Assembly: GCA_963808235.1 (NCBI GenBank)
Contig: CAWEEQ010000004.1
Span: 1,888,001 to 1,952,000, forward strand
From: an uncultured delta proteobacterium
GTDB lineage: Bacteria; Desulfobacterota; Binatia; Binatales; Binataceae
Direction: 5' to 3'
Length of the DNA: 64,000 bases
Shown: piece after piece, positions 1-64,000 of the stretch
Layout: each line of letters begins with the position of its first letter
How positions within the stretch are numbered: position 1 is the stretch's first letter
Notes under the pieces: model-generated
The model's database searches: none
Told to the model about the DNA's origin: nothing
The model's input: only the letters and a program-made list of their open reading frames with translations
Translations under genes and position numbers: made by a program

Positions 1-720
1 CTCTCCTTCGAGGTCCTTCTTGATAAGGCCAAAGCCAATCGGGTTTTCGGTTTCGTCCGGATCCGCCTCGCCGTGACCGTCCAGGAAGTCGATCAACTTC
101 TTGCTCTTCTTGGTCACCCGGATAATCGCGTTGGTCAGCCCTTCCTCGTTAAGCTCGGTGAGATTCGTCCCTTCGCCATTGTCGCCCCCGTATTGCAGAT
201 GCGTGGTGCCCATCACGGAGACTTTGTAGCGCTCGGCGAGTTCGGGATGTTTGTCCGGATCGACGATCTCATAAGTGACCTTGGGCGAGTAGTACGCGAA
301 GGTATCGTAAAGCTCTTGCGCCGAGGGATTGGTCCCGCCCTGGAAGAAGCCGTAGATCTTGAGCGGCTGCTTGAGCCCCTTGACCACGTTCACCGACTGG
401 CTCGACAGGCTGTAGACTTTCTCCGCCGTTAAATCCAGGCGGGCATGATGAATAGACGAGATGTAATTGATCGCGACCAGCAACCCGATATACGCAAGCG
501 AGTAGATGACGGCGTTGGCGCCGTAGCGCGCCGAGCGTCCGGTCGATATCGACGCGAGCGCCGAGCGGCTCGAAGTGATCCAGAGCACGATCGCGAACAG
601 GCCACCGACCAGGTTGACCCACACGAACAGGCGAAATCCGCTCGCGATAAAGTAGTCGACCGCGCCGAAGATAAGCAGGACCAGGCCGAGGATTCCGTAA
701 AGCGCCGCCGATCGCCGCAT
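1..720 (-). CDS. GldG-family ABC transporter auxiliary/substrate-binding component (5' part; runs off window)
   Basis: Hand translation from ATG at 720: MRRSAALYGILGLVLLIFGAVDYF...ARLDLTAEKVYSLSSQS...IVDPDKHPELAERYKV...IDFLDGHGE. N-terminal TM helices and DLT..K.YSLS / GHGE motifs; follows ABC ATPase and permease. Confidence 0.85.
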   Translation of the reverse strand, partial: MRRSAALYGILGLVLLIFGAVDYFIASGFRLFVWVNLVGGLFAIVLWITSSRSALASISTGRSARYGANAVIYSLAYIGLLVAINYISSIHHARLDLTAEKVYSLSSQSVNVVKGLKQPLKIYGFFQGGTNPSAQELYDTFAYYSPKVTYEIVDPDKHPELAERYKVSVMGTTHLQYGGDNGEGTNLTELNEEGLTNAIIRVTKKSKKLIDFLDGHGEADPDETENPIGFGLIKKDLEGE

Positions 721-736
721 CCGCCGCCCCTCTATC

Positions 737-1510
737 CTAACGCCAGCGCGCCGACTCGACCGATCGTTGGGTCAAGAACAGCGCCACGAAGATCAGGCTG
801 AGAAAGTAAACGATGTCGCGAGTGTCGATAATCCCGGTCACCATCTGCGCGAAGTGATCGGGCAGCGAAAGATAATTCAGCAAGCCGAGGAATTGGCCCC
901 CGCCCGCCTGCGCCGGCCATGAGATCACGAACAGGAAGAGCAGCGCTCCGAAGCAGCTTATCGCCGCGATGATCTGATTCTGAGTAAGCGAGCTGGTAAA
1001 CAGTCCGATCGAAACGAACGAAATCGCGAGCAGCGCGAGTCCCAGGTATCCGGAGAACATCACGCCGATTTCGGGATTTCCGAACGCGATCAGGATCAGC
1101 GGGAACATGCCCGCCAGCCCAATCATGATCAGCATGAATGCGGCGGCGGCAATAAATTTGCCCGCGACGATCTCGCCGGTGCGAATCGGCGCCGTCAACA
1201 GCAGCTCGTAAGTGCCGGTGCGCTTCTCCTCGGCGAAACTTCGCATCGTGATCGCCGGCACCAGGATAACCAGCACGATCGCGAGATTGTGCAGCATCGG
1301 CTCGATCACGCGCTCATTGAGATTCAAACGCTGCAGCACTTCCGGATTCTGCATCGCAGAGTACGCGCTGAGCGTGACTTCGAAATAGCGCAGCAGCGCG
1401 AAAAAGAAGAATCCGCCCAGGAGCAGAAACACCGTCATCACGACGTACGCAACCGGCTGCAGGAAGTAGCCTGCGAGCTCCTTGCCTGCGATAGTCAGCG
1501 AATTTTTCAT
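737..1510 (-). CDS. ABC-2 type permease (GldF-like)
   Basis: Multi-TM protein with TMRSFAEEKRTGTYELLLTAP and SSLTQNQIIAA motifs. Confidence 0.9.
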   Translation of the reverse strand: MKNSLTIAGKELAGYFLQPVAYVVMTVFLLLGGFFFFALLRYFEVTLSAYSAMQNPEVLQRLNLNERVIEPMLHNLAIVLVILVPAITMRSFAEEKRTGTYELLLTAPIRTGEIVAGKFIAAAAFMLIMIGLAGMFPLILIAFGNPEIGVMFSGYLGLALLAISFVSIGLFTSSLTQNQIIAAISCFGALLFLFVISWPAQAGGGQFLGLLNYLSLPDHFAQMVTGIIDTRDIVYFLSLIFVALFLTQRSVESARWR

Positions 1511-1528
1511 CGGTGCAGCTTCGGGCGC

Positions 1529-2296
1529 CTAGTTGCTGTGGCCCGCCCCAACCTCCTCCAGCTTTTCCTCCGCACTCGCGTCGTCATGGCGTTCCTTGGT
1601 GATCGCCGCGAGAAAGATATCTTCCAGCGAAGTCCCGCCCGGGAGCTGCTTCAAGTATTCCTCGAGCACCACGTGGCCGTCGGCGATTATGACGACCTTG
1701 TCGCAGATCTGGGAAACCTCGGGCAGGATGTGCGTCGAGAGCACCACCGTCCGATTCCCCGACAACTGATGAATCAGTCCGCGAATCTCATGGATCTGGC
1801 GCGGATCGAGACCGATGGTCGGCTCGTCGAGCACCAGCACCGGTGGATCGTGAATCAATGCCTGCGCGAGGCCGACGCGCTGCCGGTAGCCCTTGGACAA
1901 CTGTCCGCAGATCCGATGCGACATGTCGGTCAGGCCGCAAACCTCCAGCACATGGTCGAGCGCCGACTGGATCTTCGCGCGCGGCACGTCGCGAAGTCTC
2001 GCGACGAACCGGAGATACGCTTCGACCCGCATATCGAGATAGAGCGGCGGGTTCTCGGGCAGGTATCCGATCTTGCGGCGCGCCTCGAGCGACTGCGAAA
2101 AGATATCGAGGCCGTCGATCAGCACGGTGCCCGCGGTCGCCGGCATGTAGCCGGTGATGATCCGCATCGTGGTGGTTTTTCCAGCGCCGTTGGGGCCCAG
2201 GAACCCCAGGATAGAACCGCTTTCGGCTTTGAACGATACGTCCCTGACCGCGACAAAATCGCCATAGGCTTTGGTTAGGTTTTTAACCTCGATCAT
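1529..2296 (-). CDS. ABC transporter ATP-binding protein (GldA-like)
   Basis: Walker A GPNGAGKTT, signature LSKGYRQR, Walker B VLVLDEPT. Confidence 0.95.
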   Translation of the reverse strand: MIEVKNLTKAYGDFVAVRDVSFKAESGSILGFLGPNGAGKTTTMRIITGYMPATAGTVLIDGLDIFSQSLEARRKIGYLPENPPLYLDMRVEAYLRFVARLRDVPRAKIQSALDHVLEVCGLTDMSHRICGQLSKGYRQRVGLAQALIHDPPVLVLDEPTIGLDPRQIHEIRGLIHQLSGNRTVVLSTHILPEVSQICDKVVIIADGHVVLEEYLKQLPGGTSLEDIFLAAITKERHDDASAEEKLEEVGAGHSN

Positions 2297-2466
2297 TCAG
2301 TTGGCCCAGTCACGGCGCACCGAAGAAAGCCGCCGATTCAATCCCAATGACGAAAAGTCATTCCTGGTAATTCAAACAGTCTCGGAGCAACCGACTAATT
2401 AATCACAGCGACTCAAACTGTCAATACGACGATTCGAACTGGCGGATAGTCTCCGATTCACATTCG

Positions 2467-2514
2467 CGATGCTTTTGCATTGAGAACCGTATCGGCTAGT
2501 TTCGGTTTATGGCC
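2467..2514 (+). repeat. 48-bp direct repeat, copy 1 (duplicate of polA promoter and start)
   Basis: cgatgcttttgcattgagaaccgtatcggctagtttcggtttatggcc; 47/48 identical to 3313-3360. Confidence 0.97.
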
Positions 2515-2617
2515 CTTGGCTGAGTCGCATTCGCTCTGAGCAGGCCGGCGCAGAGGCTTGGCAAGGATGTTCTACGGTGCAGCCATAAGCTGAGATGACG
2601 AAAAAAGGAATCCGATC

Positions 2618-3268
2618 GTGACCCAAGACCATCGCTGGTCAGCACTCGACGAGCCGTGGCAGATGGCACTGACACTGGCGTGGGAGGCGTATGTCGGGGG
2701 TAACGTGGGCGTGGGCGCGGCGCTTACCGATCCTCCCGGGCGAGTTGTTGCTGTCGGAAGAAATCGCGTTTCGGACAAAGAAGCCCCGGCAGGAAGGCTT
2801 CGATCGACGTACATCGCCCACGCCGAGCTCGACGTTTTGGGACAATTGACGCCGGGCGATTACAGGGACCACACACTCTGGACGACGCTCGAACCCTGCC
2901 CACTCTGCACCATGGCCATCCTGACGAGCAACGTCGGAAGCGTCACGTTCGCAGCAAAAGATCGTCTCTGGGACGGGATATCTCGGCTAACTGAACTCAA
3001 CGAATTCATCGCAAGCCGCTGGCCTGTTCGGCGTGGACCGCTCGGCGGCCCGGTTTCTGTATTTTCTGAATTGCTTCCCTTGCTTTGGTTTCTGGAGCAC
3101 AAGCCTGATGGAACCGTCGTCGAGAAGTACGAAACGCAACACCCGCGACTTCTGGCGCTCGCCAGGAGTCTAAGCGGCGATGCCCGATTCGCCGACCTGA
3201 AGGCCCACCCTGCAAATGTGGCGCTGAATCAACTCTGGGCTGATCTTGCAGCGATCGAAGACGAGTAA
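2618..3268 (+). CDS. Zn-dependent nucleoside deaminase (cytidine/TadA-like fold)
   Basis: HAE motif (IAHAELDVL) and PCxxC motif (TLEPCPLC). Confidence 0.9.
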   Translation: MTQDHRWSALDEPWQMALTLAWEAYVGGNVGVGAALTDPPGRVVAVGRNRVSDKEAPAGRLRSTYIAHAELDVLGQLTPGDYRDHTLWTTLEPCPLCTMAILTSNVGSVTFAAKDRLWDGISRLTELNEFIASRWPVRRGPLGGPVSVFSELLPLLWFLEHKPDGTVVEKYETQHPRLLALARSLSGDARFADLKAHPANVALNQLWADLAAIEDE

Positions 3269-3312
3269 TCGTCAGACGCATTTGGCTATGCGCCAAAGAG
3301 ATTCTTCTTCCT

Positions 3313-3360
3313 CGATGCTTTTGCTTTGAGAACCGTATCGGCTAGTTTCGGTTTATGGCC
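3313..3360 (+). repeat. 48-bp direct repeat, copy 2; includes putative polA promoter and ATGGCC
   Basis: cgatgcttttgctttgagaaccgtatcggctagtttcggtttatggcc; TTGCTT..16 nt..TAGTTT, then 6 nt to ATG at 3355. Confidence 0.95.
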
Positions 3361-5949
3361 GGTGAACGCAGGCAACTGATTCTCGTCGATGGTTCCGGGT
3401 ACGTCTTTCGCGCGTTTCACGCGTTGCCGCAGATGAACACTTCGCGGGGACTGCCGACCAACGCCACCTATGGATTCATCCGGATGCTACTGAAGCTGCT
3501 GAAGGACGCGCGGCCTACCCATATCGCGATTGTGTTCGACTCGCCGAAGAGAACTTTCCGCGACGACCTGTTCGAGGATTACAAAAAGAACCGCGTCGAG
3601 ACGCCGAACGATCTGCTGACGCAAATTCCGTATATCCATCGCGCCGTCGAAGTGTTTCGTATCAAGAGCATCGTGCATGAGGGCGTCGAAGCCGACGACG
3701 TGATCGGCACGCTCGCGAGGCGCGCGGCGCAGGAGCACTTCACCGTTACGATTGTCACCTCGGACAAGGACTTCATGCAGCTCGTGGGTCCTCACGTGAC
3801 GCTGTGGGAAACGATGAACGATCGGCGGACTGGAGTCCGCGAGGTCAGAGAGCGCTTCGGTGTCGAGCCGCCGGCGCTGGTCGATATTCAGGCGCTCACT
3901 GGCGATACGATCGACAACGTAAAAGGAGTCCCGGGAGTCGGCGAGAAAACGGCGTCTGCGTTGGTCCAGAAGTTCGGCAGCGTCAAGGGGATTTACGAAA
4001 ACCTGGAGCGAATCGAGGAGACGGGAATTCGCGGCGCGAAAAGAGTTGCGGCGCTTCTGCAAGAGCATCGCGCGGGCGTGGACCTCGCGCGCAAACTGGT
4101 TCGCATCGATACCGACGTGGCGCTCAGCGTCGCACCCCACGAATTCGCATGGGTGGGCGTCGACGAGAAGGCCGCCGCGGAATTGCTACGCGAGCTGGAA
4201 TTTCACTCGATCATCCGCGAAATCTCGCCTTCGCAGGTCGAGCTCCCGGGCCTCGAATCGGCCCGCGCGCCAGCCGCCGCGGTGGCGGGGGAAAGTCTGA
4301 TCGACGCACTCAAGCAGCTTAAAGGAGCGCCGCGAATCGCACTCGATCTCAGCAAGACGGCCGACGGAGTCGAGCAGCTGCAATTGGCCGGTGCGGAAGA
4401 GTCATTCGTCGTCGATGCGGAAAGTATAGCGAGCACGAAGGCTTTGCTCGAATCGGCCGAGCCGCCCAAATCATGCCACGATTTGAAAACTCATCTTGGC
4501 GCGTTCACTCGGCATGGAATCACTCTCAGGGGCGTGGATTTCGACACGATGCTGGCCGGCTTCCTGGTCAACTCGGGACAGGACGAGCCGACTTTGATCG
4601 ACTTGTACCACGAGTACCTGGCCCCGCTCGGCCGCGACGTTCCGCCCGGCTCGAACGCGCAATTGGTGACCCGCCTGCACGAGGCGTTGAGCGCGCGGCT
4701 TCAGGCCGACGGTCTTCGCCCGTTGTTCGATGACATCGAGATGCCGGTGGCGTCGATCTTGGCGGAGATGGAGGCCATCGGGATCAATATCGACGGCGAG
4801 GCGCTGAAGACCATCTCGAAGGAATTCGCCGAACAGATGAGCGGGCTCGAACGCGAATGCTACCAGCTCGCGGGCCGCGAATTCAATCTGAATTCGCCCA
4901 ATCAACTGCGCGAGGTGCTGTTCAACGACCTCAAGCTTACGTCGAAGGGCCTCAAGAAAACCAAGAGCGGATTCTCGACCGATGCCGACACGCTCGAAAA
5001 GCTCGCAGCGGTGCATCCGCTGCCGCGCAAGCTTATCGAGTACCGCACGATTTCCAAGCTCAAGTCGACGTACGCCGACTCGTTGTCTGAGGTGATTCAT
5101 TCGGGGACCGGCCGAATCCACACTACCTGGAACCAGGCCCAGGTTCCGACCGGGCGGGTCAGCTCCCACGATCCGAACCTGCAAAATATCCCGACCCGCA
5201 GCGAAGAGGGCCGCCGGATCCGGCGCGCGTTCATCCCCGCGGAGGGGAGCTTGTTCGTGTCGGCGGATTATTCGCAGATCGATCTTCGCGTGCTGGCTCA
5301 CCTGTCGGGCGACCAGACGCTCGTCGATGCGTTCAACCGCGGCGAGGATATCCACGTCCGGACCGCGACCGAGGTGCTCGGGATCACGGCTGACAAAGTC
5401 GACGCGGCCGGGCGGCGGCTCGCCAAGGTGATCAACTTCGGAATCATCTACGGGATGGGGCCGCAGCGACTGGCCGGGGAGCTCGGGATTGCGCTGACGG
5501 AGGCGTCGGACTACATCAAGCGCTACTTCCAACGTCTGCCCGGAGTGCGGGCCTGGCTGGACGAGACGGTCCGCAACGCGCGCGAGACCGGTTACGTAAC
5601 GACAATGTACGGGCGGCGCAGGTATCTGCCCGAACTTAACGCCCCACCCGGAGGAGCGCGGGCGCAGGCAGAGCGAATCGCCATCAACACCCCCATCCAG
5701 GGCACGGCGGCGGACCTGATAAAGCTCGCCATGATACGGCTTGACCGGGTGCTCCGCGGTCGAAAGCTCGAGGTGCGGATGATTTTGCAGGTACATGACG
5801 AACTTCTGCTGGAAGCGCGAAAAGACCAATGGAAAGAGGCCGGCGAATTTGCGAAACGCGAGATGGAGGGCGTCGCCGAGCTGAAGATTCCGCTCAAGGT
5901 GGAGCTGAAATCGGGGCCAAACTGGGCTGAGATGAGCCCCGCGGCATGA
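3355..5949 (+). CDS. polA: DNA polymerase I
   Basis: 5'-3' exo LVDGSGYVFRAFHA; motif A ADYSQIDLRVLAHLSGD, motif B RRLAKVINFGIIYG, motif C QVHDEL. Confidence 0.98.
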   Translation: MAGERRQLILVDGSGYVFRAFHALPQMNTSRGLPTNATYGFIRMLLKLLKDARPTHIAIVFDSPKRTFRDDLFEDYKKNRVETPNDLLTQIPYIHRAVEVFRIKSIVHEGVEADDVIGTLARRAAQEHFTVTIVTSDKDFMQLVGPHVTLWETMNDRRTGVREVRERFGVEPPALVDIQALTGDTIDNVKGVPGVGEKTASALVQKFGSVKGIYENLERIEETGIRGAKRVAALLQEHRAGVDLARKLVRIDTDVALSVAPHEFAWVGVDEKAAAELLRELEFHSIIREISPSQVELPGLESARAPAAAVAGESLIDALKQLKGAPRIALDLSKTADGVEQLQLAGAEESFVVDAESIASTKALLESAEPPKSCHDLKTHLGAFTRHGITLRGVDFDTMLAGFLVNSGQDEPTLIDLYHEYLAPLGRDVPPGSNAQLVTRLHEALSARLQADGLRPLFDDIEMPVASILAEMEAIGINIDGEALKTISKEFAEQMSGLERECYQLAGREFNLNSPNQLREVLFNDLKLTSKGLKKTKSGFSTDADTLEKLAAVHPLPRKLIEYRTISKLKSTYADSLSEVIHSGTGRIHTTWNQAQVPTGRVSSHDPNLQNIPTRSEEGRRIRRAFIPAEGSLFVSADYSQIDLRVLAHLSGDQTLVDAFNRGEDIHVRTATEVLGITADKVDAAGRRLAKVINFGIIYGMGPQRLAGELGIALTEASDYIKRYFQRLPGVRAWLDETVRNARETGYVTTMYGRRRYLPELNAPPGGARAQAERIAINTPIQGTAADLIKLAMIRLDRVLRGRKLEVRMILQVHDELLLEARKDQWKEAGEFAKREMEGVAELKIPLKVELKSGPNWAEMSPAA

Positions 5950-5958
5950 ATATTTCGC

Positions 5959-5987
5959 TGAATTTAGTCGGCTCGAGTACCGTCTAT
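5959..5987 (+). promoter_or_regulatory. Putative ECF (sigmaE-type) autoregulatory promoter
   Basis: TGAATTT-N16-GTCTAT, 5 nt before the TTG start of the ECF sigma gene; resembles GGAACTT-N16-GTCnAA. Confidence 0.55.
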
Positions 5988-5992
5988 TCAAG

Positions 5993-6571
5993 TTGAGAAC
6001 GCCAGGCCGTCAGGACGGCGATGAAGCCGAACTAATCGAGCGGTCGCGCAAGGGCGATGCCGAGGCGTTCGGCGTTCTGGTCGAACGTTACCAGCGCCGG
6101 GTAATCGGAGTAGCACTTGCGGTCGTACACAACCAGGATGACGCCGTCGAGCTCGCACAAGAGACCTTCATTCGGGCGTACGAGAACCTCGGCAAGTTCG
6201 AATCGCGTTCCAGCTTTTCGACGTGGCTCTACCGAATCGCAGCAAACCTCGCGATCGATTTCTGGCGTCGCGAAGGCCGCCACGTGGTCTTGCACGGAGA
6301 AGATGCCGAGAGCGAAATCAGTAGATTGCCAACCACGCATGGAGACTCATTCAAGGAAGTCAGCCGCAGTCAACTCTCCGAGCGACTGAAGAAAGCGCTG
6401 GAGGAGTTGACGCCGGAACATCGCGCAGTGATACTTTTACGCGAAGTCGAAGGAATGTCTTACGACGAGATTAGTGAAGTTCTACAGTGTCCAAGAGGCA
6501 CGGTAATGAGCAGGTTGCACTATGCTCGCACCCACCTGCGGACCATCTTGAAGGACCTGGCCGGGAGTTGA
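5993..6571 (+). CDS. ECF RNA polymerase sigma factor (RpoE-like)
   Basis: Region 2 DAVELAQETFIRAY..FSTWLYRIAAN; region 4 EGMSYDEISEVLQCPRGTVMSRLHYAR. Confidence 0.95.
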   Translation: MRTPGRQDGDEAELIERSRKGDAEAFGVLVERYQRRVIGVALAVVHNQDDAVELAQETFIRAYENLGKFESRSSFSTWLYRIAANLAIDFWRREGRHVVLHGEDAESEISRLPTTHGDSFKEVSRSQLSERLKKALEELTPEHRAVILLREVEGMSYDEISEVLQCPRGTVMSRLHYARTHLRTILKDLAGS

Positions 6572-6578
6572 TCGGGAT

Positions 6579-7130
6579 ATGGCTGAATGTAGTGAAATAG
6601 GCCTGATGCTCGGCGCGTTCGAGGACTCCGAACTCGAGCCGAACGAGATGCAGGAGGTCGCGTTCCATTTGGCGCGATGCGAGTCCTGCGCCGGCATCCT
6701 CTCCGACTACTCGACGGTCGGGCGAGAACTGAGATCGCTTGCCACGGTGCCCGCGGTGCCCGGCTTCGCGAATGCCGTACTCGCGCGTATCGATCGACTG
6801 CCGCAGCCATGGTTCAAGCGAATCGAGCGGTACTTCGGCCGCGGTACGGATTTCATCGGCTCAGGATTCGCGTGGGGCGGCGCGATCGCAGCAGTCGCCT
6901 TGCTGACCGCGATCATCCTCACTCCGTATGCAGAGCAGCTAGGTAATCGAGCCCCCGCAACCACTTTGGTCTCAACGCAGGTAGCAAGTGCGACACCGGA
7001 CGAGCCTGCGATGGCCGACAGCGATTCGCACGCGGACATCTCGCGACTCGAGTCCGGCAATTCCGCGGTGGCAGTATGGAGTGAGCCGCGCAAGGACACG
7101 ACGGTCATTTGGCTACCTGATCAGCCCTAG
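6579..7130 (+). CDS. Zinc-binding (ZAS, zf-HC2) membrane anti-sigma factor
   Basis: HLARCESC (Hx3Cx2C) motif, one TM helix, directly downstream of the ECF sigma. Confidence 0.88.
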   Translation: MAECSEIGLMLGAFEDSELEPNEMQEVAFHLARCESCAGILSDYSTVGRELRSLATVPAVPGFANAVLARIDRLPQPWFKRIERYFGRGTDFIGSGFAWGGAIAAVALLTAIILTPYAEQLGNRAPATTLVSTQVASATPDEPAMADSDSHADISRLESGNSAVAVWSEPRKDTTVIWLPDQP

Positions 7131-7136
7131 GTCGTC

Positions 7137-7658
7137 ATGACGCTACGCCCCGGTAGTCTCACCTTCCTAATCATCGCGATCACCGCTCTTGGAACGCCGG
7201 GCTTGTCCTGCGCTCAGACGGCTCCGCGGCAGGTCACCGTTTATATCGACACCGTACTCGCCGCCGACACTCACGAGGGCGTGGACAAGCGGCTGGTTCC
7301 GATGATGCCGAAACTCAACGGGCTGTTCAGTTTCTCGACTTATAGCCTGGTCAACCATCAGGAAGGCGAGACCGAGTGCGGCAAGATGATCGCGTTCACG
7401 ATTCCCGGCGGCAAGATTCTGCACGTTCAGCCGCGCGCCGTTGACGGCGACATGATCGCGATGGAGATCGTGCTGTTCGACGGAACCCGGCCGATGATGA
7501 CCACCGACCTGAAGCTCAAGAATGGGGGAACGTTGATCGTCGGCGGCCCGCGCTACGAGCAGGGGATGATGTTCATGTCGATCGGCGCGAGCACCGGGCC
7601 GCATCAAGTGGGTCCTGCGGAATCCAACACCACTCCCGCCGAAGCTAACACCCGGTAG
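7137..7658 (+). CDS. Secreted hypothetical protein, third gene of the ECF operon
   Basis: Signal-peptide-like N-terminus, 6-nt gap after anti-sigma. Confidence 0.75.
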   Translation: MTLRPGSLTFLIIAITALGTPGLSCAQTAPRQVTVYIDTVLAADTHEGVDKRLVPMMPKLNGLFSFSTYSLVNHQEGETECGKMIAFTIPGGKILHVQPRAVDGDMIAMEIVLFDGTRPMMTTDLKLKNGGTLIVGGPRYEQGMMFMSIGASTGPHQVGPAESNTTPAEANTR

Positions 7659-7826
7659 GCTTGATTGGCGTCAGAGATCGCGCTCTGGGGTGGTCCAAGG
7701 CACTCTGACTGCGTCACTTTCCTGCTTTTGATTTTCTCGTAAAACGAGCAATTTATACCACCTGTTGGGAGTGTCTCAGTTTCATCCCTGGAATCCGGTC
7801 GAGATGACAGACAGCTGGCATCAGCG

Positions 7827-8687
7827 ATGAAGCTGATCCTCAGCCGCAAGGGATTCGACGCCACCCACGGCGGATGCCCGAGTCCGATTCTCGACGACAA
7901 CTTGCTTTGCTCGCTTCCGATTCCGGACGATCGATCGCCGACTGCTTATCGGGATATTTCATTCAACGGGTCAGGCGTTGCGGCGATAGTGGAGAGCCTC
8001 ACGCGCGGACGGATCGATGGCAGCGATGGCGCGCATCTCGATCCCGACTTGCGACGCGATGCGATTCGGCGGGCCAAGGATGGCTGCCGATCTTCGGCCA
8101 GGCGGGCGCCGCGCAGACGCATCTCGCACGGAATCGAGTGGGACCGGGCGACCTGTTTCTCTTCTTCGGATCGTTCCGCCGTGCGGAGAGAGACGGCGGA
8201 GCGCTTCGATTCGTTCGCGGAGCTCAGAACCTTCACGTGATTTTCGGATGGCTTCAGGTGGGAGAAGTGCGGGCAGTCGCCGATTCTCTCGCGAAAGAAA
8301 TGCCATGGACCCGGCGGCATCCACATCTGAGCGCGCCCGAACGTTTCAAGAACAACACGCTCTATCTCGCTAGCGAACGGTTGTCCTCGTGTAAGCTCGA
8401 TGCGTGCGGCGCCGGAATCTTCGAGCAGCTCCGGCCGGAGTTGACGCTCACCGCGACCGATCCGTACACCGGATGCTCGACGTGGAGGCTGCCACGATGG
8501 ATTCATCCCGGCGCGCAGCCCGCTCTCTTACCACGCCAAACTATCTCGATGGACTGCCTGCGAGACATCGGTTCGGCTGAAATCGGCATATCCGGGTCAG
8601 GAATTCGTGCTCGACCTCGATGAGTATCCGGAGGCATACGATTGGCTGCTGGGAATTTTCGCGCGGTCGGAAGCTGCGTGCGATTGA
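7827..8687 (+). pseudogene. Nmad3-like (nucleotide modification associated domain 3) gene with two frameshifts (pseudogene or assembly error)
   Basis: Frame 1 MKLILSRKGFD..GGCPSPI..LCSLPIPD..HLDPDL; shift near 8078 to WLPIFGQAGAAQTHL..GDLFLFFG..HVIFGWLQV..HPH; shift near 8510 to PLSYH...GQEFVL, TGA at 8685-8687. Family assignment from motif recall. Confidence 0.75.
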
Positions 8688-8720
8688 TTGCGGCGCGGCG
8701 GACAATTGCGCCGCAATGGT

Positions 8721-8758
8721 CCCCCACCTTAACCCTCCCCGACAAACGTGGGAGGGAA
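8721..8758. repeat. REP-like palindromic element between convergent genes
   Basis: cccccaccttaaccctccccgacaaacgtgggaggg; ccctccc/gggaggg stem. Confidence 0.6.
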
Positions 8759-8775
8759 TCAGGACCATACTGCAA

Positions 8776-9825
8776 TTAGCGGGCGGAGGTGCAGACTGAC
8801 CAGGCTGCGGTTGCCAGGGCGGGGACGCGGTCTTTCATGGTGATGAATAGGGGGTCGTCGGCTTGGCCTCTTACGAATCTTGAGTAGCTGCCTTCCATTA
8901 TGATCGCCAGTTTGAACAGGGCGAATGCCTGGTAGAAGGGGAACTCGCGCATTACGTAGCCGGTCTGCTCTTCGTAGAGCGCGATCATTTCGCGGCGGGT
9001 CAGCCATCCTGGGTCGGCATTCATGCTGGAGATCACCGAGGCTTTGTCGGTGGGATCGGGCCAATACGTGAGCATCCAGCCGAAATCCGCGAGCGGGTCG
9101 CCGATGGTGGACATCTCCCAGTCGAGCACCGCGATTGCGCGCGCAGTCGCCGGGTCGAACATCAGGTTGTCGAGCTTGTAGTCTCCGTGGACGATGGTCG
9201 GCGGGGGCGATTCGGGGATATGCGCGCGCAGCCATTCCTTGACCTGGTCCATCACGGGCAGCGGGCGGGTATGCGGAATGGTGCGTTCGAGCTGATCGGA
9301 CCATCGCTTGAGCTGGCGCTCGAGATAACCCTCGGAGCGGCCGAAACCTTCGAGTCCGGCGCCGCGCCAGTCTACTTTTTGTAGGGCCGCGAGCACCTCG
9401 ACCATCTGCCGGCTTACGCTCCGGCGGAGTTCCGGCGTTTTCACGAAATTATTGCCGTCGGCGCGAACGACTTCTCCGCGCATGTACTCCATCAGGTAAA
9501 ACGGCGCGCCAATGTAAGCCGGATCGTCGCACGACGCGTACACGCGCGGCACCGGCACGGGCGTGTCTTGCAAGGCTTTCAGGACTCGATACTCGCGCAT
9601 CATGTCGTGCGCGGTCGGGAGCAGAGGTCCACGTGGCGGGCGACGAAGCGCCCATGAGTGGCCGTCGAAGTGAATCAGGTGAACCTCGTTGGAATGGCCG
9701 AACGAGATGTTTTCGGAGCGCAGGCCCGCGGTATCGCCGAGCTTGCGCTCGTCGAGAAAGCGCTTCAGGCCTGAAAGATCAACGGTAGCCGAGGGTCCGG
9801 TTTTTTCCTGCGTCGAGTCGCTCAT
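8776..9825 (-). CDS. APH/choline kinase-like phosphotransferase family protein
   Basis: LRRPP..TAHDMMREY, IVHGDYKLDN, AVLDWEMSTIGDPLAD motifs; likely start MSDSTQEK at 9825. Confidence 0.9.
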   Translation of the reverse strand: MSDSTQEKTGPSATVDLSGLKRFLDERKLGDTAGLRSENISFGHSNEVHLIHFDGHSWALRRPPRGPLLPTAHDMMREYRVLKALQDTPVPVPRVYASCDDPAYIGAPFYLMEYMRGEVVRADGNNFVKTPELRRSVSRQMVEVLAALQKVDWRGAGLEGFGRSEGYLERQLKRWSDQLERTIPHTRPLPVMDQVKEWLRAHIPESPPPTIVHGDYKLDNLMFDPATARAIAVLDWEMSTIGDPLADFGWMLTYWPDPTDKASVISSMNADPGWLTRREMIALYEEQTGYVMREFPFYQAFALFKLAIIMEGSYSRFVRGQADDPLFITMKDRVPALATAAWSVCTSAR

Positions 9826-9983
9826 CGAGGGTACTGTTAACTGTTTTCGCAAATGTGCGCTGTGGTCAAGAGAAGGGTGTGGGCGAAATCGGTTTCCGTA
9901 TCGAAACCTAATCCGTTGCCATGGTCGAGTGGGTCGGAGATGCGTGGATGGTGTGGTGTCGTTTGCGTCGAGAGAGATCCGGA

Positions 9984-10106
9984 GTTCTTCGCTGCGCTCA
10001 GAATGACTCAAAGATAAACGACGGAGAGTGGAAATACAGGACGTCGCTTCGTCCTTCGAGAATACTCAGGGCAGGCTCCGGTCCCTCGACTTCGCTCGGG
10101 ACGACA
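9984..10106. repeat. Cluster of three REP-like palindromic units
   Basis: gttcttcgctgcgctcagaatgac (9984-10007), gtccttcgagaatactcagggcaggctc (10051-10078), gtccctcgacttcgctcgggacgac (10081-10105); related imperfect hairpins. Confidence 0.65.
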
Positions 10107-10129
10107 GAGGGAGAGCGGGTGAAGCAAAT

Positions 10130-10163
10130 CGGGTAGTGTCTCGGTTTGCTGAGACACTACCCG
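10130..10163. repeat. Perfect 13-bp inverted repeat (terminator or collapsed MITE-like element)
   Basis: cgggtagtgtctc-ggtttgct-gagacactacccg immediately after the stop of 10168-10734. Confidence 0.8.
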
Positions 10164-10167
10164 CGAA

Positions 10168-10734
10168 TTAGCGGAAGGGGTGGGCGCGGCTGAGGCGCCA
10201 TGATTTCCAGCTCACGTAGAGTGGAGCGGCGAGCGCCATGGCAATGACTGCCAGCATCGCGAAGGCGAGGACTGCGACCGCCATGTTGAAGACGCCCGGC
10301 TCCGCCCTGAAGATCAAACGATCGCCGGTAACGGGGTTGACCGAGGCGTCGGCGATGTAACCGAGGACTTGATTGGACAACCATACTGCCGGCTCCCAGA
10401 CGATCTTCTCGCCTGAACCGACAAGGTCCGAAGCGGAGTTGGTGATATCGCTCGCCGCTGCGTTGAGCTCTGCCGCGGTATCGTCACTGAATGAGATGGG
10501 CGCCGCCGATCGAAGATTCGGAGCGGTGGCCGGTTGGGTCGAAGTGACCGGCCTCAGCCCTGCGCCGTTGCCTGGACGGCCGCGCTGGATGACGAATGCG
10601 AGTGCTACCGCGAAGCAGAGCACCAGGAACGCGAAGGTCGAGAATTCGCGCGGTCCGCCGATACGGCGCAAGTTGGATCCGACTTGCCTGCCGGGCTGCT
10701 CGCGGCGTCTAGCTGGCATTTCGAGTATTGCCAT
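10168..10734 (-). CDS. Hypothetical membrane protein (two hydrophobic segments)
   Basis: GGGAGG SD ahead of ATG 10734; own sigma70 promoter; downstream hairpin. Confidence 0.7.
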   Translation of the reverse strand: MAILEMPARRREQPGRQVGSNLRRIGGPREFSTFAFLVLCFAVALAFVIQRGRPGNGAGLRPVTSTQPATAPNLRSAAPISFSDDTAAELNAAASDITNSASDLVGSGEKIVWEPAVWLSNQVLGYIADASVNPVTGDRLIFRAEPGVFNMAVAVLAFAMLAVIAMALAAPLYVSWKSWRLSRAHPFR

Positions 10735-10834
10735 CGTTTTCAAGCCTCCCTTGGAACGCACGCGCTTGCGGTAACTCTCCGGTTCCCATCCGGTGGCGAC
10801 CTTTGATTTGATGCGTGCCGTCCGCTGCTTTCAG

Positions 10835-10863
10835 AGCCTACGGCTTGTAGCAAATTCAGTCAA
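10835..10863 (-). promoter_or_regulatory. sigma70-type promoter
   Basis: TTGACT-N17-TAGGCT on minus strand, about 95 nt upstream of ATG 10734. Confidence 0.65.
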
Positions 10864-10970
10864 GACGGCGTATCGAAGCGAATTTGCAGGCATTTCGGCG
10901 CACCGATTTCGTCTCAGTTGAGGCTCGGCGTCTTGCGACCGCGAAGTACGCACCTATACAAAGAAGTGCG

Positions 10971-11882
10971 ATGGGAACTGCGACTAAACTGCACAGCGAT
11001 GAGACGGCCGGCCCGATGGCCGCGATGATCCGGCTCGCGCGGCCGCATCAGTGGATCAAGAACACGCTGGTCGGGGCGGCGCTGATATTCAGCCGGCGGT
11101 TGTTCGATCCGCGCGATGTAGCCCTCACTGCGATTGCATTTGTGGCGTTCTGCGCGCTGGCGAGCGCGGGCTACGTGATGAATGACATCGTGGACCGGGA
11201 AGCCGATCGTCTCAATCCCGAGAAATGCGATCGTCCGTTGGCGCGCGGGGACCTGACGGTTGCGGCGGCGACCAGGATGGCGCTGGTGCTCGCGACGATC
11301 GCGATTGTTTTGAGCGTCGCGCTGGGATCGAGATTTGCGGGAATCGCCCTACTCTATGCGATCCTTCAGCTCGGCTACTCGTTCTGGGCGAAGCATCACG
11401 TGGTTATCGACGTGATCGCGGTTGCGATTGGCTTCGTGCTGCGGGCGTTTGCCGGGGGAGTCGCGATCCACGTCGAGGTGTCGCCCTGGCTGGTGTTCAT
11501 CACGTTCGTGTTGGCGCTGTTCCTGGTGCTGGCGCGGCGGCGTCACGAGCTGATCGCGCTTGGGGACAGCGCGACAGCGCATCGCAGCGCGCTCTCGCAG
11601 TACAGTGTCAGGCTGGTCGATCAGATGATCTCGATCGTCGGCGGCGCGACCCTGGTGAGCTACATGATTTACACGGCGTCGGTCGAAGTCGAAACGAAGC
11701 TGGGGACGCCGTACCTTTACTTGACGGTGCCGTTCGTCGCGTTCGGAGTCCTCCGCTACCTATATCTGATCGACGAGCGCAATGAGGGCGGCGACCCGGC
11801 GCGGATGCTGCTGCAGGATCGGCCGCTGATGTTTGCGGTCGTGCTCTGGATTCTTACCGATATCGCGCTGCTGTACTTTTAG
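10971..11882 (+). CDS. UbiA-family prenyltransferase, decaprenyl-phosphate phosphoribosyltransferase-like
   Basis: RPHQWIKN, YVMNDIVDREADRLNPEKCDRPLARG, GFVLRAFAG, RRRHEL, GGDP motifs. Confidence 0.88.
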   Translation: MGTATKLHSDETAGPMAAMIRLARPHQWIKNTLVGAALIFSRRLFDPRDVALTAIAFVAFCALASAGYVMNDIVDREADRLNPEKCDRPLARGDLTVAAATRMALVLATIAIVLSVALGSRFAGIALLYAILQLGYSFWAKHHVVIDVIAVAIGFVLRAFAGGVAIHVEVSPWLVFITFVLALFLVLARRRHELIALGDSATAHRSALSQYSVRLVDQMISIVGGATLVSYMIYTASVEVETKLGTPYLYLTVPFVAFGVLRYLYLIDERNEGGDPARMLLQDRPLMFAVVLWILTDIALLYF

Positions 11883-11919
11883 CTTTTGACGTTCAAAACC
11901 GCGCGGGCCGGCGCGACGG

Positions 11920-14493
11920 CTAATAGCGCGGCAGCACGCCGGTAGTCGATCCCGCAAGCCCGTTTTGGGTGAACGGATTGCGCCCGAACGGACTCTGCCC
12001 GACCGAGCCGAGGCCGCCGAGGGTAAGCTGAAACTGAAACTGGACTTCGTTCGGATTGTACGACTCGGTGATCCCGAAGTCCGCCGCCCAACAGTCGCAT
12101 GGCGACTTGAGCCGTACCCCGTACTCGGCGTCGAGCAGCCTGCGCGCCGCAAAATCGTAGTCGGGCGCGAAGTACAGGCCCAAGCGATCGAATACGTCGG
12201 TGTAGGCGCGCGCGCTTATCGACTCCGCGCCGTTGCGATTGGTAGGCGTAAAGACCGTGTTGCGCCCATTCGTATAGTTGTAACCGATTTGGAAGAACGA
12301 GCCCTGCAGCGCCCTGCCCATATAGACTCTCGACGTGGCGTTGGACCATGGCGGTTGAATGTCCACCAAGGCGGTGGCGTAGGTAATCCCGGCATGGCTG
12401 CGCGGATTGTAGTCGAGCTGCGAACTGAAGGACGCAATCGTGGTTGGATAGACATTGAAGATGCCTTCGATGTCCGACACATGCGACCCGTCGAGCGCGA
12501 CTTCGTGCGAGGTATCATAAGCCTGTTGAATGGTGACCTGCGCAAGCTCGCGGGAACGAACGTCGCCCCGGTCAATCGACGCACCCTGCGGCCGCCCCTC
12601 GTCCGCCGGCACCGGCTCTTCATGAAACGGACCCACGGTCGAGTCGTCGGACGACAATTCATTGGTGGTTTCGGTCGAGGTATCGGTGGGCTGCTCTGGC
12701 TGCGGCAAGTCGCTGAATTTGCCGTAGAGCCGGGTGGTGACTCCATAAGTGATAAGGCTGCGCGGATCGAGGCGGTCGAACTGATCGAACAGAGGACGAT
12801 TGCCCTGGAATATGCGCGGTACATAGGCGTAGTTAACGAACGGCTCGATGGTGTTCTTGAGCTTGTCGATCGAGTGCCATCCGGTGTTGTAGACCCGATC
12901 CAGCAGGGTCGAGACGCCGGTCTTGAAGTATGGCACCGCGCTCTCGTGCATGCCCCCAGGGGTCAACTGCGATTCGAGCGTGAGACCATTGTTAAAATTA
13001 AGCCCCTCGGTCCCGACCGGAACGACGTTGACCTTTTGGCCGCCCGAGCTGTACACGGAGCCCTGCGAGCCGACGGTGGCGTAGCCGGTCAGATAGTCGC
13101 CGAAACGCCACGGCAAGGTGACCCGCGGGTCGACGTTAAATCGCCATCCCTGGTAACCCTTGTAGCGGTAGAAATCGACGGCCTGGGCGTCGTAATCGGC
13201 GAACATCAGGTTGTTGAACAATTCCTGGCGGCCAGTGAGAGTCAGATCGGGCAGGCGCTGCAGGGCAAACTGCTGGGGCTGAATGAGGTCCTGATTCCAG
13301 GTGCCTTGCAGGCGCACGAACGCGTTCTGGAATTCATCGAGCAGCCCGAAAGTGGAAATCGCGTTGCGCATCGAGCCGAAGCTGTTGCCGTAGCCGCGCG
13401 ACAGCGTCCAGACGTCCATCTCGCGCAGATAGAGGCTGTCGCTGACCGAAATCGCGTTACCGTAAGCGATCAGGTTGTCGGTGATGTGCTCGCGGGTCAT
13501 CGCGATCAGCCCGCCGCGATCTACCGGGATGTGCGGGTCGGCGATCTGCGGGTCCGCGATATCGGAGAGACGATTGTGCTCCGATCGGATGGATTCATCG
13601 TAAAACGCGCCGTTGCCCCACAGGTAGTCGTCCTCGCCATTGGTCAAACGATACTCGGCGAGTCCGCCGACTCGCTGCGAGGTCTCGACGTTGAGCGCGA
13701 AGGTCGCGTCGGAACTCTTGTTAATCGCGAGATAGTACGGCTGAAGCCACTGAACACCGCGCAATCCCGACTCACCCTGGCGGCCGGCCAGGAAGCCGCT
13801 ATGGCGGGTCGAATCGGCGGGAAACTTCGCGAAGGGAAGCGGAATGATCGGTTGGCCGAGCACGTCGAACTTGGCATTGTGCGCAGTCCCGCTGGTGCCG
13901 ACATTGACGTCCATCGTGTCGGCGCTGATCGACCAATCGGGCGCGCCCTTCTGACATGCGCAGGTGGTAAAGAAGCCGTCCTTGACCTGGTAGTTCTGGC
14001 CCTTGACCTTGATGATCCGCTTGCCTTCGAGATGGTAAGTATTTTTCTTGGCGAGAATCTTGGCGTTGTAGAGGTCGAACGTTTCATCGGTCAAGTTGAG
14101 GGTGGCGTCGGTGGCCCACATCTCGATTTCAGGATCGATCAAATGGACGTGGCCGAATGCGTGAGCCTCGCGGCGCGCGCGCATCACGTCGATCTCGTCG
14201 GCCTTGAGCACGCTGCCGCCCTGGGTCATGACGGCGTCGCCCTTTACGAAAAAGGTATCGGTTTTGGAGTCGTAAATCGTTTCCTTGCCGGTGACGTTGA
14301 TCGGTTCATGGTGCTCCTCACGAACCGGGGCAGGGACTCCGGAGCCACGACGGGACTGCGGGGACTGCGAGGAACTCGAACTGGGGGAAGGCGGCGAAAC
14401 TGTGTCGGCGAATGCGATTGCGGGCGCGAGCATCACTGCGCACAATCCCGCGATCGCAATTCTTTTAAGCGCCGGCTTCAGGAAACAACCCAC
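11920..14493 (-). CDS. lptD: LPS-assembly protein LptD (start approximate)
   Basis: Signal peptide, OstA-like N-terminus, FTTCAC...PDW, RHSGFL, PYYLAINKSSDAT, C-terminal CDCW and LTLGGLG; follows folC. Confidence 0.85.
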   Translation of the reverse strand: MGCFLKPALKRIAIAGLCAVMLAPAIAFADTVSPPSPSSSSSQSPQSRRGSGVPAPVREEHHEPINVTGKETIYDSKTDTFFVKGDAVMTQGGSVLKADEIDVMRARREAHAFGHVHLIDPEIEMWATDATLNLTDETFDLYNAKILAKKNTYHLEGKRIIKVKGQNYQVKDGFFTTCACQKGAPDWSISADTMDVNVGTSGTAHNAKFDVLGQPIIPLPFAKFPADSTRHSGFLAGRQGESGLRGVQWLQPYYLAINKSSDATFALNVETSQRVGGLAEYRLTNGEDDYLWGNGAFYDESIRSEHNRLSDIADPQIADPHIPVDRGGLIAMTREHITDNLIAYGNAISVSDSLYLREMDVWTLSRGYGNSFGSMRNAISTFGLLDEFQNAFVRLQGTWNQDLIQPQQFALQRLPDLTLTGRQELFNNLMFADYDAQAVDFYRYKGYQGWRFNVDPRVTLPWRFGDYLTGYATVGSQGSVYSSGGQKVNVVPVGTEGLNFNNGLTLESQLTPGGMHESAVPYFKTGVSTLLDRVYNTGWHSIDKLKNTIEPFVNYAYVPRIFQGNRPLFDQFDRLDPRSLITYGVTTRLYGKFSDLPQPEQPTDTSTETTNELSSDDSTVGPFHEEPVPADEGRPQGASIDRGDVRSRELAQVTIQQAYDTSHEVALDGSHVSDIEGIFNVYPTTIASFSSQLDYNPRSHAGITYATALVDIQPPWSNATSRVYMGRALQGSFFQIGYNYTNGRNTVFTPTNRNGAESISARAYTDVFDRLGLYFAPDYDFAARRLLDAEYGVRLKSPCDCWAADFGITESYNPNEVQFQFQLTLGGLGSVGQSPFGRNPFTQNGLAGSTTGVLPRY

Positions 14494-15776
14494 TACGCCC
14501 CCCACGGGCCAGGAAGTACGCGTAAACTTCGCCGATAAGATACACCGAACCGGTAACAAGCGCCACGTCGTCGGACGCCATTTCCGACACGACTCGGTCC
14601 ACAGCGCGAAGTGGATCGCGCTCGACGCGCGCCGGCACATGAGGCGCGAAATGATCCAGCAGCATCTCGGGCTCAAGCGGGCTCTTCGGTTTGGCGCGGG
14701 TCAGGGTGACGTCGTGGACTCGCGGCGCGAGCATCGCGGCCATCTTGGGCCAGTCCTTGGCGGATTGGCAGCCGAAGATCAGTCGAGGTTTCACGACGGG
14801 GCCGAGCTCGACCGTCATGGTCTCCAACAGCGCGGCGATGCTCATCTCATTGTGAGCGCAATCGAGGATGACCAGCGGGCGTTTCGAGACTATGTCGAAG
14901 CGGCCCGGCCAGTAGATGTCGCGCAGGCCGCGGCGGACCGCATCTTCCTCGATACGCCAGCCCTGGACGCGAAGGTCTTCGAGCGTTGCGACCGCGATTG
15001 CGCCATTCTCATGCTGAAAAGGACCGGCGAGTCCGATTTCGAGATCGCGCAGTTCGAGGCCAAGTCCGTGATAGTCGAATCGATGCGCCGGGGCGTGCGA
15101 TCGGTAAGTGAAGTCGCGATCGATGAGTCGCACCGCGCTTTGCCGATTCGCCGCGATCGAGGTCAGCGCGAGGCGCGCGTCGGGCTCGCGCGCGCCGATT
15201 ACGACCGGCACCTCGTTCTTGATTATTCCGCCCTTCTCGCCGGCAATCGCAGCGATCGTGTGGCCTAGATATTCCATGTGATCGAAACCGATCGGCGTTA
15301 TCACACTCAGAATCGGGGTGATCACGTTGGTCGAATCAAGCCGCCCGCCGAGGCCGGTTTCGATTATGGCGATATCGACGCGCGCGTCGGCGAAGTACGC
15401 GAACATCATCGCGACGGTGAACTCAAAGAAGGTCGGCGCGAGTCCGGCGGAATCGAAAATCGCGCGCAGCCGCTCGATGTAGTCGAGCATCAGGGAGGCG
15501 GAAATTTCCGCGCCGTCGATTCGGGTGCGCTCGGCAAGGTTCACCAGGTGCGGCTTGGTGTAGAGGCCAGTGCGATAACCCGCAGCGCGGAGGCAACTGT
15601 CGAGCATCGCGGCAACACTGCCTTTGCCCTTGGTGCCCGCGATATGCACGGCGCGAATGACGATGATGCGGATTGCCGATCAGCGCGAGCGCGGCGTCCA
15701 TGCGCTCGAGCTTGTAAATCTCGCCGCGCGATTCGAGCGAATAGAGCCAGTCGATAGTTTCGCTTAGCCGGTCCAT
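14465..15776 (-). CDS. folC: Dihydrofolate/folylpolyglutamate synthase, frameshift near 15659
   Basis: N-terminus MDRLSETIDWLYSL..GNPHH in one frame continues as IRAVHIAGTKGKGS, ETGLGGRLDSTN, WPGRF, DCAHN, VTGSVYLIGE in another. Confidence 0.9.
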
Positions 15777-15838
15777 GACTCAGGAGGCAGTTTAACGAGT
15801 GGGATGCGGATGCGGAAGATTCGTGGACCCGCCGACGC

Positions 15839-16705
15839 TTACTTCTTGTGCCGGCGCAGACCTGCGCCGCGGTTGGCGCGCGGTCGGGTCAGCATCGCGA
15901 GCAGACGCGCGAGCGTGAAGCGCATCTGATGGCGCGGGACGATCGCGTCGAGCATCCCGTGGGCGAGCAAAAATTCGGAGCGCTGGAAATCGTCTGGGAG
16001 CTGTTGATTGCTGGTCTGCTCGGTCACCCGGCGGCCGGCAAATCCGATCAGCGCGCCGGGCTCGGAAATATTCAGGTCGCCAAGCATCGCGAACGACGCC
16101 GCAACGCCGCCCGTGGTCGGATCGCAGAGCACGGAAATGTAGGGAAGGCGCGCGTCGCGAAGCCGTGCAATCGCCGCCGACACCTTCGCCATCTGCATCA
16201 GGGAGAGCGCTCCCTCCTGCATGCGCGCGCCGCCTGACGCGGCGAACACGATCACCGGCAGTTTGCGCTCGCAGGCGAGATCGAAGAGGCGCGCGAGTTT
16301 CTCGCCGACCACGACTCCCATGCTGCCGCCCATGAATTCGAAATCCATAACGCCCACGGCCACCGGGCGATTCTCAATCTTGCCGATGCCGACGACTACC
16401 GCGTCGTTGCGGCCGCTCTTCGCACGCGCCTGCTCCATCCGCGCCGGATATGGGCGCGAATCGACGAAGCCAAGCGGATCGCCGACGGCCATCCCGGCCA
16501 TCAGTTCCCGCCAAGTGCCGCGATCGACGCTGATCGAGAGGCGTTGGGCGACGGTGAGGCGAAAGTGATGCCCGCACTTGGGGCAAACGTTCAGGTTACG
16601 TTCGACTTCCTTGCGAAACGCGATCTCCTTGCACGACGGACACTTCGACCAGATGTCGTCCGAAGGAGCCTGCGCGCTGCTTGCGAGTGGTTCGCGTTCA
16701 GCCAT
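15839..16705 (-). CDS. accD: Acetyl-CoA carboxylase carboxyltransferase beta subunit
   Basis: WSKCPSC..VCPKC zinc finger, FMGGSMG, SGGARMQEG, PTTGGV. Confidence 0.96.
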   Translation of the reverse strand: MAEREPLASSAQAPSDDIWSKCPSCKEIAFRKEVERNLNVCPKCGHHFRLTVAQRLSISVDRGTWRELMAGMAVGDPLGFVDSRPYPARMEQARAKSGRNDAVVVGIGKIENRPVAVGVMDFEFMGGSMGVVVGEKLARLFDLACERKLPVIVFAASGGARMQEGALSLMQMAKVSAAIARLRDARLPYISVLCDPTTGGVAASFAMLGDLNISEPGALIGFAGRRVTEQTSNQQLPDDFQRSEFLLAHGMLDAIVPRHQMRFTLARLLAMLTRPRANRGAGLRRHKK

Positions 16706-17549
16706 TTGTATTACCTGCCGATGCGGCGTTTTGAGAGCTACGCGCCGCCCGCATCGCATCTTTCATCGCGGCGACCAAGTCGCCGACGGCCGCGATGACG
16801 TCGCCGGACTTGATGTGCGCCTCCACCAGCAGAGAAATTGCGCTGCCCACCACGACCGCGTCCGCAATCGTTGCGACCTCGGCGGCTTGCGCCGGCGTCG
16901 AGATTCCGAATCCTACTCCGAGCGGCAAGTCGGTCACACTTCTGAGCTCGCGGATATGTTCGGCCAAGCCAGAGTCGAGATGCGTTCTCGCGCCGGTCAC
17001 TCCGGTCACCGAGACATAGTAGAGAAAGCCGCTCGCGGAGTGTGCGATTTTGCGGCTCCGCTCAATCGGAGTCGTGGGTGCGAGGAGTTGAATGATGTCG
17101 AGACCGTTTGCGCGTGCGGGACCCTTCAGCTCGCCGGCTTCCTCCAGCGGCATGTCTATGACCAGCAGCGCGTCGATTCCCGCGCGCGCGGCGTCCGCGC
17201 ACAGCCGCTCGCATCCGTAGTGAAAAATCGGGTTGTAGTAGCCGAACAGGATCAAAGGAATCTCGGTCTCTTTGCGGAGCTCGCTCACCATCGAGAGAAT
17301 CGCGGCCAGCGACGCGCCCGCGCCGAGTCCGCGCGCAAGTGCGCGCTGGTTCGCCGGTCCATCGGCCATCGGATCGGAAAATGGCACGCCCATTTCGATC
17401 AAGTCTGCGCCGCGCCGTTCCAGCTCGAGTACCAGGCGTCGAGTCGTGTCGAGATCCGGATCGCCTGCGACGATAAACGGGACCAGCGCCGCCTCGCCGC
17501 GCGCGCGAAGTTCTTTAAATTTCCTTTTGATGCGTCCCTGTGATGCCAT
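16698..17549 (-). CDS. trpA: Tryptophan synthase alpha chain
   Basis: EMGVPFSDPMADGP, YYNPI, SVTGVTG, VGFGIS. Confidence 0.97.
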   Translation of the reverse strand: MASQGRIKRKFKELRARGEAALVPFIVAGDPDLDTTRRLVLELERRGADLIEMGVPFSDPMADGPANQRALARGLGAGASLAAILSMVSELRKETEIPLILFGYYNPIFHYGCERLCADAARAGIDALLVIDMPLEEAGELKGPARANGLDIIQLLAPTTPIERSRKIAHSASGFLYYVSVTGVTGARTHLDSGLAEHIRELRSVTDLPLGVGFGISTPAQAAEVATIADAVVVGSAISLLVEAHIKSGDVIAAVGDLVAAMKDAMRAARSSQNAASAGNTNG

Positions 17550-17557
17550 CGCGAACC

Positions 17558-18751
17558 TCAGAGCGTCACGCCGAACGCCTTGGCGACGGACTGCATGTCT
17601 TTGTCGCCGCGTCCGGACAGATTGACGATCATGATTTGCTCCTTGGGAAGTTGCGGCGCGAGCTTGATTGCGTGCGCAACCGCATGCGAACTCTCGAGCG
17701 CCGGAATTATTCCCTCGGTCTCGGAGAGCAGTTTCAACGCGTCGAGTGCTTCACTATCGGTGACCGAGGTGTATTCGGCGCGGCCGACGTCGTGCAGCCA
17801 CGAATGCTCCGGGCCGACGCCGGGATAATCCAGTCCTGCCGCTATCGAATGCGTCTCGCGAATTTGCCCGAGCTCGTCCTGCAGCAGATAAGTTTTGTTG
17901 CCGTGCAGAACGCCGACGCTGCCCGCGGTGATCGTGGCCGCATGATGCGGTCCGCTGAGGCCGAGGCCGGCCGCCTCGACGCCAACCATCTTAACCCCCG
18001 TATCTTTGATGAACGGGTAGAAAAGTCCGATCGCGTTCGAGCCGCCGTTGACGCATGCGACCAGCACGTCAGGCAAACGTCCTTCGTGTTTGAGAATCTG
18101 TTTGCGTGCCTCGCGGCCGATCACGGCCTGGAGGTCGCGCACGATCATCGGGTACGGATGCGGCCCCGCGGTCGTGCCGATCAGGTAGTAGGTGTCGCGC
18201 ACGGTCGCGATCCAATCGCGAAGTGCCTCATTCATAGCGTCTTTCAGGCTCTTGCTGCCCGACTCGACCGGCGTAACCTTCGCGCCTAGCAGCTTCATTC
18301 GAAAGACGTTCAGCGACTGACGCTCGACATCGACCGAGCCCATGAAAACTTCGCACTCGCGTCGAAAGAGCGCGGCCATGGTGGCAGTGGCGACGCCATG
18401 CTGGCCGGCGCCGGTCTCCGCCGTGATGCGCGACTTATTCATCCGGACCGCCAGCAGCGCCTGGCCGAGCGTGTTGTTCACCTTGTGTGCGCCGGTGTGG
18501 CAAAGGTCTTCGCGCTTCAGATAAATCTTCGCGCCGCCGAGCTGCGAAGTAAGATTCGCGGCGAGGTACAGCGGCGTCGGACGTCCCACGAACTCGCGCG
18601 AACGATTTTCGAGCTCCTCGCGAAACTTTGGGTCGCGGCGCGCCTCTTTGTACGCTCGCTCGAGCTCGAACAGCGCCGGCATCAGCGTTTCCGCAACATA
18701 TTTTCCGCCGAACTGGCCGAAGTGGCCGCGGCTATCGGGTACGTTTTGCAT
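17558..18751 (-). CDS. trpB: Tryptophan synthase beta chain
   Basis: [51 protein letters not shown]. Confidence 0.98.
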
Positions 18752-19340
18752 TGGCGACAAAGCTCCTGACTTTAGCGTGATCCTTGATCCCCGGCGACGA
18801 CTCGACTCCGCTGGCGCAATCGACGCCATATGGTAATAGAGCGGCGACCTCGCCGACATTATCGGGCGTGAGGCCGCCCGCGACGAAAAGGCGGCTCGTG
18901 TCGAGACTGCGCAACTGCGCGAGCGAGATGCGGCATCCGGTTCCGCCGTAAAGTTGCGAATCGAAGGAATCGACGAGGACAAAATCCGCGCCGCGCATCC
19001 CGACCCGGCCCGTCTCGCCAATCTTCAATCGGTAGGCCGCGATCACTGGCACCGGCCATCCGGTGAGCATCGAATCGTCCTCGTCGCCGGAGAATTGGAT
19101 CAGGTCGAGGCTGAGCGCGCGGCGCCGCTCATCCACATATTCGCGCGCGGCGTTCACAAACACGCCGACGACCTTGACGCGCGCTCCGATTGCGTCGCGC
19201 ACGACGCGGGCGCGGTCGATCGACAGATAGCGCGGACTTGGCTCGAAGAAGTTCAGGCCAATCAGGTCGGCGCCCGCGTCTATCGAGGCGCGCGCGTCAT
19301 CGGCGCGAGTGACGCCGCATATTTTGACCATGACCGTCAC
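18732..19340 (-). CDS. trpF: Phosphoribosylanthranilate isomerase
   Basis: [33 protein letters not shown]. Confidence 0.95.
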
Positions 19341-20143
19341 TTTGATTTGCTCGACGCGCCACCCTCGAACGCGTTTATCAGTTCGCTGAGTCTTGCTCCT
19401 GGAGCCGCTGTGCGCAGCAGACTCTCGCCAATCAGAAATGCACCCGCGCCAGACGCATCGAGCCGGCGCATGTCGCCGGCGGAATCAATTCCGCTCTCGG
19501 TAACGATCAGCGCCTCACCTTTGTAGCCATCGAGAAGGCGCTCGGTCACCGCGATGTCGGTTTTGAAAGTATGCAAATCGCGATTGTTGATGCCGATAAG
19601 TCCGGTGGCGATTTTTTCGGCGATTTGAAATTCGCTTTCGTTATGCGATTCGACCAAGGTCGCCATCTTGAGTTCGCGCGCCAGCGCTGCCAGCGAGCGG
19701 AGCTGGCCTTCTTTCAGCATCGCAACGATCAGCAAAATACAGTCCGCACCCGCCGCACGCGCTTCATACACCTGGTACGGATCGAAAATGAAATCCTTGC
19801 GCAGAATCGGGAGATCGACGGCGGCGCGGACCGCGCGCAAATCGTCGAGTGAACCCTTGAAGTGTTTGTCGGTCAACACCGAAATCGCCGCGGCGCCCGC
19901 CTTTGAATATTCAGCGGCCACGGACGCGGGATCGAGCCCGTGGAAAATGTCGCCCTTGCTCGGCGACGCGCGTTTGATCTCAGCAATGATCGCGGGCCGG
20001 CGCGAGCGGATCGCCCCAATAAAATCCTTCGGCTTCGGCGCGCGGCCTGCCGCGGCGACGATCGCAATCGGCGAGATCGCTTCGCGCTGGGCCCGCAGTT
20101 CGACGCGCTTGGCGGCGTAGATATCGTCGAGAATCGAGTTCAT
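19337..20143 (-). CDS. trpC: Indole-3-glycerol phosphate synthase
   Basis: IIAEIKRASPSKG, SVLTD, LRKDFI, GINNRDL, ESGI. Confidence 0.97.
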   Translation of the reverse strand: MNSILDDIYAAKRVELRAQREAISPIAIVAAAGRAPKPKDFIGAIRSRRPAIIAEIKRASPSKGDIFHGLDPASVAAEYSKAGAAAISVLTDKHFKGSLDDLRAVRAAVDLPILRKDFIFDPYQVYEARAAGADCILLIVAMLKEGQLRSLAALARELKMATLVESHNESEFQIAEKIATGLIGINNRDLHTFKTDIAVTERLLDGYKGEALIVTESGIDSAGDMRRLDASGAGAFLIGESLLRTAAPGARLSELINAFEGGASSKSK

Positions 20144-21162
20144 TTCAGTCCATTGCTGGCGCGCCGTATTTTTTCGATTACTTCGAGTGCCCTGCGCGAC
20201 GCGATTATCGCGCGAGCCGTATCGACGCCTTCTTTCAGCGAGTCCGCTTTGCCGCCGATGTAGATAGCGGCGCCGCCGTTGAGCGCGAGCACATCTTGCG
20301 CCGGCCCCATGCCGCCATCAAGCGCGCTCCGCAGCATCCGCACCGCGTCGTCGAGGTTGCTAATCATCAGCGCGCGTCGATCGCCGCGCTTCACTCCGAG
20401 ACTCTCAGGCGTGACGTGGTACTCGCGCAATTCACCGTCGGCGCGAAGCTCCGCAACCATCGTGGGTCCGCTTATCGATATCTCGTCGATTCCGTCCGCG
20501 CCGCGCACGACCATCGCGCGTCGCGTGCCCAGCGCCTTGAGCGCACGCGCCATCGGCCTTATCAAATTGTCTTCGGCAACTCCGAGCAGATGATATCGAG
20601 GGCGGGCCGGGTTGCCGATTGGGCCCATCAGGTTGAAGATCGTGCGGATTTTGAGTTCACGCCGGAGCGGAGCGAGCCGTGCGAAGCCCGGATGATACGC
20701 GGGCGCGAAGACGAGACAGCATCCCGCGGCGTCGAGGCATCGCTCGAGTCCCTCGTAATCGCAATCGACTTTGACTCCGAGCGCTTCGAGCACGTCGGCA
20801 GTTCCGACTTTTCCGCTGATCGCGCGATTGCCGTGCTTGGCGACCGGCACACCGGCGGCAGCCGCGATCAGCGCCGCGCCAGTGGAAATGTTGAAAGTAT
20901 CGGCACCGTCGCCGCCGGTTCCGCAGGTGTCGAGCACCTCGCGATCGCGCAAATTCAGCAGACGCGCGCGACTGAGCATTGCGCGCACGCCGCCCGCCAA
21001 CTCTTCGGCCTCGGCAGTTTTGATCTTCAGCGCGACCAGGAACGCGCCGACGACTGAATCGGGCGCACCGTCCATCACTTCGCCGATCGCGGCTTCAGCC
21101 TCGGCGTCGGTGAGTGAGCGCCCGTCGAGGAGCGTTACCAGTGCGTCGTGAAGTGCATTCAT
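20140..21162 (-). CDS. trpD: Anthranilate phosphoribosyltransferase
   Basis: DTCGTGGDG, FNIST, KHGNR, RTIFNLMGP. Confidence 0.96.
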   Translation of the reverse strand: MNALHDALVTLLDGRSLTDAEAEAAIGEVMDGAPDSVVGAFLVALKIKTAEAEELAGGVRAMLSRARLLNLRDREVLDTCGTGGDGADTFNISTGAALIAAAAGVPVAKHGNRAISGKVGTADVLEALGVKVDCDYEGLERCLDAAGCCLVFAPAYHPGFARLAPLRRELKIRTIFNLMGPIGNPARPRYHLLGVAEDNLIRPMARALKALGTRRAMVVRGADGIDEISISGPTMVAELRADGELREYHVTPESLGVKRGDRRALMISNLDDAVRMLRSALDGGMGPAQDVLALNGGAAIYIGGKADSLKEGVDTARAIIASRRALEVIEKIRRASNGLK

Positions 21163-21764
21163 TACGCGTTTCCGTTCCGATCGACTCGGTCGAGAAAGTT
21201 TTTCAGCAGATGCTTTCCTTCGCCGGTCAGGATCGATTCGGGATGAAACTGAACGCCTTCGACCGCGAGTTCCTTGTGTCGAAGGCCCATGATTTCGTTT
21301 TCGGCGGTGCGCGCGCTGACTTCGAGCGTCGGCGGTATCGACGCGGGATCGACAATCAGCGAATGATACCGCATCGCGTCGAAGGGACTCGGCAAGCTGG
21401 CAAAAATCGTCTTGCCATCGTGAATCACCGGCGAAGTCTTGCCATGCATCAGTCGCGTCGCGCGCACTACTTTTCCGCCGAACGCCTCACCGATGCACTG
21501 ATGGCCCAAACATACGCCGAGAATCGGCACCTCGCCCGCCATCTCGCGCAGAATCTTGAGCGAGATTCCCGCTTCGGCGGGCGTGCAGGGTCCCGGCGAG
21601 ATCACGATTGCGCGCGGCCGGAGAGTGCGCACGCCCGCGATATCGATCGCGTCGTTGCGCTTCACGGTGACGTCGGCGCCGAGTTCGCCCAAGTATTGCA
21701 CGAGGTTGTAGGTAAACGAATCGTAGTTATCGATCATCAGCAACCGAACTGGTTTCTTTTGCAT
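21162..21764 (-). CDS. trpG: Anthranilate synthase component II (glutamine amidotransferase)
   Basis: [29 protein letters not shown]. Confidence 0.96.
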
Positions 21765-21770
21765 CGCGGT

Positions 21771-23276
21771 TTACCTTTTCGCCGCCGCTTCGAAATCGCG
21801 CGCGGCTTGGAGAGCGCGGACCATCGCGCGCGCTTTGTTAACAGACTCTTCGAATTCCGCGCCGGGATCGGAATCCGCGACGACTCCTCCGCCCGCCTGG
21901 ATATAGACGCGGTTGTTCTTGATCAGCAGCGTGCGCAGCGCGATCGCAGTGTCGGTGTTGCCGGTGAAGCTGAAGTAACCGACCGCGCCGGCGTAGACGC
22001 CGCGCCGCACCGTCTCCAACTCGTCGATAATTTCCATCGCGCGAATTTTCGGCGCGCCCGAGACCGTACCCTGCGGAAAGGTCGCCGCGAATGCGTCAAA
22101 CGCGTCGCAGTCCGGGCGCAGCACGCCGGTCACGTTCGACACGATATGCATTACGTGCGAATAGCGCTCGACGACCATCAGCTCGGTAACCTTCACCGAT
22201 CCGATTTCGGAGACCCGGCCAACGTCGTTGCGGCCGAGATCGACAAGCATGACGTGCTCGGCGCGCTCCTTCGGATCGGCGAGCAGTTCCTGCTCAAGTT
22301 CGCGATCTTCGGCCTCGGTCACCCCGCGCCTTCGCGTTCCCGCGATCGGTCGAAGCGTAATCTCGCGCCCTTCGACCCGGACCATCACCTCAGGCGACGC
22401 TCCGACCAGCGTGTGATCGCCCAGGCGCAGGTAGAACATGTAGGGCGACGGGTTAATCGTGCGCAGGCTGCGATAAATGTTAAACGGATGCGCCGTGAGC
22501 GGCGCTTCGAAGCGCTGTGAAGGGACGACCTGGATGACGTCGCCAGCCGCGATATATTCCTTCGCCGCCGAAACCATCGCCATGTAACCTTCGCGGGTCT
22601 GATTCGAGGTGATCGTGGTGTCGTTGACCACCGCGTTAGTCCCGCCTTCCAGAAAAGGCGGCACCGCCGGGCGTTTCAGGCGCTCGATTATCTCGTCGAT
22701 TTTCACTCGCGCACTTTGATACGCGGTGTGCACCGACGCGAATTCCTCGACCGGCACGTTGGCGATTATCTTGAGGGTTTGGCGCACGTTGTCGAAGCAC
22801 AGCACCGTGTCCGTAAACATCAGATGGAAGTCGGGGGTGCCGAGATCGTCGTGCGCGGTTTCGGGAATCTTCTCGAAGCATCGCACGATATCGTAAGCGA
22901 GAAATCCAACCGCGCCGCCGAAGAATCGGGGCAGGTTCGGCAGCTCCGGGGTGCGAAATCGCTTGACCTCGGCGCGCAACTCATCGAACGAGTTGGCGAC
23001 CGAGCGCACTTCAACGCCGCGGCCGGGCCGGATAATGTCCATCCGGTTTTTTCGTGCGCGCATCACGACCGACGGCTCCGATCCAAGAAACGTATAACGC
23101 CCCCACTTCTCGCCGCCGCGCACGCTCTCGAGCAGGAAGGAGTAGTCGTCGCGCGCGATCTTCAGAAAGGCGGAGACCGGAGTCTCGAGATCGGCGGCAA
23201 CTTCCTCGAAGACCGGGATCAGGTTGAATCCCTGCGCCGCCAGTTGTTCGAATTCGCGTTCACTCGGTTGCAGCAT
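21771..23276 (-). CDS. trpE: Anthranilate synthase component I
   Basis: DLETPVS, LLES, NPSPYM, PIAGT, EHVMLVDLGRND, GAPKIRAM. Confidence 0.97.
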   Translation of the reverse strand: MLQPSEREFEQLAAQGFNLIPVFEEVAADLETPVSAFLKIARDDYSFLLESVRGGEKWGRYTFLGSEPSVVMRARKNRMDIIRPGRGVEVRSVANSFDELRAEVKRFRTPELPNLPRFFGGAVGFLAYDIVRCFEKIPETAHDDLGTPDFHLMFTDTVLCFDNVRQTLKIIANVPVEEFASVHTAYQSARVKIDEIIERLKRPAVPPFLEGGTNAVVNDTTITSNQTREGYMAMVSAAKEYIAAGDVIQVVPSQRFEAPLTAHPFNIYRSLRTINPSPYMFYLRLGDHTLVGASPEVMVRVEGREITLRPIAGTRRRGVTEAEDRELEQELLADPKERAEHVMLVDLGRNDVGRVSEIGSVKVTELMVVERYSHVMHIVSNVTGVLRPDCDAFDAFAATFPQGTVSGAPKIRAMEIIDELETVRRGVYAGAVGYFSFTGNTDTAIALRTLLIKNNRVYIQAGGGVVADSDPGAEFEESVNKARAMVRALQAARDFEAAAKR

Positions 23277-23352
23277 GTCAGTCTCTCACTCCGAAGAAGT
23301 CGGTTTCTCTCTCGATACCCATCACTTCGACCAAGCCTGCTTCAATTCCCTC

Positions 23353-23392
23353 AAAAGAAAGAAAAGGGCCGCAGGTGTTGCCTGCGGCCCTT
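23353..23392 (-). terminator. trp attenuator terminator hairpin
   Basis: Minus strand aagggccgcagg-caaca-cctgcggccctt followed by ttctttctttt. Confidence 0.9.
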
Positions 23393-23415
23393 CAGAAATC
23401 GGTTTTGCGATGAAT

Positions 23416-23496
23416 TTACAAAGCCGGCGCGCAGGCGGGTGCATCAAGGTGCCAACGCCACCATCCCGCGCAAACATTTCGGCTCTTCAATTCCAT
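23416..23496 (-). CDS. trpL: trp operon leader peptide (26 aa)
   Basis: MELKSRNVCAGWWRWHLDAPACAPAL*; three Trp codons in four positions, just upstream of the terminator and trpE. Confidence 0.88.
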   Translation of the reverse strand: MELKSRNVCAGWWRWHLDAPACAPAL

Positions 23497-23506
23497 CGTT
23501 GAATTA

Positions 23507-23535
23507 ATAATCCACACGTGACGACAGCTTGTCAA
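23507..23535 (-). promoter_or_regulatory. trp operon promoter
   Basis: TTGACA-N17-GATTAT with TG extension, 10 nt before the trpL ATG. Confidence 0.65.
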
Positions 23536-23555
23536 TGCAGGCGCCGGGCCCTGCC

Positions 23556-24200
23556 TCAATGCGAGGTCGTATACGCCTGCCTGTATTGCTGGCGAAGTTT
23601 TTCCTGAGCAGCCGCTGCCTCTTGCGCAGAACCGTAGGGTCCCACGCGGACGCGATACCAGGTTTGCCCGCTGAGCGTCGTCGGCATTTCCTGCGCGTTG
23701 TAGCCGAGCTTCCCCAGCCGCGAGACCATCTCATCGGCGCCGCTCTTGTCCATCACGGCTTCGATTTGAATATTGAACGGATGGCGCATTGGCGCTGGCG
23801 CGGCAACGGCTGGACTCGTAGCCGGCGTGGAGTCGGCCTCTTCTTCCTCGGGCGCGGCGTCTGACGCCGATGGATTCGACGATGTCGCGGGCGCGGGAGG
23901 TTTAAGGCGCGCGACGGTGGCTGGCGCCGGGCGCAACGGCGGCGGCATCGCCGCGACGCGAGGTGGAGCGGTCGAGGACGCGCCCGCCGGTGGAGACATC
24001 TCGGCTATCGGGGCAGGCTTCGATTCGTCGGTCGGAGCACTCGGCAGAGGATACGTGGTCGAAGTTTGACTCACGTCGGGCTGGTTCTGGCGGGCCATCT
24101 GGTAACCGGCGACCAGGCCGAGCGCAAACACAGCGCCCGACAGGCCGATCAGAGCGACCAGGATTAGAAACGCGCCGCCGGTTCTGATTTCGAATCGCAT
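23556..24200 (-). CDS. SPOR-domain membrane protein (FtsN/DedD-like)
   Basis: N-terminal TM, Pro/Ala linker, WYRVRVGPY SPOR motif; downstream of argS. Confidence 0.88.
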   Translation of the reverse strand: MRFEIRTGGAFLILVALIGLSGAVFALGLVAGYQMARQNQPDVSQTSTTYPLPSAPTDESKPAPIAEMSPPAGASSTAPPRVAAMPPPLRPAPATVARLKPPAPATSSNPSASDAAPEEEEADSTPATSPAVAAPAPMRHPFNIQIEAVMDKSGADEMVSRLGKLGYNAQEMPTTLSGQTWYRVRVGPYGSAQEAAAAQEKLRQQYRQAYTTSH

Positions 24201-24210
24201 CTGCCCGCCC

Positions 24211-25887
24211 TCACATCCGCTCTGGTGCGCTAACGCCCAGCAATTCCAGTCCGCCGCCGATCGCCGACTTCAGAATTTCCGCCATAAACATTCGGGCCAC
24301 GCTCAATTCCCGATCCGGCCCGATTATACGGTTAGTTGGCTTGTTGTAGTAGCGATGGAACTCGCCGGCAAGCTCGAGCAGATAAAATGGTATCCGATGG
24401 GGTTCGAGCGCCTCCGCCGCCGCGGTCATCACCTGTGGAAGTCCGACCGCGCGCTTGGCGAGATCGAGTTCTTCGGCATCGAGCAGGTTGAGATCGATCT
24501 TTGAGGTATCTTCAGGCAAGCGAAGCCCTACTTTATCGCCCTCGCGAAAAATACTGGCCAGGCGCGCGTGCGCGTACTGGACGTAGAACACCGGATTTTC
24601 GGGCGCCTGCTTTTTGGCGAGCTCGAGATCGAAATCAAGCTGACTGTCCGACTTGCGGAACAGAAAAAAGAATCGCACCACATCGACGCCGACTTCGTCG
24701 ATGAGCTCGTCGAGCGTCACGTAAGTCGCCTTGCGGGTGGACATCTTGACCTTCTCGCCGCCGCGCGTGAGCGTGACGAACTGATAGATGATCGCGCGAA
24801 TCGGCGTAGTGTCGTAGCCGAGCGCTTTTACCGCGGCAACGACCTGCTGATGCTCTCCGATATGATCCGATCCAAATACGTCGACGATCAAGTCGAACCC
24901 GCGCTTGAGCTTCTCGATATGGTACGCGATGTCGGGCGTGCGATAGGTTGGCTGCCGATCGGGGCCGGAGCGCACCAGGACCGCGTCCTTCGGCAATCCT
25001 AGCGGCTCGCCGCGGAGCCACAGCGCGCCATCTTTTTCGACCACCAGATCACGCTTGCGAAGCTCGTCGAGGACCGCGTCGACCAGTCCCGCGTTCAGAA
25101 GATCCAGTTCGTTGGTGTAGACGTCGAAGCGGACTCGCAGGCGCTCGCACGTCTGCTTGATCTCGCCCATGATGGCTTCCACAGCGGCCGTGCGGAATAT
25201 GTCGAGCTCAGTGACATTGACCAGCTTGTCGCCCCGCTCGACCTTCAACGCTCGTGCGATATCGCGAATATATTCGCCCTGGTAACCGTCGGGCGGAAAC
25301 TCGATCTCGATCCCATGCTCATGCAGGTAGCGGACGCGGACCGACTCGCCGAGCAGTTTCATCTGACGCCCGCCGTCGTTGAAGTAGTACTCGCGAGTCA
25401 CGTCGAATCCGGCCGCTTCGTACAATCGCGCGATCGCGTCACCGAGCACGGCGTTGCGGCCATGGCCGACGGTGACGGGACCGGTAGGATTCGCGGAAAG
25501 AAATTCGACCTGCACCTTGCGCCCAGCACCCGGCCTAATCTCCCACGCGGCGGGCTTCCAAAATGTCTTCCCCGCGTTTGCCGCGCGCCGCATTTCGGAA
25601 TGCCAGTACTCGGGCGCCATCCTGAAATTGATAAATCCCGGCCCCGCGACTGTGACTTCGCTCACCTGGACCGGCAGCACGATCTGTTTTTGGATAATCT
25701 CCGCAATGGCGCGTGGCGATTTGCGCTCCGGCTTCGCGATCGCGAGCGCAACATTCGATGCCACGTCGCCATGCGCCGGGTCGCGCGGAGCTTCAACGCC
25801 TATCGATGGAGCCGTGGAAACAAGCTCGCCCGCAGCGCGAGCCCGCTCGATTGCAGCGCTAATAATTGAAACGATCAGATCTTTCAT
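24211..25887 (-). CDS. argS: Arginine--tRNA ligase
   Basis: HGDVASNVA, VEFLSANPTGPVTVGHGR, KMSTRK, NPVFYVQYAHAR, APERM. Confidence 0.97.
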   Translation of the reverse strand: MKDLIVSIISAAIERARAAGELVSTAPSIGVEAPRDPAHGDVASNVALAIAKPERKSPRAIAEIIQKQIVLPVQVSEVTVAGPGFINFRMAPEYWHSEMRRAANAGKTFWKPAAWEIRPGAGRKVQVEFLSANPTGPVTVGHGRNAVLGDAIARLYEAAGFDVTREYYFNDGGRQMKLLGESVRVRYLHEHGIEIEFPPDGYQGEYIRDIARALKVERGDKLVNVTELDIFRTAAVEAIMGEIKQTCERLRVRFDVYTNELDLLNAGLVDAVLDELRKRDLVVEKDGALWLRGEPLGLPKDAVLVRSGPDRQPTYRTPDIAYHIEKLKRGFDLIVDVFGSDHIGEHQQVVAAVKALGYDTTPIRAIIYQFVTLTRGGEKVKMSTRKATYVTLDELIDEVGVDVVRFFFLFRKSDSQLDFDLELAKKQAPENPVFYVQYAHARLASIFREGDKVGLRLPEDTSKIDLNLLDAEELDLAKRAVGLPQVMTAAAEALEPHRIPFYLLELAGEFHRYYNKPTNRIIGPDRELSVARMFMAEILKSAIGGGLELLGVSAPERM

Positions 25888-26008
25888 TTGTGATGCGGTG
25901 AATTGGCCCTGCAATGGTGTCAGATAGACGCCGCGATGTTAAGGCACGCGCCGCGGCTTGACCCTCCTCGCGTGGCGGTGCGAACCTCCGGGCTGGAGGC
26001 GCGATGCG

Positions 26009-26795
26009 ATGGATTTGGGACTCGGCGGCAAGGTCGCGATTGTAACCGGCGGCAGCAAGGGAATCGGGCGCGCGACGGCGATCGCCTTCGTCGAAGAAGG
26101 CGCCTCGGTGATGCTGTGTGCGCGCGGAAAAGAGGCGCTCGATGAAACCGCCGCGCTCGCATCGACGCGCGGGAAATCGGGCGACCGCGTCGAAGCAGTG
26201 CAGGCCGACCTCGGCAAGCCAGATGATTTGAAGCGGGTGGTCAAGCGATGCGTCGAGGCATTCGGCAAAATCGACATCCTCGTCAACAACGCGGGCAGCG
26301 CCCGGCCCGGAGATTTTCAGAAACTTACCGACGACGAATGGCTCGCGGACTGGAATCTCAAATTTTTCGGCTACGTGCGGATGGCGCGCGAGGTGCTCGC
26401 GCAGATGCGGGTTCAGGGGCACGGCGTCATCGTGAATGTGATCGGCACCGGCGGACTGATCCCGACCGGCGGTTACATGATCGGTGGCTCCGCAAACGCC
26501 GCGCTCAACCATTTCACCAAGGCGCTGGCGAACGAGGGTTCGAAGCACGGCGTGCGCGTGGTCGGAGTAAATCCGGGCCCGATTCTTACCGAGCGGCTAC
26601 TCTCGATGATGAAGCAGCGAGCGGCAGGCCGCGATCTCAGCGACGTGCTCAAGAGAAGCACCCCGCTCGGAACGTCCGGGCCGTCCCGAGGAGGTCGCCG
26701 ACCTGGTGATGTTCCTGGCATCCGAGCGCGCATCGTTCATTCATGGCGCGAACATCACGATCGACGGCGGCGCCAACCCAGGTCTAATCGGCTAG
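26009..26795 (+). CDS. SDR oxidoreductase, +1 frameshift near 26671
   Basis: [12 protein letters not shown]; removing one A in ggaa restores [37 protein letters not shown]. Confidence 0.88.
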
Positions 26796-26807
26796 GGAGC
26801 GGCCCCC

Positions 26808-27257
26808 CTACTCTTTTTTCTTGAGCTGCGCCGGACCGCTCGCGAGAGTTGGATAGCCCGAGCCCAACTGGATCAGCACTCCGTGCGCGGCGCGCGGCGA
26901 GATGAACGCCTCGTAGGACGTCGGCGACCACTCGGTCTCATCGACGATGCGCACGCCTTGCTCTTTCAGCTCGGCGGTTTTGCGCTTTGAGTCGGGCACG
27001 TTGAAGGTCAGGTGATGCATCCCCTCGCCGCGCTTTTCGAGAAACTTGTGCAGGAATGAATTTGCGCCGAGCGGCTCGAGCAGCTCGATCGTCAACCCGT
27101 TGAGGTCGAGTTCCGCGAGTTTGTATCCCGCCGCTTCGTTGGCGCCTTCGGTCATGAAGCTCGCGCCGAGGATGTCTTCGAAAAACTTGCGCGCCTCGGC
27201 GACGCTTTTTACCGCGATCCCGATATGGTCGAGTTTGCCGATTGGTCGATTGGCCAT
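26808..27257 (-). CDS. VOC-family protein, methylmalonyl-CoA epimerase-like
   Basis: LDHIGIAV, IELLEP, FLEKRGEGMHH, AFISPRAAHGVLIQL. Confidence 0.85.
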   Translation of the reverse strand: MANRPIGKLDHIGIAVKSVAEARKFFEDILGASFMTEGANEAAGYKLAELDLNGLTIELLEPLGANSFLHKFLEKRGEGMHHLTFNVPDSKRKTAELKEQGVRIVDETEWSPTSYEAFISPRAAHGVLIQLGSGYPTLASGPAQLKKKE

Positions 27258-27316
27258 CGCTACTTGCTCCAAAGTTGTTTGACTTGGCTCTCGAATATGA
27301 TCGAATAAGAGCGCGT

Positions 27317-27817
27317 ATGCCAGCGAACGCATGGAAGCTGCCGCCGATCGTTAAAGTGTACGAGGCGCTCGGCGCGATTGGCGATGGCCGCGTCCGAATC
27401 GAGGACGGACGCCGCGCGTTCGTCACTTCGTCCGACGCCGCCAAAACCTACGAGGTGGAAACTTCCGACGACGGCCGCGAAATCGCGTCGAACGACAACG
27501 CGTCGTATTGGCAGGGCTACCTGGGCTATCCGGCGATCGCGGTGTTGCTCGCGCGCGGGTTTTATCGGCCGCCGGCCAACGTGACCGACGCGCTGGCGGG
27601 AGTCGCGTGGAAGGAACTCAATCGCAAGTTCAAAAACGATTACGCAAAGACAATCGCGGAAGTCGAGAAGCAACTCGAGCAGAGCGGGCACGATCCCGAC
27701 GCGGTCCGGTCGGAGGCTGACGCCGTGCTCAGCTTCCTCGGCGCACTCGGACCGGTTCGCGGCAAGCGTACTCGCCCTCCGGCGGAGAAGCCGATCGCAA
27801 AATTACACTCGCGCTAG
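27317..27817 (+). CDS. Hypothetical protein
   Basis: Clean ORF WKLPPIVKVYEALGAI...SNDNASYWQGYLGYPAIAVLL...WKELNRKFKNDY filling the intergenic gap. Confidence 0.8.
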   Translation: MPANAWKLPPIVKVYEALGAIGDGRVRIEDGRRAFVTSSDAAKTYEVETSDDGREIASNDNASYWQGYLGYPAIAVLLARGFYRPPANVTDALAGVAWKELNRKFKNDYAKTIAEVEKQLEQSGHDPDAVRSEADAVLSFLGALGPVRGKRTRPPAEKPIAKLHSR

Positions 27818-27835
27818 CGTAAAGACCGTGCCTTG

Positions 27836-28144
27836 CTAACTGCAGGTGCCGCTCACCGACACGGTGTAGTACTGCACGATAAGAAAATCGCGCATGTTCA
27901 GTTCAGTTGCGACTCCCGACACTTTCCCGGTGGCGCAATTGCCAAGCAGATTTGCCAATGCGGCTTGAGTGAGCCCGGACGGCGTAACCAGGTACACGTA
28001 TCCGTAGTCGCTCGCGCTGCCGGATATCGACGCGCCTGCGCCGGTGCGATCGGAAATCGCGCTGGATCGGATGAACACGCATCCCGAAGTCGACACGCAT
28101 ATCGCCAGTAGCGACCCGAGCAGGATCGCATTGATTTGTTTCAT
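27836..28144 (-). CDS. Small lipoprotein (TRL/Bor-like, tentative)
   Basis: Lipobox-like TSGC after hydrophobic segment; two further Cys, one at the C-terminus. Confidence 0.65.
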   Translation of the reverse strand: MKQINAILLGSLLAICVSTSGCVFIRSSAISDRTGAGASISGSASDYGYVYLVTPSGLTQAALANLLGNCATGKVSGVATELNMRDFLIVQYYTVSVSGTCS

Positions 28145-28200
28145 CGTTTGACGAGCCTCCGGTTTCTGAGCCGCACGAATAGTATATCATTGCCAGCGAT

Positions 28201-28833
28201 ATGGCGGACTCGATAACTCCATTTTTTTCCATTTGGACCGAACCGCGCGCGACGATCCGGCGCATCGTGGATTCGGATCCAACCCGCAACGTGCTGGCGC
28301 TGGCGGCGATCGCTCCGGCGCTGAACTCCCTGGTTGGCCAATGGTCTAGCGCGATGAATGGAACCGCCAGCCAATCGGTGCTGTGGCCTCTGTTAGTTGC
28401 GGTCGGCGTCGCGTTTCAAGCGGGATTGGGAATTCTTGGCCTCTACATTTCCGGCGCCGTCATAAGATGGTCGGGCGGCCTGCTCGGCGGCACCGCGAGC
28501 AGCGTGGAGGTGCGCGCCGCTCTCGCATGGGCGCAAATACCTGCGATCGTTACGGAGATCGTTTTGCTGCTCGCACTATTTGCCGGAGTGCCGATGCCCA
28601 AGATGCCGCCCGGGCACTTTCCTCAAATCGATCCGGCGTTCTACAAGGTCATGCCGGTAGTGGCCGTGCTGGGAATCTGGGGCTTCATCGTCGACCTCAA
28701 ATGCATCGGCGAGGTGCATCGATTTTCCGCGTGGCGTGCCTTCGGCGCGATCCTGATACCGGGGCTCGTCTTGATAGCCGTCGTTGGGCTCGGGGTATTC
28801 CTGTTCGCGTCGATCGCAGGCGGGAATCACTAA
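28201..28833 (+). CDS. Yip1-family membrane protein
   Basis: SIWTEPRATIR, GGLLGG, RAALAW, EVHRFSAWRAF. Confidence 0.85.
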   Translation: MADSITPFFSIWTEPRATIRRIVDSDPTRNVLALAAIAPALNSLVGQWSSAMNGTASQSVLWPLLVAVGVAFQAGLGILGLYISGAVIRWSGGLLGGTASSVEVRAALAWAQIPAIVTEIVLLLALFAGVPMPKMPPGHFPQIDPAFYKVMPVVAVLGIWGFIVDLKCIGEVHRFSAWRAFGAILIPGLVLIAVVGLGVFLFASIAGGNH

Positions 28834-28846
28834 TGCGACCCGGGCT

Positions 28847-28882
28847 GAATAGCTGGTCCAATAGCAAGTCGAATAGCTAGTT
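28847..28882. repeat. Imperfect 12-bp tandem repeat x3
   Basis: gaatagctggtc / caatagcaagtc / gaatagctagtt; last unit contains the recD2 stop. Confidence 0.6.
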
Positions 28883-31072
28883 GACGTGCAGGCGCGCCGC
28901 AAGGCGCGAGAAGCGGCGCCGCTCATCCTGGTTGCGCACCGCCTGCTGCAGCGCACTCCGAGTCCCGACCAGCACGCAGACCCTCTCCGCGCGCGTGATC
29001 GCAGTGTAGAGCAGATTGCGCCGCAGCATCACGTAGTGACTCGAATGTATCGGCATCACGACCGCCGGGTACTGGCTGCCCTGGCTCTTGTGCACCGATA
29101 TCGCGTAGGCGAGCGCCAGCTCGTCGAGTTCCGCAAGCTCGTATTCGGCGTGAGTTTCCTCGAATGCGACGTTGATCCGCGCCTTCGCGGTGTCGATCGC
29201 GAGTATCCGCCCGATCGATCCGTTGAAGACGCCCTTGTCGTAGTTGTTGCGCAGCTGAATGACCCGATCCCCCTCCCGAAATATCCGGTCGTTCGCGCGG
29301 ATTTCGCGTCCAATTGGATTGAGCAGGTTTTGCAGCTCGCGATTGAGCGTGTGGGTGCCGAGCGGACCGCGATTCATTGGGGTCAGAACCTGGATCTCGC
29401 GCGGATCGCTGATTCCGAAACGGCCGACCAGGCGTTGTTGCACGAGCTGTTTGATGGTCGCGACCACGTCTTCCGCCGCGTTGCGCTCGAAGAAGAAAAA
29501 GTCGCCCTCAGGGTCGTTGGAAACCTGCGGAAACTCGCCGCGGTTCAGACGATGCGCGTTCGCGACGATTAGACTCTGGCGGGCCTGCCGATAGACCTCG
29601 CGCAGTTGCACAACCGGCACGAAGTCAGACGCGATCACGTCTTTGAGCACGCTGCCGGGACCGACCGACGGAAGTTGATCGCGATCGCCGACCAGGAGCA
29701 ATGAGCAATTCGGCATCAGCGCGGAGAGCAAGCTCGAGGCGAGCTCGAGATCCATCATCGAGGCTTCGTCGATGATGAGATAATTGGTGCGCAGCGGAAA
29801 TTCCTTGCCGCGGACGAAGCCGCCGCTCTCCGGCGCGTATTCGAGTAGCCGATGGATTGTCTTCGCGTCGCGGCCCGAGGCCTCCTGGAGCCGTCGCGCG
29901 GCTCGTCCGGTGGGAGCGGCTAGAGTCGGCTTCAGCCCGACTTCGCCGAGGGCCACCAGCAGCGAGCGCAGGAGCGTGGTCTTGCCGGTCCCGGGACCGC
30001 CGGTGATCACGGTGACGCGGCTCAAGAGCGCGCATCGAAGCGCACTCTTCTGCTCGGCTGACAGTTCGAGGTCCGAGGATTTTACCGCCGCCGCAACCGC
30101 TCGATCGACCAAATCCTTGTTCATCGCGCGGCCCGCATTGAGCTCCGCGATTCGGCGCGCGACGTTGACTTCGGCCGCATGAAGCCGCGTGAGATAAACG
30201 GCGGTGTGAGCACCGGACTCGTGGTCCTCGTGCCCCGCAGCATTTTCGACGATCACATCGCCACTCGCAGCGAGTTCGCTCACCGCATCGCGGGCGAGAT
30301 CGGGTTCCATTTCCAGTGCGGTGCGGAACTGGCCCTCGAGGTACTCGAAGGGCGCGTAAACGTGACCTTCGTCGGCCATGCGCTCGAGCAGATACAGAAC
30401 CGCGGCGCGGGCGCGCTGGATCGAGTTGCGCGCGATCCCGAGTTTTTCTGCGATCGAGTCGGCGGTGCGAAATCCGATACCGTGAATCGTCCGCGCGAGC
30501 ACGTACGGATCCTGCTTGACGACTTCGAGCGCTTGCTTGCCGTAGAACTTGTGAATCCGGCGCGCATGCGAGCCGCCGAGTCCGTGCCCGCGCAAGAAGA
30601 CAGTGACCTCGCGCAGACCCGACGAGTCGCGCCAGGTGGCCGCGATCAGCCGCGCGCGCACCGCGCCGATACCCGGGACCTCGCGCATCCGTTCGGGAGC
30701 ATTGTCGAGCACCTCGCCTAGTTCATCGCCGAAGTGCTCCGCGATTCGACGCGCGAACGCGGGCCCGACGCCTTTTATCTCCGAGGCGAGATAGCGTTCG
30801 ATCGCGACCGATCCCGCGGGTCGCAGGGTTTCGAAGTCGACGACATGAAACTGCTCGCCGAAGCGCGGATGCTTTTCGTACCCGCCTTCGGCCCTGATGG
30901 TCGAGCCAACTTCGAGCCCCGAGAGATTTCCGACCACCGTGACGCGGCGGAAATCCCCATGCTCGCCCGCGACGACGACGACCGCGACCGAGTAGCCGTT
31001 GTTGTCGTTTACGAACAGGACCTGGTCGAGGATGCCCTCAACGGTCTCCGTCGCGTGTTGAGTCTCAGCCAC
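28877..31072 (-). CDS. recD2: RecD2 helicase
   Basis: N-terminal HhH region, ITGGPGTGKTT, IIDEASM, VGDRDQLPSVGPG, HKSQGSQY, LYTAITR. Confidence 0.95.
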   Translation of the reverse strand: MAETQHATETVEGILDQVLFVNDNNGYSVAVVVVAGEHGDFRRVTVVGNLSGLEVGSTIRAEGGYEKHPRFGEQFHVVDFETLRPAGSVAIERYLASEIKGVGPAFARRIAEHFGDELGEVLDNAPERMREVPGIGAVRARLIAATWRDSSGLREVTVFLRGHGLGGSHARRIHKFYGKQALEVVKQDPYVLARTIHGIGFRTADSIAEKLGIARNSIQRARAAVLYLLERMADEGHVYAPFEYLEGQFRTALEMEPDLARDAVSELAASGDVIVENAAGHEDHESGAHTAVYLTRLHAAEVNVARRIAELNAGRAMNKDLVDRAVAAAVKSSDLELSAEQKSALRCALLSRVTVITGGPGTGKTTLLRSLLVALGEVGLKPTLAAPTGRAARRLQEASGRDAKTIHRLLEYAPESGGFVRGKEFPLRTNYLIIDEASMMDLELASSLLSALMPNCSLLLVGDRDQLPSVGPGSVLKDVIASDFVPVVQLREVYRQARQSLIVANAHRLNRGEFPQVSNDPEGDFFFFERNAAEDVVATIKQLVQQRLVGRFGISDPREIQVLTPMNRGPLGTHTLNRELQNLLNPIGREIRANDRIFREGDRVIQLRNNYDKGVFNGSIGRILAIDTAKARINVAFEETHAEYELAELDELALAYAISVHKSQGSQYPAVVMPIHSSHYVMLRRNLLYTAITRAERVCVLVGTRSALQQAVRNQDERRRFSRLAARLHVN

Positions 31073-31145
31073 GCAATCAGGATTACCCGCGCCGCGCGTC
31101 GCGTCCAGTTGGCGATGCTCGAAACGTCAACAGAGCATCTGGGAT

Positions 31146-32153
31146 TCAATTACCAGGAAGGAACTCCAGCGCGTCCGCCCACGTAGTCGGGGAGTTCAGA
31201 ATTCCGAGATGAGCCGTGCCGAGGAACGGATCGAACTGCCCCTGTCCAACGAGGTCGATCGATGGAGCACCCTCCAGTAGTGCGCTATCCGAGAAGTCGT
31301 GAGGGTTGCCGTTGCGATCTTCGGGCGGAAGGGGTCCGAAGACGGGGCCATCAGCCGCCCCGCCGATATACACGAAGTCGCCGCTCTCGGGCGACGCCTG
31401 GAAGACATTTCGGATGACGAGATATTTTGTCGGACCCGGAGTCTCGCCGCTCGCGTTCAGCGTGGTGAGGAACTGCGTCGTCGCGGCGCCGTACTCGTCG
31501 CAAATCGCGCTATTGGGAGTAAAGCCACCATTGGCGGGCACCTGGAAATAGTTGCCGCTCGACGGCGAGCAGTCCACAATCCCGTGGTTGGGCCCGTCGA
31601 TCGCGACCAGCGACCTGACCACGTGGTAGGCCTGGTCCTGAAGCATCCATTCGCGCGCGACCGTCACGCCGAGACTATGCGCGACGATATCGACGCGATG
31701 CGCTCCGGTATATGCGAGGACCGCGGCGACGAACGCACGCAGCATCGGCACAGCGGCTGCAGTGCTGTGCGCGATTCCCGAGCGCAAAGTCGGATCCGTC
31801 AGCAAGTCGCATTGATCGCCCTGATATCCAAGCGCCCAAAGCTCGCTCGGCTGATATCCGTTTTGCGCGAAAAACTGGGCGAAACTGTGAACGGCGCCGT
31901 AGGGATTGCATGCGGTCGGAAAAGGCGTGTCATTGTTTCCGTGTAGGAAGATGACCGGGACGCGATTGACCTTTCCTTGCGCGCCAAATCCGATCACCGG
32001 GACCCCGAGATAAAAGTTTTCGATCACCGGAAAGCCGGGCGGAAAAGTGGTGCCGACCTGCGGAGTCGGCGGAGTGTGTGGTTTCGCGGCGACGGGAATT
32101 GCCGAACATAGCAGGAGCAACATCGCTGTAACCACGCCGCCTAGTTGCTTCAT
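31146..32153 (-). CDS. Secreted alpha/beta hydrolase (lipase class 2-like)
   Basis: Signal peptide from MKQLGG, PVIFLHGN, VDIVAHSLG nucleophile motif. Confidence 0.85.
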   Translation of the reverse strand: MKQLGGVVTAMLLLLCSAIPVAAKPHTPPTPQVGTTFPPGFPVIENFYLGVPVIGFGAQGKVNRVPVIFLHGNNDTPFPTACNPYGAVHSFAQFFAQNGYQPSELWALGYQGDQCDLLTDPTLRSGIAHSTAAAVPMLRAFVAAVLAYTGAHRVDIVAHSLGVTVAREWMLQDQAYHVVRSLVAIDGPNHGIVDCSPSSGNYFQVPANGGFTPNSAICDEYGAATTQFLTTLNASGETPGPTKYLVIRNVFQASPESGDFVYIGGAADGPVFGPLPPEDRNGNPHDFSDSALLEGAPSIDLVGQGQFDPFLGTAHLGILNSPTTWADALEFLPGN

Positions 32154-32263
32154 TCCGAGCCTCCGCTTGTCCGCCTGATTCGATTCAACGCGGTAATTCG
32201 TTGGACTCCTCCCCATAGACCAAACGGCTTTTGCCTGCAAGGCGAGTTTCGAAAAGAGAAGAT

Positions 32264-33652
32264 TTAGACCTTGATCGTTTCCCAATGCCCGGTGCGGAAG
32301 CGCCAGGTCTTCAGCGAGGAACGCACGATGTAGTCGGCGATCAGCGACCACCATATCCAAACGATACTGCCGCCGTAGTACGAAATCAGAATCGTGACCG
32401 CAAGCCGCATCCCGTAAAAACCGGCCAGCGATCCGTAGAGCGGAAACTGGGAATCGCCGGCGCCACGGAGCGCGCCGGTGATCGTCCAATCGATTGCCAT
32501 CAGTGGCTGCGCGGCGGCGAGCGCGTACATGAACTGCACGGTGTACTCGATAACCTGTTTGTCGCTGATGAAGAGCGCCGCGATCTGGTGGGCGAAGGCG
32601 ATAAACACCAGTCCCATCAAGGTCATCATGATCACCGCCATCCGCGTCGATTCCCATCCCGCCTTGCGCGAGAATTTCGGGTCGCCCGCGCCGAGGCCCT
32701 GGCCCACCAGCGTCGCCGACGCCGCGGAAAAGCCGAAGCCGGGCAGGAACGATAGCGCGAGAATTCGCACCCCGATGAAATATGCGGCGACCTCTTTTTC
32801 GCCGTAGCGTGCGACGAACGCGACGTACGCGACGAAGCCGAACTGAATTATCAACTGCTCGATCGCGGCGGGATTGCCGACGCTCAAGATTCGCCGGCCG
32901 AGTTCGAAGTCGGGCCACAGCCCCTTCCATCGAAAGTTCAGCACCATTCCGTCGATCGACAATGCGTAGAAGAAGAGTATCCCGCCGATCGATATCGCGA
33001 GCAGAGTCGCGACCGCGGAGCCGTCGACGCCGAGCGCGGGAAATCCAAACTTACCGAAGATCAAAACGTAGTTGAGAAAAATCGCGAGCACGTCGATGAT
33101 GCCGCCGATCCAGAGCGGCGTGCGCGTGTCGCCGGCGCCGCGCAGCGCCGACGCGCACATCAGAAAGATTCCCTGGAACGGTTCGGAGAGCATCACGACT
33201 TGCAGATATCGCGCGCCCATGTCGGCCATTTCGCCTTTGACCTGGAAGAGTCCCATCAGCGGCCGCGCGAACACGATCACCGGGATCGCGATGATCGTCG
33301 AAACCAGCACTCCGAACACGACCGACTGCTTCAGCACCTCCTCGGCGCTGTCGCGATCGCTCCCGCCGATGTACCGCGCAACGAGCGCGACGGTGCCAGT
33401 GCCGACCGCCGCGATACCCGCGCGCACCGCGCCGAGAATCTGCGTCGCGAGCCCGACCGCGCCAACCGCTTCGGCGCCGAGCCGCCCGACCATCAGCATT
33501 GAGGCGAGACCCAGGATCGAGTCGAGGCCGAAGGAGAGAATCACCGGCCACGCGAGCGCCCACACCTCCGAGCGGATCCGCTCGATCGGCGGCAGGGTCA
33601 TCGCGAGCCCGCCCTGAACCTCCGGAGGAGTTGCCTCGAGAAAATCTGACAT
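32264..33652 (-). CDS. MATE family efflux transporter
   Basis: LAWPV, LRGAGDTRTPL, GQGLGAG; about 12 TMs. Confidence 0.92.
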   Translation of the reverse strand: MSDFLEATPPEVQGGLAMTLPPIERIRSEVWALAWPVILSFGLDSILGLASMLMVGRLGAEAVGAVGLATQILGAVRAGIAAVGTGTVALVARYIGGSDRDSAEEVLKQSVVFGVLVSTIIAIPVIVFARPLMGLFQVKGEMADMGARYLQVVMLSEPFQGIFLMCASALRGAGDTRTPLWIGGIIDVLAIFLNYVLIFGKFGFPALGVDGSAVATLLAISIGGILFFYALSIDGMVLNFRWKGLWPDFELGRRILSVGNPAAIEQLIIQFGFVAYVAFVARYGEKEVAAYFIGVRILALSFLPGFGFSAASATLVGQGLGAGDPKFSRKAGWESTRMAVIMMTLMGLVFIAFAHQIAALFISDKQVIEYTVQFMYALAAAQPLMAIDWTITGALRGAGDSQFPLYGSLAGFYGMRLAVTILISYYGGSIVWIWWSLIADYIVRSSLKTWRFRTGHWETIKV

Positions 33653-33780
33653 GACTTTGAACAGTTACGTCAGCACCAGCCTTGCTAGTCAATGGAGTGT
33701 GGGCGCGTGCCGATCGTGCGCGGCTCGACCAGATCGTGTGCGAATGCGAAATCCGCTATATCTGTCGACGGCGGGTGGAG

Positions 33781-35265
33781 ATGCTGGGGCCAAGTTCAGC
33801 GACCAACGAATCGACATTGCACGCAGAGCCGTCGCGGGCAGGACTATCGCGGCCGGTACAAATCTTTGCCGCGATCTTTGTGGCCGCGGCACTCGTGTAC
33901 TCGCATCGAATTGGTACCGACCCGCTCGGCGCGAGCGAGGCGTTTAGCGCGTGGTCGGCGGCGAAGCCCGGAATCGCCGCAATCGCGCAAACGCCGGTAC
34001 TGCACGAGCCCGGAAAATTTCTCTTCTACTACGGCGCGCTACACTACTACTCGCGGATTTTCGGCTTGAGCGAGCTCTCGTTACGCTCGATGTCGGTGAT
34101 CTTTTCGCTGATGACGCTGGTGCTGGTGTTCGCGCTAGGTCGCGAAATGTTCGATGACAGCACGGCTCTTGCCGCGGTGGCGATATGGGCATTCAACCCG
34201 CTGGCAGTGGTATTTGCCCACACCGCGCGAATGTACCCGATGCTCATCGCGCTCGCGCTGGCGCATCTGCTCACCTTGCTCCAGGTGCGCTCGCGACCGA
34301 ACGCCATACGGGGAATCGGATGCGGAATTCTCGGCGCAGCGATGCTCTATACTCACATGGCCGGGTTACTGATCCTCGGTGCGGAGGCCGCGATACTGAT
34401 CCGCGATCTCGCACGCGGCAGACGCGATACCATAGCGTGGATGGCGATAATTCTCGCCGGCGTTTTGTTCGTCCCGTACCTGCCCTACGCGATTCGACAG
34501 AGCCAGCAGATGATTTACGGGCAGTGGTTGGACTACCTGGGTCCGCCTTACAACTATCCGCTCGCGGTTAAAGTGGCGGCCGCACTGGTCGCGGCTTCGA
34601 TTGCCCTATGGCTGGTATTTGGCCGATCTCTGGAACGGAAAGGCGACGAACCAATTCGCCTGCTCGTGGTCTGGATCGCACTGCCCGCGTTGGTATTCAC
34701 CCTCGGGTCGGTGCTCCTGCATCCGATGTTCAATCCGCGTTACCTGGCGCCGGGAATTGCTGCGTCGTCGGTGTTGATTACGGGAGCCATCGATGTGTGG
34801 AGCACCAAGTGGCGCAATCTGCTTGCCGCCGGCTTCGCGCTGGCATGTGTGATCGTGCTGCCGTTCGACCGGTTTCAGCCGCAGCCGTGGCGAGATTTGG
34901 CGCTCCAGGTAGCTGCGTCGGGTGCGTCGGATCCTGTTTTCTTTGAATCGGGGTTTGTGTCAAACGAAAGCACGAGGAATGTCCCAAATGGCGGCTTTCC
35001 GTTCGGCTACTACTCAGTACCATTCAATTACTACTTCAAAGGAACCAATCCGCGAATAGCTATTCCGGGATATGACCCCCATACAGCGCAACTGACTATT
35101 GCGGAAAAGGTATCGGCGGCTAGCGGCGGATGGCTGGTAAGTTGGAAGGATCGCGACGAGGTGCAGACGGAGTTACCCGACGCGAAGCGCTTCCGGATCG
35201 TCGAGACATATGAGCAGCCGCGTCTGGCCGTTTATCGAATAACGCCGGCGTCGTCTCCCAGATAA
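33781..35265 (+). CDS. GT-C membrane glycosyltransferase (PMT/ArnT-like)
   Basis: SELSLRSMS, AHTARMY, LYTHM, PRYL motifs; multi-TM. Confidence 0.8.
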   Translation: MLGPSSATNESTLHAEPSRAGLSRPVQIFAAIFVAAALVYSHRIGTDPLGASEAFSAWSAAKPGIAAIAQTPVLHEPGKFLFYYGALHYYSRIFGLSELSLRSMSVIFSLMTLVLVFALGREMFDDSTALAAVAIWAFNPLAVVFAHTARMYPMLIALALAHLLTLLQVRSRPNAIRGIGCGILGAAMLYTHMAGLLILGAEAAILIRDLARGRRDTIAWMAIILAGVLFVPYLPYAIRQSQQMIYGQWLDYLGPPYNYPLAVKVAAALVAASIALWLVFGRSLERKGDEPIRLLVVWIALPALVFTLGSVLLHPMFNPRYLAPGIAASSVLITGAIDVWSTKWRNLLAAGFALACVIVLPFDRFQPQPWRDLALQVAASGASDPVFFESGFVSNESTRNVPNGGFPFGYYSVPFNYYFKGTNPRIAIPGYDPHTAQLTIAEKVSAASGGWLVSWKDRDEVQTELPDAKRFRIVETYEQPRLAVYRITPASSPR

Positions 35266-35276
35266 CGGAGAAGCGT

Positions 35277-36587
35277 CTACGCCGTGGTCGATTCGGCAGC
35301 TACGACGCCGCCGTGAGCGGGCTCGCGCAGTTCGATTTTGCGGCAGCGCATGAACAGATCGCTGGCGCCGACGTAGGCGACTTCCTCGACGGCGAATCCG
35401 TGGCGCATCACGATTTGAGTCAACTGCTCACGCGTGTAGCGCGTTATGTGCTCGCCTTTGTGGTCGCCTGGCGTCAGAAATTCGTGCACTGGCTCAAGCG
35501 TCCGCCAAACGCGAGTGGCGTAGTCAGGGGTGGCAAGAATCAGCGTTCCATCGAGCTTCAGCACGCGGCGCATCTCCTCGAAGATTACCTCGTCATAGGG
35601 GATGTGCTCGATCACCTGCGACGAGATCACGCAATCGAAGCTCTGATCGAGAAACGGCAGCGCGAAGGCAGAACCGCGCACCAGCGGCGTCCCGTAGCGG
35701 CGTAGAAAGCGCAGCTTGCCGAAATTAGAGTCCATCCCGATTGCGTGGTTGAGACTCTGCACGATGAGGCCCGAACCGCAGCCCGCATCGAGGATAAGTC
35801 GAGCTCCGCGCGCCCACGTCACAGCGATGTGATGGCGGCGGCGATGCCAGTAGCGCTGAATCGGGATGATGCTGTAGAAGGCGCGCTCGTTGTAGTCTGC
35901 CGATTCAGACGAATTGCGCAACTTCCAAAGCTTGAGCGCCGAGTGCGCGATGTCGAGGCCGAAGCTGATTAGCTTCGCATGAGAACGCCCCGCGCCGCGC
36001 GGGAAGTACACGAAGGGCACCTCGACCACGCTGAACCCGCGCGCGTAGGCGCGAGCCAGGACCTCTTCCTGCACCTCAAAATTCTTCGAGTCGAGCTCAA
36101 GTCTCTCCAACGCTTCGCGGCGATAGAGGCGAAACCCGCTGGACATGTCAAGCACCGGTATTGAAAGCATCCGGCGCAACACCAGATTCAGAAACCAACT
36201 GGTCGAATTGCGAATGAACGATGAATACGCGACTCCGCCCCGGGTGTAGCGCGATGCCACCACGATGTCGCCGTGTTGGCGCGCCTGCCACATCTTGGCG
36301 ATGAAATCGGGATCGTGCGAAAGATCGGCGTCCAGGGTCAAAAAATAGTCGCCGCGCGCTTCGGCAAACCCGGTTTCCAGCGCGCCCGCGTAGCCGCGAC
36401 GGCGCTCGCCGACGACGCGCGCTCCCAGAGCCTCGGCCGTCTCGCGAGTGCCATCTGTGGAATTCCCATCCACGACGACGATCTCGTACGAGAGCTTCTC
36501 GCGTTCCAGCGAAGCTTTAATGCGCGGGAGCAGGATGAGCAGGTTGTCGCGCTCGTTAACGACGGGCAGGATTACGGAAATGTCCAT
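35277..36587 (-). CDS. GT2 polyprenol-phosphate glycosyltransferase fused to class I SAM methyltransferase
   Basis: VVDGNSTDGT, LDADLSHDP, SGFRLY; C-terminal ILDAGCGSG, ALPF..QSFDCV, VIEHI. Confidence 0.88.
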   Translation of the reverse strand: MDISVILPVVNERDNLLILLPRIKASLEREKLSYEIVVVDGNSTDGTRETAEALGARVVGERRRGYAGALETGFAEARGDYFLTLDADLSHDPDFIAKMWQARQHGDIVVASRYTRGGVAYSSFIRNSTSWFLNLVLRRMLSIPVLDMSSGFRLYRREALERLELDSKNFEVQEEVLARAYARGFSVVEVPFVYFPRGAGRSHAKLISFGLDIAHSALKLWKLRNSSESADYNERAFYSIIPIQRYWHRRRHHIAVTWARGARLILDAGCGSGLIVQSLNHAIGMDSNFGKLRFLRRYGTPLVRGSAFALPFLDQSFDCVISSQVIEHIPYDEVIFEEMRRVLKLDGTLILATPDYATRVWRTLEPVHEFLTPGDHKGEHITRYTREQLTQIVMRHGFAVEEVAYVGASDLFMRCRKIELREPAHGGVVAAESTTA

Positions 36588-36679
36588 TTAGATTGGCGCT
36601 TCGCGCAGTGGAGACATATCAGCAGCCGCACCTCACATCCACACGATCATGCCGCGGTCCTGGATCGATCGATGAAACC

Positions 36680-38758
36680 TCAAGCAGCTTGCGAGGTGGC
36701 CGGAATCGCCATCGAACCTGCGCCGACGCGGATCGGCAGAATCACCAGGCTGTAGCCGTAGAGCTGCAGCCAATTCTGAATTTCCACCGAGGTATGGTTG
36801 TGCAGGAAGCGGCCGATGAATCCTTCAATCTCGTCGGAAAAAATCAATTTGCCGGCAAAAAACACGACGTGCGGAAATTCGTGCGCGACCTCCAGGCACA
36901 GCCGGCGGAGCTCGACCACCACGTCCGGCGCGAGACCGGCGCGCAACTCCGAATGAAGGCCCAGGTCTTTGGCGAACTGGCAATACTCATTCAAATCCTC
37001 GCTCATCCGATTCTCGAGTTCGCGCACTTCTTCAGGCCCTTTGAGGAGCGCGGCGTCTACTTCACCGACGCCGATGAAAATTACATTTCGGAACTCACCC
37101 TTGAACAACTGGGTAACCGCAATCAGGGTCGCGAGGCCGAGACCGTTATAGCCACTGACTAATATCGCGGCGGTCGGTGCGTCAGGATCGCGCTCCGCGG
37201 GCTCGAGCTTTTTCACCGCGTACAGTTTCGGCAGGATATCGGCTTCGAGCTGCTCGATCGCCTTCGAGACTCGCTCATAATGACGCCGCACAACGAAGCA
37301 GAGCGAGATCAAGCCGCCCGTGATCACCACCGTTATCCATCCGCCGTCGTGGAACTTCAGCGTCAGCGTGATCATCAGAATCGTCGCGGTGAAAATAGTT
37401 CCGATACCGTTGATGCACAATTTGCGCAGCCATCGCTTTTCGTTCTTGCGTTCGATCCACCAATGGGTGGTCATCCCGAGCTGCGAAAGCGTGAAGGTCA
37501 CGAACACGTTGATCGCATATAGGACGACCAGCAAGTCGACTTTGGCCTCGGTGCCGATCAGAATAGCGATTGCCGCGAGTCCAATCGTGATGACGCCGTC
37601 CTGCGTCACCAGCCGCGCGCTCAGATTTGCGAATCTTCGTGGCAGCCATCGGTCCGACGCCATCGTCGCGAGCACGCGCGGACCGTCGACAAATCCGGTT
37701 TGCGCGGCGACGAACAGCAGCGCGCCCTCGGTCAGCAGCGCAAAGAGGATTATTCCTGGCCCGACCGAAAGGCCAAAAAACTTCCAGTTGGTCGCGAGCC
37801 GCTCGAACATCACCGCGTTCAGCGTCTTGCCAGCCTCTGCTTCGACGTTCAGAAGCAGGTATCCGAGCAGGATTCCGCCGGCGATAAACGCGAGCGACAG
37901 CGCCATGTAGATCATCGTGCGCTTGCCGGTCTCGGCGCGCGGCTCACGCAGGATCGGCAGTCCGTTGCTGACCGCTTCGATACCGGTGTAGGTGCCGCCG
38001 CCAAGGCTGTAGGCGCGGAAGAAAATCACCGCGAGCGCCAGCATCCCGATGCTGCTCGAACTCGCGTGCACTTCTCTGACCGCGTCACCGACGATTGACG
38101 GCAACTCCGGCGCGCGGCTCAGGATCGCATAGCCGACCAGCCACACATGCATAACGATGAACGCGATAAAAATCGGCAGTAGCGATAGCACCGATTCCTT
38201 AACCCCGCGGAGGTTCATCAGGACCATCAGCACTACGACCAACAGGCACGCCCAGAACTTGAACGGATGCCACGCAAGCGGCAGAAAACTGAAAATCGCG
38301 TCGGCTCCGCTCGCGATCGAGATCGCAATCGTCAGCACGTAGTCCACGACCAGCGCCGATCCGGAAACCAGCCCGAAATATTTGCCGAGCAGCTTGGTCG
38401 CAACCAGGTAGCCGCCGCCGCCGGTCGGGAACAGATCGATCGTTTGCGAATATGACGCCGAGATCACGAAAACCGTCAGCGCCATGAGCATCGCGAGGAA
38501 AACCGCGAGATACTGATGATGCCCCAGCGCCAGGAACGCTTCCTCGGGTCCGTAGCACGACGAACTCAGCCCGTCCGAGCCGAGACCGACCCAGGCGAGA
38601 AAAGCGATCAGCGAGAGACTATGGAAAATTTCAGGATCGCGAACATCGCGCGGCGGCCCGATCAGCACATCGCTCAGCGTGCGTTTGCCCGATCTCTCCG
38701 CATTCGAGCCGGTGACCTTCGTACCTGGGGCCTTCGGGCCGGTGGTCGATGATACCAT
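36680..38758 (-). CDS. APC-superfamily transporter, KimA/YdaO-like (putative K+ importer)
   Basis: DGLSSSCYGPEE, GGGGYLVA, VDYVLT, NLRGVKES, TGIEAVSNG, LYAINVF. Confidence 0.85.
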   Translation of the reverse strand: MVSSTTGPKAPGTKVTGSNAERSGKRTLSDVLIGPPRDVRDPEIFHSLSLIAFLAWVGLGSDGLSSSCYGPEEAFLALGHHQYLAVFLAMLMALTVFVISASYSQTIDLFPTGGGGYLVATKLLGKYFGLVSGSALVVDYVLTIAISIASGADAIFSFLPLAWHPFKFWACLLVVVLMVLMNLRGVKESVLSLLPIFIAFIVMHVWLVGYAILSRAPELPSIVGDAVREVHASSSSIGMLALAVIFFRAYSLGGGTYTGIEAVSNGLPILREPRAETGKRTMIYMALSLAFIAGGILLGYLLLNVEAEAGKTLNAVMFERLATNWKFFGLSVGPGIILFALLTEGALLFVAAQTGFVDGPRVLATMASDRWLPRRFANLSARLVTQDGVITIGLAAIAILIGTEAKVDLLVVLYAINVFVTFTLSQLGMTTHWWIERKNEKRWLRKLCINGIGTIFTATILMITLTLKFHDGGWITVVITGGLISLCFVVRRHYERVSKAIEQLEADILPKLYAVKKLEPAERDPDAPTAAILVSGYNGLGLATLIAVTQLFKGEFRNVIFIGVGEVDAALLKGPEEVRELENRMSEDLNEYCQFAKDLGLHSELRAGLAPDVVVELRRLCLEVAHEFPHVVFFAGKLIFSDEIEGFIGRFLHNHTSVEIQNWLQLYGYSLVILPIRVGAGSMAIPATSQAA

Positions 38759-38847
38759 TTGATTGTGCGAGCGCTTCTCCTACTGCAAGTTGCAAATCTA
38801 AGTGAATCAAGGAGATTGCGCAAAGCAACGTCGGGTGGCAAGCGCAT

Positions 38848-39749
38848 TCAGACTGAATAGAGTGCGCGTTCGAGGCCCAGCTGATAGCGCGCAGCGTCGA
38901 TCAAGTTTTGCATCAGGGCGAGGACGGTCATCGGGCCGGTGCCGCCGGGGTTGAGCGTAATCCATCCGGCGACATCCTTCACCGCGTCGAAATCCACGTC
39001 GCCGATAAATTTGCCCGGGCCAACGCGCCGGACGCCAACGTCGATCACGCACGCGCCCGGCTTCACCATGTCGGCGGTGATTAAAAATGGGCGGCCGGTG
39101 TCGGCGCCGACGCATGGGATCAGAATGTCCGCCTCGCGGCAAATCGCGCCGAGGTCGCGAGTGTGCCGATGGCACCAGGTGACAGTCGCGTTGCGCAGCC
39201 GTCCGCCCAAAATAACCGCGGTCGGTTTGCCGGCGACGTCGCTGCGTCCGATCACCACCGCGCGCGCGCCTTCGACCGGCACTTTGTAATAGTCGAGAAG
39301 ACTGAGAACCCCGCGCGGGGTGCATGGAATAAATCGTCCCCATCGGCCCCGGTAAAATCCGCCGACACTCGCCGACCCAACCGCGTCGAGGTCCTTGTCG
39401 TAACGGATCGCGTCGAAGAGCCGGAACTGATCGACCGACTCGGGCAGCGGCACCTGGATCAGGATCGCGTTGATTTGCGGATCGTCGTTCAGTTTCCCGA
39501 TCACCCCGAGTAACGCGTCGATGCTCGCCTCGGCCGCCGTCATCCGGATTGTGCGGCTCTCGCATCCGAGTTCCGCCGCGGCGCGCTGCTTGTTCTTGAC
39601 GTATTGCCGCGACGCAGGATCGTCGCCGACTATGATCGCGGCGAGCGACGGCGTGCATCCAACTTGCTCTTGAGCAGGTCGACGTTGGCACGCAACTCGG
39701 GCATCAGAAGCGCGCTCAGCGCCCGGCCATCCATAATGATCGCAGCCAT
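38848..39749 (-). CDS. folD: Methylenetetrahydrofolate dehydrogenase/cyclohydrolase, frameshift near 39661
   Basis: MAAIIMDGRALS.. then, in another frame, GCTPSLAAIIVGDDPASRQYVKNK, PCTPRG, GRSDVAGKP, PGGTGPMTV. Confidence 0.9.
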
Positions 39750-39882
39750 CGGGGTATGCGTCGATTATTTAGCACCGCATCAGGCCGGGCAAGCCGCTGT
39801 GGACAGAATGCGCGATGCTGTTGGCAGATCACGCGAGCTTGTCTCGTTCGTGATAATCCGGTTTGTTAAGATCTCCGCGCTG

Positions 39883-41016
39883 ATGAACGCGCCCAAGCGC
39901 ACTGTCCTTTACGATCTTCACCAAAAACTCGGTGCCCGGATGACGGTTTTCGGTGGTTTCGAGATGCCCGTCAGCTACAGCGGGATTATCGAGGAGCATC
40001 TTGCGGTCCGCACGGCGGCTGGAATCTTCGATCTGAGCCATATGGGTGAATTTGAAATCCGTGGACCGCACGCGCTCGAGACCGTCGAGCGTGCGTTTAC
40101 CAATTCTGCATCGCGGCTGAGCGACGGACAGGCCCAGTACACGATTATGTGCACGGAGGACGGCGGCACCATCGACGACCTGATCGTCTACCGGCTCGGC
40201 GCCGAGCGCTACATGCTCTGCGTGAACGCTTCAAACATCGCGGCGGATCGCGAATGGATTTTGGAACTCAACCGCGGCCGCGCCGAGTTTGAAGATCTCA
40301 GCGATACGATCGCATTGGTAGCGGTGCAGGGACCGTCCGCGGTCGCGATATTGGCAACGCTCGCGGATTTTCCGATCGCAAAGGTCGCGCGCTTCGGCGT
40401 GGCGAGTGGGAAAGTCGCGAACGTTACCTGTCTCGCGGCGCGAACCGGCTACACCGGAGAAGACGGATTTGAGCTGTTCGTGGAAAACAGCGGCGCGGCG
40501 AAATTGTTCGATGCGATTCTAGACACGGGTGCGGGCGCTGGAATCAAACCGGTCGGGCTGGGCGCGCGCGACACGCTCCGTCTCGAAGCGGGGCTGCCTC
40601 TCTACGGTCACGAACTCAATCGTAACTCGTCTCCGCTCGAAGCAGGACTCGTGCCGTTCGTGAAGCTTGGACGTCCGTTTATTGGCGAGCCGGCGCTTGC
40701 GGCTCAGCACAAGAGCGGGATTCCGAAACAATTGATCGGCCTTCGTACCGACGACGGCAAGATGATCGCGCGTGATGGATACAAAGTTTTTCGCGATGGT
40801 CTCGAATCCGGTGTGGTGACCAGCGGATCGTTCGCGCCGTCGATTCAGCGGCCGATCGCGATGGCTTACGTCAGTGCCGGCACGAACCCCGCGCCGGCAT
40901 TGGGTGACACTCTCGAAATCGAGATTAGAAACCGCAAAATTCCCGCGACTGTCGTGCGCCGTCCCTTCTATCGCCGGGACGACTCGCACGCGGCAGCATC
41001 AACTGCGAGCTTGTGA
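39883..41016 (+). CDS. gcvT: Glycine cleavage system T protein
   Basis: FDLSHMGE, IDDLIVY, RTGYTGEDGFE, ARDTLRLEAG. Confidence 0.96.
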   Translation: MNAPKRTVLYDLHQKLGARMTVFGGFEMPVSYSGIIEEHLAVRTAAGIFDLSHMGEFEIRGPHALETVERAFTNSASRLSDGQAQYTIMCTEDGGTIDDLIVYRLGAERYMLCVNASNIAADREWILELNRGRAEFEDLSDTIALVAVQGPSAVAILATLADFPIAKVARFGVASGKVANVTCLAARTGYTGEDGFELFVENSGAAKLFDAILDTGAGAGIKPVGLGARDTLRLEAGLPLYGHELNRNSSPLEAGLVPFVKLGRPFIGEPALAAQHKSGIPKQLIGLRTDDGKMIARDGYKVFRDGLESGVVTSGSFAPSIQRPIAMAYVSAGTNPAPALGDTLEIEIRNRKIPATVVRRPFYRRDDSHAAASTASL

Positions 41017-41064
41017 TTCAATGACTTGGATGAGGAGGCGGCGGGCGAAGGAAAAGCAAATCAC

Positions 41065-42414
41065 ATGAGATTCATGCCACATACCGAATCTGACGTCGCG
41101 GCGATGCTCGATACGATCGGCGCGAAACATCTCGACGATCTCATCGCGCATGTGCCGGCCAGTTTGCGCGCCACCGCGACGATCAATCTCGATCCCGGCC
41201 GCACCGAGGCCGACGTCGTCGCCGAAATTTCCGCGCTCGCGGCGCGCAACCCCGGCGCCTCGGGGTTCGCCAGCTTCCTCGGCGCCGGCTACTACCGTCA
41301 TTACGTTCCCGCCGCGGTCCGCGCGGTGATTGCGCGTGCCGAGTTCGCGACCAGCTATACGCCGTACCAGGCCGAGGCCAGCCAAGGCACCACGCAGGCA
41401 ATCTTCGAATTCCAGACGCTCATCACTCAGCTCACCGCGATGGAAGTCGCCAACGCCAGCATGTACGACGGCGCATCAGCCGCCGCCGAAGCGGTCCTTA
41501 TGGCGCATCGCTTGATGCCGAAACGATCGGTCGTCGCCCTTTCTCGTGCGCTGTGGCCCGAATATCGCGAGACGATTCGCACCTACCTGAGCGCGCTCGC
41601 CGGACTCGAAATCGTCGAAGTCCCGTTTGACGAGGCGACCGGCGCGACCGACGCGGGTGCGCTCGGCCGAATCGCGAACGAACGCCTGCTGTGCACCGTG
41701 AGCGGATATCCCAATGCGTTCGGCATCATCGAGCCGCTCGGCGCGATCGCCGAGATGACGCATCGCGCGGGCGCACTCGCGATTTCCGCCACTGCGGAAG
41801 GCATCGCACTCGGTCTGCTCCGCGCGCCGGGCGATCTGAGCGTCGATATCGCGGTCGGCGAGGGCCAGAGTTTCGGCCTGCCGCTGCAATTCGGCGGCCC
41901 CGGCGTCGGTTTCATGGCCGCGCGGATGACCCATCTTCGCCAGATGCCGGGCCGGCTGGTCGGCCAGACTCGCGATCGCGACGGCCGCCGCGCCTTCTGC
42001 CTGACGCTCGCGACCCGCGAGCAGCACATCCGCCGCGAGCGCGCCACTTCCAATATCTGCACAAATCACTCTCTGTGCGCACTGGCCGCGACGGTCTATC
42101 TCTCCCTGATGGGCCGCGCTGGTCTGCGCGATCTGGCCGAGCAAAACGTCGAGCTAGCGCATCAAGCCGCCGATGTGCTCGAAGCGCGGGGAATCAAACG
42201 ACGCTTTTCGGGACCATTCTTCAACGAGTTCGTTTTGCGAGTCCCCAACGCCTCGAAGGCTCTGGAAGCTGCCGAGCGCAAACAAATTCTCGCTGGGATT
42301 GAAGTCGGCAACCATTGGACCGAAATTCCCGATGGGCTCCTGGTATCGGTCACGGAAATGAACCGGAGCGACGAATTCGGCCGGCTCGCGGCGGCGATCG
42401 CGGAGGTACGGTGA
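41065..42414 (+). CDS. gcvPA: Glycine dehydrogenase subunit 1
   Basis: YTPYQAEASQG, NASMYDGA, TREQHIRRERATSNICTN. Confidence 0.96.
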   Translation: MRFMPHTESDVAAMLDTIGAKHLDDLIAHVPASLRATATINLDPGRTEADVVAEISALAARNPGASGFASFLGAGYYRHYVPAAVRAVIARAEFATSYTPYQAEASQGTTQAIFEFQTLITQLTAMEVANASMYDGASAAAEAVLMAHRLMPKRSVVALSRALWPEYRETIRTYLSALAGLEIVEVPFDEATGATDAGALGRIANERLLCTVSGYPNAFGIIEPLGAIAEMTHRAGALAISATAEGIALGLLRAPGDLSVDIAVGEGQSFGLPLQFGGPGVGFMAARMTHLRQMPGRLVGQTRDRDGRRAFCLTLATREQHIRRERATSNICTNHSLCALAATVYLSLMGRAGLRDLAEQNVELAHQAADVLEARGIKRRFSGPFFNEFVLRVPNASKALEAAERKQILAGIEVGNHWTEIPDGLLVSVTEMNRSDEFGRLAAAIAEVR

Positions 42415-43940
42415 TGGCAAGCGCGGGCAGAATCGTCGTCGTCACGGAAGACGAGACTTCTTCGACGCCGATCAGGATTGAGCCGGTGGCGGGAGTGCCG
42501 CTCATATTCGAGCTTTCATCCGACGGGCGGCGCGGTGCCGACCCATCGCCGCGTGCCGACGGTGCGCGGCGCGGTGCCGAGATCCTGGGCCCGGAGCTCT
42601 GCCGTGAGAATCTGCGCGGATTTCCCGAACTCAGCGAGCCGCAGGTGCTGCGTCATTTCCTGCGCCTGTCGCAACTCAACTTTGCCCAGGCGCTCCAGTT
42701 CTATCCGCTCGGCTCGTGCACGATGAAGTACAACCCGGTCGTCAATGACGAGCTGGCGGCGCTACCCGGCCTGGCCGGACTTCATCCCGAGACGCCAGCG
42801 CATCTCGCGCAGGGTGCGCTCGAATTGATCGCGCGGATGGAAGCGGCGCTCGCGGAGATCACCGGCATGGATGCCGTCTCGATGCATCCCGCGGCGGGCG
42901 CGCAGGGCGAGCTGACCGGCCTGCTGATGGTCCGCGCCTATCATCGTAAGCGCGGCGAGACGCGGCGCAAAGTGATCATCCCGGACACGGCGCACGGCAC
43001 CAATCCCGCAAGCTGCACCCTCGCCGGCTTCCAGGTCGTAGTCGCCAAATCGAACCGTCGCGGATATCTCGAAGCGGCGGAAGTTCGCCGGCTCGTGGAT
43101 GACGACGTGGCCGCAATGATGGTCACGAATCCGAACACGCTTGGAATTTTCGAGCCGCAGATCCAGGAGATCGCCGCCGTTCTGCACGAGCGTGGCGCGC
43201 TGCTCTACCTCGACGGCGCGAACATGAATGCGCTGCTCGGAGTTGCGAAGCCGGGGCACATGGGTGCGGACATCGTGCAGCTCAATCTGCACAAGACTTT
43301 CTCGACACCGCACGGTGGCGGCGGTCCCGGCGCCGGTCCGGTCGCGGTCAAAAAACATCTCGAGCCATTTTTGCCGATGCCGCGCTTGAAGCACACCGTC
43401 GCCGGTTATGAATTCGACACCGACCGCCCCGACTCGATCGGGCGGCTGCGCTCGTTCCATGGTAACTTCGGAATGATCGTGCGCGCGTACGCGTACATCC
43501 TGGCGCTCGGCGGCGATGGTCTCGGGATGGCGAGCCGGCTCGCGATTCTCGGCGCGAACTACGTGCGCACCCGGCTGCAACCGCACTTTCCGAGCGCTAG
43601 CGGCGAGCCTTCGATGCATGAATGCGTGCTGTCGCATGACCTCGAGAAGCGCGCCGACGTCAGCACGCTCGAGATCGCGAAGCGCCTGCTCGATTTCGGA
43701 ATCCATCCGCCGACGATCTATTTCCCGCTGGTGGTGCCCGGGGCACTCATGATCGAGCCGACCGAGACCGAGAGCAAGGAAATCCTCGACCGGTTCATCG
43801 ACGTGATGGAGCGTATTTACGACGAGGCGCTGAACGATCCCGAGCGCGTGAAGAACGCGCCGCAGACGCTGGCCGTCTCCCGCGTGGACGAGGCGGAGGC
43901 CGCGCGGCGTCCGATACTCCGCTGGATGCAGCCGGCGTAG
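42414..43940 (+). CDS. gcvPB: Glycine dehydrogenase subunit 2
   Basis: YPLGSCTMKYNP, HGTNPAS, NLHKTFSTPHGGGGPG, IEPTETES. Confidence 0.96.
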   Translation: MASAGRIVVVTEDETSSTPIRIEPVAGVPLIFELSSDGRRGADPSPRADGARRGAEILGPELCRENLRGFPELSEPQVLRHFLRLSQLNFAQALQFYPLGSCTMKYNPVVNDELAALPGLAGLHPETPAHLAQGALELIARMEAALAEITGMDAVSMHPAAGAQGELTGLLMVRAYHRKRGETRRKVIIPDTAHGTNPASCTLAGFQVVVAKSNRRGYLEAAEVRRLVDDDVAAMMVTNPNTLGIFEPQIQEIAAVLHERGALLYLDGANMNALLGVAKPGHMGADIVQLNLHKTFSTPHGGGGPGAGPVAVKKHLEPFLPMPRLKHTVAGYEFDTDRPDSIGRLRSFHGNFGMIVRAYAYILALGGDGLGMASRLAILGANYVRTRLQPHFPSASGEPSMHECVLSHDLEKRADVSTLEIAKRLLDFGIHPPTIYFPLVVPGALMIEPTETESKEILDRFIDVMERIYDEALNDPERVKNAPQTLAVSRVDEAEAARRPILRWMQPA

Positions 43941-43949
43941 GCGCTGCTG

Positions 43950-44570
43950 CTATTTGCCGGCGAGCCCGGCCATCTTGAGTGCGCGCTGATAGTCCTCGGG
44001 CGTGTTCACGTTGAAGAAGCTGCTGAGCTCCGGGTCGAGGCGCCTGAGTTCCTGCTCGCCGACTCTTCGCGCATTGACTGCGCCGACATTGGCGGTTAGC
44101 CGCTTCTCACCGCTCGCCTCGAGAGCCTCGATCGCGTTGGCGCAACGTTTCCGATAGACGGCGTGCAGCGGCTGGAGCTTGCCGCCTACTTCCGGAATGA
44201 CTGCGTCGAAGTCATCGAGCATTCCGACCAGGTCCGCTGCCACGTCGGAATTCAGCAGCGGCAGATCGCATGAACATGCGAAGGCGACGTCGTGATCGAG
44301 CGCATTCAGGCCGCGCCGCAGCGCGTCCAGCGGTCCCGCGAACGCGGCTTCGTCGTGGACGATCTTCAAGCCGGGAATTTCGACCTTAGGCTGCCCCGCC
44401 GATTCGGGCGCCGCGACGATCACGATTTCATCGAACCACCATTTGAGCTCGATGACTATCCGGGTGAGCAACGGGATGCCGCCGAAATCGAGCGCCGCCT
44501 TGGGCTGGCCCATCCGCGAGCTTTGCCCGCCGACCAGGACGATCGCGCCGGCTTGGTTTGCCAGAGACAC
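43950..44570 (-). CDS. mobA: Molybdenum cofactor guanylyltransferase
   Basis: VGGQSSRMGQPKA, GPL, CDLP, PLHAVY, FFNVNTPED. Confidence 0.9.
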   Translation of the reverse strand: MSLANQAGAIVLVGGQSSRMGQPKAALDFGGIPLLTRIVIELKWWFDEIVIVAAPESAGQPKVEIPGLKIVHDEAAFAGPLDALRRGLNALDHDVAFACSCDLPLLNSDVAADLVGMLDDFDAVIPEVGGKLQPLHAVYRKRCANAIEALEASGEKRLTANVGAVNARRVGEQELRRLDPELSSFFNVNTPEDYQRALKMAGLAGK

Positions 44571-44599
44571 GCGCCGAGTCTAGCAGAGCGCGCTGGAAT

Positions 44600-45225
44600 T
44601 TATGCGGCGGCGTTAAGGCTTGCGATTGCGCGGTTTGCGCGCAGCTCGGTCCCTATAATCCGCAAAACCTCGGGATGGAAAATCAGCGCGAGATGTCCCA
44701 CGTCGTGCAGCACGATGATCCGGCCGAACGCGTCGCGATGAAGCATCTCTTCGATCGGCGCAGGCACGATCGGATCGTCATCGCCGAAAATTCCAACCTC
44801 ATTCGGACTTCGCTGGCCATACGAATACGGCGAGCCGAGCGTGATCAGGGAGCGCACCGCGCCAGTCGGCGCATCGGCCGCGTAACGGCGCGCAATCGTG
44901 CCGCCGAGACTGTGCCCGATAAGATGCACGCCGGTCGTGCCGCCTTTCTCCTCGACCAGGTGCCCAAGATCTGCGGCTGAATCGTCGATCGAGCGCCATC
45001 GCGGATATTCGAAATGAATGATGTTGTCGAATCCCGCCAGACGCAGATAAGCCGACAGCGCGAGCAGATTGGAGCGGCTGCCGCCGAATCCGTGCGCGAG
45101 GATTACCGGCTCGCTGCCGGGCGCGCAGTAGTACGGTTCTGTTTTTCTCAGCAGCCAATCGAGGGGATACGAACTATCAGGGCGCCAGCAGCGGCGATCT
45201 CGGTAACGATGGTTCTAGACTTCAT
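44600..45225 (-). CDS. Alpha/beta hydrolase (esterase/lipase), frameshift near 45175
   Basis: AGGAG SD before MKSRTIVTE; other frame gives YPLDWLL..PVILAHGFGG..VHLIGHSLGG..DPIV..GH. Confidence 0.8.
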
Positions 45226-45421
45226 GTTCCTGACTCCTGGTCCCTCTAACAAAAACGTAACCACGCCATATTCACCGGGCAAGCACTGCGGTGGCGGTTT
45301 GCCGAACGCACGATACGAGCGCACAATGCCCACGAAAACCACGAAAAACCGTCCCGTCAAATTCCACCCTGGTCAAGTTAACCGGCACCGGAATTTGACG
45401 CACCATATCGAGGTAACAGCC

Positions 45422-46309
45422 ATGAGCGAAGCCAAGAGGGAATCCAAGGGCCTTTTGCGCGGATACTTCTTCGACAAATCAGTCCTGGTGACCGGCGCGT
45501 CGAGCGGAATCGGCCATGACGTCGCGCTGGCGTTCGGCCAGCAGGGTGCGCAAGTCGCGATACTTGCGCGACGCAAGTTGCATCTCGACGAACTCGCAAA
45601 AAAAATCGTCAAGGCTGGCGGCAAGGCTCTGGCTCTCGACTGCGACGTGACCGATCGGGCGCGCGTGTTCTCCGCCGTCGACCAGGTCAAGGAGTCGTTC
45701 GGCAAAGTCGATATCCTGATCAACTCGGCCGGATTGCTCATCTCGGACTCGGTCGAGCAGATGCGCCCCGAAGATCTGGAAAAAATGATGGCGGTGAATC
45801 TGTTCGGCGCGGTAAACGCGATGCAGGCCGTTCTGCCACTCATGCGCAAGGCCAAAAGCGGCAACATCGTGAATATCTCGTCGCTCGCGGGACGCCGCGG
45901 CATGACGCCGCTTGCCGGATACAGCGCGACCAAGTTCGCGCTGGTCGGACTGACCGAGGCGCTGCGCGTGGAACTCTTCAACACCGGAATCAAAGTGTCG
46001 CTGGTGATGCCCGGAGTTATCGACACGCCGATGGCGCACGGCGCACTCAAACACGATTCGCTCAAAGACCTGCCCGGCGCGACGTTCGCGATGCCGGCGC
46101 GCTGGGTGACGTGGGCAGTTCTCGCCGCAGCCGCGTTCAGCCTCACCGAAGTGGACGTGCCGCCTGGCGCCGCGGTCGTGGAGAAACTAGCGTCGCTGTT
46201 CCCTAGCGTTACTGACGCGTTCCTGAGCGTCGGCACCAGGCTCATGCAGAGTGCAGGCGCGATGATGGGCGGTGGAAGTAAGTCGGGAGGAAAGTCCAAG
46301 CCGCACTGA
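45422..46309 (+). CDS. SDR oxidoreductase
   Basis: TGASSGIG, NSAG, YSATK catalytic motif. Confidence 0.92.
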   Translation: MSEAKRESKGLLRGYFFDKSVLVTGASSGIGHDVALAFGQQGAQVAILARRKLHLDELAKKIVKAGGKALALDCDVTDRARVFSAVDQVKESFGKVDILINSAGLLISDSVEQMRPEDLEKMMAVNLFGAVNAMQAVLPLMRKAKSGNIVNISSLAGRRGMTPLAGYSATKFALVGLTEALRVELFNTGIKVSLVMPGVIDTPMAHGALKHDSLKDLPGATFAMPARWVTWAVLAAAAFSLTEVDVPPGAAVVEKLASLFPSVTDAFLSVGTRLMQSAGAMMGGGSKSGGKSKPH

Positions 46310-46339
46310 TTCGCGCGGCTTCCACAACGATCCTGCCCG

Positions 46340-47542
46340 CTACGGCCGGCGGCGAGTGCGGAGCCCGGCGATCGAGATCAGCGCCATCAGTGCAGTGATG
46401 CCGAGCGCGAATTCCATGGCGGCGCGCGGACTTGCCACCACGATCGCATGGCCCATGATCCACGGTACGAAGATTCCGCCGAGTGCCCCGCCTGCGACCA
46501 CGATTGACGTCATCCGTCCGACTTCCGAAGGAAAGCGCGCCGCGCCGACCGCAATCATGTTCGGGAATATCGGCCCGTAGCCGAATCCAATCAGAACGAT
46601 CATGGGCGCGGCGAGACTACGCGTGGTCGGTACCGCGATCAAAACTACCAACGCCGCGGCGGAGACCGCGGATGCCAGCATCGTAAATTCTCGCGCGGCG
46701 ATGTAGTGCGCAAGGCGTCCGCCAATCAGGCGTCCCAGAATCAAACCGGCCCAGTAGAGCGACACGCCCCACGACGCAAGCGATTCGTTGAGCGCACCTG
46801 CGGTGCGAAGATACAAAAACAGCCACGCTCCGATCCCGGTTTCGGCGCCGACATAGAGAAACAGCACCGCGCCCAAAACCCAGATGAGCGGGCGCGTCAG
46901 CATCGGGATGAATCCGTCGCCGCGCGCGGCAACCACGCGAGTCTCGATAGTTGGAGTGGTGCCGAGCAGGACAACGATCAACGCTGAAAATGCCGCACCG
47001 GCGCCGAACATGATCGAGTAGCGGATATGGTTCGAGAGCGCGAAGCCGGCGATGATCGGTCCGATCAAGGCTCCTACACCGAACATCACATGCAGATAAT
47101 TCAGCGCTGCGGCGAGGCGGTCGCGATTCAGATCGACGACCATAGCGTTGCTGGCGACGTTGACGGCGCCGTAGCCAAGCCCGGCTACAAACGCCGCGCA
47201 TAGCAGGCCCATAAGCGCGGACGCAAAGCTGAGACCGAACAGGCCGGCGCTCACCAGGAGCATCGACGCGCAGAGCGTGTTCTGCGCACTCCATCGATGG
47301 CTGGTTTCGCCAGCCGCGAGCAACGCGATCAGATAGCCGGCGGCGGTAGCACTGACGATCAAGCCTGCGCTGTCGATTGAAATATGTACGACGCGCGAAA
47401 TCTCAGGAAGAAAAGGGCCAATCCAGCCTGCGTTGATTCCTTCGACAAAGATGCATGAGTAGGCGAGCCAGGTGAGCCGGCGCTCTTGCGATTGCTTCGA
47501 GGAGTGAAGGAGAGCCGACGCGGGAGACGTGACTTGTTTCAA
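46340..47542 (-). CDS. MFS transporter (FucP/TsgA-like)
   Basis: About 12 TMs, LHVMFGVGALIGP, LYVGAE, GPIFP. Confidence 0.88.
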   Translation of the reverse strand: MKQVTSPASALLHSSKQSQERRLTWLAYSCIFVEGINAGWIGPFLPEISRVVHISIDSAGLIVSATAAGYLIALLAAGETSHRWSAQNTLCASMLLVSAGLFGLSFASALMGLLCAAFVAGLGYGAVNVASNAMVVDLNRDRLAAALNYLHVMFGVGALIGPIIAGFALSNHIRYSIMFGAGAAFSALIVVLLGTTPTIETRVVAARGDGFIPMLTRPLIWVLGAVLFLYVGAETGIGAWLFLYLRTAGALNESLASWGVSLYWAGLILGRLIGGRLAHYIAAREFTMLASAVSAAALVVLIAVPTTRSLAAPMIVLIGFGYGPIFPNMIAVGAARFPSEVGRMTSIVVAGGALGGIFVPWIMGHAIVVASPRAAMEFALGITALMALISIAGLRTRRRP

Positions 47543-47687
47543 TTACCCTTGTGGCTTTCGCCCCCGTTTAAGCTTTTCGCCGCCGCAATATCGTACGCCA
47601 ATATTCGCCGGGCATGCGATGCTCTTCAGCGGGCATACTCCACCGCGGTGGCAAGCCGTTGGGTGCCGCAACTGTTGCGCCGTCTCC

Positions 47688-49283
47688 TCAGGGCGTCTCT
47701 GACGGGAAGAGAATGCGATCGATCGCAAGGCGCTCCTGGCGCGATGGATCGTTCTCGACCCGGCTCTTACTGTCGAAGATCATAGTCGCGCGCTCCGTGG
47801 CGGAGTACGCAGGCCAGTGCGGTGCGTTGCCGGTGTTAGGATCGCCCGTTTGAGCGAACGCGATCCAGCGTCCGCTCATCTCGGCGGCCAGCTCGTGCAC
47901 CTCGGGGCTATCGGGCGCGAGGCGGGGCGCAAGCGGCTCACCCGCGTGGTCGAATACGAAAGTGATCTCCAGCGCGTGCGGTGACTTCATTCGGCCGCCC
48001 GCGATCGGCGTCTCCCACTCGAACCGGTAGAGGTACCCTGGCGCACCGCCCTGCTCGCTCTTGCGCTGCGCGATCTTGCGCGAGAACGCACCGGTCGGAT
48101 ATTCGGCGCCGATCAGGAAGAACAGGTCGGATGGAGTCGCGCCGGGATTGGCGCCGCGGAACTCCTCGATCACGCGCGCGGAATTGTCGCGCAGCATGAA
48201 CTTGACACGGCGCTGAAGACCCTCTTCGTCGAGCGCAAAGGCCTCGCGGTCGCCCGCCATGAACAGCGTTGGTTCGGTGCGATTGTAGCCGATCATCACC
48301 GGCACGTCGGCGCACAAAGGTGAGGCCTTGGGGTCGAACGGGTGCTGCTCGAGAGTTTGCTTGTCGACCACTGGAGCAAAGCCCTGCCGGAATCCCACCA
48401 CGCGCCGTCCGAGTTTGCGCTCGACCGCGGCCTGTGCGGCGACGATGCGCTCGACCGCAACGGTCTGGATTTCGCCGACGCGTGCGCGATCGAGGCCCAA
48501 CTCCGCCAGCAGCATATCGGCGACCTCGACCGCACCGGCAGGCTCGAGCATCCGGAATCCCGGACCGCTCTGGATCGCCGCGCGATGAAAGAGTCCCTTG
48601 GCCGAGGGCATCGCGAGCAGGGTCGAGACCTTCGCGCCGCCTCCCGATTCGCCAAAGGTCATAACGTTGCGCGGGTCGCCTCCGAATTGTGCGATATTGT
48701 CGCGGACCCATCGGAGCGCCGCGACCAGGTCGAGCATCCCGACGTTGACTGCCGATGTGAACTGCTCGCCGCCGACTCCGGCGATATAGGTATATCCAAG
48801 CGCGCCGAGCCGATGGTTGACGGTCACCACCACCACGTCACCGCGCTGCGCGAGGCGTTCGCCGCCGTACATCAGAGGTGAGCCTGAGCTCGCGGCAAAG
48901 CCGCCGCCGTGGCACCAGAACATCACGGGACGCTTGCCGCCGTCGCCGAGTCCTCGAGTCCAGACATTGAGTACCAGGCAGTCTTCGCTTTCCTCTATGC
49001 CGTCGGCGTCACCGTACGCGGCGAACCCGCTCCGCGGATCGACCAGACCACGCATCGAGGACGGATTTTGCGGCGCGCTCGGTCCGTAGTCGAAGGCATC
49101 GCGCACACCGGCCCATGGCTGCGGTGCGATCGGCGGCATGAAACGATTTTTGCCGGCGGTTGAAGCGCCGTAGGGAATTCCCCTGAAGATGCTGATACCG
49201 TCGGCGGTTATTCCGCGAACTTTACCACTCGTAGTTTCGACGACTGGTTCCAGCGTCCCCAAGCGCACAGAAGTTGACGCCAT
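47688..49283 (-). CDS. Type-B carboxylesterase
   Basis: EDCLVLNVW, HGGG, FGESGG, PHALEI. Confidence 0.93.
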   Translation of the reverse strand: MASTSVRLGTLEPVVETTSGKVRGITADGISIFRGIPYGASTAGKNRFMPPIAPQPWAGVRDAFDYGPSAPQNPSSMRGLVDPRSGFAAYGDADGIEESEDCLVLNVWTRGLGDGGKRPVMFWCHGGGFAASSGSPLMYGGERLAQRGDVVVVTVNHRLGALGYTYIAGVGGEQFTSAVNVGMLDLVAALRWVRDNIAQFGGDPRNVMTFGESGGGAKVSTLLAMPSAKGLFHRAAIQSGPGFRMLEPAGAVEVADMLLAELGLDRARVGEIQTVAVERIVAAQAAVERKLGRRVVGFRQGFAPVVDKQTLEQHPFDPKASPLCADVPVMIGYNRTEPTLFMAGDREAFALDEEGLQRRVKFMLRDNSARVIEEFRGANPGATPSDLFFLIGAEYPTGAFSRKIAQRKSEQGGAPGYLYRFEWETPIAGGRMKSPHALEITFVFDHAGEPLAPRLAPDSPEVHELAAEMSGRWIAFAQTGDPNTGNAPHWPAYSATERATMIFDSKSRVENDPSRQERLAIDRILFPSETP

Positions 49284-49380
49284 AAAGGTGAGCCTCCCGA
49301 TATTTCGCTCAGCTACTCTTAGCCGAACCTCGGTCGCGGTGTCGAACAGTTATCGGTCGAACTTGTCGAGTAGTGAAATC

Positions 49381-50130
49381 CTACATAAAGTATGGCTTGG
49401 ACAGCTCGTCGAATCTGCCGTACATCAGCCACACCTTCACGTTGAATGCATGCGGATGTTCGACCGGCTCACGGCCAACGGTCTTGAGTCCGAGTTGCTT
49501 GTAGAGTTCGTAGAGCGGCTCGACCGGATTGGTGATCAGCAACTGCGGGCGGCGAGAGAATACAAACAGTCGCGCGGTGTCCGACATCATCTTGACCAGC
49601 CCCTTGCCCTGGTAGTTCGGGTCGATCACCATCCCGCCGAACTCGAATACTTCAGACGCGAGCAGCCCCTTGAACAGTTGCGGAGGATACAGATGACCGA
49701 GCGTGAGCGGCGCTTCGGCAAGGCATCGCGCCCAGAACGCGCCGATCAGCGGAGGGCGTCGACGCTCGCTGCCCGGGCGCACCGAGTAAAGTCCGAAGTG
49801 AATCGCGAGCGGCCACAGGAGCACGTGCACGCGCTTTTCCTGGACGTTCAGATTGCTCCAGGTGCGCTTGTGCAGCGCGGCCAGTTCGCGCAGACCCTGT
49901 GGCGTTCCGATCGGACGAACTTCGAGCCGCCCTTCGAGATCCAGGTTCTTGGGCGGGCGCAGTGGCGGACCGCCGGGCTCGCGCGCAACTGACGGCGGCT
50001 TTTCTTCGGGAGGCTCGTCTGGATTAGGAGAGTCGGCGAGATTTTCAGGGGTGCCCGGTTCCGCGGTGCGGCGATGCGCTCGCGACGAGATCATCGCCTC
50101 GATCAGATCACCGTTCTTTTCCCCCGGCAT
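49381..50130 (-). CDS. GNAT-fold acyltransferase-like protein (start uncertain)
   Basis: EFGGMVIDPNYQGKGL motif A-like, LYKQLGL motif B-like. Confidence 0.65.
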   Translation of the reverse strand: MPGEKNGDLIEAMISSRAHRRTAEPGTPENLADSPNPDEPPEEKPPSVAREPGGPPLRPPKNLDLEGRLEVRPIGTPQGLRELAALHKRTWSNLNVQEKRVHVLLWPLAIHFGLYSVRPGSERRRPPLIGAFWARCLAEAPLTLGHLYPPQLFKGLLASEVFEFGGMVIDPNYQGKGLVKMMSDTARLFVFSRRPQLLITNPVEPLYELYKQLGLKTVGREPVEHPHAFNVKVWLMYGRFDELSKPYFM

Positions 50131-50389
50131 TAGTGACCCCGCCGCGCCGTCGCATTTTCGAAGACGCCGATTTAAAACCCCGCCACAACCCGCCGCTCCC
50201 CGACGGCTGACCCCTCCGCATTACGACGCGCGTACACCCGCTAATAGCGGCAAGACGCCAACAACTGATGCTCTATCTTCGTACAGCATAGGCGACCGAA
50301 TGTGAAGCGAAATCACGAACATCGCGCAAAATCGTGAATATTTTTCAGCGCCGAAATCGTGGCGGAGCATCGTCTCGACCCGAAATGAA

Positions 50390-50417
50390 AAAGGGCGCCC
50401 CTGAAGGACGCCCTTTC
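50390..50417. terminator. Intrinsic terminator after aldehyde dehydrogenase
   Basis: aaagggcg-cc-ctgaa-gg-acgcccttt hairpin; T-run follows on the minus strand. Confidence 0.75.
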
Positions 50418-50454
50418 CGATCAATCAATCGAACAATTCTCGATCTTCGCGCGG

Positions 50455-51969
50455 CTAGCCGATCTTCGCGTAAACCGATTTTACCTGCGTGTACAGATCG
50501 ATCGCGTAACGCCCGAGCTCGCGGCCAAAGCCCGACTGCTTGTAGCCACCGAACGGCGACATCGGATCGATCATGCCGTAAGTGTTGATCCAAACCGTGC
50601 CGGCCTTGAGCTTGCGCGCGATCGTATGCGCGCGGTTGATGTCCTTGGTCCATACCGCGGCCGCGAGCCCATAGCTGGTGTCGTTGCCCTGGATGACGAC
50701 ATCGTTCTCGTCCTTGAACGGGATCGCGGATGCGACGGGTCCGAAGATCTCCTCGCGCGCGATCTTCATCTGGTTGTTCACGCCGGTAAACACGGTCGGC
50801 TGGATGAAGTATCCAGATTCCTGCTTGCCAGGCTCGCCGCCAGTCTTGGCCTTCGCACCCTCTTCCTTGCCGGTCTTCAGATACCCCTTCACGCGATCAT
50901 GCTGCTCCTTCGATACCAGCGGTCCCATCCGCGTGTTCGGGTCCAGTGGATTTCCAAGCGTCAACCCTTTTGCCATCGTCGACAGCGAATCGGTGAACTG
51001 ATCGTACACGCTCTCCTGCACGAACACGCGCGAACCGGCGCAGCAGACCTGGCCCTGGTTCATGAAGATGCCCAGCGCCGAGCCGAACACGGCCGACGGC
51101 ATGTCAGCGTCGGGGAAGATGATGTTTGGCGACTTGCCGCCGAGCTCGAGCGATACGCGCTTCAAGTTGCCGGTGGAGGCCTTCAGGATGAGCTTGCCGA
51201 CTTCGGTTGAGCCGGTGAAGGCAACCTTGTCGATATCCGGATGCTCCGCGATCGAGCTGCCCGCGCCGGGTCCGAAGCCGGTGATGATCTGCACGACGCC
51301 CTCAGGCAGGCCGCTTTCGCAAATCAGCTCGCCCAGGCGAATCGCGGTCAACGGAGTCTGCTCGGCAGGCTTCAGGATGACGACGTTGCCGCATGCGAGC
51401 GCGGGCGCAATCTTCCACGATGCCATCAGCAGCGGAAAGTTCCACGGGATGATCTGCCCGCATACACCGACCGGCTCGCGCAGCGTGTAGTTGAACATCG
51501 AGGGGTCGGACGGATTGGTCTCGCCATAAATCTTGGTGGCGAAGCCGGCGTAGTAGCGGAAGGTCTCGGCGGCGCCCGGGATGTCGATATTCCTGGACTC
51601 GAACAGGGGCTTGCCGTTGTCGAGCGTCTCGAGCTCGGCAAGTTCATCGGCGTGCTGCTCGATAAGGTCCGCGATCTTGAGCAATACGCGAGTGCGGCCA
51701 TGCGGGCTCATGTTCGCCCACTTGCCATCCTCGTATGCACGCCGTGCGTGCTTGACCGCCTCATCGACGTCGGCCTTGTCGCCCTCGGCAACGATTGCGA
51801 GGACCTGCTCGTTGGCCGGGTTAAGGGTCTCGAAAGTTTTGCCGGATTTCGACGGCACCCATTTGCCGTTGATGAGAAGTTTCTTGGGCGAGCTCTTGAG
51901 GAACTCAAGCGCTGCGCTCGACTTTGCGCCGCGAGTCGCGGATTCCAGTGACGGTGTTGCTGCTGCCAT
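50455..51969 (-). CDS. NAD-dependent aldehyde dehydrogenase
   Basis: IIPWNFP, FTGSTEVG, LELGGKSP, GQVCCAG, EEIFGP. Confidence 0.96.
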   Translation of the reverse strand: MAAATPSLESATRGAKSSAALEFLKSSPKKLLINGKWVPSKSGKTFETLNPANEQVLAIVAEGDKADVDEAVKHARRAYEDGKWANMSPHGRTRVLLKIADLIEQHADELAELETLDNGKPLFESRNIDIPGAAETFRYYAGFATKIYGETNPSDPSMFNYTLREPVGVCGQIIPWNFPLLMASWKIAPALACGNVVILKPAEQTPLTAIRLGELICESGLPEGVVQIITGFGPGAGSSIAEHPDIDKVAFTGSTEVGKLILKASTGNLKRVSLELGGKSPNIIFPDADMPSAVFGSALGIFMNQGQVCCAGSRVFVQESVYDQFTDSLSTMAKGLTLGNPLDPNTRMGPLVSKEQHDRVKGYLKTGKEEGAKAKTGGEPGKQESGYFIQPTVFTGVNNQMKIAREEIFGPVASAIPFKDENDVVIQGNDTSYGLAAAVWTKDINRAHTIARKLKAGTVWINTYGMIDPMSPFGGYKQSGFGRELGRYAIDLYTQVKSVYAKIG

Positions 51970-52177
51970 CTGTCTATTCTCCTGTCGGTGATGCGTCGCT
52001 GTGTGCGCGAGCCGGATGAATCTAAACTCTGCTTAACACTCGGACTCTAGTAAATCGAGACGTATTCGGCAAAGCGAAAAAGCGGCTGACGCGGCGTCGC
52101 CGAAGCTCCGGTCGCGCGCGTTTTGCCCCGTCTTTGCCCTCTTCATCCGCGCCGGATATTCTTGGTCGGTCGTATCA

Positions 52178-54751
<2,574 letters not shown>

Positions 54752-54820
54752 CGATTGTGGCGATCGCCCGAATCGGCGGCTATCCTGTGAACCTGGAATG
54801 CGGAGCAGGAGGTTTGCGGG

Positions 54821-56095
54821 ATGCGGAGACTGACGGCGCTTGCGGTCGCGGCGATCGCTCAATGCGGAGCGATCTCGCCTGCCCTCGCGATGCTTTCCCC
54901 GCCCGTCCTGCGTTCCGCGCGAATAGAACGTCGTGGCCCCACTTTCGAGGTGCATTTCGGTTTCGACGGCGCGGTTCCCCGGCTCAATCTGAGCGCTCAC
55001 GGCGATCAGCTCTGGATCGATCTCGCCCGTACGCACGTCGCGATTCCTCCGCGGCCGCTCTTCGGCTACGAGGTGATGCCCATATCGAGCGTTCGCGTAA
55101 TCGGAGCTGGTCCCGACGCGGCCAGGTCGCGAATCGTAGTCGAAGTGGTCGGCAAAGCTGACTACGCAGCCGTGAGACTGCCGCACGAGATCGTGCTGCG
55201 AGTCGCGCCCGCGGGCGCCGATGCGAATATCGCCGCGCCAATCGTCGTGCACAACGATGCGCCAGGTCCAGTCCGGCGCACGCTCGCGAGGTCGGACGTA
55301 CAACCAGCGCCGGATCATCTCGAGCCTGCGAGCGCTCGTCCGCTCCTGCCGCAGGCAAGCGTCGAACCCGTTATCAGCTCCACCGATAATCAACCGGGGC
55401 ATCCGCTGGTGATGATCGATCCCGGTCATGGCGGTTACGATCCAGGAACTCAGTCTTCTTCGGGAGTGCTCGAGAAAGATCTGGCGCTGCAAATCGCAAC
55501 GCGCCTTAAATCAGCGCTCGAGGCGCGCCAAATCCGCGCCGAGCTCACGCGCGGCAACGATACATTCGTAAGTCTGCCCGAGCGGACCCGGATTGCAAAT
55601 CGCGCCGGCGCCGATCTGTTCGTTTCGATTCACCTGAATTCGAGCCCCGATACCGAAACCACTGGAATCGAAGTTTATTATCTGAACAACACCACCGATC
55701 GCGCGACGATTCGCCTCGCGCGAATGGAAAACGGCGGCGCCGATGGCTATGGCGGATCGAACGACTCCAACTTAAACTACATTCTGACCGACTTGCGCCA
55801 GAACTATAAGGCGATTGAAGCGGCTTCTCTGGCTCGGATGATCGACGCGCAGACGGTCGCCGATCTCGACGCCGGACTTGGGTTAAACGTGAACGCGCTC
55901 GGAGCCAAGGTGGGACCATTTTACGTGCTCGTCGGGGCGCATATGCCGGCGGTGCTGGTCGAGTGCGGCTTCCTGTCTAATCCCGACGAGGCGCGCCGAA
56001 TGGAAGGCGCTGGATACCAGGATGTGCTCGCAGGCGCGATCGCCGGCGCGGTCGTCCACTATTTCAACGCCGACCTCGCGGTGGGAAATCTGTGA
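54821..56095 (+). CDS. N-acetylmuramoyl-L-alanine amidase (Amidase_3)
   Basis: Signal peptide, IDPGHGG, EKD, FVSIHLN, VLVECGFLSN. Confidence 0.93.
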   Translation: MRRLTALAVAAIAQCGAISPALAMLSPPVLRSARIERRGPTFEVHFGFDGAVPRLNLSAHGDQLWIDLARTHVAIPPRPLFGYEVMPISSVRVIGAGPDAARSRIVVEVVGKADYAAVRLPHEIVLRVAPAGADANIAAPIVVHNDAPGPVRRTLARSDVQPAPDHLEPASARPLLPQASVEPVISSTDNQPGHPLVMIDPGHGGYDPGTQSSSGVLEKDLALQIATRLKSALEARQIRAELTRGNDTFVSLPERTRIANRAGADLFVSIHLNSSPDTETTGIEVYYLNNTTDRATIRLARMENGGADGYGGSNDSNLNYILTDLRQNYKAIEAASLARMIDAQTVADLDAGLGLNVNALGAKVGPFYVLVGAHMPAVLVECGFLSNPDEARRMEGAGYQDVLAGAIAGAVVHYFNADLAVGNL

Positions 56096-58854
56096 GCGTC
56101 GTAGCAGGCGCGAATCGCGCCGATCCTTCCGCGACTGCTCCCTCGGCGGTGCGCGGACACGACGCGCTGCTCGCGCAGTTCATGGCCAGCAAGAAGCCCG
56201 GCGTGGACGCGCGCGCCTACCTGGAGTCGGTTCGCGCGGAACTCGCAAAGCGTAATTTCGCGGGCGCGTCCGGAGGAGAGATCGTGGCCGCGATGACCGC
56301 GGCGATGGACGATCTTCTCCGCGCGCTGTTTCACTATGCGGATGCCGACCACGATCGGCGTTTTTCCAAGCTCAATCAGAAAATCACTGTCGTCGCGCGC
56401 GGCGGATACGGGCGCGGCGAACTGAACCCGCAATCCGACGTCGATCTGCTGTTCCTGCATGAATACAAACGCGGCCCATACGCAGAAATAGTCACCGAGA
56501 TTATGTTGCATGCGCTCTGGGACGCGGGACTCACGGTCGGACACGGCGTTCGCACCGCCAAGGAATGTGTGCGGCTCGCAAACGAAGACCTGAAGGAGAA
56601 GACCGCTATTCTCGACGCGCGCTATCTGTGCGGCGACGAGAAACTATACGCGGAACTCGACAAGCTTCTGATCGCCCAGGTCCTCAACCGCAACCAGGAT
56701 AGTTTCTTCAAGACCAAACTCGAGGAGAGCCGTAAACGCCACGCCCAGTATGGCGATTCGATCTATTTGCTCGAGCCGCAGATCAAGGAAGGCGAAGGCG
56801 GACTGCGCGATCTGCACACCGCGATGTGGCTCGCGAAAGTCAAGTATAAAGTTCATTCGCTCGAAGAACTGGTGCAGAAGGCGGTGATCACCGAGCTCGA
56901 GGCGGCCGAAGTGATCGAAGCGCGCGATTTTCTGTGGCGGGTGCGCAACTCACTGCACTTTCTGACCGGCCGCCACTTCGATCAGCTTACCTTCGAGATG
57001 CAGGAGCGAATCGAGCCGCTGCTCGGATTCCATCCCGGAGAGCATCCCGATGAAGGTCAGGCGGCAGGCTCCGCCCTGATGCGCTCGTACTATCAGCACG
57101 CTGCCACGATCCATCGCTTTGCCGAGGGCCTGATCGCACGCGTTACCGAGAGTAGTCCCGGCGGCAGATTTTTCCGCCGCAGTCCGACTCGCAAGATTCG
57201 GCCCGGCGTCGTCGTCCAGCAAAATCTCTTGAGCATCGCCGATCCCGATCTCTTCAAGGACGATCCCCTCAACATCATAACGATCTATGCGGATTGCCAG
57301 GCTCACGACGTCGGTCTATCGGGCAGCGCGTATCAAATGGTGCGCGATAACCTGGGGCTGATCGACGACAAGATGCGACGGGATCCGCGCGTCTCCGCGG
57401 CGCTGATGAAGATTCTTTCGGGGCGCCAGCGCGTCGCCGAGACGCTCGAGGCGATGCATCTGTCGGGGGTGCTTGGCGCGATCATCCCGGAGTTCGGCAA
57501 TCTCTACGCGCGCGTTCTGCACGACCTCTATCATATATACACCGTCGATCGGCATTCCCTGGTCGCCGTGCGCGAGCTCGAACGACTACGCAGTGGTGAG
57601 TTCAAGGATCCTACTCCGCTGCTCACCGAGGTCGCGCGCGAACTCGATCGCCTGCCGCTCGTGTTTCTCGCCCTGCTCCTCCACGACATCGGCAAGGGTC
57701 ACGGCCACGATCATCATGAGCGCGGAGCGAGCCTGACCACGGAAGTCTCGGCGCGGCTCGGCCTCGACAGCGAGGAAGTCGACCTCGTCGTATTCCTGGT
57801 GCGCAATCATCTGATGATGTCGCAGGTTGCGCAGAAGGGTGACCTCGACGATCGCACCACCGTCGCGGAATTTGCGCGCACGGTCGGTTCGATCGATCGG
57901 TTGAAAGCGCTGTACCTGCTCACTTACGCCGACATGCGCGCGGTTGCTCCGAAAGTCTACAACAACTGGCGCGACATGCTGCTGAGCGACTTGTACATGC
58001 GCGCGCTCAAGGTGCTGGAACAGGGCGATCGCGAGGCCGTCGATCCTGCGCGCCGGCTCGCGACGGTCAAGGACGGAGTTCGCGAAACCCTGCTCGCGGC
58101 GTCGGCGCCACATGCGGACGTCGCCGAATTTCTCGACGAGATGCCCGACCGCTATTTTTTCACGGTCCCGGAGGCCGACATCCCGCTACACTTCGACTTG
58201 ATGCGGCAGTTGACCGACCATCCGCTGGTCTGTCGCATCAGGCATTTTCCGGAGCTTGAGTTCAGCGAGTTCATCGTCGTGACGCGCGACCGGCCGGGGC
58301 TGTTCTCGATGATCGCGGGCGCGCTCACCGCCAACAATCTGAACATCCTCTCGGCGCGAATCACTACGCGCACCAATGGAATCGCGATGGACGTGTTCCG
58401 GGTTTCACATCTTGCGGGTGCCGGCTCGATGGCGATGGAAGACTCGCGATGGCTGCGCGTCGAGCGCGATCTGGAACGCGTCATCGTTGGCGAGCAGGAT
58501 ATCGCGGCGCTGGTCGCGACCGCGCAGCAGGTGCAGAGCGCCGGGCGCAAGTTCGTCCGCCACGTGCCGACCGAAGTGACCGTGGACAATCGCACCTCCG
58601 AGCAGTTCACGGTGATCGACGTGTTCACCCAGGACCGCGTCGGACTTCTATTTGCGATCACGCATACTCTCTTCAAACTCGGCCTGCGGATTCATCTCGC
58701 ACGCATCTCAACCAATGCCGATCAGGCGCTCGACGTTTTTTACGTTAGCGATCGCGCCGGTGGAAAAATCACCGACCTCGATCAGATGCGCGAGTTGCGC
58801 GCCGCGCTGCTGGAAAAAGCGGAACAGAATCCTGGCGCTGGGGCATCACCGTGA
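56092..58854 (+). CDS. glnD: PII uridylyltransferase/uridylyl-removing enzyme
   Basis: GGYGRGELNPQSDVDL, IKEGEGGLRDL, HIYTVDRH, LLHDIGKG, two ACT domains. Confidence 0.96.
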   Translation: MSVVAGANRADPSATAPSAVRGHDALLAQFMASKKPGVDARAYLESVRAELAKRNFAGASGGEIVAAMTAAMDDLLRALFHYADADHDRRFSKLNQKITVVARGGYGRGELNPQSDVDLLFLHEYKRGPYAEIVTEIMLHALWDAGLTVGHGVRTAKECVRLANEDLKEKTAILDARYLCGDEKLYAELDKLLIAQVLNRNQDSFFKTKLEESRKRHAQYGDSIYLLEPQIKEGEGGLRDLHTAMWLAKVKYKVHSLEELVQKAVITELEAAEVIEARDFLWRVRNSLHFLTGRHFDQLTFEMQERIEPLLGFHPGEHPDEGQAAGSALMRSYYQHAATIHRFAEGLIARVTESSPGGRFFRRSPTRKIRPGVVVQQNLLSIADPDLFKDDPLNIITIYADCQAHDVGLSGSAYQMVRDNLGLIDDKMRRDPRVSAALMKILSGRQRVAETLEAMHLSGVLGAIIPEFGNLYARVLHDLYHIYTVDRHSLVAVRELERLRSGEFKDPTPLLTEVARELDRLPLVFLALLLHDIGKGHGHDHHERGASLTTEVSARLGLDSEEVDLVVFLVRNHLMMSQVAQKGDLDDRTTVAEFARTVGSIDRLKALYLLTYADMRAVAPKVYNNWRDMLLSDLYMRALKVLEQGDREAVDPARRLATVKDGVRETLLAASAPHADVAEFLDEMPDRYFFTVPEADIPLHFDLMRQLTDHPLVCRIRHFPELEFSEFIVVTRDRPGLFSMIAGALTANNLNILSARITTRTNGIAMDVFRVSHLAGAGSMAMEDSRWLRVERDLERVIVGEQDIAALVATAQQVQSAGRKFVRHVPTEVTVDNRTSEQFTVIDVFTQDRVGLLFAITHTLFKLGLRIHLARISTNADQALDVFYVSDRAGGKITDLDQMRELRAALLEKAEQNPGAGASP

Positions 58855-59813
58855 GCGCGCCCGATTGGGACTCGCTGATCGATCGGCATCTGAGCCGCCA
58901 ATCGGTCGAACGCGGGCTCAGCCGCCATTCGATGGAAGCGTATGCGCACGACCTCGCGATTTTTCAATCGTGGTGCCGCGAGCGCAGTCTGGACCCTTCG
59001 GAACTCGACGCGAGCGCCCTGACCGCCTATCTCGAAGCGCTAGCGGATCGTGGATTGGCAGTTAGTTCGCAGCGCCGGCATCTCGCGAGTCTGCGCGGTC
59101 TCGCTCGCGAAATGGTCGACGAGAAGATAATCGAGCGCGATCCTGCGCCCGCCGTGAAGCTTCGGCCGCATCCGCGCAAACTGCCGCGCACCCTCTCGCG
59201 GATCGACGTTGAGAATCTCATCAACGCGATCAACGTCAAAGATCCTCGCGGTCTGCGCGACCGTGCGATGCTCGAACTGGCCTATGGTTGCGGGCTTCGC
59301 GTGTCGGAACTGGTCGGCCTGCAACTGCATCAGGTGAATCTCGACGCGGCGGTTGTGATCGTTCTCGGCAAGGGCGGCAAAGAACGAATGGTGCCGATGG
59401 GCGGCGCGTCGATTCGCACGCTGAAGGCGTGGCTCGAGCGACGCGACGAAATTTTAAATCCCGTCGGCGATAGTAAGCGCGCAAAGAAAAACATTCCGCG
59501 CCGAATTTCCGCCGTCTTCGTCACCCGCCTGGGGCGCGCGATGACCCGGCAGGGATTTTTCAAGGCGCTCAAGGGATGGGCGTCCGCCGATTCGCGCCTG
59601 TCGTGGATGAGTCCGCATACGCTGCGTCATTGCTTCGCGACCCATCTGCTCGAAGGCGGCGCCGATCTTCGTGCGGTGCAGGAGATGCTCGGTCATAGCG
59701 ACATCTCCACGACGCAAATCTACACCCATCTGTCGAAGAGCCATCTGCGCAAGGTGCATCGCACCTTTCATCCGCGCGCTACGCGCGCGAGTGCGGGCGA
59801 AGGTACGGACTGA
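58851..59813 (+). CDS. xerD: Tyrosine recombinase XerD
   Basis: LRDRAMLELAYGCGLRVSEL, GKGGKER, MTRQGF, SPHTLRHCFATHLL..DLRAVQEMLGHSDISTTQIY. Confidence 0.92.
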   Translation: MSAPDWDSLIDRHLSRQSVERGLSRHSMEAYAHDLAIFQSWCRERSLDPSELDASALTAYLEALADRGLAVSSQRRHLASLRGLAREMVDEKIIERDPAPAVKLRPHPRKLPRTLSRIDVENLINAINVKDPRGLRDRAMLELAYGCGLRVSELVGLQLHQVNLDAAVVIVLGKGGKERMVPMGGASIRTLKAWLERRDEILNPVGDSKRAKKNIPRRISAVFVTRLGRAMTRQGFFKALKGWASADSRLSWMSPHTLRHCFATHLLEGGADLRAVQEMLGHSDISTTQIYTHLSKSHLRKVHRTFHPRATRASAGEGTD

Positions 59814-59815
59814 CT

Positions 59816-60478
59816 TTGGACGATCTGAACGGAACCATCGCGACCATATGTATCGTCGCGCCGCCGATCATCTTCGCGATCATCGCGCACGAGGTCATGC
59901 ATGGCGTGGTCGCGCTGCGGCTTGGCGATGATACAGCTCAGCGCGCCGGCCGACTCACCCTGAATCCGATTTCACACGTCGATCTCTTCGGCACTATCAT
60001 TCTGCCGTTCGCGCTCTACCTATTTCATGCCCCCGTACTCGGCTACGCGAAACCGGTCCCGGTCAATTTCCGAGTGCTGCGCGGCGGACGCGCCGGGATG
60101 CTGAAGGTAGCCGCAGCCGGACCATTGACGAACTTCGTGCTGGCAATCGTGAGCGGACTTCTTCTGCGCGTGGCACCCTACTTTCTGCACGGCTCGCTCG
60201 CAGCGACCGTCGTCGTACCGATCGCGCGGATGCTGCAGGCGTCGGTGATTGTCAACGTCGAGCTCGGAGTCTTCAATCTGTTTCCGGTGCTGCCGCTGGA
60301 CGGAGGGCGGGTGTTGTTCAGTATCCTGCCTATTGCGGCTGCACGCATCTATGCGCAGACCGAGCGCTATGGCTTTCTTATACTGTTGTTGCTGCTGTAT
60401 ACGCATTGGCTGGATGTCGCGATTTATCCGGTCATGAACATGGCCCTGGGCGCGATCTCCTGGATGGTGCAACTTTGA
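59816..60478 (+). CDS. Site-2 protease (M50) family
   Basis: HEVMH, AGPLTN, NLFPVLPLDGGR. Confidence 0.92.
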   Translation: MDDLNGTIATICIVAPPIIFAIIAHEVMHGVVALRLGDDTAQRAGRLTLNPISHVDLFGTIILPFALYLFHAPVLGYAKPVPVNFRVLRGGRAGMLKVAAAGPLTNFVLAIVSGLLLRVAPYFLHGSLAATVVVPIARMLQASVIVNVELGVFNLFPVLPLDGGRVLFSILPIAAARIYAQTERYGFLILLLLLYTHWLDVAIYPVMNMALGAISWMVQL

Positions 60479-61227
60479 GCGACGAGTCCAACACACCGTC
60501 GAGATTGGGAACCGACGCGTCGGTCCGCTTCCGGCTGCCCATTTACGAAGGGCCGCTCGACTTGCTGCTGCATCTGCTCAAACGCGCCGAACTCGACGCG
60601 CACGACGTAACCGCAAGCGTCATCACCGAGCAGTACCTCGCGTGGCTCGAACTGCTCGATCAACTGAACCTCAACGTCGCGGGCGAGTACCTTGTGATGG
60701 CGGCGACGCTGCTGCTGATCAAGTCGTTCGCGATGCTGCCGCATCCGGAACTCGCCGACAACGAGGAAGCGGAAGAGCTGAAGCGCGATCTAGTCGAGCG
60801 GCTGCTCGAGTATCAGCGCTATCGGGAGGCGGCGGAGAAGCTGGCCTCGCGCGCGGTGCTCGGACGCGACGTGTTCACGACTCCCGGCGAGGCTGCGCCG
60901 GTGGACGAGAACGCAGTGCCGTTCACGGCGACGATTTTCGATTTGGTCGAGGCGATGGGGGCCGTGCTGAAGCGCATCGCGGACCAGACGCCGCGCGGAA
61001 TCGTGCTGCGCGACATCCCGGTTGCTGAATGCATCCCGCGCATCATGAGTGCGCTCGAAGGTGCGGGGCGGATCCAGTTTGCGGCACTGTTTGAAGACGC
61101 GAGCGACAGGTCGATTGTGATCGCGACCTTCATGGCGCTGCTCGAGCTGATCCGGCGGCGCGATGTGCGCGCTTATCAGGAAGTGCGCTTCGGTCCGATT
61201 TACCTGGAGCGAGCGACGGGAGTCTGA
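60475..61227 (+). CDS. scpA: Segregation and condensation protein A
   Basis: YEGPLDLLLHL, EYLVMAATLLLIKS, TFMALLEL; TTG start overlapping the upstream stop. Confidence 0.93.
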   Translation: MSDESNTPSRLGTDASVRFRLPIYEGPLDLLLHLLKRAELDAHDVTASVITEQYLAWLELLDQLNLNVAGEYLVMAATLLLIKSFAMLPHPELADNEEAEELKRDLVERLLEYQRYREAAEKLASRAVLGRDVFTTPGEAAPVDENAVPFTATIFDLVEAMGAVLKRIADQTPRGIVLRDIPVAECIPRIMSALEGAGRIQFAALFEDASDRSIVIATFMALLELIRRRDVRAYQEVRFGPIYLERATGV

Positions 61228-61917
61228 ATGGACGAAGCGCATCTGAAATCTATTCTCGAGAGCTTGCTGTTCGCGGCCGGCGAGCCGGTGTCACTCGCGC
61301 GGCTGGCGGCTGTCTTCGACGACATACCGCGCGCGACGGTGCAAAAAACGCTCGCCGCGATGACCGCGGAGTACGCTGCGGCAAACCGTGGTATTGCGAT
61401 CGAAGAAGTCGGCGGCGGTTACCAGATGAGAACGCCGAAGGACCACGCGGCCTACGTGCGCAAGCTGCTCGCCACGCGGCCGCCGCGGCTCAGCCGGCCG
61501 CTGATGGAGACGGTTGCGATCATCGCCTATCGCCAGCCGATCACGCGCCCGGAGATCGAGCAGTTGCGCGGCGTCGATACCGGCGGTGTGCTCGAGACCT
61601 TGCTCGAACGCCGAATGATCAAAATCGCCGGGCGCAAGGAAGCGCCCGGACGCCCGATGGTCTACGCAACCACCGACGAATTCCTGGAAATCTTCGGGTT
61701 GAAAGATCTCGAGAGCCTTCCCGACCTTTCCGAGTTCCGCGAGATCGAGCGCTCCATCGAGCAGGCCAGCACCGGCCCGGTCGCGGGCGTCGAGACGCAT
61801 CCGGAAGACGCGGCTCCAATCGATCCGGCTCTGGCCGACGAGGTCGGTGAAGAGCCGCCCGCCGCCGAACCGCGTCGCGATCCCTCGTCCTCCGACGACG
61901 ACAAAACTTCAAGCTGA
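61228..61917 (+). CDS. scpB: Segregation and condensation protein B
   Basis: ESLLFA, IIAYRQPITRPEIEQLRGV, GRP..Y.TT..FL..FGL. Confidence 0.95.
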   Translation: MDEAHLKSILESLLFAAGEPVSLARLAAVFDDIPRATVQKTLAAMTAEYAAANRGIAIEEVGGGYQMRTPKDHAAYVRKLLATRPPRLSRPLMETVAIIAYRQPITRPEIEQLRGVDTGGVLETLLERRMIKIAGRKEAPGRPMVYATTDEFLEIFGLKDLESLPDLSEFREIERSIEQASTGPVAGVETHPEDAAPIDPALADEVGEEPPAAEPRRDPSSSDDDKTSS

Positions 61918-61949
61918 TTTATCACCGCGTTCGGCAACAAGGAGAGACG

Positions 61950-63143
61950 ATGTCGTATCGATTGCATATCTTTGTTTTCGGCGCGCTGATTTCGTTGGCG
62001 TCCGCGTATCCGTCGTTCGCGCAGAAGACTCCGCCGCTGGAACCGGCGCCGGAAAACGATCCGATCTACATGCGCGTGGTCGCATCGCCGTGGCCGTCCG
62101 AAGCGGCGGTCCTGGTCGGCAATGGACGCAAGCATTCCGCATACGAGCTTTACGTCACGAATTTCAGCAGCGCGCCGGTTAGAATCACGGAGCTCGATGT
62201 GCGAGGGGAAAAGGACGGCGAGCCTGTGATGACGCAGTCTGCCGCAGGCAAACAGTTGGCCGCGATGTTCATGCCGGCGGCCGGCGGCGACGGCACTAAA
62301 CCCCACGATCCGGTTCTGCAGCCTGGACAGGCGGGCATCTTCTTTATCTTTGCCGACTTCGACCCGACGCGTGGGGATCCGGATACGTTCCAGACCGCGA
62401 TTCGAATCGAGCAGCATGGCGAGCGCGCCGGTTCCGGAACAATTCAGGTTGCCGAGCTCGACATAGATCCACCCGAGCCGATCACGATTCAATCTCCTCT
62501 GCGCGGCAAGAACTGGTCGGCGGCCAATGGGCCGTCGAACACGTCGACGCATCGCCGCATGGTACTTCCCATCAACGGACAGCCTCACATCGGCCAGAGA
62601 TATGCCATCGACTGGATCCAACTTGGCGACGACGGCCAATCGTTTGCTGGCGACAAGAGCAAGAACTCGAGCTATCACGCATGGGACCAGGAGATTCACG
62701 CGGTCGCGGACGGGAAGATCGTCGAAGTCAAGGACGGGATTCCTGAGAACGTCCCGAACTCGGGCAAAATCGCGGTGCAGGTTACGTCCGATACGCTCGC
62801 GGGCAATCACATCATCGAGGATTTGGGCGACGGACACTACGCCGCATATGCGCATCTGCGGCCGGGGACGCTGAAGGTGAAAGATGGAGACACGGTCCAT
62901 GCCGGCGACGTAATCGCGCACCTCGGCAACACCGGCAATTCATCGGAGCCTCATCTGCATTTCCAGATCTGCGACGCGCAATCGTTCCCCGCGTCCGAAG
63001 GCCTCCCCTTCGCGATCGACAAGTTCACCCGCGAGGACTTCAAGCTCGACCACGCTCCGAAGGGCCACTCGACTTTGTCCATCAAATCATCGCATCCAGT
63101 AACGCGCGAAGAGCCGATGGAAGACGAGCTCGATTCGTTCTAG
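61950..63143 (+). CDS. Secreted M23-family peptidase domain protein
   Basis: Signal peptide, RYAIDW, YAHL, GNTGNSSEPHLHF. Confidence 0.88.
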   Translation: MSYRLHIFVFGALISLASAYPSFAQKTPPLEPAPENDPIYMRVVASPWPSEAAVLVGNGRKHSAYELYVTNFSSAPVRITELDVRGEKDGEPVMTQSAAGKQLAAMFMPAAGGDGTKPHDPVLQPGQAGIFFIFADFDPTRGDPDTFQTAIRIEQHGERAGSGTIQVAELDIDPPEPITIQSPLRGKNWSAANGPSNTSTHRRMVLPINGQPHIGQRYAIDWIQLGDDGQSFAGDKSKNSSYHAWDQEIHAVADGKIVEVKDGIPENVPNSGKIAVQVTSDTLAGNHIIEDLGDGHYAAYAHLRPGTLKVKDGDTVHAGDVIAHLGNTGNSSEPHLHFQICDAQSFPASEGLPFAIDKFTREDFKLDHAPKGHSTLSIKSSHPVTREEPMEDELDSF

Positions 63144-63242
63144 CGGAGATGGCTCCGGTTCAGTTTCCAATGGGCACGGACGGGCGCATCGTAGGGAGCG
63201 CCGGCGAGTTCGATGCGGACCGAGAGTTTCGGAAGTCGAAAC

Positions 63243-64000
63243 TTACTCCGCGTTTGGCGCGACATGGCCTGGATCGTTCACCGCGCGCAGCTCGGGGAAA
63301 AGCCACCACCAGATCCCGACCACTGCCAAAGTCCCGATACCTCCGACAACAACCGACGGAACCGTCCCGAACCATTGCGCGGTAACACCGGACTCAAACC
63401 CACCAAGTTGATTCGAGGCGCCTATGAACAGCCGATCCACCGCGCTGACCCTACCGCGCATCGAATCGGGAGTCGCAAGCTGCAGCACCGTACCGCGAAC
63501 ATAGACGCTAACCATGTCGGCGCCGCCGAGCACGGTCAACATGGCAACCGAAAGCATGAAGTGCCGCGACAACCCGAACGCGATGGTTGCGAGCCCGAAG
63601 AGCGCAACGCATGCGAACATGGCGGCGCCGGAGTTCCGCCGCAGCGGAGCTCGGCCGAGCCTGATTCCGATCAGAGTCGCGCCGAGTGCCGGCGCACCAA
63701 GCAAGACCCCGAGCCCCGCGGGTCCGACGTGCAAAATGTCGCGAGCATAGACAGGCAGGAGCGCGGTCGCACCGCCTAGCAGTACGGCAAAAAGGTCAAG
63801 AGAAATTGAGCCAAGAATTAGGCGGTGCCGGCGCACATAGGAGACTCCCGCCGTGAGCGCCACGAGCCCCGTTCCTGCTGATCGTTCGAGACGTTCTCGA
63901 TTGGGTGAGCGAATCAATGTCCAGCCGATCGCGCTGGCGAGAAATAGCGCCCCGCAGACGCTGTACGCGACGACCGGTCCCAGCAGGTAGAGCGCTCCGC
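63243..64000 (-). CDS. MFS transporter (3' part; starts outside window)
   Basis: SLDLFAVLLGGATALLPVYARDIL, MRGRVSAV, SNQLGGFESG; frame open to window edge. Confidence 0.88.
   Translation of the reverse strand, partial: GALYLLGPVVAYSVCGALFLASAIGWTLIRSPNRERLERSAGTGLVALTAGVSYVRRHRLILGSISLDLFAVLLGGATALLPVYARDILHVGPAGLGVLLGAPALGATLIGIRLGRAPLRRNSGAAMFACVALFGLATIAFGLSRHFMLSVAMLTVLGGADMVSVYVRGTVLQLATPDSMRGRVSAVDRLFIGASNQLGGFESGVTAQWFGTVPSVVVGGIGTLAVVGIWWWLFPELRAVNDPGHVAPNAE

Follow-up and report, generated by a model that had tools for sequence, protein, structure and literature searches.

A deaminase gene between two copies of the polA start region in a Candidatus Binatus-type chromosome suggests a duplicative insertion

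The DNA analyzed here is a 64-kb stretch of a bacterial contig (hereafter referred to as the window). Close to its left end lies polA, the gene for DNA polymerase I, and the start of polA is preceded by a short unit in which a single deaminase gene is enclosed by two copies of a 48-nt direct repeat (Table 1). On its left side, the unit is separated by an intergenic region from a gene for an ABC transporter ATPase. In an earlier note on this DNA (the original prediction), this neighbor was called gldA. The assignment to the ABC ATPases is borne out by PF00005, whereas GldA is an approximate name, the TIGR03522 score of 297 bits being lower than the cut-off of 402.6.

Otherwise, the window consists of ordinary chromosomal DNA, with trp genes, argS, recD2, glycine cleavage genes, mutS, glnD, a xerC/D-type gene, and scpA. 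The product of the xerC/D-type gene is the only recombinase in the window. The gene is located ~55 kb from the unit, between glnD and a gene for an M50 peptidase with scpA further downstream, and it most likely encodes the chromosomal dimer-resolution enzyme, unrelated to the insertion discussed below. Downstream of polA, the window carries an Nmad3 gene (PF18754) that is split over two frames. Compared with the intact ORF of 266 aa in the related locus L003 (11417-12217), its C-terminus shows a further shift, and among the 20 related loci (L001-L020, see below) an Nmad3 gene was found in L003 and L001 only. The window copy represents either a pseudogene or indel errors in the assembly.

Table 1. 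Coordinates of the features discussed in the text (window numbering).
Feature	Position	Strand	Description
GldA-like ABC transporter ATPase gene, left neighbor	1529-2296	-	PF00005, 1.6e-30; divergent from polA
Native divergent intergenic region, left flank of the insertion site	2297-2466	.	Alignable to L001 and L002 (empty sites) and, as far as ~2445, to L003
Two nearly invariant intergenic blocks	2386-2440		Probable promoter/operator of the ABC transporter operon
Repeat copy 1	2467-2514	+	polA upstream block (-35-like TTGCAT, -10-like TAGTTT) and ATGGCC; native upstream context; now faces the deaminase gene
Mini-ORF, M-A-L-G-stop	2509-2523	+	ATG GCC CTT GGC TGA; duplicated polA ATG GCC and the first 9 nt of the insert
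Insert	2515-3312	+	798 nt; leader, deaminase gene, and 44-nt tail; absent from 20 of 20 related loci
Deaminase leader	2524-2617	+	AGGA ribosome-binding site; homologous to upstream DNA of deaminase homologues
Deaminase gene	2618-3268	+	Zinc-dependent CDA-fold deaminase; GTG start, 216 aa; core at ~residues 14-115, helical C-terminal extension of ~100 aa
Tail	3269-3312	+	From the deaminase stop to repeat copy 2; no terminator
Repeat copy 2	3313-3360	+	polA upstream block (TTGCTT ... TAGTTT) and ATGGCC; drives or starts polA
polA (DNA polymerase I)	3355-5949	+	Intact, 864 aa; PF02739, PF01367, PF22619, PF00476
Nmad3 gene	7827-8623	+	Split over two frames, ORFs 7827-8240 and 7874-8623
XerC/D-type tyrosine recombinase gene	58851-59813	+	Between glnD and an M50 peptidase gene

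The two copies of the repeat start 846 nt apart and are identical at 47 of 48 positions, the sole mismatch being an A at 2479 versus a T at 3325. When up to three mismatches were allowed, these two copies were the only sites in the window, and no match to the repeat appeared in any of 100 dinucleotide shuffles. The edges of the repeat are sharp. Local alignment of the outer flanks gave scores that were reached or exceeded by 1787 of 2000 shuffles on the left and by 1555 of 2000 on the right, i.e., the outer flanks align no better than shuffled sequence, which rules out a repeat longer than 48 nt. Both the ATG of polA and the GCC that follows are part of copy 2, while in copy 1 the same two codons open a mini-ORF that ends 94 nt upstream of the deaminase start and probably is a by-product of the insertion.

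Much of this arrangement had already been described in the original prediction: a 48-bp repeat with one mismatch and an offset of 846, a single gene for an HAE/PCxxC deaminase between the copies, a second copy that starts polA and leaves it intact, a first copy that opens a four-codon mini-ORF, and a unit with neither an integrase nor a transposase. The recomputed coordinates and the 47/48 identity agree exactly; the deaminase ORF scores above the PF00383 cut-off, polA is full-length with its four Pfam domains, and Pfam scans find no integrase or transposase inside the unit. The distance from the mini-ORF to the deaminase, given earlier as ~100 nt, is the 94 nt stated above. The repeat and the enclosed deaminase gene are real.

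The deaminase scores 50.9 bits against PF00383 (cut-off 25), and in an alignment of 49 family members the residues H68-A69-E70 and P93-C94..C97 are invariant or nearly so. An AF2 model of the protein has a pLDDT of 96.3, and in a Foldseek search the nearest solved folds were TadA and yeast cytosine deaminase (probability 1.00, query TM-score ~0.54). These folds cover the deaminase core only, and the helical C-terminal ~100 residues are unmatched. The best match among PDB sequences is E. coli TadA (1z3a, 6.1e-09). Judged by its motifs and predicted fold, the protein is a catalytically complete enzyme resembling TadA and cytosine deaminase. Identity with the tRNA adenosine(34) deaminase TadA itself is rejected on the basis of the NCBIfam equivalog NF008113, which gives 37.2 bits against a cut-off of 150; the "TadA" labels carried by homologues in JGI data are automatic names, and ESM Atlas matches are generic "nucleoside deaminase" clusters only. 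The known defense deaminases are rejected as well, with scores far below the cut-offs: the anti-phage dCTP deaminase model NF041025 gives 19.8 bits against a cut-off of 400, and the PADLOC dCTPase model gives 20.7 bits across 21 residues. The suggestion in the original prediction that the deaminase might act in defense or mutation therefore finds no support in the PADLOC and NCBIfam scores.

In a 90%-clustered protein set, 212 homologues of the deaminase were found at E values up to 0.001, and a 50%-clustered library holds 62 relatives at 1e-30. The window's own entry (100%) apart, the 120 listed homologues are 54-89% identical to the deaminase, and those named by NCBI among them belong to Binataceae or Binatus, with one labeled "Deltaproteobacteria bacterium". 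No homologue was found in the phage search. On plasmids there are three, all distant (29-44% identity). The neighborhoods of two of these give no functional hint, and one of them is flanked by transposases on a Streptomyces megaplasmid. The phage and plasmid searches are uninformative about the origin of the deaminase.

The DNA on either side of the deaminase gene within the insert belongs to it. Some homologues are annotated with longer N-termini, and their extensions translate DNA that is homologous to the leader. The N-terminal extension of homologue P0037 aligns to 2524-2607 (14 of 28 residues identical, E 1.7e-5 in a small database), and those of P0010 and P0061 give weaker matches. Since the leader is homologous to the upstream regions of homologues elsewhere, it arrived together with the deaminase. 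At the other end, a C-terminal extension of P0039 matches only the first 9 nt of the tail (3269-3277), and the tail does not resemble the left flank of copy 1. Comparison with these homologues indicates that the insert is a deaminase gene with its own native flanks, which start at most 9 nt after copy 1. In other respects, the region is inconspicuous. The best Rfam match in 2200-3500 is a chance match to a miRNA family (19 bits against a gathering score of 53), and the leader RNA is not unusually structured relative to shuffles (z +1.3). By blastn, the insert has no further copy elsewhere in the window or in the related loci, and no further deaminase gene was found in the window or the 80 polA loci described below. 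No GC anomaly was detected across the insert, and the GC3 of the deaminase gene (0.63 versus 0.78 for polA) lies inside the range of the window and is not diagnostic.

Species-representative genomes were scanned with the PolA N-terminus, which returned 80 loci; the comparison accordingly covers GTDB species representatives. The first 20 loci are from Candidatus Binatus or other Binataceae MAGs, with 60-84% identity in the best segment, and the remaining loci come from other phyla at ~40% identity. Over polA, the identity between the window and the 20 Binataceae loci is 62-89%. By these sequence relationships, the host is a Candidatus Binatus/Binataceae bacterium. The typical order in the 20 loci is a GldF-like permease gene, the GldA-like ABC ATPase gene on the minus strand, a gap, polA, and a gene for an ECF sigma factor. 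The ATPase gene adjoins polA in 19 of the 20 (the contig of L007 is too short to show it), and the ECF sigma gene follows polA in 17. With tblastn, the deaminase was found at none of the polA loci, i.e., 0 of 20 in Binataceae and 0 of 80 overall.

In the 19 loci with both flanking genes, the gap between the ATPase gene and polA measures 208-315 nt in 10, 426 nt in one, and 530-6287 nt in eight. The empty gaps of L001 and L002, each 225 nt long, are matched collinearly by the left flank and copy 1 of the window as far as ATGGCC; from CGATGC onward, these two empty sites are collinear with copy 2 and polA. Moreover, the 48-mer has a single match in each related locus, at polA only (41 of 48 positions identical in L001, 26 of 27 in L003), and in no case does one of the 20 relatives carry a second copy of its own polA block (best score at most 12, versus 45 in the window). 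Because both halves of the window locus align with the empty site, the ancestral state is one block, and the insertion in the window is derived. Alignment thus identifies a derived insertion 6 nt into polA, after codon 2, with a 48-nt target duplication. This outcome agrees with the insertion at the polA 5′ end and the duplicated upstream block and two codons of the original prediction, the empty sites in relatives matching both halves, and the single-copy empty site that was to be sought in relatives is found in L001 and L002, with short gaps in 10 of 19 loci. Different cargo between two copies of the repeat, which was to be looked for as well, was not encountered: a second polA block is present in 0 of the 20 relatives.

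The gap between the ATPase gene and polA has received other genes. Among the relatives with both flanking genes, eight of 19 have larger gaps, six of them with cargo that Pfam recognizes. Across the larger gaps of relatives, the cargo is DMT_6 (DUF486) in L003, MAPEG in L011, L018, and L007, a YhdP-like protein in L012, an acyl-CoA dehydrogenase together with TetR in L013, a Big_5/ice-binding-like protein in L016, and several genes in a 6.3-kb segment in L020; the 1077-nt gap of L019 has no ORF recognized by Pfam. A direct-repeat scan of nine larger-gap regions revealed a pair of polA blocks in none of them. On the evidence of these alignments, the gap is a gene-turnover spot in Binataceae. 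Of the loci compared, the window alone has polA cut into and the block duplicated. Two of the relatives deserve mention on their own account. In L003, the closest species representative, a 110-aa DMT_6 gene (6598-7006, minus strand; window 2445-2487 by alignment) takes the place of the -35-like half of the polA block and of ~20 nt ahead of it, and only the final 27 nt of the block are left (26 of 27 identical to the window). It represents a separate insertion event at almost the same position, and no duplication accompanies it. In L020, a 41-nt imperfect direct repeat (1196-1236 and 6317-6357, 78% identical, with a 12-nt exact seed) brackets ~5.1 kb of cargo. This repeat bears no relation to the polA block, and the ORFs scanned include none with a recombinase domain.

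The repeat coincides almost exactly with the conserved block upstream of polA, from -42 to +6 relative to the polA ATG. In an alignment of 18 sequences, the block is conserved across the family. Most of these sequences have a TA(G/C)(T/G)TT hexamer 6 nt upstream of the ATG, and the -35-like portion of the block is T-rich/CTTG. Neither a Shine-Dalgarno sequence nor another purine-rich ribosome-binding site was found ahead of polA in the window or at the aligned Binataceae polA starts. From the -10-like hexamer only 6 nt away from the ATG and the lack of a Shine-Dalgarno sequence, we infer that the block is a putative core promoter that would yield a leaderless polA mRNA. Leaderless polA is seemingly general in Binataceae, as the hexamer is found 6 nt before the ATG, with no Shine-Dalgarno sequence, in most of L001-L020. 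The original prediction that the repeat covers a putative -35/-10 pair together with ATGGCC is confirmed with respect to ATGGCC and the conserved block, whereas "promoter" is an interpretation of that block: a sigma-70 scan of 2200-3500, for which the consensus is that of E. coli, returned no site. Further upstream, two intergenic blocks are nearly invariant among the window, L001, L002, and L003, and one of them reads TTGACA on the minus strand. They probably constitute the promoter/operator of the ABC transporter operon, now also upstream of the deaminase.

On balance, we regard a one-off, non-site-specific duplicative insertion that has since been fixed, and not a mobile cassette, as the probable origin of the unit. 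In this model, a small clade of Candidatus Binatus would descend from an ancestor that acquired 798 nt of DNA 6 nt into its polA. The incoming piece would have been a deaminase gene of the Binataceae type, complete with leader, ribosome-binding site, and a short tail of its own. Immediately upstream of the insertion point lie the 48 nt that now flank the insert on both sides, and this duplication might have been produced by template switching, by fill-in at a staggered break, or by a single crossover with a circle on which the block was present. Insertion without duplication would presumably not have been viable, because it would have cut polA off from its promoter and start codon. The result would be two tandem units that share the core promoter, P1 and P2. 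P1, in its native upstream context, would be followed by the four-codon mini-ORF, the leader, and the deaminase gene, and P2, with only 42 nt of native upstream sequence, by polA. In other words, copy 1 retains the native upstream region and copy 2 is the block alone behind foreign sequence. Promoter capture by the deaminase is therefore plausible, with transcription likely to proceed from P1 in its native upstream context, and such transcription would probably place the deaminase under the same regulation as polA. A scan of 2200-3500 yielded no terminator-like site, so none lies between the deaminase and copy 2, and because no terminator separates the units the deaminase is probably co-expressed with polA. 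Neither duplicative insertion nor promoter duplication is new as a kind of event.

How the unit has been inherited can be approached through the contigs on which homologues of the two proteins are found, the size used being that of the longest contig of each homologue. The 120 listed deaminase homologues and the 120 listed PolA homologues have three contig sizes in common. On the 205416-nt contigs, deaminase P0008 (88% identity) is paired with PolA P0272 (92%); on those of 9940 nt, deaminase P0011 (88%) with PolA P0273 (91%); and on those of 11201 nt, deaminase P0012 (86%) with PolA P0285 (87%). All three pairs involve the closest relatives and have compatible sources, which suggests that the deaminase is linked to polA in three close relatives, the basis being equal contig sizes, not DNA. 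In a control, 120 PolA fragments compared with the deaminase list shared one value, 1034, from a contig too short for both proteins, and single matches of small contig sizes can therefore arise by chance. A PolA tree built from 34 of the 120 entries groups the window with P0272 and P0273 and places P0285 in a neighboring subclade; the PolA of L003 (P0276), with no deaminase at its locus, falls outside both. In a deaminase tree of 70 of the 120 entries, the window falls into a supported clade of 11 together with P0008 and P0011, and P0012 belongs to a different clade, which has four members. This phylogeny, which had been called for earlier, mirrors the PolA subclades.

The equal-size contigs, together with the matching subclades in both trees, suggest vertical inheritance, and the data are consistent with a single insertion in the common ancestor of a small clade and vertical transmission ever since. 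Should the insertion date back to that ancestor, with PolA identity going down to 87% within the clade, the 47/48 identity between the two copies would require purifying selection or gene conversion. Against this reading, the 18,440-nt contig of PolA P0274, the sister of the window's subclade, has no counterpart among the listed deaminases. Likewise, deaminases on large contigs (213897, 446798, 308530, and others) have no match among the listed PolA contigs, and Mb-scale Binatus contigs with PolA at ~80% have none among the listed deaminases. Since these large contigs are unmatched between the two lists, the deaminase is apparently located elsewhere or absent in other lineages.

The original prediction interpreted the unit as an attL/attR-type scar. 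For such a scar, an element would have used the polA promoter/start region as attB and later decayed to the deaminase gene, or an integrase-less cassette would have been moved in trans by a recombinase encoded elsewhere. The clean 48-nt duplication looks exactly like an att core, the near-identical direct repeats overlap and restore the end of a gene, and relatives have a single-copy empty site; the repeat length also fits att sites of ~40 nt as given in excerpts of bioRxiv 10.1101/2020.12.28.424599. Two hallmarks of a site-specific element are thus present, direct repeats that match the target site and the single-copy empty site. The other two, an adjoining recombinase and reuse of the att site by other cargo, are absent. 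Pfam scans that included 45 further ORFs detected neither a recombinase nor a transposase domain within the unit or beside it, and there are neither inverted-repeat arms nor terminal inverted repeats at the ends of the insert, nor an attC-like structure or palindrome in the tail. Other cargo in relatives lacks flanking polA blocks: the block is unrepeated in all nine larger-gap regions and all 20 loci, where the 48-mer occurs once, at polA only. In addition, there are no phage homologues and only three distant ones on plasmids, and the cargo is typical of Binataceae, with its own conserved leader, and has apparently co-diverged with polA by vertical descent in the closest relatives. These observations argue against the scar, which we consider unlikely. 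Two other vehicles were rejected as well: a transposon or insertion sequence, since there is no transposase domain and no inverted repeat at the insert ends, and an integron gene cassette, since the tail has no palindrome and an integron integrase is absent. The usual target duplications made by transposases are 2-15 nt long, and 48 nt is far longer.

Campbell-type integration offers a route that needs no recombinase. A circle, perhaps from a related strain, on which the deaminase gene and the 48-nt block were both present would by one homologous crossover yield exactly the observed order of block, insert, and block. The high conservation of the block between species (41/48 in L001, 26/27 in L003) and the Binataceae character of the deaminase gene speak for this possibility. 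However, it requires a donor in which the block was already beside the deaminase, and none was seen; moreover, 48 nt is about the lower limit for efficient RecA recombination. We look on this route, like the scar, as an unlikely one.

More ambitious readings of the 846-nt unit appear improbable. It could be a minimal integrase-less cassette that uses the leaderless polA promoter/start as its attachment site, is moved in trans among Binatus genomes, and always arrives with a ready-made housekeeping promoter, or the deaminase could have been recruited as a partner of DNA polymerase I, e.g., in base editing or nucleotide/DNA repair. An assembly artefact (a collapsed or looped repeat or a strain chimera) is very unlikely: the lineage is of the metagenome type and the frame breaks in the nearby Nmad3 gene are possibly sequencing indels, but one base differs between the copies, both junctions are collinear with relatives, the gene resides on a 3.85-Mb contig, and three other assemblies seem to have the deaminase and polA on one contig. 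That the deaminase is ancestral at the locus and was repeatedly lost in other Binataceae is also very unlikely, for while the gap is a turnover spot with varied cargo, where DMT_6 replaces part of the block in L003, the deaminase is found at 0 of 20 species loci, ten loci have clean short gaps with a single block, and the insert interrupts polA after codon 2, which is sensible only as an insertion.

Under the duplicative insertion that we favor, the locus is a clean natural example of how a housekeeping gene, probably a leaderless one, can survive the insertion of another gene right at its start. With the core promoter and start codon duplicated, the old gene and the newcomer each have a copy. 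The comparison also marks the ATPase-polA gap as a place of repeated gene turnover in Binataceae and provides a testable, putative 42-nt minimal promoter for an uncultured phylum. It reveals no new mobile element or defense system. Among papers on Binatia, a literature search found ecological ones only.

With regard to known systems, the deaminase shares the HAE and PCxxC zinc/catalytic motifs and the core fold with the clade of TadA, yeast cytosine deaminase, and guanine deaminase; it differs from TadA and yeast cytosine deaminase in the extra helical C-terminal half of ~100 aa, the query TM-score being only ~0.54. For the unit as a whole, one comparison is with tycheposons, where, in the excerpted text of bioRxiv 10.1101/2020.12.28.424599, att sites are typically ~40 nt and flank the integrated elements on both sides. 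Going by those excerpts, the polA unit shares with tycheposons and tyrosine-recombinase islands the direct repeats of ~40-50 nt, one of which restores the target gene, and the single-copy empty site in relatives. In contrast to tycheposons as portrayed there, it has no integrase, its target is not a tRNA gene, the site does not recur with other cargo, and the cargo is a single lineage-typical gene that is apparently inherited vertically. Templated or duplicative insertions that arise by template switching or break repair are another comparison, described mostly in eukaryotic genomes according to excerpts of PMC5120786 and other reports. They have in common with the polA unit that DNA is copied from elsewhere, that the target is duplicated at both junctions, and that genes of mobile elements are lacking.
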